Shown: in pieces, positions 1-64,000 of the stretch
Position numbering within the stretch: the first letter of the stretch is position 1
Layout of the letters: every line of letters starts with the position of its first letter
Origin: Candidatus Bathyarchaeota archaeon
GTDB taxonomy: Archaea; Thermoproteota; Bathyarchaeia; Bathyarchaeales; Bathycorpusculaceae
Assembly (NCBI GenBank): GCA_963811105.1
Contig: CAWEPZ010000002.1
Span: 1 to 64,000 of the forward strand
Length of the DNA: 64,000 nucleotides
Reading direction: 5' to 3'
Position numbers and translations under genes: made by a program
The notes under the pieces: generated by a model
Seen by the model: only the letters and a program-made list of their open reading frames with translations
Told to the model about the DNA's origin: nothing
Database searches by the model: none

Positions 1-491
1 GACTTCAATCCTATTTACACAACTTACAACAACCTTACAGGAACATTGCAAAATCAAAATCTGCCAATAACCGTCATATTAGCCTACCAAGTTAACGGCA
101 CAAACATAGATAGCAACCAAGTGCCCAGAATGGTAATCGTGGGTTCTGAAGGTTTACTCATGGATGGGTCAGGCGGAAGAAGCGTAACACAAGTGAACGT
201 AACCAACTATGTGCCATTAGCAACCCCAATTCCAACAACTACTCCAACGCCCACACCATCACAAACGCCTTACCCAACGCCAACAGCAACACCGACAAAG
301 TCACCCAAACCTTCGCCAAGTCCATCTCTCACACCAAGTCCATCGCAGTCACTATCAGCTTCACCCTCACCAACTCCAACATCCACCACACCAATAGAAA
401 CTAACAACACACAAGTCCTTCTTGAAGTATCGCTGTAGCAGCAATCGTTATTATTGCAGTTGTCGTCGTTGTGATTCTTAAAAGAAAATAA
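1..491 (+). CDS. 3' part of a cell-surface protein: extracellular domain, Pro/Thr/Ser linker and C-terminal membrane anchor (apparent 1-nt frameshift near 425)
   Basis: Frame 1 is open from base 1 (DFNPIYTT...ILAYQVNG...[12 protein letters not shown]) to TAG at 438. A shifted frame encodes [20 protein letters not shown] ending at 491, a typical TM anchor with basic tail. Confidence 0.75.
220..392 (+). repeat. Low-complexity PT/PS linker repeat
   Basis: Encodes [35 protein letters not shown]...; CCAACx/TCACCx codon repeats. Confidence 0.85.
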
Positions 492-585
492 TTTAGCTAT
501 CTTGAGAACGCACTTATAACATCCCACTCCTTTCTTAAAAACAAGGTCAGAAACAGGCAACTTAGGTTTGCGAAACGCGAAAATA

Positions 586-1167
586 TCATTTTGATTGGCT
601 ATTTTTTGTTGCATGATTTGGGAAATGAATATGTTGTGTGCGGTTGAGGATTAAAGCCGAAATGGCGCCGCCCGCTCCTCCAAAAATTAAACTGTCGGCT
701 CCGGCGAGCCCTATGCCTGCTATTAGGATGTGTGCGTTTTGACCGATGAGGCTTGTTATGTAAAAATTCACCATTGTTTTATCAAAACTTCCAAAAGCAC
801 CAAGAATAATGCCCACTAATATGTTTCCTAAGTGCCCCTTGAACAACAACGCAGCGAAATCCATCGTTATTCCCATTGTTGCATATTCAAACACTTCCAG
901 CAATCCCTTGTCAGCCATTCCGAGCACGCCTAAAAGCAAGCCTGCGAGCACACCTATGTAAGTACCTGCACCAAACTTCTTTGTCAAACCAATGCCTATG
1001 ATAAAAGGAATTACCCAGACAATTGCTGTGTGCGCCGGCAAACCAATTGGCGTTTTGAAGAAAGCTTTGAAAACATAAACAAGCGCAGCCATCAGCGATA
1101 AAAAACTTACTTCATAAACCAAAAAATACTTTTTCCCTGCCATAGGATGCACATCAGCCTGGTACAC
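586..1167 (-). CDS. ECF transporter S-component-like membrane protein (likely start ATG 1143)
   Basis: About 185 aa with ~6 hydrophobic helices. The 'LMAAL...FKTPIGLPAH...KKFGAGTYIG' pattern resembles S-components. Substrate unknown. Confidence 0.6.
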   Translation of the reverse strand: MYQADVHPMAGKKYFLVYEVSFLSLMAALVYVFKAFFKTPIGLPAHTAIVWVIPFIIGIGLTKKFGAGTYIGVLAGLLLGVLGMADKGLLEVFEYATMGITMDFAALLFKGHLGNILVGIILGAFGSFDKTMVNFYITSLIGQNAHILIAGIGLAGADSLIFGGAGGAISALILNRTQHIHFPNHATKNSQSK

Positions 1168-1930
1168 TCGACTTTAGACTTAATTTGAAATCGTTTCCTA
1201 TCAAACCGTTAACTGCAACTAAGAGAATAAAATCCTCTTGTACACGTCCACCCGTAAAATTAACATAAAAGGTTCCAGAAGTTTTGCTTGTTTGTGTAAT
1301 GTCGCCTGGCGGATTTCCTGGGTTCGTTGTGATATGTAGCGAGTTTAGTCCACCGCCAGACTTCTCGAACTTCATTAAATAAGTGCTATTTCCAAATACG
1401 TTGAATTTGGCGCCTTCTTTGTTTGAAACCTTGACGCATATGTTGTCAATATCCGGCATTGCTTGAGCGTTTGGTAAGACGTTTGATTCACCTGCTGGAG
1501 TGTTAACGTAGAAACCACTTGCGCCGCTTCCGTCAGGACGGTTAGTCCATGAACATCCGCCACTATCTTTGATATACCCATAAACATGGAAAGCAGCAAG
1601 GCCCTGCAAACCGCTAAACGAGTAGTCAACCCTTACACAGGGGAAAGTAGCATTCAAATTTGAAGTAGCATTCAAATCCACAAACATCAAATAAAAATTT
1701 CCGTTACCGGTAGCATCAATACCTGGCATAACTGGCAGTTTTGAAGCATAAGGGACCCATGCTTGAGGACCATAAAGAAAACTATCTGAGGAAAAGGTCT
1801 GATCCAAATAATAGTTACTGCCGAAAGTGTTTGCCGGCTGGCTCAAATACGCCCATTGAACAGCAAAAACCATCAAAATCAGCAAGCCAAAAATCCCAAA
1901 CGCTGCCGCCAGCTTAAACTTGAACTGCAA
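1154..1930 (-). CDS. Membrane-anchored extracellular beta-rich protein resembling a methanogen cell-surface domain
   Basis: N-terminal TM/signal; motifs FLYGPQAW, YLMFVDL, SWTNR, GGGLNSLHITT, TGGR, FILLVAVNG. Confidence 0.6.
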   Translation of the reverse strand: MQFKFKLAAAFGIFGLLILMVFAVQWAYLSQPANTFGSNYYLDQTFSSDSFLYGPQAWVPYASKLPVMPGIDATGNGNFYLMFVDLNATSNLNATFPCVRVDYSFSGLQGLAAFHVYGYIKDSGGCSWTNRPDGSGASGFYVNTPAGESNVLPNAQAMPDIDNICVKVSNKEGAKFNVFGNSTYLMKFEKSGGGLNSLHITTNPGNPPGDITQTSKTSGTFYVNFTGGRVQEDFILLVAVNGLIGNDFKLSLKSSVPG

Positions 1931-1932
1931 CT

Positions 1933-2625
1933 TTAAGCCCTCTTAAGTGCAAAAAAACAATCTCCTTGTTGCTGTACAAAGAGCACAGTCTTGCCTTGAA
2001 TGAACGAGGGGGTAGCATTTTTTCGAATCTCTACCTTGCCTTCCTTAATGCTCTCTCCTTGTAAAGTTAACACTTCATCTATGCCTGAATTAATAATTTC
2101 TGAAATTGATCGAATGCCAGATAGTTCTCTATTTTTACCTTTTAAAAGGAACCTTCCGTCATTTTTCAACGAAGCCAATCCGACACCTGCAATAGCGCCT
2201 ATAACGCCGTCTTCAGTTCCGCCGAGACCTTCAAAGCGGATTTTACTGTTTTTTGCAACTTCACGTGCTCGCTCCTGGCTTATAATAATAGTTTTAGCAT
2301 CTAACCCTAAGGCTACCGCGGCAGAGGTTATCTGAGTGGATGCGGCTATGGCTAAACCTGGGTCGCTTCCTTCAATGAAATCTTCCAGCATCATTTTTTT
2401 GGTTTTGCAAAATATTTCTTCCATGGCATTTGGTGGCGCCTCTACGTGGATTACTGCGCAGCTGTTGTGTGAAGTGAAGGATATGTCAGGATGTACGAAG
2501 AGTTGGTGACGTGTGACGCCGAATATTAGGTATTTGGTTGAGAGTGCCGTGGCGATGTTTCTGGCCAGTCTGCCTGTACCTCTAGAATCCAAGGTGTCTG
2601 TATCGTCGATTCCAACATAGATCAT
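1933..2625 (-). CDS. Stand-alone TiaS N-terminal-like (GIDDTD) domain protein
   Basis: MIYVGIDDTD...GTG, TRHQL, TSHNSC and GVIGAIAG motifs; lacks the OB-fold and Zn-ribbon of full TiaS. Confidence 0.7.
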   Translation of the reverse strand: MIYVGIDDTDTLDSRGTGRLARNIATALSTKYLIFGVTRHQLFVHPDISFTSHNSCAVIHVEAPPNAMEEIFCKTKKMMLEDFIEGSDPGLAIAASTQITSAAVALGLDAKTIIISQERAREVAKNSKIRFEGLGGTEDGVIGAIAGVGLASLKNDGRFLLKGKNRELSGIRSISEIINSGIDEVLTLQGESIKEGKVEIRKNATPSFIQGKTVLFVQQQGDCFFALKRA

Positions 2626-2649
2626 TAGATTTGCCCCGAACCAAGTTTG

Positions 2650-2673
2650 CGATGTGCATTTTTAAGCACATCG
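2650..2673 (-). promoter_or_regulatory. Perfect 8-bp inverted repeat straddling a TATA-like box upstream of the 2625..586 operon
   Basis: CGATGTGC-ATTTTTAA-GCACATCG; the spacer reads TTAAAAAT on the minus strand, about 33 nt before the ATG at 2625. Confidence 0.55.
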
Positions 2674-2997
2674 TTTTAGCTATTAAACTTGTTGGGGAAC
2701 AAAAAAATAGTTAGAGCTATCGAAAAGTTCGTCACCTTTTTGATTGAAGCTATTTCTCGGTAAACCACCAATTGGCGATACCTCCCACACAACTAACTCT
2801 TTTTTTGATACGCCGAAAAAAACCTTGACAGGAGATGAACATATATATGGAAAAAAATAGCTTATGATCACACATATAAAAAATTTATAATATCATTTGA
2901 TTTCTCTTACTCTATCCTGTTAATTCGTGAAAGGCTTTTGCTAACACAGCGTTCAGAGTATTGGGGGCAGAGTCGCTGCTTGTTTGGAAAACATTCT

Positions 2998-3062
2998 AAA
3001 AAGGGATTTCACAGTTAGATTGCCCATAATCCTCATGCGAGGAGTTCCAGGCTAACTGGCTT
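2998..3062 (-). ncRNA. Candidate small hairpin RNA (or strong terminator)
   Basis: Long imperfect stem CAGUUAG-CCUGG-AACUCCUC/GCAU/GAGGAUU-AUGGG-CAAU-CUAACUG; TATA-like box at 3087-3094; U-run at the 3' end. Confidence 0.25.
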
Positions 3063-3123
3063 GCCCTGGCCTTTTACATAGGCTTCTTATAATATAGTTA
3101 TTGGGATTTGAAGAGGGACGGCT

Positions 3124-3267
3124 TCATTGTTTTTTGTCGATCCATGTTTTGACCGCTTCTTGGACAGCTTTGGATAAGTCGCCTTTTTTGCCTCCGAATT
3201 TTTCTATGGTTTTTAGTCTCAGCTGTTTTTCTTGTTCGTCTGAAATGTCAACGTTAATGCGGCCCAA
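3124..3267 (-). CDS. Ribbon-helix-helix (CopG/Arc/MetJ-like) protein, 47 aa, absent from the ORF track
   Basis: TTG start; MGRINVDISDEQEKQLRLKTIEKFGGKKGDLSKAVQEAVKTWIDKKQ*; alternating beta strand followed by 'LSKAVQEAV' helix B. Confidence 0.8.
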   Translation of the reverse strand: MGRINVDISDEQEKQLRLKTIEKFGGKKGDLSKAVQEAVKTWIDKKQ

Positions 3268-3388
3268 TTTTAGTCACTTGTTTTCTGATTACATTTTGTT
3301 GAAATAAGCGAGCAGCGAATTTTTGTGTTCAGTTTCTATTTGTTTCAGGCTTTATCCCTTTGAGTTCGCTTATTCACATTAAGTATAT

Positions 3389-3429
3389 ATGTGCACACGC
3401 TCTTATAGGCTTATGTGTTTAAGTGCACA
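3389..3429. promoter_or_regulatory. Two GTGCAC palindromes 32 bp apart; candidate RHH operator
   Basis: ATGTGCAC at 3389-3396 and ATGTGTTTAAGTGCACA at 3413-3429, similar to the 2650-2673 operator. Confidence 0.35.
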
Positions 3430-3481
3430 AAATACATGAGAAATATTGCGGTTTACGATGAACCAGGGCATACGACCAACC

Positions 3482-3502
3482 AAGGTCTTCCAAAATTTTA
3501 CC
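3482..3502 (+). repeat. 21-bp direct repeat, copy A
   Basis: AAGGTCTTCCAAAATTTTACC; 20/21 identical to 4065-4085. Confidence 0.85.
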
Positions 3503-3649
3503 ACACATGGAGGAAAGCTTGCCAGATCTTATTTTATCATCAGAACAAATAGAATACAATAAATAAAATGGGGTTAACTTATTTTATACCCTCCCGTTTT
3601 CGACAAGCCTTCTTATATGCAGGCGCACCAACATAATTCAGGGATACCT

Positions 3650-4066
3650 ATGAAAACTGTGTTAGTCTATTTTTCCCGGGGCGGAAACACCCGCAAAATC
3701 GCAGAAGCTATCGCTGAAGAATTAGAAATTACCTCTATCGATGTTAAGAAGGAATCGCCGAATGTCAGCGGCGCGGACTTGTTGATTGTGGGCAGCGGGA
3801 CGTACGGAAACAAGCCTGGCAAGGAAATGGTTGCTTTCCTTGAAAACCTGGAATCCGTTAAGGATAAGCGGGCGGCTTGCTTTTCGAGTTGTGCTGGAGA
3901 CGCATCCAAGACGCTTGATGCGATGAAAGATATTCTGACAAAGAAAGGATACACAATCGTTGACTGCTTTAGCTGTTTTGGAAAGTTCGCGGGGCTATCT
4001 AAGCGCGGGCACCCAACCGACGAGGAACTAAAACGCGCCAAAGAATTCGCAAGAAAGCTTGCTTAA
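3650..4066 (+). CDS. Flavodoxin (short-chain family)
   Basis: VYFSRGGNTRKIAEAI FMN-binding loop, VGSGTYG and GHP motifs; ATG 3650 is the likely start. Confidence 0.9.
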   Translation: MKTVLVYFSRGGNTRKIAEAIAEELEITSIDVKKESPNVSGADLLIVGSGTYGNKPGKEMVAFLENLESVKDKRAACFSSCAGDASKTLDAMKDILTKKGYTIVDCFSCFGKFAGLSKRGHPTDEELKRAKEFARKLA

Positions 4067-4085
4067 GGTCTTCCAAAAATTTACC
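4065..4085 (+). repeat. 21-bp direct repeat, copy B, overlapping the flavodoxin stop codon
   Basis: AAGGTCTTCCAAAAATTTACC. Confidence 0.85.
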
Positions 4086-4161
4086 CGTGTAATTGTTCTT
4101 TAGAAAACGCAAATAGAGCCTTAGCTAAGAAGAGGGTAACTTAATCCCTCCAAAAAGGTTA

Positions 4162-4368
4162 TTATTTTTTGCTAAGGTACCATTTGAGGTATTCTTTTCT
4201 GCGGTTTTCTTTCACTTCTTCTGCTGTTTCCTTATTTGGCCTGTTTTTCTCCCGTAGTTCCATTAGTTCTTGCTGGTGCACTGATAACCCACAGCTTTTG
4301 CATATGTAACGTTTGGTGCTTATGTCGTAATGCATTTCTCCGCCGCATTCAGGACAATATGTCTCCAT
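4162..4368 (-). CDS. Small Zn-ribbon protein
   Basis: CPECGG...CKSCG plus charged helical C-terminus. Confidence 0.75.
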   Translation of the reverse strand: METYCPECGGEMHYDISTKRYICKSCGLSVHQQELMELREKNRPNKETAEEVKENRRKEYLKWYLSKK

Positions 4369-4468
4369 TTTTATCCTTCCTCTCCGTGGAATTTCATAAT
4401 AAATCGTTTCTACAGAGATATTAGTCTTCGCATAGAACTAAGCAATTTTAGCCTAAAAAAAGGCGATT

Positions 4469-5512
4469 CTAGACATGTGCATACACTTTGTCGTTGGAGT
4501 ATTTTCCTGTGTCCATTTCCTGCTGAATTTCCTTCAACAGCAAAATACGTTTAAACGTCGGAGGATGAGTAGCAAACAGGCCGTTCATTTGCGCCCAAGT
4601 GCTCTTGGATTCCTTTTCCATCGCCAATTCCAACTCTCTTTCGTCTAAGACGCCGTCATGGTCTAAGTCATATTCGTCTTTTTTATCCATAATGTGTTGA
4701 ATTTCCTGTTTTGCCGCTGCAGGGTCTTCAATGTAGAACGCTCTAGCCCCTTCTGGTGCCTTAGGAGAAATGGATAAGCCATAAGTAATTTTTGCCAATG
4801 CGCTTTCCAACTCTCCAGGTGAACCTGTCACGTAAGCAGAGTATGCGTCAGCATAGTGCTCTCGAAGCCGGCTAAGCCTCATAACAATTAAGAAGGTTAT
4901 AATGTAGATTGCAAACGCAATTACGCCAATTATGATTAATGCTGCACCGGAGTTGTCTTTACTATTTCTTCGTCCACCGCTAAAAGCGCCAGCACGCAAT
5001 GCTACCTGTGCGATCAAGTAAGCTATTAACGGCAACGCTGAGAGGACGGTCATTACAATGTAGTCTTTGTGTTTAACGTGGCCTAACTCATGAGCAATTA
5101 CGCCCTGAATTTCTGCTTCATTTAGCTGTTTAAGAAGTCCTTCATGCACAGCTAAAGTAGCGCTGTTTGTGGTTCTGCCAAAAGTAAAAGCGTTAGGCGT
5201 ATTATTTGGCACTGTAGCTAACCTTGGCATGGGTAAACCGCTTTTGTCGGCTAATTCTTTGACTGTTTTTTCAAGCCATGGATTCTCGCCTGGCTTTAGG
5301 TAATGCAGGTGTGCTGTGGCTGCAACCATTACCGGTCCTACTGCATACTGGAATAGTATAAAGAGTGCTGAGCCTCCTAAAGCAATGAGTAAACCAGTGA
5401 AAGCATCCAACTGTAAGAAGTAAACAATTGCAAATATGAGAAGACCAAATATGAAGGCTGATAAGAAAATTGAAGTCGCCATTGCAAACTTTAATTGTGA
5501 TAGACTAGCCAA
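4469..5512 (-). CDS. htpX: Zinc metalloprotease HtpX (M48)
   Basis: PNAF, HELGH, SRLREHYAD and THPP motifs; TM helices. Confidence 0.93.
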   Translation of the reverse strand: MASLSQLKFAMATSIFLSAFIFGLLIFAIVYFLQLDAFTGLLIALGGSALFILFQYAVGPVMVAATAHLHYLKPGENPWLEKTVKELADKSGLPMPRLATVPNNTPNAFTFGRTTNSATLAVHEGLLKQLNEAEIQGVIAHELGHVKHKDYIVMTVLSALPLIAYLIAQVALRAGAFSGGRRNSKDNSGAALIIIGVIAFAIYIITFLIVMRLSRLREHYADAYSAYVTGSPGELESALAKITYGLSISPKAPEGARAFYIEDPAAAKQEIQHIMDKKDEYDLDHDGVLDERELELAMEKESKSTWAQMNGLFATHPPTFKRILLLKEIQQEMDTGKYSNDKVYAHV

Positions 5513-5618
5513 TTTTTTCCCCTCTAGTTGTTTCTCACAAGTACTACAATGAAGAATTAAGCCTTTCTAAAAATAATAGGAAAAGAAAGGGCTTTTTCAA
5601 CTTTGAAAATAAAGAAAA

Positions 5619-6608
5619 TTAAATAGGGTAAGCTCCGCATACTTTGCAGAACTGAATCCTAGTTTTAATATAGCTCTTGCATTCGGGGCACTGCTTTGCT
5701 CCATCGCCAGCGTTCGGGAACACTTCTGACGGTTTTCCAAAGATCTTTCTGAAAGCCTCGTAATATAGTAGTTGTTCTTTGTCACGGATTTTAACGTTGT
5801 CAGCTGCGAGAATATTCTTCTTCTTTTCTTCAAACTCCTTAGCCGTGAATTGACTTTCGAAAACAGTGTGAAGAGCCGCTGCGCCAGTTCCAGCTTCAAG
5901 TGGTGCTTTTGGCCGCCAAATAACATTTTTGGGTATAACGTCTTCATATGATTTGCGAAGTAGCCATTTGCTGTATTTATCGCCCTCATGCATGTTGATT
6001 TTTACTTTAATCGGTAACTTTTTCGCCCAATCCACAAATAATGGGTCAAGATAAGGCTGTTTTACCTCCATGCCTAAGGATTTAGCCATTGGGATTGAAG
6101 AGAAACCCATTTCTGCCCACATATCCAACTGCTTTTTGTATAAATCCTCTTCTGAAAGGTGGAATTGCCATGGGTAACCGAAGAGCTCATCTAATCCGTC
6201 TCCAGTGAAGACACTTTTTATTTTTTTGTTTTTCATAATGTTTAAGCCAATATAAACCGGCATGCTGTTTCTAACGTCCATGGGATCGAAAGTTTTTAGG
6301 GCTTTTACAACTTTGGGAACATTTTCTATAGCTTCTTCTCGATCAAAAACGTGTGTTTCGTGGTCTTTGAGTGTTAAGAAGGTGACCATTTTTTTGACGT
6401 ATTCAGTATCTTTTGGGGCACCTTGTTTAAAAGCGATAGTTAACGCTGGTATGTTTGGTTTGTATTTAACTGCTTCGTAGGCAATTATGCTGGTGTCTGT
6501 TCCCGCTGAAAATAAAATGCCGTCTGCCATGTTTTTCTGTACAACTTTATTCACTAACGCTTTTGTTTCTGGAATAAGGTGTGAATATTCTTTAGGGTCT
6601 AGCGTCAA
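5619..6608 (-). CDS. Asparagine synthase C-terminal-like ATP pyrophosphatase, no glutaminase domain, with C-terminal Zn ribbon
   Basis: FSAGTDTS PP-loop variant, TGDGLDELFGY, PYLD, KWLLRK, WRPKAP; CPEC...CKVC. Confidence 0.8.
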   Translation of the reverse strand: MTLDPKEYSHLIPETKALVNKVVQKNMADGILFSAGTDTSIIAYEAVKYKPNIPALTIAFKQGAPKDTEYVKKMVTFLTLKDHETHVFDREEAIENVPKVVKALKTFDPMDVRNSMPVYIGLNIMKNKKIKSVFTGDGLDELFGYPWQFHLSEEDLYKKQLDMWAEMGFSSIPMAKSLGMEVKQPYLDPLFVDWAKKLPIKVKINMHEGDKYSKWLLRKSYEDVIPKNVIWRPKAPLEAGTGAAALHTVFESQFTAKEFEEKKKNILAADNVKIRDKEQLLYYEAFRKIFGKPSEVFPNAGDGAKQCPECKSYIKTRIQFCKVCGAYPI

Positions 6609-6881
6609 GTCCGATTCCTCACAATACCAAAGTTGTCTTCCTACAACTATTTAAGGTTTATCCGTATGCAAACAAAAGCTAATAAATAATAAACATATGT
6701 GAGGAAAGAAAGCAAAATACTGAACAGTCGAGAGCTTACTTTAATGAGAATGTCCATAATCCAAAAGAACATGGCACTCTGTAATATACATGAATTATGC
6801 AACTTCTTACATGAAAGTAAAGAATAAACTCTAATAATCACGCTAATCCTAAATAGTAAAGGACTCTCGGAGACGATAAAT

Positions 6882-7919
6882 TTGGTAGAGTTTAATCTTG
6901 AAGGCAACGCCAAACTAATAGTAAAAGACAACGTGTTAGCCGTAATTTGTGATAATTCTTTAATGACTGTAAGTTCAGCATTTTATAATGGCGGGAGCAA
7001 ACAGGTTAAAGTTGTCCTCAACGTAGGCGTGCCGGAAGGGTATAATGACCGTTCCTTGCACCTTGACCCGCTTGAACTTATCACTTCATCCGCGGCAAAG
7101 CTCGGGTTCAACAAAGATTATCTTGCCATGATTACGGCGGCTAAAATCAGCAATTATAGTTTAGTTTCAAAGAAAAATGAGGCTTTTTCAGTTAGCGTAG
7201 CCGCCACAGCAGGTTGCAAACACGGCGAATCCTCAGGCGAACAGATGGATGTTGAAGAGGCTCCCGGTACCATAAATATCATAGTCTTAATTAACGGAAA
7301 ACCTACCGACAGTTGCTTAGTGGCCTCTTTAATTACTGCCACTGAAGCGAAGTCAGCGGCACTTCAAGATTTCGATGTAAGAAGCTTCTACACAGGAGAC
7401 TCTGCTACGGGATCAATAACTGATAGCGTGACAATAGCAACGACAAATCAAGGCAAAACAATAGTTTATGGAGGTCCAGCATCGAAACTGGGCCAAATGG
7501 TTGGTTATTGCACAAGAAAAGCTGTCACCGAAGCTTTAATCAAGCAGGAACCAATTTGGGCATGCCGAACAGTTTTGGATAGGCTTAAAGAGCGGCATCT
7601 TTCAATTGAAAAATTAGCCGCTGAAATATCCAAAATCGACGGTTTATCCATTGATGCGAAAGCTTTGGCTGAGATTTTGAAGAATAAACCGTATCTTAAT
7701 GCTTATTTGTTAGCGGCAGCGAAGTTGGATGATGACGTTAAAAAAAAACTCTTTCGAACCGAAACTGTAGATGCATCTCAATTGAGTGAATGCATTCGCA
7801 ACCTTGCCTCTTACAAGCAGGATTATATTAAAATGCCCAATTATGAAGAGGTTGATTTGCCGCCGTTTCTAAAACACGCCCTAATCATGTTTGTGAAGGA
7901 TGCTCTTTACAAAGACTAA
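6882..7919 (+). CDS. cbiZ: Adenosylcobinamide amidohydrolase CbiZ with degenerate C-terminal CobZ/PgpA-like domain
   Basis: SSAFYNGG, MITAA, ATAG, GTINIIV, TATEAK, ATGSITD and YGGPASKLG motifs. Confidence 0.82.
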   Translation: MVEFNLEGNAKLIVKDNVLAVICDNSLMTVSSAFYNGGSKQVKVVLNVGVPEGYNDRSLHLDPLELITSSAAKLGFNKDYLAMITAAKISNYSLVSKKNEAFSVSVAATAGCKHGESSGEQMDVEEAPGTINIIVLINGKPTDSCLVASLITATEAKSAALQDFDVRSFYTGDSATGSITDSVTIATTNQGKTIVYGGPASKLGQMVGYCTRKAVTEALIKQEPIWACRTVLDRLKERHLSIEKLAAEISKIDGLSIDAKALAEILKNKPYLNAYLLAAAKLDDDVKKKLFRTETVDASQLSECIRNLASYKQDYIKMPNYEEVDLPPFLKHALIMFVKDALYKD

Positions 7920-7972
7920 AAGAATAGCTTGGTTTTCGTAAGTACATTGCTAATGGCACCTCTTGGTTGAGC

Positions 7973-8353
7973 TCAAGATGTAAACGAGACAAAACCGTCT
8001 TTTGCATTTTCTTGGTCTGGGTTTTGCGGAATCAAAATTGGTTCCTGTTTGTTTTTTCGTATAAATGCAACCGAAGCAAAAGTCAACACTAAAACGCTTA
8101 GCGAAATTGTTATTGAAGTAAAATTAAGACCAATCGGCGATAACCCCAAAAATAGGCCAACAAGTCCATCTAAACCAAAGCTTAAGGCAACTGATAACAC
8201 CAATTCTTCAACGAAATCAAGTTTGTTTCTGTTGATAAATAGAATATTTACCAAACAGTAGCCGGGCAAAAATGCGACAAAAACAAAACCGAAAAAGTAA
8301 CGAAATACCAAAACTGCAAGCGGTGAATCACTTGGAATAAAATAAGTTGCCAA
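7973..8353 (-). CDS. DUF1616-like membrane protein (frame stays open upstream to about 8419)
   Basis: RYFFG...FLPGY...LDFVEELVLSVALS pattern; hydrophobic. Confidence 0.65.
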   Translation of the reverse strand: MATYFIPSDSPLAVLVFRYFFGFVFVAFLPGYCLVNILFINRNKLDFVEELVLSVALSFGLDGLVGLFLGLSPIGLNFTSITISLSVLVLTFASVAFIRKNKQEPILIPQNPDQENAKDGFVSFTS

Positions 8354-8454
8354 TAAAGTTACAAATGTAAAAGCAAGGATAATTTCAAACCATCGGAGAG
8401 GTTTCAGTTTATAGACACTTCAAAATTTAACAATAAAAAATAAAGGAAGTAGTT

Positions 8455-9366
8455 TTACATGAATGCCTTGTATATTGGATGAGTTTCTTCTAGTGGTCTT
8501 GTTCCGAGATCGCCTGCGGCTGATGCAATGTATGTGTCTGTGACTGCGACTGCTGGGAATACCCATTCAGCTTGTTCTGCCGGACCGATCATTAGCCAGT
8601 TCGCGCCTACTGTTTGCATGATTGAGTTGGTTGCGGTTCTGCATCCGGGACGGAATTCTTTGGCGACGTTTGCTTTGACCCAACCCATGGTTGTAACAAC
8701 GTTTCCGCTGCCTAAGCCCACTGGGTGACCATATTTCTCTTTCATGATTGGTATCGTTCTTACTGCAGTGCCCATGTCTGGAGCGAATGCTGGAATTGCT
8801 GTATCAATAAGGGGCTTTGTGATTCCACCTTTTTCGGCTAATGCTAAGGCTTCTTCGATGACTTTCATTTTGCCTTCGAGAGTAGTATCTTTTGGATCGT
8901 CAGCTAGCACTATGGACATTCTGATTCCGCTTTCTTTGAGCTTTGCCAATTCTGCGTCAGTGACGCCTTTGTAGACAGAGTTGTAGAGACATCTATCTGA
9001 AAGACCCATTTTCTTCGCCATGTCGGCTGCTGCCATTCGTGTCTTTGGACTCATTGCATCAAGCATCAATGGTGCATCACAGTGTTTTGCGACAAAGTCA
9101 ATGTATTTTTCAAAAGCTAATTCAGTTGTTCCAACGATGTCAAAGGCAAATTGTACGCCAGTAATGTCACTTTGAGTTTGCATGGTATTGATTATTTGCT
9201 CTGCCACTTTTGCATCAAAAATACCTTTGTTTGCATCTTGTACCATTTTCTGGCCTAGCCAAAAAATAGAACCAATCAGGAAAGTAGGTAGTTCTCCTGG
9301 CTGACCACCAACTTTCGCTCTTCCAACAGTATATATGCTTTGTTTTGTGTTGAATTTAAAGGACAT
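8455..9366 (-). CDS. mtrH: MtrH-family pterin:corrinoid methyltransferase
   Basis: KVGGQPGELPTFLIGSIF, YNSV, KPLID, KEKYGHPVG and GANWLMIGP motifs. Confidence 0.88.
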   Translation of the reverse strand: MSFKFNTKQSIYTVGRAKVGGQPGELPTFLIGSIFWLGQKMVQDANKGIFDAKVAEQIINTMQTQSDITGVQFAFDIVGTTELAFEKYIDFVAKHCDAPLMLDAMSPKTRMAAADMAKKMGLSDRCLYNSVYKGVTDAELAKLKESGIRMSIVLADDPKDTTLEGKMKVIEEALALAEKGGITKPLIDTAIPAFAPDMGTAVRTIPIMKEKYGHPVGLGSGNVVTTMGWVKANVAKEFRPGCRTATNSIMQTVGANWLMIGPAEQAEWVFPAVAVTDTYIASAAGDLGTRPLEETHPIYKAFM

Positions 9367-9384
9367 TTTTCCTCATCTGATGGA

Positions 9385-9813
9385 TTATTTTTTGCCCATC
9401 GCTTTCTTTGCTAAGTCAGGAGCTTCTTCCTTGTTCTTACCAAAGAGAGCGCCTATTGCATCTGCATCTTCTTTTTTAACTGCTGCGCCGCCCATGATTA
9501 TGGCAATTTTGCCCTTTAATCCGGCTGCTTTCAATGCATCATCTAGTTTGGCAAGATTGTTTTTTGCTGGTACTGTATTAACAGAAATTGCAATTATGTC
9601 TGCATTGTTTTCCTTTGCTTTGTCAACAAAAACTTGTGGTGCAACACTTTTGCCCACATCGATTGTTTTGAATCCTGCGCGTTTCAGTGACCTTCTGACC
9701 GCTTCTTTGGCTGTGTCATGCATGTCTGGTTCAATGTTGCCGATAACAACTGTGCCAAGTGGATTTTCTGGTTCTGGAGGCTCTTTTTCCATCATAGATT
9801 TAAGCCATGACAT
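9385..9813 (-). CDS. Stand-alone cobalamin-binding (corrinoid) protein lacking the cap domain
   Basis: DMHDTAK (DxHxxG variant), ADIIAIS and IMGGA Rossmann B12-binding motifs. Confidence 0.85.
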   Translation of the reverse strand: MSWLKSMMEKEPPEPENPLGTVVIGNIEPDMHDTAKEAVRRSLKRAGFKTIDVGKSVAPQVFVDKAKENNADIIAISVNTVPAKNNLAKLDDALKAAGLKGKIAIIMGGAAVKKEDADAIGALFGKNKEEAPDLAKKAMGKK

Positions 9814-9965
9814 TTAAACACCTTTTTCCTTTTTTAGTTACTCTGGGATTTTTATACTCGAAATTCATATTTAAGCTTTGACTTAAATAATTCACCAAAG
9901 GGCAAAAGTATTAAATAGAAGAACATGAGGGGGAAAGCGAAACGTCCAAAGCTGACAAAAGAATC

Positions 9966-12287
9966 GTGTTGATTTTATTGCTCTTCGTTTTTGCATTCGT
10001 TTACCGTCTCATTTTTATGCTTTGGCAAACATTTCCGCCAGGTGCAGACATTGGCTTACATAACAGCGTTATTTATTCAATAACAAAACCAGGTAACACG
10101 AATCTCCTTTATGATTATTATCAGATGGGCGGAGGCATATCACTGACTTTTCCCGGGTACCACATTTTCGCTTCAGGAATAATAATGATGACTGGAATGT
10201 CTGACTATTTTGCACAAACAATTATTGTGGCTCTATTCTCTTCGCTAATTGTTTTATCATCTTATTTAGTAACCAGAGCGGCTTGGACGGAATCGGGGGC
10301 TTTAATTGTTGCGTTTTTAGTTGCCATCTCACGCTTTGACATAGAAATGACGCTTTGGGGCGGATACCCCAATGTAATAACACTGCTTTTGATTCCGTTG
10401 ACGTTTTACCTTTTTCTGCAAAGAGATAAGTTTTCTTTGACACCTTTTATAGTATCCACTTCTATTTTGATCGGCTCAATATTCTTGACTCATTCTTTAA
10501 GTGCAGTAGTTTTTGTGGGCACAACAGTTGCGACAGTGCTGGTAGTAATGATTCGTCCTAAAGCATTCCAAACATCAAGAAAACATATTCTCTATTGGCT
10601 GCTGCCCATAGTAGTCGGCGCCATAATTGTTTCCCCATTTTTATTTGATGCTGCCAAAGCCTACTTTAGTTCTAACGCCACTCTTAACGAAGTGCTCGAT
10701 ATTAAAAGCGCTTTGCTCTCAACCAGAATCCTTCCTCTAGAAATAGTTCTTCCCCTTTTTTCAATTCTTGTACTTTTCTTTTTCCTGTCAAAAGAATATA
10801 AAGGAAGGTTCTTTTCGTTGCCTGCTGTTCTATTTTTCATGTGGCTATTAGTTCCTTTATTTTTAGCCCAAGGCTATCTCTTTGATATCTACATAGATTA
10901 CAATCGATTTCTGTACTTCCTACTCTTGCCAGTCTTAGTTCTATTTGGGATGTATCTTGATCATGCTTCGATATTTTTTGCGCGCATTGTACAGACGTAC
11001 CACGTTTTAACCAGCCAAGTGCAGACGGCAAAGAAGCGGGCAAACAAATATGCGACGAGTATTTCATCGCGTATAACTCGCAGAAATCTTTATGCTGGTT
11101 TTGTGATAAGCCTATTACTTGTTTCTTTCTTTGGGTTTCAACTTTTTGTAACTCCATGGCAAGGCATATCCGTGGAAAGTTTTTACCAAGTTATGACTAA
11201 TCCTGGTTATGAGGCAATACAGTGGACTAAGAATAACACACCCGCAGGATCCGTGTTTGTTTCTGACGCTCTATACGGGTGGTGGCTTGGCGGGTTCAGT
11301 CAACGGCCAACCATAAGTTCGGTTCCTCCAGAGTTCTTGACGGTTTCCCGTGAATTAAGTCCTGCAAAGAATGCTTCCTTGCTGCTTGATACAGACTACA
11401 TGATTGACAACGGTTACATTCAGGTTAGAGAAGACGGCGGATACCTTGCAAGGCATAATCCAGAAATCCTAGCCAAGCTTAACTGGACTTATTACCCTTA
11501 CTCATTCTTTAACTTTGACAGCGACCAAATTAAAATTGATTACAGCATCAACGGCACTGCTTACTATACACACGTAAACGAGCTTTCAGTGAAACAGATG
11601 CAACTGCAACGGGCACCCAACAATGACACTACCATAATCGTTTCCAGAGGCAACAACTTATTCAATTATACTCAATTCACCACAGTTTACCAAGGCTCAA
11701 GATTCGTAAACATAACTGTAACTGTGGACACAACCGAAAACGGTGTTTCACTAAATTATCTAACCTTTAATCTTGAAAGCAAAGGGTCAATTATTCAGTT
11801 AAGCAACAGCACAGTTGCATGGATAGATGGAGGCGTGAAAGCTTTCGGGCAATTGATTTTCAATGGCAATAAGCCTGATGTGAGCCAAACCATAGACAAC
11901 GCTCCTCCATACGATGTAAGCGTGCAATATGCTTTGGATGGAAAATCTCAGGGGCAAATTCAGATGTCTGCGAGTGCTTACTCAGTTACAGATGATCTTC
12001 AATTTTACGTAGATCAAGCAACCGTAACCAAATATTTCAACCCTAAAATAACAGACAACCTGAATTCACCATATCAAATAATTTATCAAAAAAATGGCAA
12101 GTTGCCGCCTATCGACAATTTTGATTACCAAGCAGCCATGCAACAATGGAACATATCCTACATTGCAAATCGGGCTCTTGAGTTAAATCCCAAATTTGCA
12201 GGCGACCCCCATATTGACCTTGTATTTATTAACAGTGAAGTCGCTATCTTTAAGGTTAAATCGGACGCCAATCCAATTGGGAGATAG
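9966..12287 (+). CDS. Multi-pass membrane protein, GT-C (PMT/ArnT/STT3-like) glycosyltransferase candidate
   Basis: About a dozen TM segments, GADIGLH first loop, WGGY motif, 'AIQWTKNNTP...FVSD' and a large extracellular domain with many NxS/T sites. Confidence 0.6.
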   Translation: MLILLLFVFAFVYRLIFMLWQTFPPGADIGLHNSVIYSITKPGNTNLLYDYYQMGGGISLTFPGYHIFASGIIMMTGMSDYFAQTIIVALFSSLIVLSSYLVTRAAWTESGALIVAFLVAISRFDIEMTLWGGYPNVITLLLIPLTFYLFLQRDKFSLTPFIVSTSILIGSIFLTHSLSAVVFVGTTVATVLVVMIRPKAFQTSRKHILYWLLPIVVGAIIVSPFLFDAAKAYFSSNATLNEVLDIKSALLSTRILPLEIVLPLFSILVLFFFLSKEYKGRFFSLPAVLFFMWLLVPLFLAQGYLFDIYIDYNRFLYFLLLPVLVLFGMYLDHASIFFARIVQTYHVLTSQVQTAKKRANKYATSISSRITRRNLYAGFVISLLLVSFFGFQLFVTPWQGISVESFYQVMTNPGYEAIQWTKNNTPAGSVFVSDALYGWWLGGFSQRPTISSVPPEFLTVSRELSPAKNASLLLDTDYMIDNGYIQVREDGGYLARHNPEILAKLNWTYYPYSFFNFDSDQIKIDYSINGTAYYTHVNELSVKQMQLQRAPNNDTTIIVSRGNNLFNYTQFTTVYQGSRFVNITVTVDTTENGVSLNYLTFNLESKGSIIQLSNSTVAWIDGGVKAFGQLIFNGNKPDVSQTIDNAPPYDVSVQYALDGKSQGQIQMSASAYSVTDDLQFYVDQATVTKYFNPKITDNLNSPYQIIYQKNGKLPPIDNFDYQAAMQQWNISYIANRALELNPKFAGDPHIDLVFINSEVAIFKVKSDANPIGR

Positions 12288-12294
12288 CTAGCCC

Positions 12295-14601
12295 TTGATG
12301 GGTAAAATGATTGAAGAGAGAAAAATTGAAATCATCTTTATTACCGTTCTCTCAGTGATTATTTTCACCAGTTTCTACACGCTTACATCCATGAATGGCG
12401 TTGTCTTAGGAAATGACCCTTCCGTTCACCTTCAAAAAGCCCAAATCTTCCTCCAAACAGGTCAAATCCCGTTAAGCAACTTAGGTTGGACACCTCCGCT
12501 TTACGAAATCTTACTTTCTACGCTTATTACCTACAGTGGTGCAACTGCAATTGGGCAACTAATTTTCTTAGTAAAAGCCTTAGCAGTAATAATCGATTGG
12601 CTACTATTCCTCTCTGTCTATTTAATAGCTCGCAAATTTTTTAACAAGAAAGTAGGCGCCACCGCCTCTATTTTGCTGCTGATGTGTTTTCCTATGTTCG
12701 ACCTTAACGCTTGGGGCGGTTACACGACAGTGCTAGGAATGGCGTTTACTGTTTTAGTTCTACTTTATTTGACTCTAGCGACTGAACAGTTCGGCTATCT
12801 TATTGTCACTTTTCTTGCAGCTTTCGCTCTTGTTTTATCCCATCAGCTTGCAGCATTTCTGGCAGTTATAATTGTGCCCCCGATCCTTCTTCTTATGCTA
12901 GTAAAATCCAAAGGTGCCTACCTTAAAGTCGTTATCGCTTTGATCCTCGGTGGTGGAATAGCATTTTTCCTCTATTACTTCCAAGCCATGATCGGTTATC
13001 TTGATGCCGTAATTTATTACGTATTCTTTGCCATCAAAACCTATGCATACCAGATTCCATCTGTAAGCTTTTTCTCTTTCTTGGGAAATTTCGGCTTTAT
13101 CTTTTTCTTTGGTTTATGCGGCATCGTCATTGGCTATGACGTGCTGAGACGAGAAAAGAAACTGGTTTATTTTGTAATACTAATGCTTAGTTTTTTTGTT
13201 CCGTTGTTTTTCGCTGAGTCCTATCTTTTTGGTTTGTTTATGCCGTTTCATTGGTTTCTTTACTATTTGACGCCTCCTTTGGCTATTCTGGCTGCTGTTT
13301 CCATTGTCTTTGTAGCTGATAAGTTCTCAATCTTTTATGCAAAAAATAAAACAAGCTTGAGAAGAAACCGATTAAAAATAGTCACAATTTCATTAGTTGT
13401 TTTAATGTCTTTGATGCTTGTGTTTCGTTCAGACGTCGTATATGGGAAAATCATAGAAGCAAGCGTATACTATTCAACATCCGACTCAAAAGCTCTTGAT
13501 GCCGGGATTTGGCTAAACCAAAATTACCCTAATAACGCGACTGTAGTTGTAACACAGGTCCCAGGCTCCTGGTTTTCGAGCTTTTCGGGAAAAACTGTGT
13601 TCGCTCAGACTGATCCTACGGTTGAAAGGACTGCTATCGCTGAATCGGTCTTAAGCTTATCTGATGAGATTCAAACTCCCCAAACTCTAGTGCGGGCCTA
13701 TCAGGCTAAGGGCGACATTACTGACGAAAACTACGTCTCCATTGATCAGGTCTGGTATAGAGATTCTTACTCTTCTGGCGCTGGAGATTTCCTAAGTTTT
13801 ACTCAAAATGGAATAGACTATAAGTTTTCTGTTGCTAATTTAAGTAGAACGATATCATTTAATAAGCAAGCTTACCCAAAACAAGTATCTTTTACATATT
13901 ATAACGACTATATAGAATTAACACAGACAATGCTTGTACAAAATGACAGTTACCTCATCAACGTTTCCTGGGCACTTAGTCCTCTAAAGAGCGATATTTC
14001 TAATGCAAGTCTGTACCTTACCACCTATTTCGACCTACAGTTTAACTTCAGTAAAGCTCAAATCCCCCAATTAATGGATTGGGCTAACCCTTGGGATATG
14101 CCGTCAAAAATTACTCATGGAACGGATTGGGCAGTTGCTGGTTTTTTCAATTCAAGCCTAAAAGATAATTACATAGGACTCTATGATCATAGTAAAGACG
14201 TTGCTTTCGCTTTCAAGTTTTACGACACACCCGCTTTGGGAAACATCGGCGCCTTGGGTAATGGACAAATAGATGCTGTTCGGTTCCAATACGAATTCAA
14301 CGACATAAACGTCAACCAAACAGTTACTAGACAATACCAAACTCTCACTTTTTCAAAAAACAGTTATCCAGCATTCCAGCAACCAAACCAACTGCAAAGC
14401 TTATTAAATTTCAAACCTGGCGAATTTACAATTGTCTCCCAGGATTATCGTGACATTATTGCTGAAAATAACATTGGCTTCATCGTTTACGATAAAAACC
14501 AACTTAACTATAACATAGCTCACTGCAAATTTTTACTACTAATTTACTCGAACGATAGGTATGCAATCTTCAAAATCTTAAACAACTACAATCAAACATA
14601 A
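12295..14601 (+). CDS. Paralogous GT-C-like membrane protein
   Basis: GNDPSVH loop, WGGY, 'AGIWLNQNYP'; same architecture as the upstream gene. Confidence 0.6.
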   Translation: MMGKMIEERKIEIIFITVLSVIIFTSFYTLTSMNGVVLGNDPSVHLQKAQIFLQTGQIPLSNLGWTPPLYEILLSTLITYSGATAIGQLIFLVKALAVIIDWLLFLSVYLIARKFFNKKVGATASILLLMCFPMFDLNAWGGYTTVLGMAFTVLVLLYLTLATEQFGYLIVTFLAAFALVLSHQLAAFLAVIIVPPILLLMLVKSKGAYLKVVIALILGGGIAFFLYYFQAMIGYLDAVIYYVFFAIKTYAYQIPSVSFFSFLGNFGFIFFFGLCGIVIGYDVLRREKKLVYFVILMLSFFVPLFFAESYLFGLFMPFHWFLYYLTPPLAILAAVSIVFVADKFSIFYAKNKTSLRRNRLKIVTISLVVLMSLMLVFRSDVVYGKIIEASVYYSTSDSKALDAGIWLNQNYPNNATVVVTQVPGSWFSSFSGKTVFAQTDPTVERTAIAESVLSLSDEIQTPQTLVRAYQAKGDITDENYVSIDQVWYRDSYSSGAGDFLSFTQNGIDYKFSVANLSRTISFNKQAYPKQVSFTYYNDYIELTQTMLVQNDSYLINVSWALSPLKSDISNASLYLTTYFDLQFNFSKAQIPQLMDWANPWDMPSKITHGTDWAVAGFFNSSLKDNYIGLYDHSKDVAFAFKFYDTPALGNIGALGNGQIDAVRFQYEFNDINVNQTVTRQYQTLTFSKNSYPAFQQPNQLQSLLNFKPGEFTIVSQDYRDIIAENNIGFIVYDKNQLNYNIAHCKFLLLIYSNDRYAIFKILNNYNQT

Positions 14602-14674
14602 ACTGAAAAATTGAAGATGGATTCAAACTAAAAACATAAAGTTTGATTTTTGAGGAATTTTTTCTCTACCCAGT

Positions 14675-14959
14675 CTACTTTTGCTTAGTTATCTCCATCG
14701 TTAAAACCATTCTGGATTTAGTTTCTCCCTCGCGCGGTGGCATCTCGGCTGATCCGATAGCAATCTTGCTAACTTTAAGTTCTTTAATGAAACGGTTCCT
14801 TGTTATCTCAGCGACATCAATAGCGGTGGTCATAGTTTACACTCTTGCTTTCAAAGTAATTTCTTTCAGGTTTCCTGATTCGAGGCTGGTTATTATGGTC
14901 AGAAAATAGCTCATTAGAGGTTTGTTTCCGACTAAGATTACATCTGCGTTTTGGGTCAT
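14675..14959 (-). pseudogene. Alba paralog with in-frame TAA
   Basis: MTQNADVILVGNKPLMSY...ITLKARV*TMTTAIDVAEITRNRF...; stop at 14837-14839 in a region with several other substitutions. Confidence 0.85.
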
Positions 14960-15184
14960 TTTGTCTTACTCCTTCTTTGTTATTTGCTGTGTATAACGTG
15001 TCTGTTACTTACATTTGCTCTATAACTGAACGTTTTGCCAAAACAATTTATTTCTATCTTAAAAGTCATTTGAAAACCACTATTTTACGGAAATTGTTAG
15101 ACAATTCGGTAACAAAATAACTGGAAAGGCTTTTCTACAGCTAACCCATAATCAGCTTTAACACTTAACATCAAGGGAGTTAAC

Positions 15185-15821
15185 TTGCTTACTAAACTCA
15201 AGAAAAAAGTTCAACAAATGCTATCTTCTCAAGCAGCCGCCGCACATAAAATAGGGTTAACTCCCAACAAAGTAAGCACCATAGGATTCGTGCTCGCACT
15301 TGCTTCAGGGGTTGCATACTCACTAGCTCCCTAGTCACTTATGGCTTCTTCTCTTAGCGACAATTCTACTTTTGGCCTCAGGATTCTGCGATACGCTTGA
15401 CGGCATAATTGCAAGGACTTTCCAGCAGATTACAGAGTTCGGTGGCTTTTTTGATTCAGTTCTTGATAGGTACGCAGATGGAGCAATCTACGCAGCCATA
15501 ATAATCGCTGGATTAAGCAATTCCGCTTGGGGTCCAACTTGGGGTTCAATTTGGGGTTTGGCAGCTCTAGCAGGTTCTTTGCTAGTGAGTTACAGTCGTG
15601 CAAGAGCAGAAGTAGTTGGAATTAAAATGGAGTCAGTGGGTTTGGCTGAAAGGGCTGAACGTATGATTATTTTAGCTGCCGTGAGCATTGTTGCATTTTT
15701 CTGGTTGCCCGCGTTAGGTTATGGTATATTTTTGTTAGCAGTGCTTGCAAACTTTACCGTTTTACAAAGAGCACTTTACGTTTACAAGAAATTAAAGAAA
15801 AAAACAGTATTAGTTACTTAG
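15185..15821 (+). CDS. pgsA: CDP-alcohol phosphatidyltransferase (archaetidylinositol-phosphate synthase-like), 1-nt insertion at about 15330
   Basis: N-terminal frame GLTPNKVS from TTG 15185; C-terminal frame DTLDGIIAR...GGFFDSVLDRYAD; removing one C from CCC 15329-15331 joins them. Confidence 0.85.
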
Positions 15822-16108
15822 TATCTTCTTTTTGCTCGTGAGTGACGCTCGCTTTCGGCTCTGACATTAACGATTCCCCGGTGAACAGCACAAGATATGC
15901 AGTAAAATTTCGTGTCCACCCAGGATGCTAGAAATGTTCCTTTTTGCCTAAGCTCCTTAGCTAACTGAGGCTCAACGAATGACACTCGACGGGTAGACCT
16001 TTTTGCCTTATCACGTGGCACCATTGCCCCGCAATTTGCGCATTGAACGAGACTGCTGCTTCCTTTGCTTCCTTTAGCTCGTCCTCGGCTTTTTCGCTTG
16101 GATGGCAA
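15818..16108 (-). CDS. rps26e: 30S ribosomal protein S26e
   Basis: MPSKRKSRGR...CANCGAMVPRDKAK...YCISCAVHRGIV. Confidence 0.95.
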   Translation of the reverse strand: MPSKRKSRGRAKGSKGSSSLVQCANCGAMVPRDKAKRSTRRVSFVEPQLAKELRQKGTFLASWVDTKFYCISCAVHRGIVNVRAESERHSRAKRRY

Positions 16109-16148
16109 CTATTTTTAACCTCTTTTTCCAATTATGCATTAAACTATC

Positions 16149-17057
16149 TTATATATATGCTCGTAACTTTAACAGAGAAGCAATGTTAGCTTTCTGATTT
16201 ATTTGAGGGATGATTTTTCCATTTGGCGACGTCATTAATGTTGTTACTCCTGGTCCATGGCCGGCTGTGACACAATTTGTGTGAATAATTACACCCACTG
16301 AAATAGCACCCTGACGGTAAATTCTGCCAAACGAGTGGTCCGCGTCAATGATGGCTACTAAATCGCCAAGCCTTAAGCTTTCCAACCCATACTGCTCAAC
16401 AACATTACTGTCAAAAAGTTGTATATCGTAGTCTCCAGAGTTAACTTGGTTTGCTCCTAAACCTGAACCCATGATAGCCGCTGGAACAACATGAGTGACT
16501 GATACCTCAAGCTTGTCACTTTTCGGCTGCGGGTTCCATGCTTCCAGTAATGATGGGTCAGTATTCAAGACCTTGATTTCTGGAAAATCAACCATTTTTA
16601 AGCCCACGCCAAAGGCTTTCACTAGAATTCTGTCTCCAATCACAAGCTTATCCAAAGTTTCTGATGGAAAATCAACCATCACATGCTCGATTCCACCGTG
16701 TTTACCTGTGACAGTTCCCTCCTCACCCCTAGCTTCACCACTTACTATTGTTGCTTTGTTCCCCACGCACGATAGCACGTTAAAGGCGGTATTGGCAGCT
16801 TGACATGATCGGGCATCATTTTCTTTGTTTTCGGTGCTAACACCCGGTTCTACATGGTCAGCTTCCCAACCACATGCTGGATCCCCGACTCTTAGATTGT
16901 AGGTTATTCCGCCAACTCCAGGCAACACTACCGGGATTCCGGTTGCGGAAACGTTGTAAACTGATCTTATTGTTGGGCTGGCTATTTCACCGATGACTGA
17001 CATTTTAATGAGTTTTTCAACGTTTGTTTTAAGCATAACTGGTCCTCTTTTGAGCAT
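16149..17057 (-). CDS. DUF4438-like conserved protein (likely start 17036)
   Basis: PGVGGITYN, DHVEPGVS, GKHGGIEH, GSGLG, GDYDIQ and GHGPG motifs. Confidence 0.75.
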   Translation of the reverse strand: MLKRGPVMLKTNVEKLIKMSVIGEIASPTIRSVYNVSATGIPVVLPGVGGITYNLRVGDPACGWEADHVEPGVSTENKENDARSCQAANTAFNVLSCVGNKATIVSGEARGEEGTVTGKHGGIEHVMVDFPSETLDKLVIGDRILVKAFGVGLKMVDFPEIKVLNTDPSLLEAWNPQPKSDKLEVSVTHVVPAAIMGSGLGANQVNSGDYDIQLFDSNVVEQYGLESLRLGDLVAIIDADHSFGRIYRQGAISVGVIIHTNCVTAGHGPGVTTLMTSPNGKIIPQINQKANIASLLKLRAYI

Positions 17058-17170
17058 TGTGTCCTATCCGTGAGGCTTCTAATAAAACTTCACACGGTGT
17101 CTTTTTCATTTAAGGAAATCTTAAATTATGCGGTTCTTTATTGTTGCAGTGAAGCTAAGTTTATCTAAAA

Positions 17171-17770
17171 TTGTCGGAAGTGAAATTTGCTATGTCTGAA
17201 ATTGGGTTAAGAACAAAGATGCTGGTTAAAGATGTAATGAGCAGCCCAGTTATAACCATGGATGAGAATGAAGCTTCAAATAAGGCTGCCACAGCCATGG
17301 ATCACAACGACGTCGGAGCTGTAATAGTTACCAGTAAAGCTGGAAAATCAATCGGCATTATTACGGAGCGAGACTTAGTCATCAGGGTTTTAGCTAAAAA
17401 CCTTAAACCTGACTCCGTTTCCGCCAAAGATATCATGACAACCCCATTAGTAACGATTGAGCCTGAAGCGTCAATAACTGAAGCAGCTCGACGAATGAAC
17501 AGGCTAGACATCAGACGCCTCGGCGTTATTTACAAAGGCAACCTTGTCGGGGTAATCTCAAGCAAAGATGTCCTTGGCGTGATGCCAGAGCTAATAGAAA
17601 TAATCCAAGAACGTACACGGATTGAAGGTGATTCTCGAACTGAAGAAACTGAAGAGGTTCCGCTTTCAGGATATTGTGACATATGTAATGTGTACTCAGA
17701 AAACCTTAAGGAACGAAACGGACAAAATATTTGTGATGAATGCCGAATAGAACAGGAACAAGAAAAGTAA
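17171..17770 (+). CDS. CBS-pair protein with C-terminal Zn ribbon
   Basis: VKDVMSSP, GIITERD, DIMTTP; CDIC...CDEC. Confidence 0.88.
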   Translation: MSEVKFAMSEIGLRTKMLVKDVMSSPVITMDENEASNKAATAMDHNDVGAVIVTSKAGKSIGIITERDLVIRVLAKNLKPDSVSAKDIMTTPLVTIEPEASITEAARRMNRLDIRRLGVIYKGNLVGVISSKDVLGVMPELIEIIQERTRIEGDSRTEETEEVPLSGYCDICNVYSENLKERNGQNICDECRIEQEQEK

Positions 17771-17781
17771 TCTTGCTAACT

Positions 17782-18084
17782 CTATAAATCAACAAACAAA
17801 AAGTCTTCTCTTTCCTCAACATTGTAAGTTTTTAGAGGCTTCTGCGTTGGTCCTCTAAGCACTATTCCATTGGTTACATTGAATTGTGAGTAATGCCAAG
17901 GGCAGGTGAGAACTTCTCCCTGAAGCGTGCCCTCTGCAAGCGGTGCGCCAGCGTGAGTGCATCTTGCATCTAAACAAAAAATTTTGCCATTAAGAATAGT
18001 AGCCAACACTTCATGTCCCTTAATTTTGAAAGCCCTTAGTTCTCCAACTGTAATAATTTTCTTATCGCACAACTTCACAAACAT
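17782..18084 (-). CDS. Rieske-type [2Fe-2S] ferredoxin
   Basis: CTH...CPWH. Confidence 0.92.
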   Translation of the reverse strand: MFVKLCDKKIITVGELRAFKIKGHEVLATILNGKIFCLDARCTHAGAPLAEGTLQGEVLTCPWHYSQFNVTNGIVLRGPTQKPLKTYNVEEREDFLFVDL

Positions 18085-18108
18085 AACGTCACCTATACAA
18101 CTTCTAAT

Positions 18109-20058
18109 CTAAGTTATAGCAGTTATTTCCTGATGTTTACCGATGTACTCACACACCGCCAACACGAATTCAGCATGGCTCCAAAGAAGTGGCGTAGCAG
18201 AAATTGGTTTACCTGAAAAGGGATCTAGCTGCTCAGCTAGAACCCCTGAAGGCGACGCGTTCGTTGTTGCCCACTTTAAAAGCTCCATCGCTGGTGCTAA
18301 TTGTTCTATTGAAGAAGCGGCGGCGATGTGCCATCTTGAGAGTCTGAGCGTGGAAATAAACCATGGATTGCCCGGCGTGTCCAGAGAAACTCTTCTATAA
18401 TGGTCGTTTTGGTACCTTGCGAGACCCCCAACTTCAGTTTTAATCCAAAGCTCTTTAGCTAAAGCATCCATTGTATTCTTTACTCTCTGATCCTTGGGCT
18501 CTAGAACTCCACATGTAAAAACCGTTGAAATGCTGCTATCGAGGGTTGTATCCCTTTCTCCATTGGGGTAGATGCCTTTAATGAACCGCTCTAATTTGTG
18601 GTCATACAAATTCTTTATCAAGGCCTCCTTAATCCGAGCAGAAGCTTCCCCCAACAATTCTTGCCTATTGCTATCATAAAATACTTTAGCGAACTTGGCC
18701 GCGGCATCCAAGGCCGCACACACCGATGCAGCCGTAGAAGTGAACACGCCGACTTTCTCCTCCCACTCATCAAACGTAGGCATAGGCAAGAAAGTCAGTG
18801 GATCTCGATAGCCCATCATAAAATCTGCGGCTTTAATGACAAGTCGGTCGTAAACTTTAGTAATAAACTCCAAGTTCCCACTTATTTCAAAATACTTCCA
18901 AAGCGAATACAGTACAATGGCTGTCTCATCTTCTTGAATAGGCATTTGCTGACGACCGTCGGAGCCGATCAATGCGTGCCACGTGCTTCCGATTGAACCG
19001 TCTGGCAAATATTTATGCCTAAAAAAGCCATCTTCACCCACAACTTGATTACAAAACCTAAAAAACATGGCTGGTACATCAGTGAAACCTGCGCTGCTGA
19101 AAGCTAATGCCGCCATGGCAGCATCTCTTGGCCACACATATGAGTAAGTATCCCTGTGAATGCCCAGAATGTCAGAGTCAAGCGATGCAAGAAGGCCTCC
19201 GTGGCTATCGACATGCGCCCTCATAAGAAGCAGTGAGCGTTTAAACAGGCGAGCCACATCACGAGGCAAAATGTTTAGGTCGATCTTCAATTGGTTTAGC
19301 CAGGCGCTCCAATAATTTTCCACTTCCAAAAGCATCTGTTCAACGCCTATTTGCTTCACAGCTGAATCTAAATCTGTGACTTCGCCTAAGCTGGTTCCAC
19401 ATGTAATCCAGTAGTGAATTAGCCCATAATCGCGCGGGGGAATCTCCAATTTGAATGAAACCGCTGAATCCACGGCTCCTTGTGCAACGGCATTAGTGCT
19501 TAATTGACCATCTTCCGAATCCCTCCAAGTGCCTTCTTGTCCTTCAACTTCTTTGTATCCAACCGCATATTGATAGAATCCTTCGCCGCCAGCTGCTCCG
19601 CCCACCAGAAAATACCGTTTTCGTTTATAATGTATGATTGCTTTTAGTTTGGGGTCAAAAAAAGCAGTATCGCCCGCTTCGTAACCGTAAATGTGGAAGT
19701 CTTGCGTGAAGAATAATCGTACTTCGCGCTTGTAATCCGTTTCATTTACTACTTTTATCTTGCGTAGGAAAACGTTTTTGCCGTGATGAACAGCATCGTT
19801 GACTTCCATGCTGATTCGCTTGGACTCTTTTTTTATGATATATCTGGTCGTAAGAGTTTCAGGCAAGTAAGTCATCGCTATGTCCCAGTCTTTGTCTATC
19901 CATTCAAATTTGCCGTCTATCCATACACCAAACCTGAAGGGGTGACCTACAGCATGGTTTTCAAGCCCAACATAAGGAAAATAAACATCCCTAATACTTG
20001 CCCTTTCATCGAGTGCAACTGCAAACCGGCCATTACTTACCAAAATTTGTCTGGGCAA
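18109..20058 (-). CDS. Glycoside hydrolase family 15 (glucoamylase/trehalase-like)
   Basis: YSYVWPRD, QEDET, DEWEE, LAEQ and PLLWSHA motifs. Confidence 0.92.
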   Translation of the reverse strand: MPRQILVSNGRFAVALDERASIRDVYFPYVGLENHAVGHPFRFGVWIDGKFEWIDKDWDIAMTYLPETLTTRYIIKKESKRISMEVNDAVHHGKNVFLRKIKVVNETDYKREVRLFFTQDFHIYGYEAGDTAFFDPKLKAIIHYKRKRYFLVGGAAGGEGFYQYAVGYKEVEGQEGTWRDSEDGQLSTNAVAQGAVDSAVSFKLEIPPRDYGLIHYWITCGTSLGEVTDLDSAVKQIGVEQMLLEVENYWSAWLNQLKIDLNILPRDVARLFKRSLLLMRAHVDSHGGLLASLDSDILGIHRDTYSYVWPRDAAMAALAFSSAGFTDVPAMFFRFCNQVVGEDGFFRHKYLPDGSIGSTWHALIGSDGRQQMPIQEDETAIVLYSLWKYFEISGNLEFITKVYDRLVIKAADFMMGYRDPLTFLPMPTFDEWEEKVGVFTSTAASVCAALDAAAKFAKVFYDSNRQELLGEASARIKEALIKNLYDHKLERFIKGIYPNGERDTTLDSSISTVFTCGVLEPKDQRVKNTMDALAKELWIKTEVGGLARYQNDHYRRVSLDTPGNPWFISTLRLSRWHIAAASSIEQLAPAMELLKWATTNASPSGVLAEQLDPFSGKPISATPLLWSHAEFVLAVCEYIGKHQEITAIT

Positions 20059-20240
20059 ATAAAATCCACTTCCAAAACATTAAGCTTGTATTAGTCATGG
20101 ATGACACCATAAATAAACTTTAATTTTTCAAGCTGAACGTTTCATAAACTATTTATTTAACGTCTTAGCATAAACGCTATTGAGCAAAATAATGCCTTAA
20201 TTGAGGCGCAAATTGGAAATAAATCTATTTTAGAACAGCT

Positions 20241-20836
20241 CTAAAGCCAAGAAATAGCTCGATTGCAAGAACTTTCAAAGGTTTCAGTTAAATTATTCTC
20301 GGAAATCAAATTATTATTGCCTCCAACTATGATTTGAGTCCTAAAGTTAACGATGTTATTTCCAATTATTTTACAGCCACTTGAATTAGAAGAAATAACA
20401 ATACCGCTATCTTGTGCTAACATTCTGTAGCAAGAGGGATGGAATAGAGAAGAATGAAATGTTGTAGACTACTTCGTCTATCGTGAAGCTTGAAATTGCT
20501 ACGTTATCTGATTGACGGCGATTGCAGACCTTGCAGTATAGTGACCGCCAATGTATAGTGGTTGGATGATTATTTTTGGCTGTCTTCGCCAATTAATGAG
20601 ATTGTTTTGTCTATCACTATTCCTTCTAACCCAGCGTAAGGGAAGGTAATTGTGCGTTCCTATTTTGACGAGTATTGTATCTCCAGCAGTTGCTTTTCCT
20701 ATTGCCTCTTGAATAGTAGGATAATCGTTTGGGACAGTAATTGTTTTGGTAGCAGCCTTCACAGGGCAAGAATAACTGAAGATGCCAAGAAGAAGGTGAG
20801 AAGCATTAAAACGGAAGTCTTCCTCAAGCTAACCAT
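20241..20836 (-). pseudogene. Degraded secreted beta-helix (NosD/pectin-lyase-like) protein
   Basis: Signal peptide from ATG 20836; TITVPNDYPTIQEAI...GDTILVK; CKIIGNNI and NNLISENN repeats; several frameshifts; truncated. Confidence 0.8.
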
Positions 20837-20890
20837 AATTGTTTTAAAGGCTGTTTCCAATACGAGTCTTCTCGTAAAACTCTCTTGACT

Positions 20891-20931
20891 GGGATTTTGT
20901 CAAAATTTCGTGACTACACGGTAGGTGAGGG
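20891..20931 (+). repeat. Diverged copy of the CAAAATTT...AC(C/T)ACAC motif
   Basis: GGGATTTTGTCAAAATTTCGTGACTACACGGTAGG resembles 3482-3512. Confidence 0.4.
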
Positions 20932-21132
20932 AAAAAAGGGTTTATGTTTTCTCCTGTGGTATTTTTTCCTTAACCTTTCCTCAGCATGATTTCCCTTAGA
21001 GGCGCGTTTGAGAATTTGAGCATTGTTATTAGCCCTTAATAATCTAAATCTAAAAAATCGAGTCTTAGCTTTTCTCCCAACTCTTTGTACTTGTTTTCTT
21101 CTCCAATGTGCATTTATTTTTTTTAAGCTCAT
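20914..21132 (-). CDS. Very basic small ORF (72 aa), doubtful
   Basis: MSLKKINAHWRRKQVQRVGRK...; K/R-rich; stop codon lies inside the repeat motif. Confidence 0.3.
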   Translation of the reverse strand: MSLKKINAHWRRKQVQRVGRKAKTRFFRFRLLRANNNAQILKRASKGNHAEERLRKKYHRRKHKPFFPSPTV

Positions 21133-21205
21133 TATTTGTGCCCCTAACAAACAAATAATTTGGATTAGCTTTGATTTTGTTTAATAGATATCGCTTAAAG
21201 ATTTT

Positions 21206-22579
21206 GGTGCCGTCTGTTAATCGGTTAACTTTTAAGATGGACTGATTGAGTCCACTCCTATGTTATCGACCAAGAAAACAGAAGAGTGAACCCATGATAT
21301 CAGTCCAAACCCAAATAGAAATAACTGGCGATTTAAATCTTGCCAGCATATCCCGAGAACTAGACGAAATAAATATTCCTAAAGAGGTTCTAAAGAAAGC
21401 TATAGTTAAACTTCAGGCTGAGCTTGTCTTGGAGCTATGTGGTCCAACGTTCTTAAGAGATCCAAAGCGGAAATTCAGCAGAGCAGGAACCACAAATAGA
21501 ACTCTGTTGACAAGGCATGGAAAAGTAGAGTTTAAACTTGTAAAAGTACGTGACTTAGAGAATGATTCTATTTTTAGGCCTTTGTTGCTGTATGTTGGCG
21601 TAGAGCCTAGGAAGAGAATTGTTGATGATTTAGTGTTCGAATGTGCGGAAGCAGCGACTTACTTGACGTACCGTGATTCTAAGACAGTTATTGAGAATCT
21701 TACTAGCGTAGAGGTTTCACGGTGTAGGATTCATGATTGTGTTAAGGAGGTAGGCGAGTTCATTACTGAAGAACGAAGAAAGGCACCTTCGGTTGATGTG
21801 GATTTGATTGAGGGTGATGGGACTAAATGTCATGGATTAGGGGGAAAGAAGAATGAAGTTAACGTTATTTTAGGAAAAAATCTAGAGTCGGGTGAGAAAT
21901 CGCTTTTGGGGCTTGATGTGAATAAGGATTGGAAGGAGACCGCATTGCAGTTTAAGGGAAAAGCGGACGTTGCAGTTTCTGATAATGAGCCTTCGCTTAG
22001 GAATGCTCTACTGGAGAAGGCAACTGATTATCAGGCTTGCGTTCGTCACTGTGTAGGTGATGTTCGCTTTTATTTGTGGAATGCAGGCTTGCCAAAAGAG
22101 ATGAGAAAAGAAGTTGCAAGCAAGCTTATCGGTATTTTAGAGACGCTTCGTAACTCGGTTAAGAAACACCTTGTAGACATGGATTTTGATAGGTTACAGT
22201 GGAGGATTGGCTGGACCCTTTCTGAACTGAATCTGCTCAGTAGAGAGCTGCTTTCGGATGGTTTAGAGACGGTTGCTCGCTTCATTAGACATGCGGCGAA
22301 TTATCTGGTTACTTTCGCACGGTTGACTATGAAGAAAATCAGTATTCCTATTACGAATAATCTCGTTGAGCGTTTGATAGGTGAGGTCGCTAAGCGGATT
22401 AAGCATAGGTGGATGCATTGGAGCACCAGAGGGCTTGAAACCTTGCTGAACATTCTACTGGCAAGATACTGTAACAGGCGTGTATATGGCGAGATGAAGG
22501 AAAAATTCTTAAGCCAAACTTGTACAGGAATTAAAATGGCGGTAACATAGGAAAAGCTAGCCGATTAGGAGACACAACC
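21206..22579 (+). mobile_element. Complete ISH6-like (IS256 superfamily) insertion sequence, 1374 bp
   Basis: IRL GGTGCCGTCTGTTAATCGGTTAACTTTT (21206-21233) matches the reverse complement of IRR 22552-22579 at 21/28; 8-bp TSD AAGATTTT at 21198-21205 and 22580-22587. Confidence 0.92.
21246..22550 (+). CDS. DDE transposase, ISH6/UPF0236-like
   Basis: EGDGT, VSDNE, QACVRH and TNNLVERLIGE..KR...WS motifs; intact ORF. Confidence 0.9.
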   Translation: MSPLLCYRPRKQKSEPMISVQTQIEITGDLNLASISRELDEINIPKEVLKKAIVKLQAELVLELCGPTFLRDPKRKFSRAGTTNRTLLTRHGKVEFKLVKVRDLENDSIFRPLLLYVGVEPRKRIVDDLVFECAEAATYLTYRDSKTVIENLTSVEVSRCRIHDCVKEVGEFITEERRKAPSVDVDLIEGDGTKCHGLGGKKNEVNVILGKNLESGEKSLLGLDVNKDWKETALQFKGKADVAVSDNEPSLRNALLEKATDYQACVRHCVGDVRFYLWNAGLPKEMRKEVASKLIGILETLRNSVKKHLVDMDFDRLQWRIGWTLSELNLLSRELLSDGLETVARFIRHAANYLVTFARLTMKKISIPITNNLVERLIGEVAKRIKHRWMHWSTRGLETLLNILLARYCNRRVYGEMKEKFLSQTCTGIKMAVT

Positions 22580-22798
22580 AAGATTTTGTGCTTCATTTTA
22601 GAACTAGGTTGGAATCAACACCGTCTGGAACATGTTTATTCTATTGTGCTTGTGCAGAAGCTGTTCCAATTATTTTGTATAGTAGTAAGACTACATATGT
22701 GACCTAATTCTGAAGTTAAATAAACCAAATCTCAAACGAATAGCCTGATAAACTTTAATTAACTAACCCATCGCTATTCAATGTAGCTGTGAATTGAC

Positions 22799-24160
22799 GT
22801 GATTGTTGATTGTGTCCTCACTAACGCCAAAGCTTACCTCAATGGGCAAATCATCGATTGCAGCCTAGCAATTGAAGAAGGCAAAATTTCTAAAATTGGC
22901 AAAGAAACACAGATGCCAAACGCTGACAAGAAAATGAATCTAAAGAATCTCCTTGTGCTGCCGGGCTTGATAGATGAGCATGTTCACCTGCGTGATGAAA
23001 GTAAAGCGTACAAAGAAGATTTTGCCTCTGGGACTGCCGCGGCTGCCGCTGGGGGCTTCACTACCGTTTTGGATATGCCTAACAATGAACCAGTCACAAT
23101 GAGTATGGACACGTTAAGGAACCGTAAGGAAATCGCAGAAAGAAGAGTTTTGGTTAATGTTGGATTTTATTCTGAATTCCCAAAAAAAAACGGTGAAATA
23201 GCTGATATTGTATCTGAGGGGGCAGTGGCTTTCAAGCTGTTTATGGGTTGCCAAATAGGCGGTTTAAACATTGACAATGATGAAGATTTGATAGAAGCTT
23301 TCGAAGAGGTTGTTGATGCGGATATGCCAGTGGCGGTGCACGCTGAAGACAAAGCTTTGCTTACTGATAACGAAGAAAAGCTCAAACAAGCCAAAAAAAA
23401 TAGTACTGCTGCTTTTCAGAAAGCGCATTCGGAGGTAGTTGAAATAAAAGCTATCGAACGATTACTGAAAATGTCTGCGCAGACTGGTGTAAGGTTGCAT
23501 TTTTGTCATGTTTCAACTGAAGAGGGATTAAACGCTATCGTTGAAGCTAAAAAAGATGGCGTGAAAGTAACCTGTGAAGTTACCCCTAATCACTTGTTAT
23601 TGTCAACAATTGATTTGGACCGCTGTGGGCAACTTGCAATCATGACGCCACCGCTGAGAAACAAAAGCCATGTTGAAGCGTTATGGAAAGGCTTAGGAGC
23701 AGGCTCTGTTGATACTTTAGGCTCAGACCATGCACCGCATGCTCTTAGAGAGAAATCAGCAAGCAGCGCTTGGGAAGTTAAAGTCGGAGTGCCAGGTTTA
23801 GAAACGACGTTGCCACTTATGTTGACACAGGTTAGCAAAAATCGGTTATCTTTGGGTCAAGTAGTTCAGCTTCTGGCGGAGAAACCATCAGAAATCTATG
23901 GCTTGACTAGCTGCGGTTGGCTTGAGCAGGGAAAGGACGCAGATTTAACGGTAATAGATTATAACCAAAAGTTCACAATCGAAGCCTCAAAATTCAAATC
24001 AAAAGCGAAGTATTCGCCCTACGATGGATGGCAAGTTCAAGGTAAGCCAGTTAAGACTTTCGTTAATGGATTGTTGGTTTTTGATGAAGGCGAAATCGTT
24101 GCTAGAGTGGGCAGCGGATCAATTGTTCGGAGAGGCAGCGATGAATTTCCTAGCAGATAG
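22799..24160 (+). CDS. pyrC: Dihydroorotase (amidohydrolase; allantoinase not excluded)
   Basis: PGLIDEHVHLR, GGFTTVLDMPN, HAED, CEVTPNHL and SDHAPH motifs. Confidence 0.85.
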   Translation: MIVDCVLTNAKAYLNGQIIDCSLAIEEGKISKIGKETQMPNADKKMNLKNLLVLPGLIDEHVHLRDESKAYKEDFASGTAAAAAGGFTTVLDMPNNEPVTMSMDTLRNRKEIAERRVLVNVGFYSEFPKKNGEIADIVSEGAVAFKLFMGCQIGGLNIDNDEDLIEAFEEVVDADMPVAVHAEDKALLTDNEEKLKQAKKNSTAAFQKAHSEVVEIKAIERLLKMSAQTGVRLHFCHVSTEEGLNAIVEAKKDGVKVTCEVTPNHLLLSTIDLDRCGQLAIMTPPLRNKSHVEALWKGLGAGSVDTLGSDHAPHALREKSASSAWEVKVGVPGLETTLPLMLTQVSKNRLSLGQVVQLLAEKPSEIYGLTSCGWLEQGKDADLTVIDYNQKFTIEASKFKSKAKYSPYDGWQVQGKPVKTFVNGLLVFDEGEIVARVGSGSIVRRGSDEFPSR

Positions 24161-24629
24161 TATGTTGGGAAAACTTTCACGTTGGCTTCGCATGTTAGGA
24201 CACGACGTTGCATACAACGTCAAGCTTGTCGATTCGGAACTTCTTGAATTGGCAAAGAAAGAAAACCGAGTTTTATTAACAAAGGATTTAGAGCTCTACC
24301 AACGTGCGATTGCAAGGGACATAGATGCTTATTTTGTGGAAGGCAAATCTGAATCGGAGCGACTGGCAGAGATTGCGAAACGATATCGCTTTGCACTAAT
24401 ATTGGACATGGAAAAATCCCATTGTCCCCTATGCAACACCAAACTTGCCTCAGTGCCAAAAGAGCAGCTGGCAATTGAATTACAGAAAAACACCCTCACT
24501 TATTATGATAGGTTTTGGAAATGCCCTAACTGTAGGCAAGTCTATTGGCAGGGAGCACACTGGAAACAAATCAGCTTTACCATTAGCGAAGCGCAATCGA
24601 AATTGGAAAAATTAATAGAGAAAAATTGA
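24141..24629 (+). CDS. Mut7-C RNase (PIN-like) domain protein
   Basis: FLADSMLGKLSRWLRMLGHD, LLTKD, CPLCN and CPNC..VYWQGAH motifs. Confidence 0.9.
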   Translation: MNFLADSMLGKLSRWLRMLGHDVAYNVKLVDSELLELAKKENRVLLTKDLELYQRAIARDIDAYFVEGKSESERLAEIAKRYRFALILDMEKSHCPLCNTKLASVPKEQLAIELQKNTLTYYDRFWKCPNCRQVYWQGAHWKQISFTISEAQSKLEKLIEKN

Positions 24630-24632
24630 GGC

Positions 24633-24875
24633 TTATGTTAGCCATTTCAGTGGGATATCTTGGAAGGTCCCATCTGGCAAGGTTCTTCTAATGGTTATGG
24701 GAAGTATTCTTGCGTCAAGTTCTGCTAGAGCTATATCAATTGGGTTCGTATTTTCCGCTGCGTCCACCAAAATTGGTGCTCCCATCGAGATTTGGAGTGC
24801 TCTAGCTCCAACTATCCTTGCTTTCTCAAACCGGGTAATTTTCGGTGGTCCAACAATTATTTTTTGTTCTGACAT
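24633..24875 (-). CDS. rpoK: RNA polymerase subunit K (Rpo6)
   Basis: [21 protein letters not shown]. Confidence 0.96.
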
Positions 24876-24878
24876 ATT

Positions 24879-26546
24879 TTAGTAATCTCCAGCACCTGGA
24901 TATCCGCCGCCCATACCGCCCATTCCGCCGCCTGCTCCTGGTGGTGGTCCCTTCATTTTTCCTGAGGCTATTACATCGTCGATTTTGAGGATCATAGATG
25001 CTGCTTCGTTAGCTGATTTAATTATTTGTTTTTTAACTGAAAGCGGCTCAAAGATGTTTGCTTTTGCCATATCTTGCACTTTTCCCTCAAGAACTTCTAT
25101 GCCCGCCCATGTTTCTCCTTTTTCATGCCTGGCTCGTAATTCTGAAAGTATATTTATTGGGTCTGCGCCTGCGTTTTCGGCGAGTGTTACAGTTATTGAT
25201 TCGAGGGCTTCTGCGAACACTTTAACTGCAAGCTGCTCTCTTCCTGGCATTGTTTCAGCGTATTTTCTAAGTGCGTTTGCCATTTCAAGTTCTGGAGCAC
25301 TTCCTCCAGCAACAATTTTTGGCTCTTGAATTAAATCTCTAATTACGCAGAGCGCATCGTGAACTGAGCGTTCTGCCTCGGCAGTCATACGTTCAGTTCC
25401 TCCTCTAATTAAAAGGGTGACTGCTTTTGGGTTCTTGCAGCCTTCAACAAAAGTCATCTTGTCATCGCTGATTCTGCGTTCTTCCACCAAAGCCGCATAT
25501 CCAAGGTCTGATGATGAAATATCATCAATTCTTGAAATTATTTTTCCCCCTGTGGCTCTTGCAAGTTTTTCCATGTCCGATTTTTTGGCTCTTCTAATTG
25601 CAATTACTCCTTTCTTCGAAAGGAAATGTTGAGCCATGTCATCGATGCCTTTTTGGCAAACAACCACGTTTGCGCCAGATGCCAGGATTTTATTAGTCAT
25701 GTCTCTTAGCATTGTTTCCTCTTCCTTGAGGAAAGCTTCAATCTGGTCGGGGCTTTCAATACTTATTTTAGCGTCTAGCTCGGTTTTTTCAATCTCTAAG
25801 GAAGCATCAATTAGGGCAATCTTTGCGTTTTCTATGCGCTTGGGCATTCCAGAATGCACGATTTCTTTGTCTAAAACTATGCCGTTTATGAGACTCGTAT
25901 CCTTGATCGATTCGCCCGTTTTCTTTTCAATTTTTACGTCGTTAACATCTGCCTTCATGACGCCATCTTGTTTTTCTGCTACAGCCAACATGGCTTTAAC
26001 CGCTAAATCTGCTAAGTATTCTTTGTATTCAGCGACAATTTTGCTTCCCATCGATGTTGTTGCAGCTTTTTTCAGGTAATTTTTAGACTTTAGGTCCACT
26101 GGGATGGCTATTTTTTCAAGGGTTTCCAATGCTTTTTCAGCTGCCATCCTGTAACCATCAATTATTACTGTTGGGTGAATATTTTTGTTAATTAATTCTT
26201 CTGCTTTACTCAGGAGTTCGCCTGCTATTATAACCGCAGATGTTGTTCCATCGCCCGTCTCATTGTCTTGCGTCTTGGCGACTTCTACAAGCATTTTGGC
26301 TGCTGGGTGCTGAACATCCATCTCGTCCATAATTGTGCGACCATCGCTTGTTATCGTGACGTCTCCGAAGTTGTCAACTAACATTTTATCCATGCCTTTT
26401 GGGCCTAAAGAGCTTCTGACACTTTCAGCTATAATTTTAGCGGCAGTTATGTTTCCGCGTTGTGCTTCTCTTCCGCGGGACCTGTTCGACCCTTCTTTTA
26501 AAACCAGAATAGGCACGCCGCCCGCTTGTGTTGGAAATGATGACAA
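24879..26546 (-). CDS. ths: Thermosome (group II chaperonin) subunit
   Basis: LGPKGMDKM and GDGTTS motifs; GGM-rich tail. Confidence 0.97.
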
Positions 26547-26699
26547 ATCAAGTAACCTCCATTAATGCGAACAACAACAAAATGTTACTAACAATATAAG
26601 TTTTTCCTAGACGAGGTACAATGAATATAGCCTAAGCAAGCAATTTTTGCATCATTTGGCCATCTTTTGGCATTTTCTTTTTTTCATTTTTGCCAGAGC

Positions 26700-27203
26700 T
26701 TAATAAACCGAAACTTTTGCTATTCCTGGAATTTTTAGTATTTCAGGGATTAATTCTCCGGGGATTTTTTTCTCAACTATCAAGGTGAGCTTTGGTTCTG
26801 GTGAGAGTTCCGGGTCATCTACGATTGCTTGTCTTATACTTAATCCTGCCCTGTTAAGAATCATCGCTGCGTTGGCTAAGATCCCGGGAGATTTTGCATT
26901 TACAACTGTTATTTCTAAAACGCCTAGATTAAGAGGTTTGGCGATTTCTTTTAGTGAGTGTCCTGCTGGGCGTATTGCTTCAAAAATGAGTTTAAGTTCA
27001 GGGGTGGTTTGGATGGTGTTTATTGTTTCGTTTACTGTTCGTCGATCAACTCGTGCGACTCTTGCTATGCGTACTGGTGGTATTTCGATTTGGTTTAGGT
27101 ATATTTTGTCTTCTAGAATGCTTAAGCCGTTTTCTATGAGAACTCGTGCTACTTTGAGGCGTTCGGGATAATCGTCTAACTGAGTTTTTATTTTGTTCCA
27201 CAT
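26700..27203 (-). CDS. trpY: TrpY-like transcriptional regulator (HTH + ACT)
   Basis: VDRRTV, PGILA, SIRQA and DPEL motifs; divergent from trpB2. Confidence 0.8.
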   Translation of the reverse strand: MWNKIKTQLDDYPERLKVARVLIENGLSILEDKIYLNQIEIPPVRIARVARVDRRTVNETINTIQTTPELKLIFEAIRPAGHSLKEIAKPLNLGVLEITVVNAKSPGILANAAMILNRAGLSIRQAIVDDPELSPEPKLTLIVEKKIPGELIPEILKIPGIAKVSVY

Positions 27204-27272
27204 TTTGTTTCTCTTGGGTTTGTTTTTGTTCGTTTAGGTATTAATATGTTGTTTAGCGCAAGTAAGTTTATG

Positions 27273-27318
27273 TGTATAAAAGTGTACTCAAAAGCCTTAA
27301 ATAAAACCTAAAAGTACA
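27273..27318. promoter_or_regulatory. TRP-box-like sites around the trpB2 TATA box
   Basis: TGTATA-N4-TGTACT (27273-27288), TATA CTTAAATA (27296-27303) and AGTACA (27313-27318); TrpY consensus is TGTACA. Confidence 0.55.
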
Positions 27319-27351
27319 TTTCTCTGCTTTACAGAGAAAGGCGAAAAACAA

Positions 27352-28764
27352 ATGCCAATTAAAAAAATCTTATTAGAAGAAAACGAAATACCAAAACAAT
27401 GGTATAACATAGTTCCCGACTTACCCCACCCTCTACCACCCTTTATAGATGCCGCAACAAAACAACCGGGTGTCGGAATTGTCCCAAGAATATTCCCCAA
27501 AGCAATTATCGGTCAAGAAATAAGCCAAGAACGATGGATAGACATACCTGAAGAAGTAAGAGAAGTCTATCGAATCTGGAGACCATCACCCCTCTTCAGA
27601 GCCACAGGCTTAGAAAAAGCTCTTAAAACTCCAGCAAAAATCTACTACAAATACGAAGGCGTAAGCCCAGCTGGAAGCCACAAACCAAACACAGCCGTAC
27701 CCCAAGCCTACTACAACATGAAGGAAGGCACAAAACGCCTCTCAACAGAAACCGGCGCAGGCCAATGGGGATCAGCCTTAGCATTTGCTGCCATGACATT
27801 CGGGCTCAAAGCCACCGTTTACATGGTGCGAGCAAGCTATGACCAGAAACCATATCGAAAGATGATGATGAACGCTTTCGGCGCAGAATGTATTGCTAGT
27901 CCTAGTAACAAAACTGAGGCAGGTCGAAAAATCCTCGCTGAAGACCCAGATAACAAGGGCAGCCTTGGTATAGCTATCAGTGAAGCTGTCGAAGATGCGC
28001 TTGTTAATGAAGAAGAAACTAACTATGCTATAGGCAGCGTTTTTAATCATGTTTGTTTGCATCAGACTGTTGAAGGCTTAGAAGCTAAGAAACAGCTTGA
28101 AATGGTTGAAGATTATCCAGACGTTATTTACGGCTGCATCGGTGGAGGCAGCAGTTACTCAGGACTCATGTGGCCATTCTACTACGACCAAGTCTCGAAG
28201 AAAGCGCCTAAAGAAACAAAGTTCGTAGCAACAGAAGCCACGGCATGCCCCAAAGTGACCAAAGGCTATTACCAGTATGACCACGGCGACACCGCAAAAC
28301 TAACACCACTCGTCCCAATGCACACCATCGGCCACGACTTCATCCCAGCACCCATCCACGCAGGCGGACTCCGTTACCACGGCATTGCACCAACTATAAG
28401 CGTTTTAGTGCAAGAAAAGAAAATGACCACCGAAGCATTCAACCAACTAGAAGTATTTGACGCAGCCAAATTGTTCATCCAAACGGAAGGCATAATTCCA
28501 GCACCTGAGCCGTCACACGCAATCAAAGGCGCAATTGACGAAGCACTCCGCTGCAAGAAAACAGGGGAAGCAAAAACCATCTTGTTCGTGCTTTGCGGTC
28601 ATGGCTACTTTGACATGGCAGCATACGACGAATACTTCAATGGCAACCTGCAACCATACGAGTATCCAGCGCAGAAAGTTGAGGAATCAATGGCGAAACT
28701 CCACAAGCTCTATCCGTGGCTTGATGAAGTTAACAAGAAATTCATAAGCTGCGAAACACTCTAA
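27352..28764 (+). CDS. trpB2: Tryptophan synthase beta, TrpB2 type
   Basis: [26 protein letters not shown] and PAPEPSHA motifs. Confidence 0.95.
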
Positions 28765-29053
28765 AACCAACCAAAACCCTTTTCTTATTTTACTTATTTC
28801 TTGTTTTTTCGGATTAACTTAAGCTTCTTTTTCTCCTCGTCTACTTCTTTGATTCACTAAAACATGCAAATAGCGACTAATATTATTCAATAGGCATCTG
28901 CCTGCTCTATTACTGCTGACTAAAGCGTTTCCAACAGAAACAACAGGACCTCTATTTTCACGTAAGAAATCAACATAGAAAAACACGCACTATTCAACAG
29001 GAAACAAAGAGGTTTTATCATAGGTCCCCTAATACCAACAGAGGAAAAAAGTA

Positions 29054-30190
29054 TTGGCCTCTCTAGAAAAAACCCTGCCAACCAAAATGGTTGGATTCAT
29101 AGTTAACCCAGTGGCGGGAATGGGCGGCGCCGTCGGATTAAAAGGAACAGACGGCAAGCTTATCTTAGAAAAAGCCATATCGTTAGGCGCTAAGCCCATA
29201 GCGTCGCAAAGGGGAGAAACTTTTCTTGCAGAATTAACTGCTTCTAAAGGAAGCTTAAAACTGGTTGTTGGCGCTGGCTCAATGGGGGAGGTCGAAGCTC
29301 GAAAATGTGGCTTTTCTTTTGATGTTAAGGGCGAAAGCAAAAGTGAGACGTCTTCGGAAGATACCCAAAATATCGCTAAAGCCCTGGCTGCGTCGGGTGT
29401 TGATTTGCTTGTTTTCTGTGGTGGTGATGGAACAACTCGTGATATACTAAAGGCGGTCGGATCGAAAGTTCCTGTGCTTGGGGTTCCGACAGGCGTCAAA
29501 ATGCACAGTGCTATATTCGCTGTTAGCCCCCAAGCAGCAGCAAGAGTAGCCATTAGATATCTGTGGGTTGGGTTGCCTCTGCATGAAGCTGAGGTAATGG
29601 ATGTGGATGAGGAAGCTTTCAGAAACGGTCATCTTTCCGCTGAACTTTATGGATATATGCTAAGCCCATATGAGCCCACATTAATTCAGGTGAGCAAACT
29701 TGAAAGCCCAATGACTGAAAACGAAGTCCGCAACCAAGTAGCCATCGCACTTTTCATTATTGAAGAAATGAAACCGGACCCAATCTTTATCATAGGACCA
29801 GGAACTACAACCCGCACAATCGTGGATCTTTTAGATCAGACAAAAACACTGTTGGGAGTAGACCTAATTAGAGGCAAAAAAATAATCGCAAACGATGTTA
29901 ACGAGAAACAAATACTAGAAGCAATAGAGGGGAAGGCTGCAAGGATAATTGTGACACCGATTGGAGGGCAAGGATTCATTTTTGGTAGAGGAAACCAGCA
30001 AATAAGCAGCAAAGTAATTCGTCAAGTAGGCTTAGAAAATATTGTTGTGGCTGCAACTAAAACTAAGTTGGACAGGTTGAAGAGTTTAAGGGTTGATACT
30101 GGCGACTTGGAACTGGACGGCGAACTTAGAGCCTGTGGAGCATTAGTTGTAACAGATTATAAAGTTAAGCAAAGAATAGACATTGAATAG
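29054..30190 (+). CDS. ATP-NAD/AcoX kinase family protein
   Basis: NPVAGMGG, GGDGT, GVKMHS and GQGFIFGRGNQQ motifs. Confidence 0.85.
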   Translation: MASLEKTLPTKMVGFIVNPVAGMGGAVGLKGTDGKLILEKAISLGAKPIASQRGETFLAELTASKGSLKLVVGAGSMGEVEARKCGFSFDVKGESKSETSSEDTQNIAKALAASGVDLLVFCGGDGTTRDILKAVGSKVPVLGVPTGVKMHSAIFAVSPQAAARVAIRYLWVGLPLHEAEVMDVDEEAFRNGHLSAELYGYMLSPYEPTLIQVSKLESPMTENEVRNQVAIALFIIEEMKPDPIFIIGPGTTTRTIVDLLDQTKTLLGVDLIRGKKIIANDVNEKQILEAIEGKAARIIVTPIGGQGFIFGRGNQQISSKVIRQVGLENIVVAATKTKLDRLKSLRVDTGDLELDGELRACGALVVTDYKVKQRIDIE

Positions 30191-30311
30191 TATTTTCTTA
30201 TCTTGGCTATTTCCATTTCCTGTACCCTCCTTCTCAATAGATTCCTAAACATGTTGTTCGAAAATCAGAATAAGCAATATTCATAAGTATCATAAAAGTG
30301 AGGCTTGAAGT

Positions 30312-31167
30312 TTGATACCAATTAATCTGCCAAAAATCGGCGAAGAAGTGGTTAGCAGGCGGAAAACCCGTATTTGCTGACATTGACGCTGGGGCCTACA
30401 CTCTTTCGGCTAACGCAGTGAAAAGGCAGTGACAAAAAAGGGTATCTTGCCCGCGGATCTCTACGGTTTTTCTGCAGACATGAAGCCCAAGCGGAAAACG
30501 TAGACAAGTACTCTTTAATGTTGGTTGAAGACGCTCCGCAAGCGCATGGAACAATTACGCAGGTAAGCCAGCTGGTGGTTTTGCTGATGCTACTTGCTGG
30601 AGTTTGTATGCAAGCAAAAACATGACCACAGGCGAAGGCGGAGTAGTCACAACAAACAAAGATGAAATTGATGTAACTTTGAGGATGATTAGAACTCATA
30701 GGGAAAAAGCCAAGTATGCATTCGCTTATGCTTGAACCTAGTTACCGTATGTCCTAAATACAAGCAGCAATAGGCAATGTGCAAATAGCGAAATTTTCTT
30801 CTTTTTTGGAGAAACGCAGACAAAAGTGCTGCAACTAACAAAATCTTGGAAAAAAGCAACAGTTTCGTTTTGCCATGTGAGTCTAAAGATCGGCAGCAAG
30901 GTTGGTACCTTAATACAGCGAGACTTAACAATGGCACAGAGGTTGAACGCAACAGAATTGTTGAGGGATTGAAGAAAAACAGAATTGGCGCAGAATATAC
31001 TACATTAACCCTGATCATTAAATGGCGTTTTACCGTGAAGACTTTGGAAGCGCAAAAGTGCCTGAACGGAAAAAGCGTCAAAACAGGTTTTCTCTCTGCC
31101 GATTCATCCAGTAGTTACCACTGAACAGATTAGTTTCATAAGGGAAACTGTTCTTAGTATGATATAG
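30312..31167 (+). pseudogene. DegT/DnrJ/EryC1/StrS sugar aminotransferase, heavily decayed
   Basis: Fragments VFADID, VEDAPQAHG, SLYASKNMTTGEGG and SLPIHP spread over several frames with stops and deletions. Confidence 0.88.
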
Positions 31168-31293
31168 TCACTTTGTCGCAGTTTAAACGGTTCGTCGGAC
31201 AGGGGGACTGTAAGAGTTAAATTGAACGTTGCCCTATCAATAGGCTGTCCTCAGAAAGATTATTGGATTTTCTTTAAAGGAGAATGACTACAC

Positions 31294-31698
31294 TTGAGTA
31301 ATGAAGCAGACGTTTCCCATATAAAAGTTAAATTTATCATGGAAGGCTTAGGTGAAGCTGAAGGCGAATTAGTCCGCTTCTTAGCGCCAAGAACTATCGA
31401 CTACATCGTTCGCAAACTTCCAGTTGAAGGCAGAGCTGCATTATGGAAAGAAGAAGTTTACTTTGAAATCCCCATTAAAATGGGCGAAGAAAAAGCAAAA
31501 CCGACCGTTGAAACAGGCACAATTGCGTTTTGGCCAATGGGCGGCGCTTTATGCATATTTTATGGCAAATCACAACCTTATAGCCCTGTTAGTATTCTCG
31601 GAAAAATAACAAGTAATTTAGAGATTTTCAAGCAAGTTAAAAGTGGTACAACAATCCGAGTTGAAACATCAGCACCATTAACGCCTGTTGAGCCTTAG
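31294..31698 (+). CDS. Cyclophilin-like fold protein (DUF369-like)
   Basis: APRT...LP...WKEEVYF...GTIAFWP...LCIFYG. Confidence 0.82.
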   Translation: MSNEADVSHIKVKFIMEGLGEAEGELVRFLAPRTIDYIVRKLPVEGRAALWKEEVYFEIPIKMGEEKAKPTVETGTIAFWPMGGALCIFYGKSQPYSPVSILGKITSNLEIFKQVKSGTTIRVETSAPLTPVEP

Positions 31699-32177
31699 AA
31701 AGCTAATGAGCTTTCTTTCCACATTTGGAGCAGCCGTTCGCATTCTTCTTTTACATTTTCATCATTGCTTTTATATTTTAGAACCTGCAAGAACTCTATA
31801 CGCTTCGTTACCGTACGTTTTTCAGCATTGCCGCCGTAGTAGAGTTCACCTTCTAAGTACTCTTTCATTTGGTACGCTTTTTGGATAAAAAGGCTAGCGG
31901 CGTCAACTGGGTTCTCGACCGCGAACTTGTTTGCCCAGATGATTACTTCGGTTTCGCGCAATTGAGTTATGCCGTCGATTTCCATTATTTTCTTTATGTA
32001 TGCTCTTAGAAACTCAAGGCTGCCTGCCGTCTTTATCAGTTCAAGTGTTTTGTTGACTTTTTCTTTAAAATCTGATGAGCCTTCAACTGTTAAGTTGTGT
32101 TTGTAGCCTTGATCGATTAATGTTTTAGCAGTTTTTACTTCTTCAGTAGTGTATATTCTATCTGGAAAATCTCTCAA
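31695..32177 (-). CDS. Hypothetical protein
   Basis: 160-aa ORF with normal composition; no motif recognised. Confidence 0.7.
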   Translation of the reverse strand: MRDFPDRIYTTEEVKTAKTLIDQGYKHNLTVEGSSDFKEKVNKTLELIKTAGSLEFLRAYIKKIMEIDGITQLRETEVIIWANKFAVENPVDAASLFIQKAYQMKEYLEGELYYGGNAEKRTVTKRIEFLQVLKYKSNDENVKEECERLLQMWKESSLAF

Positions 32178-32235
32178 ATGAAACTACTCCATTAATTGTG
32201 GAAATTATTAAAACAAAGAATTAAGCTTGAGGAGT

Positions 32236-32562
32236 TCAGGCTGCTTTAGGCTTGTAGATCTTGATGTTGTGGCTTCCGGAGACAAGTTGCAATGTGCCGT
32301 TGGCTTCCAGCTGTTCTAGAAAGTCTTTGGCTGCGCTTATGCGTACACCGTACCGAGATGAAATAGCATATGGTGTTAGGACGCTCATCTTTTTAACTTC
32401 AGCGAGCACTTTGGCATCTTTTACGTCTGGTGGCATGATTCCGACTGTTTTTCTCTCTTTTGGCGGTCCTGCTTTCTCTTTCTTCTTTGCTTCTTTAGCT
32501 TCGTCTTGAGTGACCTGTTGCTTCTCCATTTGTTTTATGCCGAGCTTCTTTTTTCCACCCAT
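32236..32562 (-). CDS. rps25e: 30S ribosomal protein S25e
   Basis: Lys-rich N-terminus; LTPYAISSRYGVRISAAK..L..LE winged helix. Confidence 0.9.
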   Translation of the reverse strand: MGGKKKLGIKQMEKQQVTQDEAKEAKKKEKAGPPKERKTVGIMPPDVKDAKVLAEVKKMSVLTPYAISSRYGVRISAAKDFLEQLEANGTLQLVSGSHNIKIYKPKAA

Positions 32563-32596
32563 GATTTTTTCACCTTAAATTTTGTATTCTCAACAT

Positions 32597-34105
32597 CTAG
32601 ATTGGTTGGCTTATTTCAACCTTATGTTGTGCCTTCCATTCTTTGAGTGGAACGCCAAGTTTCTTTTCAACTTCCGTTCTATGGATGGAGTTCATGGTGC
32701 AGAATGGAATTATGCGACCGTCTGGAACTGCATAATGAATTACGCAACGTTGGACTCGTTCAAGGTCAAAGTTGTATGGATCCATGAAGTGCATTGATGA
32801 TAGCATAACTGTTTGTCTTGCGAAGTCGCCTAGTGACTGGTAATCGCCATCCATCAGAACTTTGAGGACATATTTTCGCAGAAAATTGAATTTTATGTGT
32901 CTTGCGGAGCCAAGAAGGCGAAGTTTTGCTTTGCTTTTGTTACCTTTTGCTGCGTCAGCGTAAACGCTCTTAAGTGAACCCGCGAATTTTTCTATGTTAC
33001 CATAGCGCGTTACAGGTTTTATTTTGCCGTTTTCAATAAACAAAAATGTTGCCATGCCGCAATGTGGGTGCGCTGTGAATTCGACGTACCGCTTGTTTTT
33101 TAATGCACCAACAGCTTTGGAGACGGGCACCACAACAGGTACAGGGTAGAAGTCAGAAGTTTTCACGTCACCGTTTGTTTGCTCTTCAACTAGTCGCATG
33201 AAATCTGGGATTGTGATTCGCATTTTTTCTCTTTCTTGTTGAGGTAGCCTTCCACAGAGCGAAACTGGCTGAACGTTAACACATCGAATCAAATCAGAGT
33301 TTTTCGCAGCAAACCTAACAATATCCCCAAGTTGTTGGTCGTTAACGCCTTTAACTAATGTAACTACTAAGACGATGCTGTCATATCCTGCTTGACGGAG
33401 ATTTTCGAGGGCTTTCATTTTGGTTTCAAGAAGGTCTAATCCTCTGATGAACTTGTAAACATCAGCGGTTAAACCGTCAAACTGTAAGTAAATTGTGCTA
33501 ACCCCGGCGGCCTTCAACTTCTTGGCGTATTCAGGGTCCTGCGCAATTCGAACGCCATTCGTATTTACTTCTACATGTTTAAACCCTATTTCTTTTGCTT
33601 TTCGAATAAAATCGAAAAGTTCATTGCGAATGGTTGGTTCTCCACCTGAAAACTGCAGGGCTGTTGCAGGCACAGGTTTGTTATTATGAAGGTTTTCCAA
33701 CATACCTGTAATCTGCTCAGCTGTTGGTTCATACACGTATCCAGCTGACGAAGCGTTAGCAAAGCAAACAGGGCACTTTAAGTTGCAACGGTTGGTAACG
33801 TCAATTATTGCAAGTGCGGTATGTGATTTATGTTCCGGGCAGATACCGCAGTCGTTTGGACACCCCTTTTCCTTTTTTGTTCGGGGGTTTTCCATTCCGT
33901 CGCCATCATATCGGAATTTTTCCGCGCGTACGTATTGGTCGTAGTCTGACCAGTAAAGTTCTTGGAAATGCCCATGCTCGGGGCAATCTTTTTTCATGAA
34001 GACTTTGCCGTCGTCTTCGTAAATTGTTGCATCAATTGCTTTTAGGCATTCAGGGCATATGCTTCTTGTAGGTTTAATGTCTTTCATTTTTTTGCCTTCT
34101 AACAT
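32597..34105 (-). CDS. tes: Tetraether lipid synthase (GDGT-MAS, MJ0619-type radical SAM)
   Basis: SICPEC...CPEHG, CPNDCGICPEH, CNLKCPVC, HPHCG and RCVIHY...PFC motifs. Confidence 0.88.
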   Translation of the reverse strand: MLEGKKMKDIKPTRSICPECLKAIDATIYEDDGKVFMKKDCPEHGHFQELYWSDYDQYVRAEKFRYDGDGMENPRTKKEKGCPNDCGICPEHKSHTALAIIDVTNRCNLKCPVCFANASSAGYVYEPTAEQITGMLENLHNNKPVPATALQFSGGEPTIRNELFDFIRKAKEIGFKHVEVNTNGVRIAQDPEYAKKLKAAGVSTIYLQFDGLTADVYKFIRGLDLLETKMKALENLRQAGYDSIVLVVTLVKGVNDQQLGDIVRFAAKNSDLIRCVNVQPVSLCGRLPQQEREKMRITIPDFMRLVEEQTNGDVKTSDFYPVPVVVPVSKAVGALKNKRYVEFTAHPHCGMATFLFIENGKIKPVTRYGNIEKFAGSLKSVYADAAKGNKSKAKLRLLGSARHIKFNFLRKYVLKVLMDGDYQSLGDFARQTVMLSSMHFMDPYNFDLERVQRCVIHYAVPDGRIIPFCTMNSIHRTEVEKKLGVPLKEWKAQHKVEISQPI

Positions 34106-34187
34106 CTAAGCGCTTTTCGAAGTGCTTAAGAACATATGTGATGTAATAAGGTTTCCAAACGTTTCCTATGGTGATTGAGGGGAGAGA

Positions 34188-34940
34188 ATGTCAATTAACG
34201 AAAACACAAGGAATGCCCTGCGAGAAATGGGTTTGAATGCTTACGAAATTGACTCTTACTTAGTTCTGCTTGAAGGCGGGCAGATGACTGCTATGGAGAT
34301 AAGTCAAGAAGCTAAAATTCCCTACAGTAAAATCTATGAGGTTCTAAACTTACTAAAGGAAAAGGGCTGGATAAAAAGCACTGAAAGCCGGCCATTCAAG
34401 TACTATCCTGTACCGCCGCTTGAAGCAACAAGGTTCACAAAGCTGAGGCTTGAAGACAAATACCTTAACTGGGAAAACACAATTGCCGAAACACTTCAGC
34501 CCCAATACGAAAAACGAGAACTTTTCGAGAGACCCGACATGCTGATTCTGCGAGGTCAACAAGCGGTAATGGGTAAACTTGAAGAGGTCCTAATGAAAGC
34601 AACTAAAGAAATCGTAATAGCTGCTCCGGTATTTGCTAAACCAGTAATCGTCTTGGCTGAACCTTTACTTGGCAGCGGCTTAAAACGAACTGTTAGCGTG
34701 AAACTGATGGCTGCTGGAAAGACGGAGGATTGGATTTTCCTAAAAAAATATCCTATCTTAAATGAGCTGCGTATCCGTGACCACATGTTTGGCGGCGGCA
34801 TAATCGCTGATGGTAAAGAAGCCATGCTCTTACTAGGCGAGGACAAACCCAGCCTCGTTATATGGAGTGATCATGTCGGGTTAGTTGAGTTTGCAAGAGA
34901 ATATTTCCAGTTCTTATGGGACTCATCGGAAACGGTTTAG
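34188..34940 (+). CDS. TrmB-family transcriptional regulator
   Basis: GLNAYE..Y..LL, IPYSKIYEVL..L..KG HTH; C-terminal effector domain. Confidence 0.9.
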   Translation: MSINENTRNALREMGLNAYEIDSYLVLLEGGQMTAMEISQEAKIPYSKIYEVLNLLKEKGWIKSTESRPFKYYPVPPLEATRFTKLRLEDKYLNWENTIAETLQPQYEKRELFERPDMLILRGQQAVMGKLEEVLMKATKEIVIAAPVFAKPVIVLAEPLLGSGLKRTVSVKLMAAGKTEDWIFLKKYPILNELRIRDHMFGGGIIADGKEAMLLLGEDKPSLVIWSDHVGLVEFAREYFQFLWDSSETV

Positions 34941-35033
34941 AAACAATTTTTCGAACAAAGAAAAATTCAAATTGTAATAGAGGAAATCGTGTATACAAAA
35001 AAGAAGAAAGGGAGAACTTTGGTTATTAAGTTA

Positions 35034-35255
35034 CTATTTTCCCATGACTTTTCTAGCGGCGATTTCAATATCTTCCGCTTTAATTGTTTTTCTTCCAGCA
35101 TGCATTGCATAATCAAGTGCTTCTTTAGCAATCTTTACACCAATATCTTCAAGTGCCTTTGCAAGTTCTTTTGCCGCTGCTTCGCTAACTCTATCCGCGC
35201 CTGCTTTCTTACATAACCTATGCATGGGAGCTACAGCTATTTCTAATTCAGTCAT
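35034..35255 (-). CDS. Archaeal histone
   Basis: AGADRVS...HAGRKTIKAED. Confidence 0.95.
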   Translation of the reverse strand: MTELEIAVAPMHRLCKKAGADRVSEAAAKELAKALEDIGVKIAKEALDYAMHAGRKTIKAEDIEIAARKVMGK

Positions 35256-35404
35256 ATCGACATCTCTATTGCTTCTTTTTCATTTTAAAGCAATATTTAA
35301 CCTTTGTTATCGTTTTTTCCTCTAGAACGCCCCTAAGGTTGAAACTTGTTGAACAAAAAAAAGAAAACATAAAAATATTAAATGTGATATTAGCGCTGAG
35401 AAAA

Positions 35405-36178
35405 ATGAAACTAATAGATGCGCATGTGCACCTTTCAGACGCAGAATACAGCAGCCACATTGAGGAATTAATTGCAGACGCAAAAAACACAGGTGTAAAA
35501 GCATTAGTGACAAACTCTGTGGATTTTAGAACTTGCCAAAACGACATATCGTTAGCCGAAAAATACTCTGGCCTAGTTTACCCTGCTTTAGGGATTCACC
35601 CCTGGAACGTTAACGTCCTTAAGGAAAACGAGATTGAGGAAACTATCGACTTCATCCAAAAACAAAGAAGCTGGGTTAAAGCAATCGGTGAAATAGGCTT
35701 AGACTGCAAATACGAAACTGTGTGGGAAAAACAACTAATGGTTTTTGACAAAATGCTTCATCTTGCTGAATCGCTTGAACTTCCTGTAATTATTCATTCC
35801 CGAGGAACAACAGACAAAATAGTAGATATGCTTCCTTCATACCGTCTTAAGCGCGTGTTGCTGCATTGGTTTAGCCATCCCATGAGTGCATTGTTCAAAG
35901 CAATGGATTATGGATACTTCATTACTGAAGGTCCACCTCTAACTTATTCAGTCGGCATCCGTGAAGTAGTAGCAGAAGTGCCGTTAACAAACTTCTTAAC
36001 AGAAACCGATGGTCCAGTAACATATTGGAAACGCCCTTACAACGGTCAATTAACCAAGCCTTCTTTCATACGCAATGTAGTTGAAGCAACAGCCGAGATT
36101 AAGAAAATGCCCGTTGATGATGTTGCCGAGCAGATTGCCAAGAACTTTGAAGTTTTCTTCAACATAAAACTAACTTAA
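35405..36178 (+). CDS. tatD: TatD-family nuclease
   Basis: IDAHVH, GIHP, IGEIGLD, IHSR and ETDGP motifs. Confidence 0.93.
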   Translation: MKLIDAHVHLSDAEYSSHIEELIADAKNTGVKALVTNSVDFRTCQNDISLAEKYSGLVYPALGIHPWNVNVLKENEIEETIDFIQKQRSWVKAIGEIGLDCKYETVWEKQLMVFDKMLHLAESLELPVIIHSRGTTDKIVDMLPSYRLKRVLLHWFSHPMSALFKAMDYGYFITEGPPLTYSVGIREVVAEVPLTNFLTETDGPVTYWKRPYNGQLTKPSFIRNVVEATAEIKKMPVDDVAEQIAKNFEVFFNIKLT

Positions 36179-36341
36179 TTTCTTCTTTTGTGAACTAAAT
36201 TTTGCCTGCAATTCATCGATCAATTAGAAGAGCCTCTTTTCTTAGGCGTAAACTTAAATTAAGCCTATCAACTATTGAGGGATTGCTCCTGCGCTTTTTA
36301 AGCGACGGACATTAAACATTGATGACTCGAGGAATTGAGAT

Positions 36342-36572
36342 TTGGGAAAAGTTAAGACCGATCAGGTTAAACGAGCAGGTAAAGAACTCATGCGCCGTTT
36401 TCCAACTACATTTACCACAAGCTTTGATGAAAACAAGCGTTTAGTTGACTCCTTAACGCAGGGAACAACCACGCGAGTAAGAAATCAGATTGCCGGATAC
36501 ATAACTCGTACTTTGTCATTAGCTCAAAACAACTCTTCAGATGAATCTGTAATTGAAGAAGAATCGGAATAA
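36342..36572 (+). CDS. rps17e: 30S ribosomal protein S17e
   Basis: MGKVKT...FDENK...RNQIAGYIT. Confidence 0.95.
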   Translation: MGKVKTDQVKRAGKELMRRFPTTFTTSFDENKRLVDSLTQGTTTRVRNQIAGYITRTLSLAQNNSSDESVIEEESE

Positions 36573-36599
36573 ACTGTCCATTTTAGGACAAGAAATCTC

Positions 36600-36977
36600 T
36601 TGATGGATGAGTACAGAAAAGGTTGGGCGCTCAGATACCTGCGCGAAGCAAAAGCCGAGTTGGAAGCTGCGCGAAAAATCCCTTACATGGCGCCAGGTTT
36701 AGTTTTAGAAGCCATCAGAAAGGCAAGAAACGCAATATACTATAGTCTTGGCGAACCCGCTTTCATAGAAATTCTTATCCGGGAACAAGTAATGAAAAAC
36801 CCAAACACTAATGATTCGATTCTGCGTTTCTTAATTGAACTCGAAAATATCGTACAACAAATTTCACAACTGGAAGAAGTAAATGGTGATGCAATGATGA
36901 AACAGGCAGATTCTATAGTTGAAATAGCCACAGATATCGTGGAAACTTTAACAGAGGAAAGATTCCAAAACTTTTAG
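36600..36977 (+). CDS. All-helical HEPN-like hypothetical protein
   Basis: RYLREAKAELEAA...EAIRKA pattern; no RxxxxH motif. Confidence 0.5.
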   Translation: MMDEYRKGWALRYLREAKAELEAARKIPYMAPGLVLEAIRKARNAIYYSLGEPAFIEILIREQVMKNPNTNDSILRFLIELENIVQQISQLEEVNGDAMMKQADSIVEIATDIVETLTEERFQNF

Positions 36978-37051
36978 GTATTCAAGCAGCTAAATTACAT
37001 AGAACTTTAACACAGTAACAGCTTATAGACAAAAGTGAGCAAAGAAGAAAT

Positions 37052-37332
37052 ATGCCTTTGACATTGAAATTTATTGGCGCCTTGCGGCAGATTTCAGGCA
37101 AAACGCAATTAATTGTCCCTTTTCAAGAAGAATCGCTTAAAGAACTCTTAGCCAAGCTTGGCAAAGAGATGCCCCATTAGAAAAAATCTTTGACGCTGAT
37201 CTACTAAATGATTCAAAATCCAATGCGTTGGTACTCGTTAATGGCAGAGAAATCAGTGTTTTAAACGGTTTAGAAACCAAACTTAACGACGAGGACGAAA
37301 TTGTATTTATTCCAGTCGTTCATGGCGGTTAA
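37052..37332 (+). CDS. MoaD/ThiS/SAMP ubiquitin-like sulfur carrier, 1-nt deletion at about 37172-37175
   Basis: MPLTLKFIGALR... then a shifted frame ...VLVNGREI...LNDEDEIVFIPVVHGG*. Confidence 0.88.
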
Positions 37333-37338
37333 ACTGCA

Positions 37339-38118
37339 ATGATAACTTTGACTAGCGACTTTGGCCTCAAAGACCCTTATGTGGCAGAGATGAAGGGCGT
37401 AATCTTAACTCTAAACCCAAAAGCCACGCTAATTGACATAAGTCATGGTATTGAAAAGTTTAACATACGAATGGCCGCTTTCACTTTAGCTTCGGCAGCA
37501 CCATACTTTCCAAATCGCACCGTCCACTTGGCAGTTGTTGACCCTGGCGTTGGCACTCAAAGACGCGCCATTTTAATCCAGACCAGAAAAGGCTTTTTTA
37601 TAGGGCCTGATAATGGGATTTTAATTTTAGCGGCTAAAAACCAAGGTTTAGAACACATATACCAGATTACTAATGCCAAGTTGATGTTGCCGAAAATCTC
37701 TGATACTTTTCACGGAAGAGATATTTTTGCTCCTGCAGCAGCTTACTTAGATAAAAACGTTGAGCCAAACGAGTTTGGGGAGGAAATAAAAGATCTAGTT
37801 GAACCCGAATTCGCAAGACTAACTCGAAGAGGTGATGCTTTAATTGGCGAGGTCTTGCACATAGACGGTTTTGGCAACATTATCTCAAATATAAACGAGA
37901 AAAAGTTGCCACAAAAGAATTGTAAAATCATGACCGTTAAACTTCTTCAAGCTTCTTTAAAACTTAAGTTTGGCAAAAAATATGCCGAGGTAGAACCTAA
38001 CGAGCCGGTTGTTTTGATTGGAAGTCATGGGTTTGTGGAAATAGCGCTAAACCAGGGCAGCGCCGCGGAAAAGTTCTGTGCAAAAGTTGGAGATAAAATC
38101 TCAGTTACGCCTACTTGA
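37339..38118 (+). CDS. SAM hydroxide adenosyltransferase (DUF62, chlorinase/fluorinase family)
   Basis: LTSDFG, VVDPGVG, GPDNG, TFHGRD and DGFGN motifs. Confidence 0.92.
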   Translation: MITLTSDFGLKDPYVAEMKGVILTLNPKATLIDISHGIEKFNIRMAAFTLASAAPYFPNRTVHLAVVDPGVGTQRRAILIQTRKGFFIGPDNGILILAAKNQGLEHIYQITNAKLMLPKISDTFHGRDIFAPAAAYLDKNVEPNEFGEEIKDLVEPEFARLTRRGDALIGEVLHIDGFGNIISNINEKKLPQKNCKIMTVKLLQASLKLKFGKKYAEVEPNEPVVLIGSHGFVEIALNQGSAAEKFCAKVGDKISVTPT

Positions 38119-39087
38119 GTTATCAACAATTCTTTCGATTACGTCAACAGGATTCTCTAATTCTGCCAGCTTACTTTGTACCTCAAATCTTTTGCCGATA
38201 TACTTTTTGGCGTATGAGACCACTTGACGTTCTGAAGTGGCGAACAATGGGAACCCCTTATGAGATAGATACTTGTTAACATAAGTTTTAGCCATATCAG
38301 AAATTGCTATGCTGGGAATCCCTTGAAGAGCGGCTTCTCTTGCAATTGTTCCTCCATAACTAATAACTAAATCAGCGTTAGCAACCAAACTCGCTGAATC
38401 AACAAATCGGTCTTTAAATCCAAAAGATCTGCTCTTATTGTTATATCTTTGAATAAAATGCACTTTCCCAAACTTTGCAAGTTTTTCTGCGAGGATTTGT
38501 GCAGAATCCGTATTTCCGCCAGCGTAAGCTGCCTTCGACTCAATCTGCCTTATAACTATCAGTGGCTTCTCTAACCCAGCGATTTTTAGGGGTTTGAAAT
38601 TTTTGATCCAGGCAACTTCATCTACCCCTTTGTATGTTACAATATTTTTGGCGCAATACTCTCTTGTAAATTGTTTAGGTAAAGCCTCTGAAACTACGAC
38701 TGTGTCCGCAAAGGGTATTGTTAACCTGTTGACGGCTTTGGCATATGGAGTATCTGCCGTGAGAATGATTGGGATTCCCAAGCCAAAAGCGGTTCGGCAA
38801 AGCTCAACCGACTGATGCGCTATTGCAACGTCCGGAGGGCTTTCCTTGAACATCTTAGAAAATTGAATTATACGTTCGGCGCTCTCTTCCAATCTTGAGG
38901 AAAGAGTCGATGGGTCATACTTTCCAACGACAATTGGTTTTTCTTCTAGAATTTTTGCTAATGGTATGGTGTCTGTGTGTTCACGGGTTGTAAAAATGAA
39001 TTCGTGACCTGCTTTCCTGAGACGTTGTCCAATAGCCGTGCCATATCTAATGTGCTTTCCTGTGCAGGCGTCATACCATATTTTCAT
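38101..39087 (-). CDS. DUF354-like GT-B fold protein (UDP-sugar epimerase/LpxB-like)
   Basis: MKIWYD, FGLGIP and GGTIAREAALQGIP motifs. Confidence 0.75.
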   Translation of the reverse strand: MKIWYDACTGKHIRYGTAIGQRLRKAGHEFIFTTREHTDTIPLAKILEEKPIVVGKYDPSTLSSRLEESAERIIQFSKMFKESPPDVAIAHQSVELCRTAFGLGIPIILTADTPYAKAVNRLTIPFADTVVVSEALPKQFTREYCAKNIVTYKGVDEVAWIKNFKPLKIAGLEKPLIVIRQIESKAAYAGGNTDSAQILAEKLAKFGKVHFIQRYNNKSRSFGFKDRFVDSASLVANADLVISYGGTIAREAALQGIPSIAISDMAKTYVNKYLSHKGFPLFATSERQVVSYAKKYIGKRFEVQSKLAELENPVDVIERIVDNSSRRN

Positions 39088-39091
39088 TTGT

Positions 39092-39595
39092 TCACCCTTT
39101 TCTTGTTGCAATGAAAGATTCACGTTTAGCTTCATATTCTTCTAAAGTCATTACTATTTGTGCGGGAACGCCTGCGGAAACTGTACGCGCAGGAACATTT
39201 TTGGTAACCACGCTTCCGCCGCCAATAACTGCTTTTTCTCCTATTATCACATCTGGTAGTACGGTTACGCCTCCGCCGATTGCAACCCCGTCTTTGATGA
39301 TTGGCGGTGTCATGAAAGCGCTTTTTGGGTACTTGTCATTTAGAAGTGAACTGTTGGGAGCAATAAACACGTTATCGCCTAAAATGCAGCCGTTTGAGAT
39401 GGTTACATGTGCTTGTATGTTGCAGTTTTTCCCTAAAACTACATCTTTTCCAATGTCACAAAAGCTTCCTATGAGAGTGCCATCGCCAATTTTAGTGTTG
39501 TCGCCAATTACAACATAATTCCAAATGGCGACGTTTGCACCTATTTCTACGTTTATCCCAGTGATTATTCCCTGGCCTTTCTTTGCAATTAGCAT
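39092..39595 (-). CDS. Hexapeptide-repeat N-acetyltransferase (WbpD-like)
   Basis: Left-handed beta-helix repeats, LLNDKYP and GSVVTKNVP..GVPA. Confidence 0.88.
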   Translation of the reverse strand: MLIAKKGQGIITGINVEIGANVAIWNYVVIGDNTKIGDGTLIGSFCDIGKDVVLGKNCNIQAHVTISNGCILGDNVFIAPNSSLLNDKYPKSAFMTPPIIKDGVAIGGGVTVLPDVIIGEKAVIGGGSVVTKNVPARTVSAGVPAQIVMTLEEYEAKRESFIATRKG

Positions 39596-39666
39596 AGCTT
39601 TCCTTTCGGGCTCCGGATTTAAATAGTTTAACTCTAACTTGACATTCTAGTGCCGAGGCAAAAATC

Positions 39667-40539
39667 GTGACCAAAGAAACAGTTCTAATTGTCGGGTTAG
39701 GAGAGATTGGCCATACCCTTTTTGCATTATTTAAAGATGCAAAAAACAGTTTTGATGTTTATGGCTTGGATTTAGATAAAACAAAAATGCGCGAGCTTAA
39801 CCAAAACAGAAATGATTTTCCAAGCAAAATAGACACCCTACATATTTGTCTGCCTTGCAGTAACCAACAAAACTTTGCAGACATAACAATGGATTATGTG
39901 GATGATTTTAATCCAAAACTTGTAATTATCAACAGCACTGTGCCTCCAGGGACAACGATGAAAGTAGCAGAAAGAAGCAAGTGCCTTGTGGCCCATTCAC
40001 CGTCGCGTGGGGTACATAAAAGTCTCAAGCACATGGTTTGGGAAATGAAGCGTTGGACCAAATATGTTGGCGGCGCCAACCCGGAAGCGGGGCAGTCTGC
40101 TCAGACCCATTTTGAGAAGCTAAGTCTGAAAGTGAAGGTCTTGAAAACTTGTTCAGAGACAGAGTTGGCAAAGCTTTTTGAGACAACTTACCGTGCTTGG
40201 ATGATAGCTTGTTTCCAAGAGATGCATCGAATTTCCAGAGCATTCAATGCTGATTTTGATGAAACCGTTGATTTCCTTGAGGACACTCATCGGTTAAGGT
40301 TTGATAGGCCTGTCATGTTTCCAGGCGTAATTGGCGGACACTGCTTGATTCCCAACACTGAATTGTTGTTGAAAGCTTATGATTCAGAGTTTCTGCGGTT
40401 GATTTTGGAGTCCAATGAGAAACGTAAGGATGAAGTAAAAGATAAAACGGTTGAGGCAGAGGTAAAGAAAGTTGCTGCAAGAGCTGAAGCCTTAGAGAAG
40501 GATCTTACATCGCGAAAAAGTAGGAGCGAATGTGAGTGA
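39667..40539 (+). CDS. UDP-glucose/GDP-mannose dehydrogenase family, short form
   Basis: GLGEIG, STVPPGTT, ELAKLFETTYR and GGHCL motifs; lacks the C-terminal domain. Confidence 0.85.
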   Translation: MTKETVLIVGLGEIGHTLFALFKDAKNSFDVYGLDLDKTKMRELNQNRNDFPSKIDTLHICLPCSNQQNFADITMDYVDDFNPKLVIINSTVPPGTTMKVAERSKCLVAHSPSRGVHKSLKHMVWEMKRWTKYVGGANPEAGQSAQTHFEKLSLKVKVLKTCSETELAKLFETTYRAWMIACFQEMHRISRAFNADFDETVDFLEDTHRLRFDRPVMFPGVIGGHCLIPNTELLLKAYDSEFLRLILESNEKRKDEVKDKTVEAEVKKVAARAEALEKDLTSRKSRSECE

Positions 40540-40553
40540 TCAGTTTTTTCAGT

Positions 40554-40957
40554 TTACCATCCTATTGCAGTTGTTAAGTAAACTCTGCCATTTTTGTACT
40601 CATGGGTGAAAGGGAAGACTGCGCCTTTACTCCACCGAGCTACGATTGTTGAAACATTACTTATAGAAATTAATGCATAACAACAGTAAGCGTCAATGAG
40701 GTATAGTTGGTTTTGAGTTGAAAGAGATATGCGGAAAGAATTGTTGACAGCCAGATTGGCGCTTCCACTTGAGTTTATGAATTGAGCGCTGCCGAACCAG
40801 TCCTGCAGGGAAGTAAGGTAGTGACCGCCATATAGTTAGGCCACATATCTTTGCAGTAAGTTGAAAAGTAGCAGGGTATTCCGCCGATGATAGTAACGTT
40901 GCAGTTGTTGGTTAGGCAGTCTCTTAATTTGTTATCTTTTGGTACAACTCGAACCAA
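40554..40957 (-). pseudogene. Remnant of a probably secreted protein
   Basis: About 90 open codons (LYGGHYLTSLQDWFG...RVYLTTAIGW*) preceded by an out-of-frame segment (NVTIIGGIPCYF); no clean start. Confidence 0.4.
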
Positions 40958-41043
40958 GCCTCAAAAATGACTAGCGCTATAACCGGACAAGTCATCAATT
41001 GTCTGCTAGAGGTTTATGCCGGTGAGTTTTGTTTTCAATTGTT

Positions 41044-42268
41044 TCAAATTACTTTTTCAAATGCTTCTTCCATTTGTTGAGCATATTTTTCCCAAGATAA
41101 ATGTTCCTTAACGTAATTCGAAGCGTTTTTACCTATTCTCTCGCGAAGAGTCGGATTAGTTATTAGATTCTCAACTTTTTTTGCTATCTCTTCTGGCTTT
41201 CCATTTTCAACAAGCATTCCATTGACGTTATCCTGAATAATCTCCGCGACCCCACATCCTTTAGCAACTATCGCGGGCTTTGATGACGCCATTGCTTCAA
41301 CAGTGGCAAGTCCCCACGTTATTTGATGAGGAAAAAGGAATACATCACAAGCCGCGTATACTTTAGCTAAGTCTTCATCACATTTGGTATGCCAAAAAAG
41401 GACCTTATCTTTTACATCAAGCTTTTCACTAAGCTTTTTCAGCTCTACTTGTGAACCTGCGCCATCTAGGATAAGCTTAATGTTACTATGGTTTTTAGAC
41501 AAATAATATAACGCCTTTATGGAATCAGATTGTCGTTTAGGATCTAAATTGGCAACTTGGAGTAGAATAAAATCTTTTTCCAAACCATATTTCTTTCTTA
41601 CTTCCTCTCCAGAAATATTCTGAAACTTTTCGACGTCTAATCCAGTTCTCACCACGGTAGAAGGCTTATTGTAGGCGTCTCTTACCAAGTTCTCCCCAAC
41701 ACGCGATAATACAATTATTCTGTCGATGTATTTTACAGAAATTTTGTCCCATATTCCAAATAGGGGCCAATTAATTTTTTTCCTTATGCCTCTTCCTTTT
41801 CATGTAGAACCATGATGGAGGCTCATTGCACATCCATACTACTGGAACTCTTAATCTTCTTTTTGCAATAAAGGCCGCCCATTCTGTAGGCTGGTTGTGG
41901 TTATTGATTACTTCAAACCCTTTTGGTATCATTCTTCCCAAATTAAGCATAGCTGGAAGCCCAAACGTATAAAACTGATGGACCAAGATTCGTTGAAGTT
42001 GATTCCTAACATTTGTAATCTTTCCAACTTTGCCAAAAGAAGATACAGGTAAATCGTTATCATATTTAAATGGAACAAAGCGATTACGCAGCATAACGTT
42101 AATGGTTACTTGTTTCAGCAACTCAGGATAACAAATCTTTTCGTTAACCCCTGTCGTGAATATTTCCACTTCGTTTCCAAGTTTTTGGAGCTCTATAGCC
42201 AAGTTCAAAAGTTGTCTTTCTGCACCACCACGTCCCCATAATGCTGTATGAACCAATGCAATTTTCAT
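41044..42268 (-). pseudogene. GT4 glycosyltransferase split by one frameshift near 41775-41800
   Basis: Both halves align with the intact paralog 44313..45584 (GRGGAERQ, WMCNEPP, KINWP, ITWGL..EAM). Confidence 0.8.
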
Positions 42269-42342
42269 GACTGTTTCACAAGTATTGTTTTATGAGGATA
42301 GTTTAAGTTTATATATTTGTACTTTTAGTATCAACTAAGTTT

Positions 42343-43068
42343 TTGAGAGGTTTAAAAGTGAAGATTAAGACTGCAGTTATATTAGTTGGAGGCGCAGGTT
42401 TGCGCATGCGACCTTTCACCGAAGACATGCCCAAATGCATGGTTCCCCTTAAGGGGAAACCTCTAATACACTGGATAATATCATGGCTGAAAGATTACGG
42501 TTTCAAACACATCGTATTAGGTGTTGCTTACCGAAAAGAGGCAGTCATTAATTATTTAAAGGATAACTCGCAAGGTTTGAAGATAGATTTTAGCGAGCAC
42601 ACAGTTGAAGGAGAAACTGGAGAGGGCTTTCGTCTCGCAATAAGCAGGTTCGTGAAGGATGATGATTTCTTGGCGATGAATGGAGATGAAATCACTAGTT
42701 TGAACTTGGGACGTCTCGAAGAGTTACATTTGATGCATAAACCTTTGGCAACGATTTCTGTTGCGCCGATGCGTTCACCTTTCGGGATACTTGAACTTGA
42801 AGGTGATGATATTGTGTCTTTCAAGGAAAAACCTTTGGTTGAAAACATGTTCGTCAGTATTGGTGTATATATTTTCAACCGGAGAATACTTGATTATATT
42901 CCCGAGAATGGGTCCATCGAAAAAACGGTTTTTCCGTTACTTGCTGAAAAGCGAGTTTTGAAAGCGTGCGTACTCAAGCCTGAGGAGTTATGGTTAACTA
43001 TTAATAGCGTTAAGGACTTATCTGTTGCAGAAAAAGAGTTCGCTGCGTTACGGAGGTCCCAAACATGA
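42343..43068 (+). CDS. Sugar-1-phosphate nucleotidyltransferase
   Basis: ILVGGAGLRMRPFT..PK and MNGD motifs. Confidence 0.9.
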   Translation: MRGLKVKIKTAVILVGGAGLRMRPFTEDMPKCMVPLKGKPLIHWIISWLKDYGFKHIVLGVAYRKEAVINYLKDNSQGLKIDFSEHTVEGETGEGFRLAISRFVKDDDFLAMNGDEITSLNLGRLEELHLMHKPLATISVAPMRSPFGILELEGDDIVSFKEKPLVENMFVSIGVYIFNRRILDYIPENGSIEKTVFPLLAEKRVLKACVLKPEELWLTINSVKDLSVAEKEFAALRRSQT

Positions 43069-44036
43069 CTAGAGCGTTAATAACAGGAATCATGGGTTTT
43101 ATAGGAAGTCACCTAGCGAAGAAACTCGTTGAAGAGAACGTTGAAGTATATGGTCTTGTGCGAAGAGTAGCAAGTCGAAACATGGAAGTTATTCACGATT
43201 TATTGCAAGATATTACTCTAATCTCAGGCGACGTTTCTGACTACGTTTCTATTCTGAATGCGGTCAAGACAGCTAATCCTGACGTGATTTTCCATTTAGC
43301 GGCGTTGTCACCTGTCCGAGATTCGTTTGAGCGCCCTTTTGAATATCAGCAATCTAACTATATTGGAACTATGAACATTGCGCATTCTCTGCTTTCCCTT
43401 CAAGATCCGCAGACGAGAGACTTTATAGCTGCATCAACAGCCGAAGTATATGGGATACAGAAGAACGAACCCTTAAAGGAAAGCTTATCTCTGAATCCAT
43501 CCAGTCCGTATGCAGTCAGCAAAGCTGCGGCCGATCTCTATTTGCGTATGATGTTTAGTTCTTACAATTTGAATGGTACCATATTGCGGCCTACAAACTC
43601 GTACGGTAGGAAATTTGACACAAGTTTCATGGTGGAGTATACCATTACTCAGATGTTAAAGGGCCAGAAAGTGTACGTTGGCTCTCCTGATTCGATAAGA
43701 GACTACATGTACGTCGATGACCACGTGAACGGTTATATGTTATCAATGACGAATGAAAAAGCTAATGGCCAGGTTTACAACGTTGGAACAGGAATTGGCG
43801 TGAGCAACAAGGAGCTTGTAATGATGATCGCTGACAAAATAGGATTTGACAAGAAGAACCTCGTTTTTGGTTCCTATCCTCCTGGCTATCCGTACAGACC
43901 ACTAATTTCCGACCAGTCATCAATAGTTCTGGATGCCACGAAAATAAAAAAAGACTTGGGTTGGAAGCCAACGATTTCGCTAACTGAGGGAATTGACCGA
44001 GTAATCTCTTATTTTCGAAAAAGCGGAAACAAGTAG
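43065..44036 (+). CDS. NDP-sugar 4,6-dehydratase (GDP-mannose/dTDP-glucose type SDR)
   Basis: TGIMGFIG, HLAA, STAEVYG and PYAVSK motifs. Confidence 0.9.
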   Translation: MTRALITGIMGFIGSHLAKKLVEENVEVYGLVRRVASRNMEVIHDLLQDITLISGDVSDYVSILNAVKTANPDVIFHLAALSPVRDSFERPFEYQQSNYIGTMNIAHSLLSLQDPQTRDFIAASTAEVYGIQKNEPLKESLSLNPSSPYAVSKAAADLYLRMMFSSYNLNGTILRPTNSYGRKFDTSFMVEYTITQMLKGQKVYVGSPDSIRDYMYVDDHVNGYMLSMTNEKANGQVYNVGTGIGVSNKELVMMIADKIGFDKKNLVFGSYPPGYPYRPLISDQSSIVLDATKIKKDLGWKPTISLTEGIDRVISYFRKSGNK

Positions 44037-44312
44037 AGTTAAAAAGGAAAATTAGATTGATGCACAAAAAACTTGGTTGAAGCCAACTTTAGCTAATCGA
44101 AGACTGCTACACGTTTCAAAAAACGGTAGTCGAACATGAAGGTAAACTAAAGCGGTTTCTAAAAATTTTAGTGATTCAAACTGATAGTTAATTAGAAACG
44201 CCTTTATCAGCAGTTCTCGTCTTGTATTCTTCTAAATAATTCCTCAATTATTTAAAGAGACAAATTTATAAGACCAAAGTATTGCTCTAAGCTTAACTGG
44301 AATGCAGACCCT

Positions 44313-45584
44313 ATGAAAGTGGCGCTGATTCACACTCCGCTGGTAGGACGAGGTGGCGGACAAAGGCAAATCCTGAATCTAGCTTTTGAACTTCAAAGAA
44401 TCGGACATGAAGTCGAAATTTTTACAAGTGCAGTTAACAAAGAAAAATGTTACCCAGAATTGATAGAAAAACTCACGATAAACGTTATTTCGCATCCATT
44501 AGGAAATGAGATGCCCAAATGGTTTATTCCTTCTGAGATCCAGCAAAAAGCGAACTATACTGAACCTGCAGAATCCTCTTCTTTACGGAGTTGGATGCGA
44601 AAAGCCATGGGACGACAATTTTACACAATTCCGTACGACTTCCCATCCATGCTTAACATAGGCAGAAAAATACCTAAAGGTTTTGACATAATCAATAACC
44701 ATAATTTTCCATCTGAATGGGCAGCTTTTTTCGCGAAAAAAAGACTAAATGCCCCAGTTGTTTGGATGTGTAATGAACCGCCAGATTGGTTTTTCGCTTC
44801 CGAATCTCGAAAAGGCTTGCGCAAAATTAATTGGCCAATTTATGAAATGCTGGACAAAACGGTCTCAAAGTACATCGATGAGATTTTAGTTCTATCGAAA
44901 ATTGCTCAGGGGCATGTAGATAAAGCTTACCACAGATCATCGAGGATTGTGAGAAGTGGTGTAGATGTTGAACTTTTTCATAACGCTTCAGGAACCGATA
45001 TCAGAGAGAAATACGGACTGGGTAAAGACTTTGTTTTGCTACAGGTCGGGAATTTTCAACTCAGTAAGGGGCAAACTGATTCCATAAGGACACTTTATCA
45101 TCTTTCTAAGAATTATGATCAAATCAAGCTGATACTTGACGGTGGCGGTCGAAAAGAAGAGTTAGTAAGATTAAGCGAAAGACTTGGGGTAAGAAACAAA
45201 GTGTTATTTCTACACAGTAACGATGACGAAGAGCTCGCAAAGGTTTACGCTGCTTGTGACGTTTTTCTTTTTCCACAACAAATAACCTGGGGTTTAGCGT
45301 TGATCGAGGCAATGTCTGCTTCAAAACCTGTTATAGTCTCCAATAAATGTGGAGGTTCAGAAATTATTCAATCCAACGTGAATGGTATAGTTTTTGACCA
45401 AGCAAAACCAGAAGAGATAACAAAACAAGTAGAACTGTTAATTAACAATACCCACTTACGCAAAAAACTTGGGGAACATGCCTATGAATATGTTAAAAGC
45501 AATCTATCATGGGAAAAATACGCGAGGACGATGGAAACAATCTTTGAAGAGGCCCTCTTGAACTTTAACAAAAAGAAGCGATAA
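44313..45584 (+). CDS. GT4 glycosyltransferase
   Basis: GGGQR, KG, WGLALIEAM; GT-B layout. Confidence 0.92.
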   Translation: MKVALIHTPLVGRGGGQRQILNLAFELQRIGHEVEIFTSAVNKEKCYPELIEKLTINVISHPLGNEMPKWFIPSEIQQKANYTEPAESSSLRSWMRKAMGRQFYTIPYDFPSMLNIGRKIPKGFDIINNHNFPSEWAAFFAKKRLNAPVVWMCNEPPDWFFASESRKGLRKINWPIYEMLDKTVSKYIDEILVLSKIAQGHVDKAYHRSSRIVRSGVDVELFHNASGTDIREKYGLGKDFVLLQVGNFQLSKGQTDSIRTLYHLSKNYDQIKLILDGGGRKEELVRLSERLGVRNKVLFLHSNDDEELAKVYAACDVFLFPQQITWGLALIEAMSASKPVIVSNKCGGSEIIQSNVNGIVFDQAKPEEITKQVELLINNTHLRKKLGEHAYEYVKSNLSWEKYARTMETIFEEALLNFNKKKR

Positions 45585-45700
45585 GCGACTAGCGCTATGC
45601 GACTTAATTTTTGAAATGTATTCGTTGTTGTTTTTGCCTGATTATATAAATAGCGAATCTTCTTTAGGGATAACAGTTGAAGTCATATCTTGGGAATGGC

Positions 45701-46603
45701 ATGATTGACAAAGTTGATTTAGTGATGTGGACTAAGAACGGTGCCCAAACCCTCCCTGCAGTCCTGCAACGGATAAATGAAGTAATTCCTCAAGAATTTG
45801 TTTATAAGAAAATTGTGGTGGACGATGGAAGCAGTGACGGTACCCAGAATATCGCCTCTTCTTTTGGCTGGACGGTTATTCCAAACAAAGGCCATGGTAT
45901 AAGCAATGGTGCTAACACAGCCCTAGAAGCAGTGACATCGGACTTTTTCATAAGCTTCGAACAAGACCTATTATTAGCTCCAGAGTGGTGGCAGAAAATT
46001 CCTTCACTCGTTGAAAACTCCAACGTTGCAGTTGCATCTGGAATGCGTTTTGCAGATAAGCCAATTGGGATTAAAAAAATGCAGCAGTACGTAGCGAAGA
46101 AATATCGTGGAGAAGCAAACTTAGCTTCTTGGCTTAAGTCTAGGGATATGTCGGCTTTTACTTTAGGTAAAACATTAGACAATACGATTTACAAAGCAAA
46201 AATAATCCGACAACTCGGGGGGTTTCCAACATTGCGAGTAACCGCTGGTGTCGATACCACTTTAGCATACAAAATTAATCATGCTGGTTACAAATGGGTT
46301 GTTGATTATACTATGCAATCTGTCCATGTTAGAAAGGGGTTAAGGCAAGAACTGGATCATCAATATTGGTATGGAGCGCAATTATACGAGATTTGGAGAA
46401 AAATACTAGCGGAAACAGATATACCCCCGCCTGTAACTAGAAGTGGAGTTATCCGTCGTTTCGTTATGTCTCCATTTACTGGATTGTTTCTGGCATTCCA
46501 AACTAGGGAACCGACAGTTCTATACATTCATCCTTTAATTAGATTTTACTACATGAAAGGACTTCTACATGCTTCGAAAGTTCAAGAATCAGGTAACAGC
46601 TGA
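45701..46603 (+). CDS. GT2 glycosyltransferase
   Basis: VVDDGSSDGT and FEQD motifs. Confidence 0.85.
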   Translation: MIDKVDLVMWTKNGAQTLPAVLQRINEVIPQEFVYKKIVVDDGSSDGTQNIASSFGWTVIPNKGHGISNGANTALEAVTSDFFISFEQDLLLAPEWWQKIPSLVENSNVAVASGMRFADKPIGIKKMQQYVAKKYRGEANLASWLKSRDMSAFTLGKTLDNTIYKAKIIRQLGGFPTLRVTAGVDTTLAYKINHAGYKWVVDYTMQSVHVRKGLRQELDHQYWYGAQLYEIWRKILAETDIPPPVTRSGVIRRFVMSPFTGLFLAFQTREPTVLYIHPLIRFYYMKGLLHASKVQESGNS

Positions 46604-46680
46604 GCAATGCCTTCCCTGAATGGTTAAATTAGTAAACCCGTGTATGAAGTAAATTGTAACTGCACGGAGATTCACAGCGA

Positions 46681-48186
46681 TTGGCGAATGAGAGAGAAAT
46701 AATAAAGCTACGGTTAGATGTGGATTACCCTTATCCATCGAGGGCTAAGAGTTTTCTGTACTTAGCCTTAGGAATTAAGAAAAAAAGCAAAGATTACTTG
46801 AAGAATGCCAGAATTATAGCGAAGATGATTAATGAATCGCCAAAAGAAGTTATAGCTTACTGGTTTTTTACGCCCTACACAATTCCAGATAAAAGAACTC
46901 TCGATTTACTGAATCAAGAAAGGCATGAGGTCGCTCTGCACGTTGCAACCAATCCCTATCAAGAATGGAAAATTCTTGAAAACGTAACCGAACGAACCAT
47001 AAGATACTATACAATTCATGGAACATCACGGGTAATTGCCCAGCTATTATGGGGACGAAAGATTGGCGAAAAGCAAACGAAGATTCCCACAGATTTCCCT
47101 TTAGAATCCTTCCATGATTTTAGGACTTATAGTTTAGATGCTGGGCGTTATACGTTAGGCTTGGAGCATATGAAGACGGAATTAGAAAAATTGACTAAGG
47201 AAAATACTGTGTTAGAAGTTCATCCTGAATGGCTCTTTAATAAGGGAAAAATAAACCCGAGAGGACCATATTATGACGTTCTAAAATACTTGTTAGATGT
47301 GGACCATGACCTTGAAACTTTGCAGCTAAAAAAGAAAATATCAATCAAAATAGCTCATGATATCAAAGAATATGAAAAAGATATTGTTCCCTCAAAGGCA
47401 TTCATTGAGAAGCTGCTTGAAAGAGATATAGACATTTTTACTTTTCTGGAAAGAAAATGGTGCTGCCCAATATCTAAACCGCCAACCTCATGGATAAAAA
47501 CAGAAGACAATATTGGCTTATTGGAAATAAAGGATTATCCGACTTGGTGGAGTAGTGTTGGAAAGAAAACTCGCAATATGGTTCGCCTGGCCGGGAAAAA
47601 CGGTTTAGAAGTGATTGTAGTCCAACCGAGCGAGAAGTTCGCAGAAGGTGTCTGGAAAATTTACAATGAAACCCCAATAAGGCAAGAGCGAGCTTTCCCT
47701 CACTATGGTGAGCCGCTTGAAGCAGTCACAAGAAATGTGATTAGCGCTCAAAAATCGACATTTATCGGCGGATTTTTGCAGAAAGAGCTTGTGGGATTTA
47801 TCCAGATAGTCCATGGTGACAACATTGCTATTATTGCTCAGATACTTTCAATGCAAAAACATTGGAATAAAGCTGTAAATAACGCGCTCCTCGCAAAAGC
47901 CGTTGAAGTTTGTGCTTTCAAAGGGGAACGGTGGCTTATGTATGGGCGAATGGGAAATCACCCTTCACTTGACAAGTTTAAGGAAAGTAGTGGGTTTGCT
48001 AAATTCCCGATTACCCGTTACTATATCACTATAACAGGGAAAGGAAAAGTAGCTACTCGATTGGGATTGCATGTGGATTTTAAAGATGCTTTGCCGCATT
48101 CTATTAAGTATCCGCTTATTCCAGTTAATAATTGGATTAGTAGGAATAGGCTTCGAATTAAACGCGTTTATGAAACCAATAAATAA
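46681..48186 (+). CDS. Fusion of a polysaccharide-deacetylase-like domain and a FemAB/GNAT-like domain
   Basis: N-terminal LRLDVD, HEVALH, VHP.W; C-terminal KKTRNMVR.A.K.GL and SLDKFKES.GF. Confidence 0.55.
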   Translation: MANEREIIKLRLDVDYPYPSRAKSFLYLALGIKKKSKDYLKNARIIAKMINESPKEVIAYWFFTPYTIPDKRTLDLLNQERHEVALHVATNPYQEWKILENVTERTIRYYTIHGTSRVIAQLLWGRKIGEKQTKIPTDFPLESFHDFRTYSLDAGRYTLGLEHMKTELEKLTKENTVLEVHPEWLFNKGKINPRGPYYDVLKYLLDVDHDLETLQLKKKISIKIAHDIKEYEKDIVPSKAFIEKLLERDIDIFTFLERKWCCPISKPPTSWIKTEDNIGLLEIKDYPTWWSSVGKKTRNMVRLAGKNGLEVIVVQPSEKFAEGVWKIYNETPIRQERAFPHYGEPLEAVTRNVISAQKSTFIGGFLQKELVGFIQIVHGDNIAIIAQILSMQKHWNKAVNNALLAKAVEVCAFKGERWLMYGRMGNHPSLDKFKESSGFAKFPITRYYITITGKGKVATRLGLHVDFKDALPHSIKYPLIPVNNWISRNRLRIKRVYETNK

Positions 48187-48495
48187 TATCTTTCAAGCTT
48201 TTCTAAACTTACTATTTTACTGTAACTATTGACTTATGGAAACCCAATATTTTCATTAAAAAGTATTTTGAAATAACTTTAAATCAAGGTATGGCTTATT
48301 GAACCTTAATAATTGTACCCGAGAGACTGAGTGTTAACTTAAATGGGAATGGGGGACTTCCACTTACTGAAATTGAAACGGTTGTTCATGGCGATTCAAA
48401 TGTTGGCTAATTACAAAAAAGCTCGCTTTATTCTAAGGGCTATGTTTGTTTCTTTTCAGACTTCTCTTGAAGTTGAAAACAAAAAAGGTTTCTTC

Positions 48496-49881
48496 ATGCA
48501 GAATCATTGGCGATTTAACAGGAAGACAAAAGGTCTGATGGTCTTTGCAATTATAACCGTTATTTTGGTCTCCATTTTTGCTTTCTTACCAAAACAAAGC
48601 GAAAGCAGAGCTATTGTAAAACAACCCAGCGGTGATTTAACCGCTTCTCCATCAGGAATCCACAGCGATATCAACAATAAAACTAGCAGCTCTAACATAC
48701 TTGCAAGTTTAACTCAAGCTATAGAAAAAGTAATTGCGCCAACTCCTGAGCCTAAGCCTCCCGGCGTGATAGCATCAGCTGAAACCATCAATAGTACTGT
48801 CTGGCTTGAAGTGGCAGCGAATGCTTGGAAATATTTCCAACCAGGTGTGGGTGTAGATCCAACAATGGGGCTTCCTTATTCAAATTCTCCAGTTTTCACT
48901 GATTGGGATTTAGGAGTTTATATTCAAGCTGTTATAGATGCGCGAAAAATAGGTTTGATAGACAATGATGGCGCTTGGGGGTTTAATGCCAGAATAGATA
49001 AGGTTCTAACATTTTTGGAAACGCGAAAGCTTAATGTCACAACTAACTATCCTTACTGGTTCTACCAAGCAACGGACGGAGAAGACTATCATGAGCTGTC
49101 AGATTTGGCTACCACCCCTTATGATGGCGTTGACACTGGACGATTATTTGTTGCTCTTAATAATGTTAGAGTTTATAATTCCAGTTGGGCATTGCGTATA
49201 AATAATTTCGTTTACAACGTTTATGGTAACAGATCCAATTATGACGCTATCATACCTAATATTAAGAGTGATACCCTTACCTCAACCGATATTTATGCTT
49301 ACTATATCTACAGTGGGTTTGCTAGTTTTTGGCCTAGTAACCTTACTAATGTTCAAAGTACAATTCTTAATAATATTTTTTCAGCTGGTAATGTTTCAAC
49401 TCCTGAAGGTGTTTTGTTGCCTAAGGCTGGATTAATAGGTGATCCACTGTTTTGCTCAGTTTTTGAACTTAATAGTACAGATTCTAGATTGATGACTTTA
49501 GCTTATCAAGTTTATTTGGCTCATGAGGCATATTATAATGACACAGAACAATATCGAGCTTTCAGTGAAGGCCCCTCTATGTCAGGCGGTTGGGAGTATG
49601 AATGGGTGGTTTTGCCTGATGGTCGAACTTGGACTATAGATGAACATAATTCAAATACGTCTCCCATGATTTATTCAAAAATAGCATTGAGCTTTCTTGC
49701 CATTTATAATACAACGTTCGCCAAGAACATGTCTATTTATCTTGAGAATACTCTTCCAGAGCCTTCAAGCGGATATTGTGAGGGGGTTGATGAATCTGGA
49801 CAACTACTTGAAAGGGCTGCAAGCAATACAAACAGTTTAATTTTAGATGCTGCACTCTACGCTATACAAAATAATACATAA
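48496..49881 (+). CDS. Membrane-anchored DUF3131-like (alpha/alpha)6 glycoside hydrolase-like protein
   Basis: N-terminal TM; AWKYF, GLP, TDWDLG.Y, DTGRL and NTNSLIL motifs. Confidence 0.65.
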   Translation: MQNHWRFNRKTKGLMVFAIITVILVSIFAFLPKQSESRAIVKQPSGDLTASPSGIHSDINNKTSSSNILASLTQAIEKVIAPTPEPKPPGVIASAETINSTVWLEVAANAWKYFQPGVGVDPTMGLPYSNSPVFTDWDLGVYIQAVIDARKIGLIDNDGAWGFNARIDKVLTFLETRKLNVTTNYPYWFYQATDGEDYHELSDLATTPYDGVDTGRLFVALNNVRVYNSSWALRINNFVYNVYGNRSNYDAIIPNIKSDTLTSTDIYAYYIYSGFASFWPSNLTNVQSTILNNIFSAGNVSTPEGVLLPKAGLIGDPLFCSVFELNSTDSRLMTLAYQVYLAHEAYYNDTEQYRAFSEGPSMSGGWEYEWVVLPDGRTWTIDEHNSNTSPMIYSKIALSFLAIYNTTFAKNMSIYLENTLPEPSSGYCEGVDESGQLLERAASNTNSLILDAALYAIQNNT

Positions 49882-50046
49882 AAAGTATTTAGTTGATCTT
49901 GGGTTTTCTATTGATAAAGTCTGGCGATTTTAAAGACCTTCAACTGTTGCTCTTTCCATTTTTCTCAGACTTTAGAGTATTTATTTAACTGTTGCAAATA
50001 CCATTCAAGCCTACTTATTTGACTATTAACTTCACACTTAAATGTC

Positions 50047-50973
50047 CTATAGGTCTTTTATATTATCAAAGACTTCCTCTCGTAAGTGATACCTTTTATT
50101 ACTTGAATCTGAAAGTAAGCTTTTCATAAGTTTTGGATGATCTTCCCAGTCAACTGTTCCTAGAGCGTCGGGATAGTGAAAACCCAACTCTTTTCTGCGT
50201 ATCTCGGCTGCTTTTTTCCAAAATAGTACAGGCTCATCTATATGCTTGTTGAGAATCCACATGTCTTTTCTCAGCTCCTGAAGACCAAACATTTCTGCGT
50301 GTTTCTCACACTTCTCCAAATAATCGATTGGAAAAAGAGACCAATACCTGAAAATGGGCTTAGGAAGATAAACAGCCCTCGAAAGGGAATTTACACAAGA
50401 ATTGGCATAACTCCATTCAACGCCTTTGTTAATGTACTGTCTGAGCCTTTTTGGATGCCACAACCCCTTAATCGCTTGTGAATTTGTAAATGATCCGCTT
50501 AAACCAAGCGTCCACGCGTCACCAACAGCTATAATTTCTTTTAAGTTCTTGGCAAACCTTAAACGAAAATCTTCATAGAATTTGTTGTCTTTTACAAAGT
50601 GGAAAAAAGGCAAACTGTAAGAGTAAACGTCGGGGCATATCTCGGATAATGCTTTAATAAATTCTATGCTTCTTTCATGGACAATTTCGTTTGCTTGGAT
50701 AGAAAAAATATAATCATAGCTGCATTTTGCTCTAATATTGTTAGTTACCTCTGCTATAACACTATATTTTTTGATTTTAGGCCATTCTTGTCTGAAGAGC
50801 TTAACTTTTTTGTTTAATTTTGAAATTCTTTCTACGACTTCAAAAGTGCCATCTGTTGAGTACCCTTCAGAAATTAGGAATTCATCGCATATCGGTAAAC
50901 TGGCGGCTATTGCTTCCAAGAATGGGTACCCAGTTTTCAGGACGTTTTTCAGCACCATAAAACAGGAGATCAT
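50047..50973 (-). CDS. GT2-like glycosyltransferase
   Basis: YPFLEAI..LPICDE, GYSTDGT and IQANE motifs. Confidence 0.75.
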   Translation of the reverse strand: MISCFMVLKNVLKTGYPFLEAIAASLPICDEFLISEGYSTDGTFEVVERISKLNKKVKLFRQEWPKIKKYSVIAEVTNNIRAKCSYDYIFSIQANEIVHERSIEFIKALSEICPDVYSYSLPFFHFVKDNKFYEDFRLRFAKNLKEIIAVGDAWTLGLSGSFTNSQAIKGLWHPKRLRQYINKGVEWSYANSCVNSLSRAVYLPKPIFRYWSLFPIDYLEKCEKHAEMFGLQELRKDMWILNKHIDEPVLFWKKAAEIRRKELGFHYPDALGTVDWEDHPKLMKSLLSDSSNKRYHLREEVFDNIKDL

Positions 50974-51068
50974 GAATTTTCACTGAAAAAGGTTCAAAGC
51001 CGCTACTTATTAATTTACTTGTAGGTATAATCGTTGTTACAAAGGTTATACATTTCAATTTGTAATTT

Positions 51069-51098
51069 AGGCAATTAAATGAGAGGCAATTAAATGAG
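51069..51098 (+). repeat. Perfect 15-bp tandem duplication
   Basis: AGGCAATTAAATGAG x2. Confidence 0.9.
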
Positions 51099-51144
51099 AC
51101 TCGGAACAACGCTAAATTATGAAAGTCAAGTTGTATGATGTCTT

Positions 51145-51414
51145 TCAAAGTAGTAGGTCGGCAAGTAAATTATTGAGTTCTTGCCTACTCTTTACGCTTC
51201 GGAAAATCGCTTTCCCACTTGTATAGAGGCGGAAGGATGTGTCTTCGAAAGTTAATTCAAAAATTATGCCTGCAATCTTATTCTTAATTTGTGCTTTTTT
51301 TAAGATGTTTGTTATGGCCTCGTCTTTCTTATCATACTTGAAAAACACTATGACGTCTTTTTCTGCTCCGCATGTTCCTTCAATTCTGGCAACATAATCT
51401 TCAACTGAAGACAT
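51145..51414 (-). CDS. Small protein with one Cys (GTCG); TBP-fold / MoeB-C-terminal-like
   Basis: ATG overlaps the sufS stop; FRLYTSGKAIFRSVKS resembles the TBP-domain strand-turn-strand. Confidence 0.6.
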   Translation of the reverse strand: MSSVEDYVARIEGTCGAEKDVIVFFKYDKKDEAITNILKKAQIKNKIAGIIFELTFEDTSFRLYTSGKAIFRSVKSRQELNNLLADLLL

Positions 51415-52646
51415 TAGAGCGTTTCAATCTCCTTAAGAACCTCAACGAAACGCTCAATTTCTTCTTTTGTGTTATAAATGTAGAAGCTTGCTCGGTCAGA
51501 GGATTGGAGCTTGAGTACTTGTTGGTGGAGAGGCTGTGCACAATGGTAACCACTGCGTATCATTATACCGTAGTTATCGCAAATGAGTGCAACATCGTGT
51601 GATGACAAGCCTTTAAAAGTGAAGGGTACTATGCCGCATTTTTTAGAGAGGTCACTTGGTCCATAAAGGATTATATTGCTGCATTCCTGCATCCGCTTAA
51701 CTGCGTACATAGTTAACTCTTTTTCATGGCTGAAAACTTCTTCCATACCTAGAGCTTCAAGATACTTGACAGCTTCAGCTAAGCCAATGGCACCCTCCAT
51801 GTTAGGTGTGCCTGCTTCAAACTTCCACGGCGGCTCGTTCCACATTATGCTGCAACTTTTGCCAATGCTGAACTCAACTTCTCTAATCATTTCGCCTCCA
51901 CCTTGGAAAGGCGGCATTTCATCAAGCAGTTCTCGTCTGCAATACAGCCCCCCGATTCCTGTAGGACCCAACATTTTATGGCCCGAAAAAGCAAGAAAGT
52001 CTGCGTCTAGATCCTGAACATCGATAGCCATATGTGGCACGGATTGTGCTCCGTCAACAAGCATTAAAGCACCATTGTCATGAGCAACTTTGCCGATACG
52101 TTTAACATCATTAATTACGCCTGTAACGTTTGACACATGGCTTAAACAGGCAATCTTTGTTTTGTTGCAAAATTTGCTTTCAAAATCGTCATAATTCAAT
52201 GTGCCGTCGGCATTTACTTTAGTATATTGAATGGTGAAGCCCTTTAGTTTTGAGGTGATTTCCCAAGGAACAATGTTGCTGTGATGCTCCATTAGTGAAA
52301 CCAGAACCTCATCACCTTTGGCTAGGTTTTTTAGTCCCCAAGAATAAGCCACTAAGTTTATGGCTTCAGTTGTTCCTCTTACAAAAACCAGTTCGGAGGG
52401 ATCTTTTGCATTGACGAATTTTGCGATTTTTTCCCTTGATTTCTCATAGATGTCAGTTGCTTCAAGCGATAAGGTGTGGACTGCTCGGTGAACGTTGCCG
52501 TTGTGGTTTTCGTAAAAATCGCTTATGGCATCGATTACTTGGCGGGGTTTCTGTGTGGTTGCCGCATTGTCAAAGTAGATTAGGGGGTAGTTGTTTATTT
52601 GCCGTTTCAGTATTGGAAAGTCTTGCCTTATCGATTGTACGTCCAC
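51414..52646 (-). CDS. sufS: Cysteine desulfurase, group II (SufS)
   Basis: DNAATTQKP, EHHSN, DGAQS, SGHKMLGPTG, RSGYHCAQP and RASFY motifs. Confidence 0.95.
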   Translation of the reverse strand: MDVQSIRQDFPILKRQINNYPLIYFDNAATTQKPRQVIDAISDFYENHNGNVHRAVHTLSLEATDIYEKSREKIAKFVNAKDPSELVFVRGTTEAINLVAYSWGLKNLAKGDEVLVSLMEHHSNIVPWEITSKLKGFTIQYTKVNADGTLNYDDFESKFCNKTKIACLSHVSNVTGVINDVKRIGKVAHDNGALMLVDGAQSVPHMAIDVQDLDADFLAFSGHKMLGPTGIGGLYCRRELLDEMPPFQGGGEMIREVEFSIGKSCSIMWNEPPWKFEAGTPNMEGAIGLAEAVKYLEALGMEEVFSHEKELTMYAVKRMQECSNIILYGPSDLSKKCGIVPFTFKGLSSHDVALICDNYGIMIRSGYHCAQPLHQQVLKLQSSDRASFYIYNTKEEIERFVEVLKEIETL

Positions 52647-52648
52647 GA

Positions 52649-53167
52649 TTATTTCTCTGCCTTTTTCTCATCCTCTATCTTCAGTCTCTTAGAAAGTGTC
52701 TTCGCTAGTTCTTCTTCTTCCAGCGCCTGTTTTTCTTCGAAAGTGTGGTCTGCTGGCATCCAACTGGGTGCAGCGACACCTTTTTCCTTAAAGTACTGTC
52801 GTATTGCACGTTTCAAGGCGCCTACGGCTAGGACTCCGCAGTGGAATTTGACGCTTGGTAAGCCGCCGATTTCTTCAGTTACTTTTTTCCAAGTTATGTC
52901 AATCCAAGCTTGTTCAAGGCTTAAGCCTTTAATCATTTCAGTAACTATGCTGGATGTTGCAATGTTTGCTGCGCAGCCGTAGCTTTCAAAACTTGCCTTT
53001 TCAATGATGTCTTGAGGCGTTATTTTTAAGTAGAAGGTTATCATGTCTCCGCAAGCTGGGTTTCCTGCTACTGCTACTACGGTGGCATCATCCATTTTTC
53101 CAAGGTTTTTTGGGTTTCTAAATAAATCCATGACTTTTGGGTTGTATGGTAAAGGTATACGTGACAT
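52649..53167 (-). CDS. iscU: IscU/NifU-N Fe-S scaffold with charged C-terminal extension
   Basis: NPKNLG, GNPACGD, GCAANIA and LPSVKFHC motifs; likely ATG at 53167. Confidence 0.92.
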   Translation of the reverse strand: MSRIPLPYNPKVMDLFRNPKNLGKMDDATVVAVAGNPACGDMITFYLKITPQDIIEKASFESYGCAANIATSSIVTEMIKGLSLEQAWIDITWKKVTEEIGGLPSVKFHCGVLAVGALKRAIRQYFKEKGVAAPSWMPADHTFEEKQALEEEELAKTLSKRLKIEDEKKAEK

Positions 53168-53168
53168 A

Positions 53169-54392
53169 CTAATGCACTCCTGTTGAGCCAACTATCCCTC
53201 TTATACGATTGACAGCTGTAGGTAAAACTTCTAAAACGTAAGTTATATCCTCTTCTGTTTGATTGCGAGTGACTTTCATGAGGATACTGCCGTGTGCTTC
53301 TTCGAAAATGCGTCCGATTGCGATGAGAACGTGACTGGGTTGAAGTAGTCTGCGGCTGCATGCGCTTCCGCTGGAGACATACACTCCTGTGAGGCTGAGT
53401 TCAATGGTTAAGGCTTCGCCTTCCGCTCGTAGAATGCTGATGTTGGCGTTGTCCGGTGACCGTTTGCCCTCTTTCGGGCCGTTAAAACGTAGGTCATCTA
53501 GTTCGTCAAATATTCCGTCAACAAGCTTATCACGCAGCATACGCATTTTAGCTGTGTTTGCCTCAAAGTTTTGGAATGCAAGCTCCGAAGCCTTAGTGAA
53601 ACCAACAATTAACGGGGTGTTTTCCACCCCTGGCCAAAGCTTCTGTGTGCCAATTTGCCCTTCAAGAATGCGCTCCATGTTTATGCCATCACGCATGTAC
53701 AGTGCACCCATTCCTCGTGGACCTTGAATTTTGTAGCTGCTAACTGTGGCTAAATCAACATTTAGGTTTTGAACGTTAAATGGGATTCTACCGTAGGCGT
53801 CTGATGCATCACTGTGAAAGAGTGCTCGCGGGTTTATGTCTTTTACAATATCTACCGCTTCTTTAATAGGCTGTATTGTGCCAATCTCGTTGTTTACGGC
53901 TGAAATGCTAACAAGTATGGTTTCGTTGTCAACGGCTTCTTTGAGTTTTTCAAGGTTGATGAATCCTTCATGGTTTACTGGGATTTTTATTGTTGAGAAG
54001 CCGAATTTTTGCATCATCTCAGCCACTTGCAAGACGTTGATTGGTTCAATTTCTGATATGATGATTTTTTTGCCTTTGTTTTTCTGCGCAAAGCATGTTC
54101 CCATGATCGCTAGATTGTTAGCTTCTGTTTCTCCTGGTGTAAATGTGATTTCTTCTAAGATTTTTGCGCCTATGTCATTGCTAATTTTTTGGAAGCAGTT
54201 CATTATAACTTCGAAGGCTTCCCAGCCTGGTTTATGTGTAAGTGTTGGGTTGCCGTAGGCTCTCTTGTTAAAGTAAGGAAGCATTGCGTCAACGATTTCT
54301 TGGGGAACAATGCTTGAGTTTTCGTTGTCCAAGTAAACTTCATGTCTTATGCCTTCATGCAGTTTGAGAAGTTCCTTTACGTTTTCAACCAT
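53169..54392 (-). CDS. IscS/NifS-like (group I) protein with degenerate PLP/substrate site
   Basis: Keeps GNP, NNEIG, Lys in SSYK and SSGSAC; has EPIN, DASD, WPGV and SILM where IscS has EHKA, DATQ, RSGT and SIRF. Confidence 0.85.
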   Translation of the reverse strand: MVENVKELLKLHEGIRHEVYLDNENSSIVPQEIVDAMLPYFNKRAYGNPTLTHKPGWEAFEVIMNCFQKISNDIGAKILEEITFTPGETEANNLAIMGTCFAQKNKGKKIIISEIEPINVLQVAEMMQKFGFSTIKIPVNHEGFINLEKLKEAVDNETILVSISAVNNEIGTIQPIKEAVDIVKDINPRALFHSDASDAYGRIPFNVQNLNVDLATVSSYKIQGPRGMGALYMRDGINMERILEGQIGTQKLWPGVENTPLIVGFTKASELAFQNFEANTAKMRMLRDKLVDGIFDELDDLRFNGPKEGKRSPDNANISILRAEGEALTIELSLTGVYVSSGSACSRRLLQPSHVLIAIGRIFEEAHGSILMKVTRNQTEEDITYVLEVLPTAVNRIRGIVGSTGVH

Positions 54393-54499
54393 ATAGTATA
54401 CTACCTGTGAGAGAGATTAGATAACTCGTCACTCTGATAGTGCGACTTCAACTAAAAAAACCTAACCTAACCAGAGCATTGGCAGCCGTGGCAGAGATT

Positions 54500-55003
54500 T
54501 CAGGGACCCCCAGGGGTGTGTGGTGATATTTGCGGGTGGTCGTAGTAGAAAGGTGTTATTGTGCAGTTATCGATTTGAGAGCCAGTATGATTTAGCTTGA
54601 AGTCGAGCCCAAGCGTTATATGTCCTGTCATTCCGCCAAATTCATAATTGCTGTCCACAGCGAGTCCTTCCTTATTATAGGCTATTATGTGCAAATACGC
54701 ATTATACGCGGTGCCTCCACCTGTGTTGTTTAAGCGGCCACTAATGTGAAGTCTGTAGGGCAACAAGACTCTTTCATCTGTTGCATTCAAGCCAGCTGTA
54801 ATAATATTTGGTTTGCTACTGTCTGGGTTAGTTGTGTTAGTTGGCTGGAGAATTGGTACAGAAGAACCAGCATATTGTGATCTATCAGTTTGATGACTGC
54901 CTGTTTGTGAATTATGTTCAAAGTACATGATATAATTGTCATAAAAGAAAGAAGCGATAAGAACAGATGAACATGCAATGAGGGTGAGGCATACGCCAAT
55001 CAC
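54500..55003 (-). CDS. Accessory membrane-anchored Ig-like hypothetical protein
   Basis: N-terminal hydrophobic helix; 'ISGRLNNTGGGTAYN' beta-sandwich-like motif; last codons coincide with the CACCACAC motif. Confidence 0.6.
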   Translation of the reverse strand: MIGVCLTLIACSSVLIASFFYDNYIMYFEHNSQTGSHQTDRSQYAGSSVPILQPTNTTNPDSSKPNIITAGLNATDERVLLPYRLHISGRLNNTGGGTAYNAYLHIIAYNKEGLAVDSNYEFGGMTGHITLGLDFKLNHTGSQIDNCTITPFYYDHPQISPHTPGGP

Positions 55004-55214
55004 TGCAATAATTAGTCTAGTGCCTATTATTAGTGCCTCCGCACTTAATTAGGAGCCGTATTGATAAGAAACTTGCCTTGCCCTCATAAAAAACAATACT
55101 GCTCGCTCGTTCATCTAATCCTAAGCAGGCAGAAAGCACATAGTAGACTAAAAAACTCTAATAACCCATGCAAACCCATACTACCATCACCCACAAAATT
55201 ATCGGGAATCCACA

Positions 55215-57446
55215 TTGAAAATTGGAGAATTGACTGTTCCAGAATCAGTCAAAGAAGTCTTGCAGGGCATGGAAATATTAGAATTGTTTCCGCCTCAGGA
55301 AGATTGCATACGAGCAGGAGTGCTGGAAGGACAAAATATTGTTTTAGCCAGCCCCACCGCTTCAGGCAAAACCTTGATTGCAGAGCTCTGCGGTCTCAAA
55401 CATGTCCTGGAAAAAAACGGCAAAGTAATTTATCTTGCTCCGTTGAGGGCGTTAGCAAGCGAAAAATTTGAAGACTTCAAAAAATACGCTTCCATACGTA
55501 AGCAGGATGGCAGAAAAGTTTCAGTCGGAATCAGCACAGGCGACTTTGACACAGCGGACAATTGGCTTGAACGATACGACATAATAGTTAGCACTAATGA
55601 GAAAGCTGATTCGTTGCTGCGGCACCGAGCTAAATGGATGGATAACATCTCGCTGGTTGTAGCAGATGAGGTTCATCTTCTAAATGATGCAGGGCGAGGT
55701 CCAACCCTTGAAGTAGTCTTGGCTAGGCTAATGCAGGTTAATCCAGACATTCAAGTTTTAGCATTAAGCGCCACTATAGGCAATGTAGATGAAATCGCTG
55801 GATGGCTAAACGCCAAATACATTGTTACTGAATGGCGCCCTGTCTCGCTTAAGGAAGGAGTTGTCATAAACGATGAAATCCAATACAAGGATGGCGACGC
55901 AAGACGAGTAGAAAAGAAAACCCGGTACCCCGCCGTAAACCTAGTTTTAAACACCATAAAAACTGGGGGACAAGCACTCGTGTTTGCTTCAACAAGGAAA
56001 AACGCGGTTTCAGCGGCAAAAACAATTGCTCAACATACAGGGGAAGTCTTATCTAAACCAATGAAGCGAACGCTGGAGCATGAAGCAGAAAAAATCTTCT
56101 CCGCAGGCGAACGAACGCAACTTAGCGAAACCCTTGCGGAGCTTGTACGGTGCGGTACAGCTTTTCACCATGCAGGTTTAGCGGGCCCTCATCGCAAGAT
56201 TGTTGAGGATGCGTTTAAGGATGGAAAAATCAAGGTTTTAACCGCTACCCCCACGCTTGCGTTTGGAGTTAACCTTCCCGCACGCATGGTTATTATTCAG
56301 GATTACAGGCGGTTTGAAGCAGGCTACGGCAATTATCCCATCAGTGTTTTAGAGTATAAACAGATGGCTGGCAGAGCTGGGCGACCCAAATATGACAAAG
56401 TGGGAGAATCAATTCTTATAGCCAAAACCTCAGATGAAGCAGACTATCTGATGGAAGGCTACATTTTGGCTAAGCCTGAACGTATTTGGTCTAGGCTTGC
56501 CGTTGAAAAAATAATCCGCGGCCATGTTTTAGCGACTGTGGCTTCAGATTTCGCTCACTCAGAAACTGGTATTTATGAGTTTTTCGGCAAAACCTTCTAT
56601 GCTTACCAATACGATGTGAAAGCTATCAAGAGCATTATCGCTAAAATCCTCAAGTACCTATACGAAGAGCAAATGCTTGACGTGAAAGGAAACGATATTT
56701 ACGCAACGAAGTTTGGCAAACGCATAAGTGAACTCTACATTGATCCAGAATCGGCAGTTGTTATTCGCGATGCCCTAAAAAATAGACCTGATTTCCTGAC
56801 GGATTTTGGATTGCTTCATTTAATTGCTCATACACCCGACATGGGACCAGTCATGAGACCCTACGCCCGCGAATTCGATCCTTTAGTACTTGCTACAGAG
56901 CAGCATAGAAACGAACTATTTATGGAAATTCCTAACCAATGGGCTGATCACATGTCATTTGAGCAGTTTTTGGGCGAAATCAAAACCGCCATGGTTATGA
57001 AGAGTTGGATTGAAGAGGTAAGTGAAGAAAAACTCATTGAACAGTTTAATGTGCAGCCAGGGGATTTGTACAGGACCATTGAAAATGCTAAGTGGCTGCT
57101 TCATGCTACTGATGAGTTAGCTCAGCTTTTTGGCGGAAAAGAAATTTTGCCTTTCACAGGCGAATTAGTAGAGCGCGTTTCTAAAGGCATAAAGAAAGAA
57201 CTGTTACCAATTGTTCGACTTGAGGGAATTGGCAGAGTCCGTGGTCGCATTATATATAATGCAGGGTATCAAACAATCGATGACATAAAACATGCGTCAA
57301 TTGAGGATTTGACGAATTTGCCGCTAGTAGGTCCAAGGTTAGCAAAGAAAATCAAGGAGCAGGTCGGCGGATTCGTAAAAAAAGATGAGTGGAATAAGCT
57401 TAGCGCTGAGCAGGAGTTTAAGCAGAAGGCGCTTGGAGACTTTTAG
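55215..57446 (+). CDS. hel308: Ski2-like DNA helicase Hel308/Hjm
   Basis: PTASGKT, DEVH, LSAT, HHAGL and QMAGRAGRP motifs; C-terminal HhH. Confidence 0.95.
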   Translation: MKIGELTVPESVKEVLQGMEILELFPPQEDCIRAGVLEGQNIVLASPTASGKTLIAELCGLKHVLEKNGKVIYLAPLRALASEKFEDFKKYASIRKQDGRKVSVGISTGDFDTADNWLERYDIIVSTNEKADSLLRHRAKWMDNISLVVADEVHLLNDAGRGPTLEVVLARLMQVNPDIQVLALSATIGNVDEIAGWLNAKYIVTEWRPVSLKEGVVINDEIQYKDGDARRVEKKTRYPAVNLVLNTIKTGGQALVFASTRKNAVSAAKTIAQHTGEVLSKPMKRTLEHEAEKIFSAGERTQLSETLAELVRCGTAFHHAGLAGPHRKIVEDAFKDGKIKVLTATPTLAFGVNLPARMVIIQDYRRFEAGYGNYPISVLEYKQMAGRAGRPKYDKVGESILIAKTSDEADYLMEGYILAKPERIWSRLAVEKIIRGHVLATVASDFAHSETGIYEFFGKTFYAYQYDVKAIKSIIAKILKYLYEEQMLDVKGNDIYATKFGKRISELYIDPESAVVIRDALKNRPDFLTDFGLLHLIAHTPDMGPVMRPYAREFDPLVLATEQHRNELFMEIPNQWADHMSFEQFLGEIKTAMVMKSWIEEVSEEKLIEQFNVQPGDLYRTIENAKWLLHATDELAQLFGGKEILPFTGELVERVSKGIKKELLPIVRLEGIGRVRGRIIYNAGYQTIDDIKHASIEDLTNLPLVGPRLAKKIKEQVGGFVKKDEWNKLSAEQEFKQKALGDF

Positions 57447-58777
57447 CTTTTCGCGAATTTTTCAGCTTGCTTTACTGCTGTGCCCAAATAATTCCGAGGG
57501 TTTAATGCTGCGTCTATTTCTTTTTCGCTAAGTTTGCTACTCACAAATTTGTCATGGAATAGAACATGCTTGAAGTCCTTCTTTTCCAATGCACTTTGGA
57601 TTGTCAATTTCCTCAGCAACTCGTGTGCTTCCTGTCTATTGACGCCTTTCTTTGTCAACGCCATCATAACTGCTTCAGACATGGCGCGTCCTTGCGTTAC
57701 ATTGAGGTTCTGTAGCATCCGCTCCTTATCCACCCGCAGGTTAGCTACAATATTAACCATCAGACTTAGAATGTAATCTAGCAGAATGTTTGATTCTGGT
57801 AAAATAAAGCGCTCTGCAGAAGACTGGGTTAAGTCTCTTTCATGCCATGTAATCATATCTTCTAATGCTGGGGTGCTTAGGCTTCGGACGATACGTGCTA
57901 AACCGCAGACACGCTCGCACGTTTCAGGATTCTGTTTATGTGGCATCGTTGAGCTGCCCACCTGCTTGCTAGCCTCAAACGCCTCTAAAACCTCGCCGAT
58001 TTCGGGTCTTTGAAGCTCACGTATTTCTGTTGCGAAATTTTCCAGCGAAGAAGCAACCATCCCGTAAATGCATACAAGCTCTGCGTAGCGATCTCTTTGC
58101 ACGATTTGCGTGGAAATCTCAGCTTGGCATAGATCGAGGCGTTTCATCACAATCTCTTGGATCGCCGTTGCATGTTCACCTAAACCCGCCTGGGTACCCA
58201 CTGCACCGCTTACTTTTCCAACTAAAACACGCTTTCTGCAATCGTTTAAGCGTTCAATGTGTCTGTTTACTTCGTAGCCCCAAACCGCAAACTTGAAGCC
58301 TAAAGTAATTGGTAAGGCATGTTGACCATGAGTTCTGCCAATCATCACTGTTTCTTTATACTGGGCTGCCTTCTTCTGCAAGATAACTTTCAAATCAACA
58401 AGTTTCTTTTCAATTATTTCTTCGGCATCTTTTAATTGCAGTGCGTTGGCGGTGTCTACGATGTCATAGCTTGTTGCCCCTAGATGAACGAAAGCGCCGC
58501 TTGAACCACAAACCTCAGAAAGGGCACGGACCAGAGAGGCTATGTCATGTTTTATTTCTTTTTCAATAGCTTTTACACGTTCAACCTTCACGAATTTAAC
58601 GGAGGCCATTGAAAAAATTTTTTCAGCGTCTTTTTTTGGAATGTTGCCTACTTCTGCATGCGCCAAAGCCAAAGCTGCCTCAACATCAAGCAGTTTTTGA
58701 ACTCGATTTTCTTCTTCAAAGATTTTCAGCATTTCTGGCGTTCCATAACGCCCAGTATCAATAGGAGTGATTGGCAA
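57443..58777 (-). CDS. purB: Adenylosuccinate lyase
   Basis: KHD, GATSYD, GRTHGQHA and GSSTMPHKQNP motifs. Confidence 0.96.
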   Translation of the reverse strand: MPITPIDTGRYGTPEMLKIFEEENRVQKLLDVEAALALAHAEVGNIPKKDAEKIFSMASVKFVKVERVKAIEKEIKHDIASLVRALSEVCGSSGAFVHLGATSYDIVDTANALQLKDAEEIIEKKLVDLKVILQKKAAQYKETVMIGRTHGQHALPITLGFKFAVWGYEVNRHIERLNDCRKRVLVGKVSGAVGTQAGLGEHATAIQEIVMKRLDLCQAEISTQIVQRDRYAELVCIYGMVASSLENFATEIRELQRPEIGEVLEAFEASKQVGSSTMPHKQNPETCERVCGLARIVRSLSTPALEDMITWHERDLTQSSAERFILPESNILLDYILSLMVNIVANLRVDKERMLQNLNVTQGRAMSEAVMMALTKKGVNRQEAHELLRKLTIQSALEKKDFKHVLFHDKFVSSKLSEKEIDAALNPRNYLGTAVKQAEKFAKS

Positions 58778-58870
58778 GTTAGTGTTCCCTCAAAGATAGG
58801 GATATACAGATTAAAGATTAATGTTTTACCAATGCTATTGAAGTGTATACATAGGGTTTTGGTGTGACGG

Positions 58871-60316
58871 ATGAAAGTAACTGTTGCAGTATTGGATAAG
58901 CATGGGGATAACGTGATTGATCGGGTTCTCGAAGTGCTCAACTCATTTGAAGGTAGGCAGTCTGCGCATTTTGGGCTAGTTTCTCCTCAGAAAACTGTCT
59001 TTGAAAAAAGTCTTGGTATTCTACGAAGACAAGGCTTAGATTCCTCTTGCATAGTCGGCTATATCTCTTCGAAACCAACCGCATCGAGTAGCTACGAGTT
59101 CCTGCAGCTGAATGAATCTGCATTGCTTTTCGAAGGAAAAGTTTACTCACCACCACCAAAAAACGCGCTGATGGAACAGGTTGCCAAGGACCCGCTCCAC
59201 TGCGAAGCCATTCTGCAAACATTTATGGCAAACGTAGATGGGGATTATTTGTTTTTTATGATAAAAGCTGGTTGGGTTGCTGCTGGAAGAGACTCGGTAG
59301 GTGTTCAACCGCTTTATTACGGTGAAAACCACGACATTGCTGCATTTGCCACAAACCGAAAAACCCTCTGGAAACTCGGCATAGAAAATCCCTTATCTTT
59401 TCTGCCGGGGCACATGGCTTTTGCAAAACGTGAAGGTTTCCAGTTCAAACCTGTAAAAACGCTCGCTTTCTCTGAGCCTACGATAATAACGTTGGATGAA
59501 GCAGCAAAGAAGCTTCAAGCCCTGCTCGAACAGTCGATCCAAAGGCGAACTCGTGGCGTGAAGGAAGTAGCTGTTGCTTTTTCAGGCGGACTTGACAGCA
59601 GCTTAGTAGCTCTTTTAGCAAGTAAACTTGGAGTCAGAGTTAACTTATTGCATGTAAGTTTGGAGAACCAAGCCGAAACTGAAGAAGCCATCGAGGCATC
59701 AAATCAGCTGAACCTGCCCCTTCAAGTATATCTTTTTAAAGATTCTGACGTAGAAAAAACCTTGCCAAAAACTGTAGCCATCATTGAAGAAGCTGACCCG
59801 ATTAAAGCTAGCGTCGGTTTACCTTTTTATTGGGCAGCAGAAAAAGCTTCTGACGAAAAATTCCGCGTAATGTTAGCTGGGCAAGGCGCTGATGAATTGT
59901 TCGGAGGTTATCAACGCTACGTCAACCAATACTGCAAAGAAGGAAGCGAAGCGGTCCTAAAAACAATGTACAACGATGTTGTAAACATTTATGAGAGCAA
60001 CCTGGAACGTGACCTCAAAATCACAGGGTTTCACGATGTTGAGTTGCGTTTGCCGTTTGCATCATTCGACATCGCCAAGTTCGCTTTAAGTTTGCCGGTT
60101 GAATGCAAAATGGAACCGAAACCAGACACTCTGAGAAAGCTGGTTTTGCGGAAAGTGGCGTTTAACGTAGGCATGCCAGACACATTAGTTGATAGGCCAA
60201 AGAAAGCTGTACAGTACTCTACCGGTATAAACGATGCAATTAAGAGGATAGCGAAAAAAGAAGGCAAAACAGTCAATGAATACATATCAGAGTTGTTGCA
60301 AAAATCTAAAATCTAA
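58871..60316 (+). CDS. Asparagine synthetase B-like protein lacking the N-terminal catalytic Cys
   Basis: RDSVGVQPLYY, FSGGLDSS, GQGADELFGGY and RPKKAVQY motifs; N-terminus is MKVTV. Confidence 0.85.
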   Translation: MKVTVAVLDKHGDNVIDRVLEVLNSFEGRQSAHFGLVSPQKTVFEKSLGILRRQGLDSSCIVGYISSKPTASSSYEFLQLNESALLFEGKVYSPPPKNALMEQVAKDPLHCEAILQTFMANVDGDYLFFMIKAGWVAAGRDSVGVQPLYYGENHDIAAFATNRKTLWKLGIENPLSFLPGHMAFAKREGFQFKPVKTLAFSEPTIITLDEAAKKLQALLEQSIQRRTRGVKEVAVAFSGGLDSSLVALLASKLGVRVNLLHVSLENQAETEEAIEASNQLNLPLQVYLFKDSDVEKTLPKTVAIIEEADPIKASVGLPFYWAAEKASDEKFRVMLAGQGADELFGGYQRYVNQYCKEGSEAVLKTMYNDVVNIYESNLERDLKITGFHDVELRLPFASFDIAKFALSLPVECKMEPKPDTLRKLVLRKVAFNVGMPDTLVDRPKKAVQYSTGINDAIKRIAKKEGKTVNEYISELLQKSKI

Positions 60317-60382
60317 CTCCATGCTATTCATGCATGGTATCAAATTGTTTTTGAAAACACTCAAAAATAGGTAGATAACTAA

Positions 60383-61714
60383 TCACGGCGTTAGTCTTAC
60401 CCTGTCACGCGGATACAACGTTACTTCCCGAATATTTTTTTTTCCAGTCAGAATCATCGTTAACCGCTCAAGCCCAATAGCCCATCCAGCATGAGGCGGC
60501 ATGCCATAATCAAACGCTTGCAGATGATTCTTAAAGGATTCAGGGTTGAGTCCCTTTTCATTCATTCTTTGAATTAACTGCTCTTTTTGGGAAATTCTTG
60601 TTCCGCCTGAAACTAGTTCGATGTAGCGCCACATTAAATCGAAGCCTTCACAAACTTCAGGCTTGTCATCGCGTGGCTTAATATAGAAAGCCTTTGCATG
60701 TGTGGGCCAATCGGTTATGAAGTAGAAGTATGGATAGAGTTTTGCTAGTTCTCGGAATGCTTCTGTGGGGATGTCTTCGCCCCAGGGAATGTTTACGCCC
60801 TGTCCTTTGAGATCATCGAGAACTTGATCGTATGATAAGTGCTTAAACGGAATCTGTGGCACTTCAAACTTGTATTTTAGCACTGAAAGCTCAGCTGCAC
60901 ATTTCTCCCTTACTGTGACGCAGGCGTGATGTATGACCTCTTCAAGAAGCGTCATAACGTCTTTAGCATCCGCAAATGCTAGTTCTATGTCAACTGACGT
61001 GAACTCGCTAAGGTGTCTGCGAGTGTGCGATTCTTCAGCCCTAAAGAACGGCCCAACCTCAAACACATTTTCAAAACTTAACGTTAATTCTTCCTTGTAG
61101 AGTTGCGGACTCTGAGCAAGATATGCTTTTTGACCAAAATAATCTACCGCAAAAAGTTCTGCTCCACCCTCCGTGGCTGAAGCAATAATGCGTGGAGTGT
61201 GAACCTCCAAAAAATTCTTTTGGAATAGGAAGCTTCTGATTGCTTCAAGTGTGGTATGCTGGATTTTGAAGGCTGCTAAGCTTTTTTCTTGGCAGAGATC
61301 CAGCGCCCTTGCATCTAACCGTGCTTCAATGTTGGCAGGTGTCTTTCCCGTAATATCAATGGGTAATTGTTCTGTAGCAGTGTTCAAGATTTTGATCGCG
61401 TTGGGTACAACTTCTATGCCCCTTGGTGTCATGTTCGTTTTCTTAACTTTACCTTTAATGGCTAAGCTGAATCTCTTTTGCAGAAGATCTGACTTAGCTA
61501 AAACTTCAGGAGCAATTCTTTTTTTGGGAATTGTTATTTGGATTGTTCCTTCGCGGTCTTGCAAAATAATAAAGCGTATTCCGCCTAGATCGCGAATTTC
61601 TTGAACCCAACCAAAAAGAGTAATCTCTTGTCCATCAATCTCAGGAGTTACCTTACCAGTGTAGTGTGTTCTAATCCAGTCACCGATAGAGTCCACATTC
61701 ATGGTTACTCCCAA
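60383..61714 (-). CDS. aspS: Aspartyl-tRNA synthetase, probably non-discriminating
   Basis: LAQSPQLYK, FRAE..RHL.EF and PPHAG..GLER motifs; GWVQE and Pro in the TPRG loop as in ND enzymes. Confidence 0.95.
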   Translation of the reverse strand: MGVTMNVDSIGDWIRTHYTGKVTPEIDGQEITLFGWVQEIRDLGGIRFIILQDREGTIQITIPKKRIAPEVLAKSDLLQKRFSLAIKGKVKKTNMTPRGIEVVPNAIKILNTATEQLPIDITGKTPANIEARLDARALDLCQEKSLAAFKIQHTTLEAIRSFLFQKNFLEVHTPRIIASATEGGAELFAVDYFGQKAYLAQSPQLYKEELTLSFENVFEVGPFFRAEESHTRRHLSEFTSVDIELAFADAKDVMTLLEEVIHHACVTVREKCAAELSVLKYKFEVPQIPFKHLSYDQVLDDLKGQGVNIPWGEDIPTEAFRELAKLYPYFYFITDWPTHAKAFYIKPRDDKPEVCEGFDLMWRYIELVSGGTRISQKEQLIQRMNEKGLNPESFKNHLQAFDYGMPPHAGWAIGLERLTMILTGKKNIREVTLYPRDRVRLTP

Positions 61715-61716
61715 CC

Positions 61717-62226
61717 TTAATCTGCAATTTCAACGCGTAAAGACATTTTACGTACTTTACTAGCGATTTCCTTCAAAGCCTTAAGATCAAAAGGCAGTTG
61801 TGAACCACGTTTGCGCTTAAGTATAACTCTGGTTTCAGTAGTTCCATCGGGCAGCCAAATAGTGTTAATTGTTAGGATACTGAATGGAATAAATAGGTCT
61901 TCCAAGAATTTGCGATCATCAACACCATACTCTAAAACCTTAACATTTTTGCCCGTTTCATCGCCTAATGCTTTGATGATTTTGCCGCTATAACCTAAAA
62001 TTTTCGGCACATCTCCATGACCGACGATGATGGCTAAGGTTTTTTCAACATCAACTGCTTTGTAGAAACAGACATTTTGCAGGGTGGGATACTTCTCTTC
62101 AAGGGAGAGCAGTAAACGAGCAACTTTAAGATCTAAATCAGTAATTTCTCCAGCTTTAACTTTTGCTGAACATTTTTGGCATAGAATGCCGCTTTTTAAG
62201 CAGAAACTGCATAGTTCCGTTTTCAT
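61717..62226 (-). CDS. NusA-like KH-domain protein with N-terminal Cys cluster
   Basis: CSFCLKSGILCQKC; ILGYSGKIIK KH-type loop. Confidence 0.7.
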   Translation of the reverse strand: MKTELCSFCLKSGILCQKCSAKVKAGEITDLDLKVARLLLSLEEKYPTLQNVCFYKAVDVEKTLAIIVGHGDVPKILGYSGKIIKALGDETGKNVKVLEYGVDDRKFLEDLFIPFSILTINTIWLPDGTTETRVILKRKRGSQLPFDLKALKEIASKVRKMSLRVEIAD

Positions 62227-62272
62227 TTTTCTGGACTTTTTCCTGCAAAGATAGGAGTTTGCTAATGAGTGA

Positions 62273-62551
62273 TTAACGTATCAACGTTATTTCTATTGTG
62301 CTCACGTTTGTGGCTTGTTCGCCTTCGTCTTGAGGTAGGAACTTGTCTGTTCCAATGCTTATGCTTTTGATTCTTGCGTCTGGCAGGAATCTGTGCCTAA
62401 CAACTTCCGCAACGTCGATTGCTCGGCTAATGGATCGTCCGCGTGCTTTTATGCTGACTTCTTTTGCTCCGCCATGGAAGAAAGTAATGCAAGCGAGGAC
62501 ATAGTTCATTATTGGTTTTTTGCCGATTAAGACTGCACTATCTTCTGTCAC
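62273..62551 (-). CDS. albA: Chromatin protein Alba
   Basis: [25 protein letters not shown] and VSTIEI motifs. Confidence 0.95.
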
Positions 62552-62877
62552 GCCTTCGCATCACTCCTAGTTTACTTTTAAGTGGCTTCACTAAAGATTT
62601 TTTTCAAAATAAATAGGTTGTGGTATAAGCTCAAGGTTCTTGCTGAATGTCTGCAAATTGAATTTCCGGTGTTTTCTTTTGCAGTTTTTGTGTTAGATTT
62701 TGTTCTGTTATAGCAAGTACGCTAACTAACTCTATACGCTTGTCAGGTTAGCCTGGGCTGCTAGAAAGCCGTGTATGGTTACGGCTGTGTCTTGCGATAT
62801 TTTAGCTTGTCTTGGGGCATCAAATTATTAAGTAACCTCACTATTGTAAAGTTTTAAGTTAACAAAACCTAACAAAA

Positions 62878-63345
62878 GTGACTAATTTGGAACCATTAAC
62901 TAAACGTTCAATTCAACTCTTAAAAACACTCTATGAAAAAGGAAAATCCACAAATACCTATACCCTGAGGGTTAAACAAGACGAGCTATCCAGCCAACTG
63001 GGCGTAAGTCGGCAAGCATTAAATGTACACCTGCGTAAACTCAAAAACCGTGGTTACATTCGAACCGGTAGAGGCTTCATTGATGTTACTGATAAAGGCC
63101 TAAGCGCTCTTGGCGTGTCTACCACTCCAGCTTTTATTCTTCTTAAAGTATCTCCAATCAAACGAATTCACGTTTATGAACAAATTCGTGAGCTTGCCGT
63201 ATCCAGAGCTTTCCGAATAGCAGGCGAAGTGGATGCTTTGATTATTGTTGAACGGGATACTCTTGATGACATTCTAAAGAAACTCTACACTATTGACGGA
63301 ATTGAAGATACACGCTCTTACGTAACCATTGAAGAAATTAAATAG
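62878..63345 (+). CDS. Lrp/AsnC-family regulator
   Basis: wHTH (QDELSSQLGVSRQAL) plus RAM domain (IAGEVD...IDGIEDTRSY). Confidence 0.85.
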   Translation: MTNLEPLTKRSIQLLKTLYEKGKSTNTYTLRVKQDELSSQLGVSRQALNVHLRKLKNRGYIRTGRGFIDVTDKGLSALGVSTTPAFILLKVSPIKRIHVYEQIRELAVSRAFRIAGEVDALIIVERDTLDDILKKLYTIDGIEDTRSYVTIEEIK

Positions 63346-63458
63346 GTGAGAACTTCACATTTAGGATGGCTTTCCTAGTTAATTGGAAAGTTGCGGCAAA
63401 AGGTATATTTGATACTTAACCATCAAAGACTTAGCCAAAACGGAAGGTTAACAATAAA

Positions 63459-63620
63459 ATGCCCATATTAGACCCGGTGAAAAAGGCAATAGCGCAAAAG
63501 CACAGGTTATACATGAAAATCTGCAGAGATTGCGGCTCACGCAACGCTGAAACCGCCATTAAATGTAGAAAGTGCAAAGGCAAAAACTTGCGCTGGAAGA
63601 AACGAGAAATAGTTAAGTAA
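63459..63620 (+). CDS. rpl40e: 50S ribosomal protein L40e (53 aa, absent from the ORF track)
   Basis: MPILDPVKK...KICRDCGSRN..AIKCRKCKGKNLRWKK. Confidence 0.93.
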   Translation: MPILDPVKKAIAQKHRLYMKICRDCGSRNAETAIKCRKCKGKNLRWKKREIVK

Positions 63621-64000
63621 TCCCAGTTCAGTCTTTCTTTTAATTTATTTTCAGATTCTGTTTAAGCCAGGCCGTAGCTAGTCGCCAAAAAACCATTTTT
63701 CTTAGTCAATGTATTTTGTGGCAAATTAGTTAATCAGAAAATTGTTGCTTATTCTTTCTTTCATAATTATAATGTTGTTGGTTCAGGTTGTTAAATCTCC
63801 AATCCAGTGCTCTAAAAATAATCATTTCCGTTTATGCTGCCATAACTAGTTTGCATCTAACTGAACCGCAAGTTCTGCGGGCGGAAAAGTTTAAGTTTTG
63901 GATAAAGGGAATCCTAGACTTCTCATCTTTTTCTTTGCAGAAGTGAGAGTACAATCCCGATTCAGAGCATTTCTCACTGTTTCGATAGATATAGATTCTT

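Follow-up and report, generated by a model that had tools for sequence, protein, structure and literature searches.

Within a window of 64,000 nucleotides from a Candidatus Bathyarchaeota archaeon, the sequence analysed here, an Fe-S operon starts with an IscS-like gene, termed pseudo-IscS, whose product keeps the Schiff-base Lys and the loop Cys of type I desulfurases while His104, Gln183 and Arg354 are replaced. Across archaeal loci it belongs to a constant module: pseudo-IscS, IscU and one small Cys protein which is either TusA-like or TBP-fold. A broken-looking IscS copy, maintained by strong selection in many uncultured archaea next to its partners and often to a second, intact enzyme, suggests an undescribed division of labour in cofactor building. 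We favor a relay, which we hold to be somewhat short of an even chance, in which persulfide made by SufS travels on the small protein, and the Cys loop of pseudo-IscS passes the sulfur to IscU or ligates the cluster on it.

The four genes are coupled as stated in the initial annotation, with junctions of 1 and 2 bp and a TAATG overlap (Table 1). The start of IscU was set at the ATG opening the conserved MSRIPLPY; the longest-ORF listing starts further 5' at a TTG. Upstream sequences of 35 Bathyarchaeia loci and of the window were compared by eye only; judged from these, the region ahead of pseudo-IscS is a probable promoter, operator and ribosome-binding site. No genes for HscAB, Fdx, IscA or SufBCD were recognised by eye among the window ORFs or the recurring neighbours.

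Table 1. Features of the pseudo-IscS operon (positions in the window).
Feature	Position	Strand	Remarks
Pseudo-IscS, 407 aa	53169..54392	-	type I cysteine desulfurase fold
IscU/MisU-type scaffold, 172 aa	52649..53167	-	PF01592 E 1e-37
SufS, type II cysteine desulfurase, 410 aa, GTG start	51414..52646	-	TIGR01979 above cut-off
Small single-Cys protein (C15), 89 aa, TBP-like fold, putative persulfide carrier	51145..51414	-	
Upstream region: T-rich block, TTGAA, GTGACGAGTTAT, purine-rich box before ATG	54393..54467	-	conserved by eye

With E. coli IscS from NC_000913.3 as the reference, the alignment of pseudo-IscS bore out all seven substitutions listed initially. S10-A11-T12-T13 of E. coli IscS correspond to E24-N25-S26-S27, S73-G74-A75-T76 to P86-G87-E88-T89, and the single exchanges are H104>P117, Q183>D198, H205>Y220, T243>V256 and R354>L371 (E. 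coli > window). Arg354>Leu is accompanied by Ser356>Lys two residues further along. The Lys (K206 = K221) and the SSGSAC loop Cys (C328 = C345) are kept, again as annotated, and so is D180 (D195). The model (pLDDT 94; TM 0.86-0.89 to NFS1, AfIscS and E. coli IscS) has a fold-type I structure with a long type I Cys loop, of which residues 345-348 are of low confidence; an N-terminal helix is family-specific. The protein scored below every NCBIfam cut-off (best 364 vs 531 bits). Its public annotation is cysteine desulfurase. The catalytic His and the carboxylate-binding Arg of IscS have described roles (PMC8918507, available in part). Because H104Q and Q183E of E. coli IscS are inactive (PMC9978102, in part), pseudo-IscS has likely lost L-cysteine desulfurase activity.

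We consider it highly improbable that pseudo-IscS is decaying, or that it is an unusual desulfurase still active on L-cysteine. It retains Lys, Asp and Cys and is annotated as cysteine desulfurase, and as E. coli R354K retains activity (PMC9978102, in part), Lys373 could partly stand in for Arg354; yet His104>Pro and Gln183>Asp hit residues of which even milder mutants are inactive. Strain-specific decay, raised in the initial annotation as an alternative, was ruled out: all 120 of 120 close homologues carry the Glu, Asn, Pro, Asp and Leu replacements, dN/dS is about 0.05 (28/32 pairs, those with dS defined), and the frame is intact in 34/35 Bathyarchaeia loci and broken in one. Identity of pseudo-IscS exceeded that of Hel308 in 30/30, PurB in 24/26, AspS in 9/9 and SufS in 28/28 rows; one SufS comparison row (L076) was a cross-match and not SufS.

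Lys221 is present in 80/80 loci, Asp195 in 79/80 and the loop Cys345 in all 76 covered loci. Gln183, Thr243 and Arg354 are lost across the whole family, and loss of His104 and His205 is restricted to Bathyarchaeia and Brockarchaeota; residue loss apparently happened in two steps. Members outside the Bathyarchaeia keep His104 (44/46) and His205 (42/46), and PLP binding may persist in them. The residues that took over are invariant in their turn, E24, N25, S26, D198, W253, R348 and K373 occurring in at least 93% of loci compared with less than 15% of 143 other representatives. The earlier description as a dead IscS is right with respect to the likely loss of desulfuration; the pocket, however, is not simply dead. 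A pure relay leaves E24, N25, S26, D198, W253, K373 and the kept Lys221 unexplained, which counts against it. Possibly the pocket was remodelled for a sulfur donor without alpha-carboxylate, or for another ligand such as a metal ion or an anion, and its product would go on to Cys345 and IscU. The invariant replacements, the retained Lys221 and Asp195, the histidines kept outside the Bathyarchaeia and the pairing of Arg354>Leu with Ser356>Lys all agree with such remodelling, which we nevertheless rate as rather improbable. The same invariant set survives in Bathyarchaeia, where His104>Pro, His205>Tyr and Ala75>Glu are found in 34/34 sequences; because it outlasts these three swaps, ordinary PLP chemistry is probably not required for the shared function. 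Moreover, salt bridges stabilising an empty pocket would produce an identical pattern.

Pseudo-IscS forms one archaeal clade of Bathyarchaeia, Thermoprotei, Brockarchaeota and others (support 99). It is separated from Archaeoglobus-like inactive IscS at an AU p of 0.025, which is of moderate strength as the groups were named after the first tree and the Archaeoglobus side consisted of four stand-ins, the link to 4EB5 being checked for one of them (P0261). With this reservation an origin independent of Archaeoglobus IscS, as proposed initially, looks correct. Separation from the group of PDB 9WEP-9WG1, using stand-ins, had an AU p of 0.007. This would imply three or more origins of inactive IscS, in which Arg354 and Gln183 were lost convergently. 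Distance-matrix co-evolution of the locus genes was uninformative; common descent dominates and subsets disagree.

The IscS-like and single-domain IscU-like genes, the pair of a MIS system, were adjacent in 76/80 loci, and the four misses were contig ends. On the side of pseudo-IscS the IscU-contact helix EGE(S/A)L, the Glu347 region and Arg379 are conserved. IscU has all cluster ligands and keeps Cys39, Asp41, Cys65, Lys107, His109 and Cys110 (75/75 sequences), and the residue set expected of an IscU/MisU scaffold, Tyr3, Cys37, Asp39, Cys63, Lys103, His105 and Cys106, was complete in 75/75. The N-terminal RIPLPY and the C-terminal acidic tail are family-specific, and the closest solved relatives are 4EB5_C and 9WFY_D. 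Because the SufU profile TIGR01994 was missed (59.5 vs 92.5 bits) and Lys107 and His109 are kept, the U protein is by sequence of the scaffold type and not SufU.

SufS scored 566 bits against a cut-off of 475 for TIGR01979, and its motifs are complete as reported earlier (His, Asp, Gln, His, Lys, Thr, Cys and three Arg motif residues). In an alignment to 5XT5_A its His350 falls on His342 of B. subtilis SufS, which docks SufU and is described as a residue specific to SufS enzymes with a SufU partner (PMC8918507, in part), and His occupies this position in 33/33 Bathyarchaeia rows. SufS might accordingly dock directly on IscU in a SufU-like manner, with pseudo-IscS later holding IscU as ligand, chaperone or brake and the small protein being a side branch. 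This we judge quite improbable: in other rows His is present in just 11/16, and the scaffold-type character of the U protein argues against it.

The four-gene order described initially is the norm in Bathyarchaeia; SufS, however, is not a constant part of it elsewhere. It is adjacent in 33/35 Bathyarchaeia loci compared with 10/19 well-covered others, and within 5 kb it is absent in the remaining 9/19. This counts against the relay, as do the lower conservation of SufS relative to its neighbour pseudo-IscS and the broken SufS copies in 6/33 Bathyarchaeia loci, compared with 1/35 for pseudo-IscS. As the flanking Hel308 (3/35) and PurB (4/30) were broken as well, assembly error accounts for part of these copies. 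SufS looks N-terminally shortened in many loci, but a reading of these copies as pseudogenes was rejected, the frames running open from ATA or CTG starts. A TusA-like protein was encoded in 37/45 non-Bathyarchaeia loci, and small Cys proteins altogether were found in 37/45, 30/35 and one further loci, with two unrelated folds that never occurred together. Since SufS is inconstant and the small Cys protein nearly constant, the latter is the closer partner of pseudo-IscS.

In the 89-aa protein the single Cys, C15, is present in 120/120 homologues and 32/32 locus copies. Its model (pLDDT 93) resembled TBP with Z 6.0 and rmsd 2.9 over 79 aligned residues, a middling score tied with unrelated folds. 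HHalign against the ThiF C-terminal domain gave a probability of 57-71% (E about 2-4e-5; best of 59 decoys E 0.01). It is likely, although not firm, that the protein is a stand-alone copy of the C-terminal TBP-like domain of ThiF/MoeB E1 enzymes. Membership in the TusA family was rejected, with no PF01206 match and HHalign of 0.9% to the TusA-like cluster. Foldseek with the model returned no match at E 0.001. Its ESM Atlas matches were Bathyarchaeota clusters and one cluster with 20% TBP; the ThiF C-terminal query returned sub-0.9 feature matches only, with stand-alone structural look-alikes of 88-123 aa. Longer fused forms were dismissed: 3 of 8000 candidates were two SufS-fragment fusions and one unrelated, and look like frameshift artefacts. 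The JGI labels 'ribonuclease HIII' and 'TBP' were set aside as they mirror the fold only. Of the TusA-like proteins, 1/4 tested matched PF01206 (E 3e-8), and HHalign to the local TusA cluster was 95%. Their gene lies immediately 3' of iscU in Thermoprotei-type loci, even without SufS or with a divergent pseudo-IscS.

In the proposed relay pseudo-IscS would be part of a minimal MIS-like unit in which IscS gave up L-cysteine desulfuration and persists as a docking platform whose Cys loop swings. SufS, in accord with its sequence, would take sulfur from cysteine and hand the persulfide to the small single-Cys protein in a SufE/SufU role; E. coli SufS shows hardly any activity unless an acceptor is present (PMC11446229, in part). 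The carrier would then dock on pseudo-IscS close to where TusA binds in E. coli, and transfer sulfur to Cys345, the reverse of the direction from IscS to TusA in E. coli. Following the Archaeoglobus precedent, Cys345 may finally give sulfur to IscU docked at its usual site and/or transiently ligate the nascent [2Fe-2S] cluster. At loci with no neighbouring SufS, an unlinked SufS or polysulfide might charge the carrier. At the positions of E. coli Trp45 and Glu49, which are required for TusA binding (PMC2854127, in part), pseudo-IscS has Trp in 79/79 and Glu/Asp in 77/79 loci, and this Trp occurs in less than 15% of the 143 other representatives. The remaining TusA-site residues Asp52, Arg55 and Arg237 are not retained, which counts against the relay; the TBP-fold carrier need not use this site because it is not TusA-like. 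A complex prediction of the pseudo-IscS dimer (17-401) with IscU (2-132) and the 89-aa protein reached 0.01 against a mark of 0.32, with controls not folded, and counts neither for nor against the relay.

Alternatively, an Archaeoglobus-type co-scaffold could build clusters from free sulfide or polysulfide, with Cys345 as a ligand only; SufS and the small protein would then act in other routes (tRNA thiolation, thiamine or molybdopterin) and be no more than co-regulated. We regard this as unlikely, though less so than the other alternatives. Such a role was proposed for A. fulgidus (PMC8918507 section 10, in part) and for IscS1 of M. acetivorans (PMC7585200, in part), and H2S rescues an E. coli iscS deletion via IscU (PMC13015791, in part). 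The 9/19 loci in which SufS is not adjacent fit here. TusA, ThiF and ThiI genes lie near pseudo-IscS in 8, 5 and 8 of 80 loci, which speaks for the relay, too; the proximity of ThiF and ThiI and the resemblance of the small protein to an E1 domain agree with it. However, the TusA-like gene right after iscU, even without SufS, ties the carrier to the scaffold unit, and SufS is translationally coupled in Bathyarchaeia. Also counting against the relay, the in-cell function of the Archaeoglobus precedent is itself unproven, because attempts to show it failed and Archaeoglobus iscSU did not complement E. coli, sulfide included (bioRxiv 10.1101/2024.03.20.586028, in part). Returning to the relay, we propose more tentatively an old and widespread archaeal route from SufS via a carrier and the loop Cys of pseudo-IscS to IscU, in which the PLP pocket would have been rebuilt for a new ligand, and Bathyarchaeia and Brockarchaeota would have exchanged the TusA-like carrier of Thermoprotei and relatives for an unrelated protein with a TBP fold.

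Where an IscS-IscU pair that lacks desulfurase activity obtains its sulfur has been raised as a question in the case of Archaeoglobus (PMC8918507 section 10, in part). The present locus is a full coupled four-gene set that can be reconstituted and contains a candidate sulfur source and carrier in one operon. Related loci offer a natural comparison series: His104 kept or lost, carrier TusA-like or TBP-like, SufS near or far. If true, a backward relay with a dedicated carrier would be the first function for a stand-alone TBP-like Cys domain. In many genomes of Bathyarchaeia and Thermoprotei this protein bears the label cysteine desulfurase, which is probably wrong. Among the papers listed in the literature searches none deals with the pseudo-IscS family, and in two of these searches no listed paper mentions Bathyarchaeia; supplements of the original E1-superfamily and MIS/SMS papers may already contain the genes.

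Inactive IscS-IscU pairs are already known, and this module is a variant of them. In Archaeoglobus fulgidus (PDB 4EB5, 4HVK, 4R5F) an IscS fold without desulfurase activity, a lack predicted here, is likewise paired with IscU. Its IscS keeps the loop Cys, shares Arg354>Leu and the loss of Gln183 and His205, and is a top fold match. The initial annotation had ascribed the Archaeoglobus case to loss of the Lys; as the 4EB5 chain also has Arg354>Leu, Gln183>Ala, His205>Asn and Thr243>Ser, the two proteins are more alike than was assumed. They differ in that Archaeoglobus has Lys206>Asp and keeps His104, whereas the Bathyarchaeia protein keeps the Lys and lost His104; the available parts of the sources mention neither a small Cys protein nor SufS for the Archaeoglobus pair. 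Among solved structures the best sequence matches of pseudo-IscS are PDB 9WEP-9WG1 (IscS-like; IscU complex 9WFY). These, with variants at the Ala11, Thr76, Gln183 and Arg354 positions, have degenerate nearest natural relatives, yet they belong to another clade with other replacements. The series appears to be of Aquifex origin because its IscU chain matches 2Z7E, the A. aeolicus IscU (PMC13423590). No publication on these entries was found in the literature covered; one may exist beyond it.

E. coli IscS-TusA and SufS-SufE and B. subtilis SufS-SufU similarly have a single-Cys small acceptor beside a desulfurase, and the Trp45/Glu49 site and the His342 equivalent are kept here. These relays differ in direction, the flow proposed here being from the carrier to the IscS-like protein, and the TBP-like fold of the window carrier is unrelated to TusA, SufE and SufU. 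In fold and Cys-Gly position the 89-aa protein probably corresponds to the TBP-like C-terminal domain of ThiF/MoeB E1 enzymes, a domain named CCTBP. The protein differs in that it stands alone in an Fe-S operon, and it lacks the C-terminal GG seen in a halobacterial stand-alone family. A TBP-like domain is described in archaeal E1 enzymes (PMC2948915, in part); the sources covered report no sulfur-carrying role for it. MIS (MisS-MisU; e.g. IscS2-IscU2 of Methanosarcina acetivorans, and its Lys-less IscS1) also pairs an IscS-like with a single-domain IscU-like protein, with no chaperone genes alongside (PMC13066941, PMC7585200, both in part). By definition MIS has an active desulfurase and nothing further, whereas in the present module the IscS-like protein appears inactive by its residues and is joined by a type II SufS and a small Cys protein. 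Rather than the hybrid outside ISC, SUF, NIF and MIS that was initially assumed, the module is best filed as a MIS variant built on an IscS-like and IscU-like pair.

Four coupled genes were found as the initial annotation had proposed, with successive junctions of 1 bp, 2 bp and a TAATG overlap. The homologues of the first gene product, an IscS-like protein with catalytic substitutions (pseudo-IscS), carry names that indicate Bathyarchaeia. In a profile search it scored below all NCBIfam desulfurase cut-offs, and its AlphaFold model has a confident IscS fold with a Cys loop of low confidence. The third gene exceeded the SufS profile cut-off and retained the full set of catalytic motifs, as had been claimed.

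Coordinates of the operon genes and adjoining features
Feature	Position	Strand
Pseudo-IscS	54392-53169	minus
IscU	53167-52649	minus
IscU C-terminal tail (residues 134-172)	52649-52770	
SufS	52646-51414	minus
SufS first codon	52646-52644	
Small Cys protein	51414-51145	minus
Conserved upstream region	54393-54467	
167-aa gene	54500-55003	
Sugar gene cluster	39092-50973	

All substitutions listed in that annotation proved correct against E. coli IscS taken from RefSeq, and Lys221, Asp195 and Cys345 (numbering of the window's protein) are retained. Ortholog alignment showed the substitutions and the Cys to be conserved: among the best 120 of 7781 matches (88-100% identity) Glu24, Asn25, Pro86, Glu88, Pro117, Asp198, Leu371, Lys221 and Cys345 did not vary, position 220 was Tyr or Phe and position 256 Val or Ile. 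Between the window and 32 Bathyarchaeia loci the median dN was 0.071 and the synonymous difference 0.63; dN/dS was about 0.05 in the 28 pairs with defined dS. The conserved substitutions and this ratio ruled out strain-specific decay. Identity to the window was higher for pseudo-IscS than for Hel308 (30/30 loci), PurB (24/26), AspS (9/9) and SufS (28/28 rows, one a cross-match), and similar to that of IscU (higher in 15/30). In E. coli IscS, H104Q and Q183E are reported as inactive and R354K as active (PMC9978102). The window's pseudo-IscS has very probably lost L-cysteine desulfurase activity; that it is an active enzyme, or a product of decay, we consider highly improbable. Judged from the alignments, the catalytic residues are lost, and the Cys loop, IscU and the small Cys protein are kept under selection. 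The former active site holds the new invariant residues Glu24, Asn25, Ser26, Asp198, Trp253 and Lys373, for which a purely dead pocket would have no need. They bear on the alternative of a pocket rebuilt for new chemistry or a new ligand, which we regard as unlikely.

A GTDB genome scan yielded at least 478 confirmed relatives, of which the analysis used the 80 loci nearest to a Thermoprotei member (L numbers), a partial and biased sample. It comprised Desulfurococcales, Thermofilales, Sulfolobales-labelled bins, Aigarchaeota, Brockarchaeota, Bathyarchaeia and one Thermoplasmata bin. In E. coli numbering, Ser10>Glu with Ala11>Asn, Gln183>Asp/Glu and loss of Thr243 were each seen in 80/80 loci, and Arg354>Leu/Met in all 76 covered. 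His104 was retained in 44 of 46 loci not titled Bathyarchaeia and was Pro in 34/34 Bathyarchaeia; the two exceptions were a Brockarchaeota locus and L058, which groups within the Bathyarchaeia clade. From this distribution of shared and Bathyarchaeia-type losses, the aligned residues indicate a two-step loss, in which the substrate site changed before the PLP-stacking positions did. The family formed one clade (support 99; 21 family rows in a 64-row tree). AU tests rejected its grouping with Archaeoglobus-like stand-ins (p 0.025), with stand-ins resembling the degenerate IscS of the PDB 9W series (p 0.007) and with both (p 0.028). An independent origin is thus likely but not certain, because these tests used stand-ins (one per group checked against solved structures), groups named after the first tree and a quick model. 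The sister lineages (proteins P0247, P0268, P0274, P0328, P0345) are degenerate too, but through different changes: His104>Pro, Gln183>Asn and Arg354>Ile in P0247, and Gln183>Glu in others. This suggests a wider radiation of non-canonical IscS.

IscU adjoins pseudo-IscS in 76/80 loci, the misses being contig ends. It is of the scaffold type with a complete ligand set in 75/75 sequences, and by sequence comparison its termini are family-specific. Its C-terminal tail, in which P-x-W-L-P precedes an acidic helix, is kept from Bathyarchaeia to Thermoprotei and could pair with the N-terminal helix or Arg-rich Cys loop of pseudo-IscS. The helix of pseudo-IscS contacting IscU and Arg379 are conserved. 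Of the TusA site defined in E. coli IscS (PMC2854127), Trp45 and Glu49 are kept and Asp52, Arg55 and Arg237 lost; the Arg patch for CyaY/IscX binding, defined there too, is absent.

Nearly as constant as IscU is a small protein with a single Cys, which occurs in two unrelated forms, never together. One form, TusA-like and bearing a C-x-x-x-P motif, was present in 37/45 non-Bathyarchaeia loci; the other, that of the window, was present in 30/35 Bathyarchaeia loci (of the other five, four are contig ends and one is frameshifted) and, directly after iscU, in Brockarchaeota. The window's protein has a predicted TBP-like fold (Z 6.0, middling). It aligns Cys-on-Cys to the C-terminal domain of ThiF-like E1 enzymes from the same loci, well above 59 decoys; this domain has been described as TBP-like (PMC2948915). 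TusA, ThiF and ThiI genes recur near the module. SufS is adjacent in 33/35 Bathyarchaeia and 17/45 other loci (10/19 non-Bathyarchaeia loci with 5 kb covered on both sides). SufS is reported to need an acceptor (PMC11446229), and that of B. subtilis docks on SufU through a His (PMC8918507). The equivalent His is kept in 33/33 Bathyarchaeia rows and 11/16 others, which bears on direct docking of SufS on IscU, in our estimate quite unlikely. Instead we tentatively favor a relay, every interaction of which we infer: SufS would charge the small Cys carrier, the carrier would pass sulfur to Cys345 of pseudo-IscS, and Cys345 would then serve IscU.

The aligned first codon of SufS (34 rows) was GTG in 16, ATA in 12, CTG in 3 and out of register in 3; ATG is rare (loci: window, L048, L051, L054, L057, L058, L063-L066, L071, L073, L074, L078, L080). 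The ATA starts overlap the iscU TAG stop as ATAG in most rows shown, and a purine-rich box precedes every SufS start. Non-ATG starts may hold SufS low relative to the other operon genes. Upstream of the operon a T-run, TTGAA and GTGACGAGTTAT are kept across Bathyarchaeia loci, and in the window this region, a possible operator, has an imperfect inverted repeat. A recurrent neighbour of non-Bathyarchaeia modules is a helix-turn-helix protein that has cysteines near its C terminus (L004-L008, L012, L013, L021, L024, L026, L040, L077), a candidate metal- or Fe-S-sensing regulator. A heavy-metal P-type ATPase lies in the retrieved flanks of 12/80 loci (L009-L011, L015, L016, L028, L032, L036, L037, L040, L043, L071) and rubrerythrin in those of 3 of 80; these genes may connect the module with metal or oxidative stress. 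Between a helicase gene and the operon lies a gene whose 167-aa product is hydrophobic over an N-terminal stretch; it was found in just two fetched loci (L058, L062) and had no family match in a profile search. The adjoining glycosyltransferase and sugar-nucleotide cluster differs in content among loci, and gene content across loci gave no sign of a functional link to the operon.

In A. fulgidus an inactive IscS lends a Cys to IscU (PMC8918507), a role also proposed for M. acetivorans IscS1 (PMC7585200), and recent PDB entries hold another degenerate IscS-IscU pair. The initial contrast with Archaeoglobus IscS, drawn on its loss of the Lys, was overstated because its solved-chain sequence likewise lacks Arg354, Gln183, His205 and Thr243. 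A co-scaffold of this type, fed by sulfide, with SufS and the carrier acting elsewhere, is a rather unlikely alternative to the relay. The unit had been placed outside MIS. It shares the MIS layout but fails the definition, which is active MisS plus MisU and nothing else (PMC13066941, PMC12442378). A description of the pseudo-IscS family was not found in the literature searched, where coverage of subscription papers, including the MIS/SMS paper, was limited. The module is thus a genuine and conserved variation on a known theme that has apparently not been described before. It is new in its likely independent origin, two-step loss, archaeal breadth and two unrelated putative Cys carriers swapped in one slot, and a question already stated as open can be tested on it directly.
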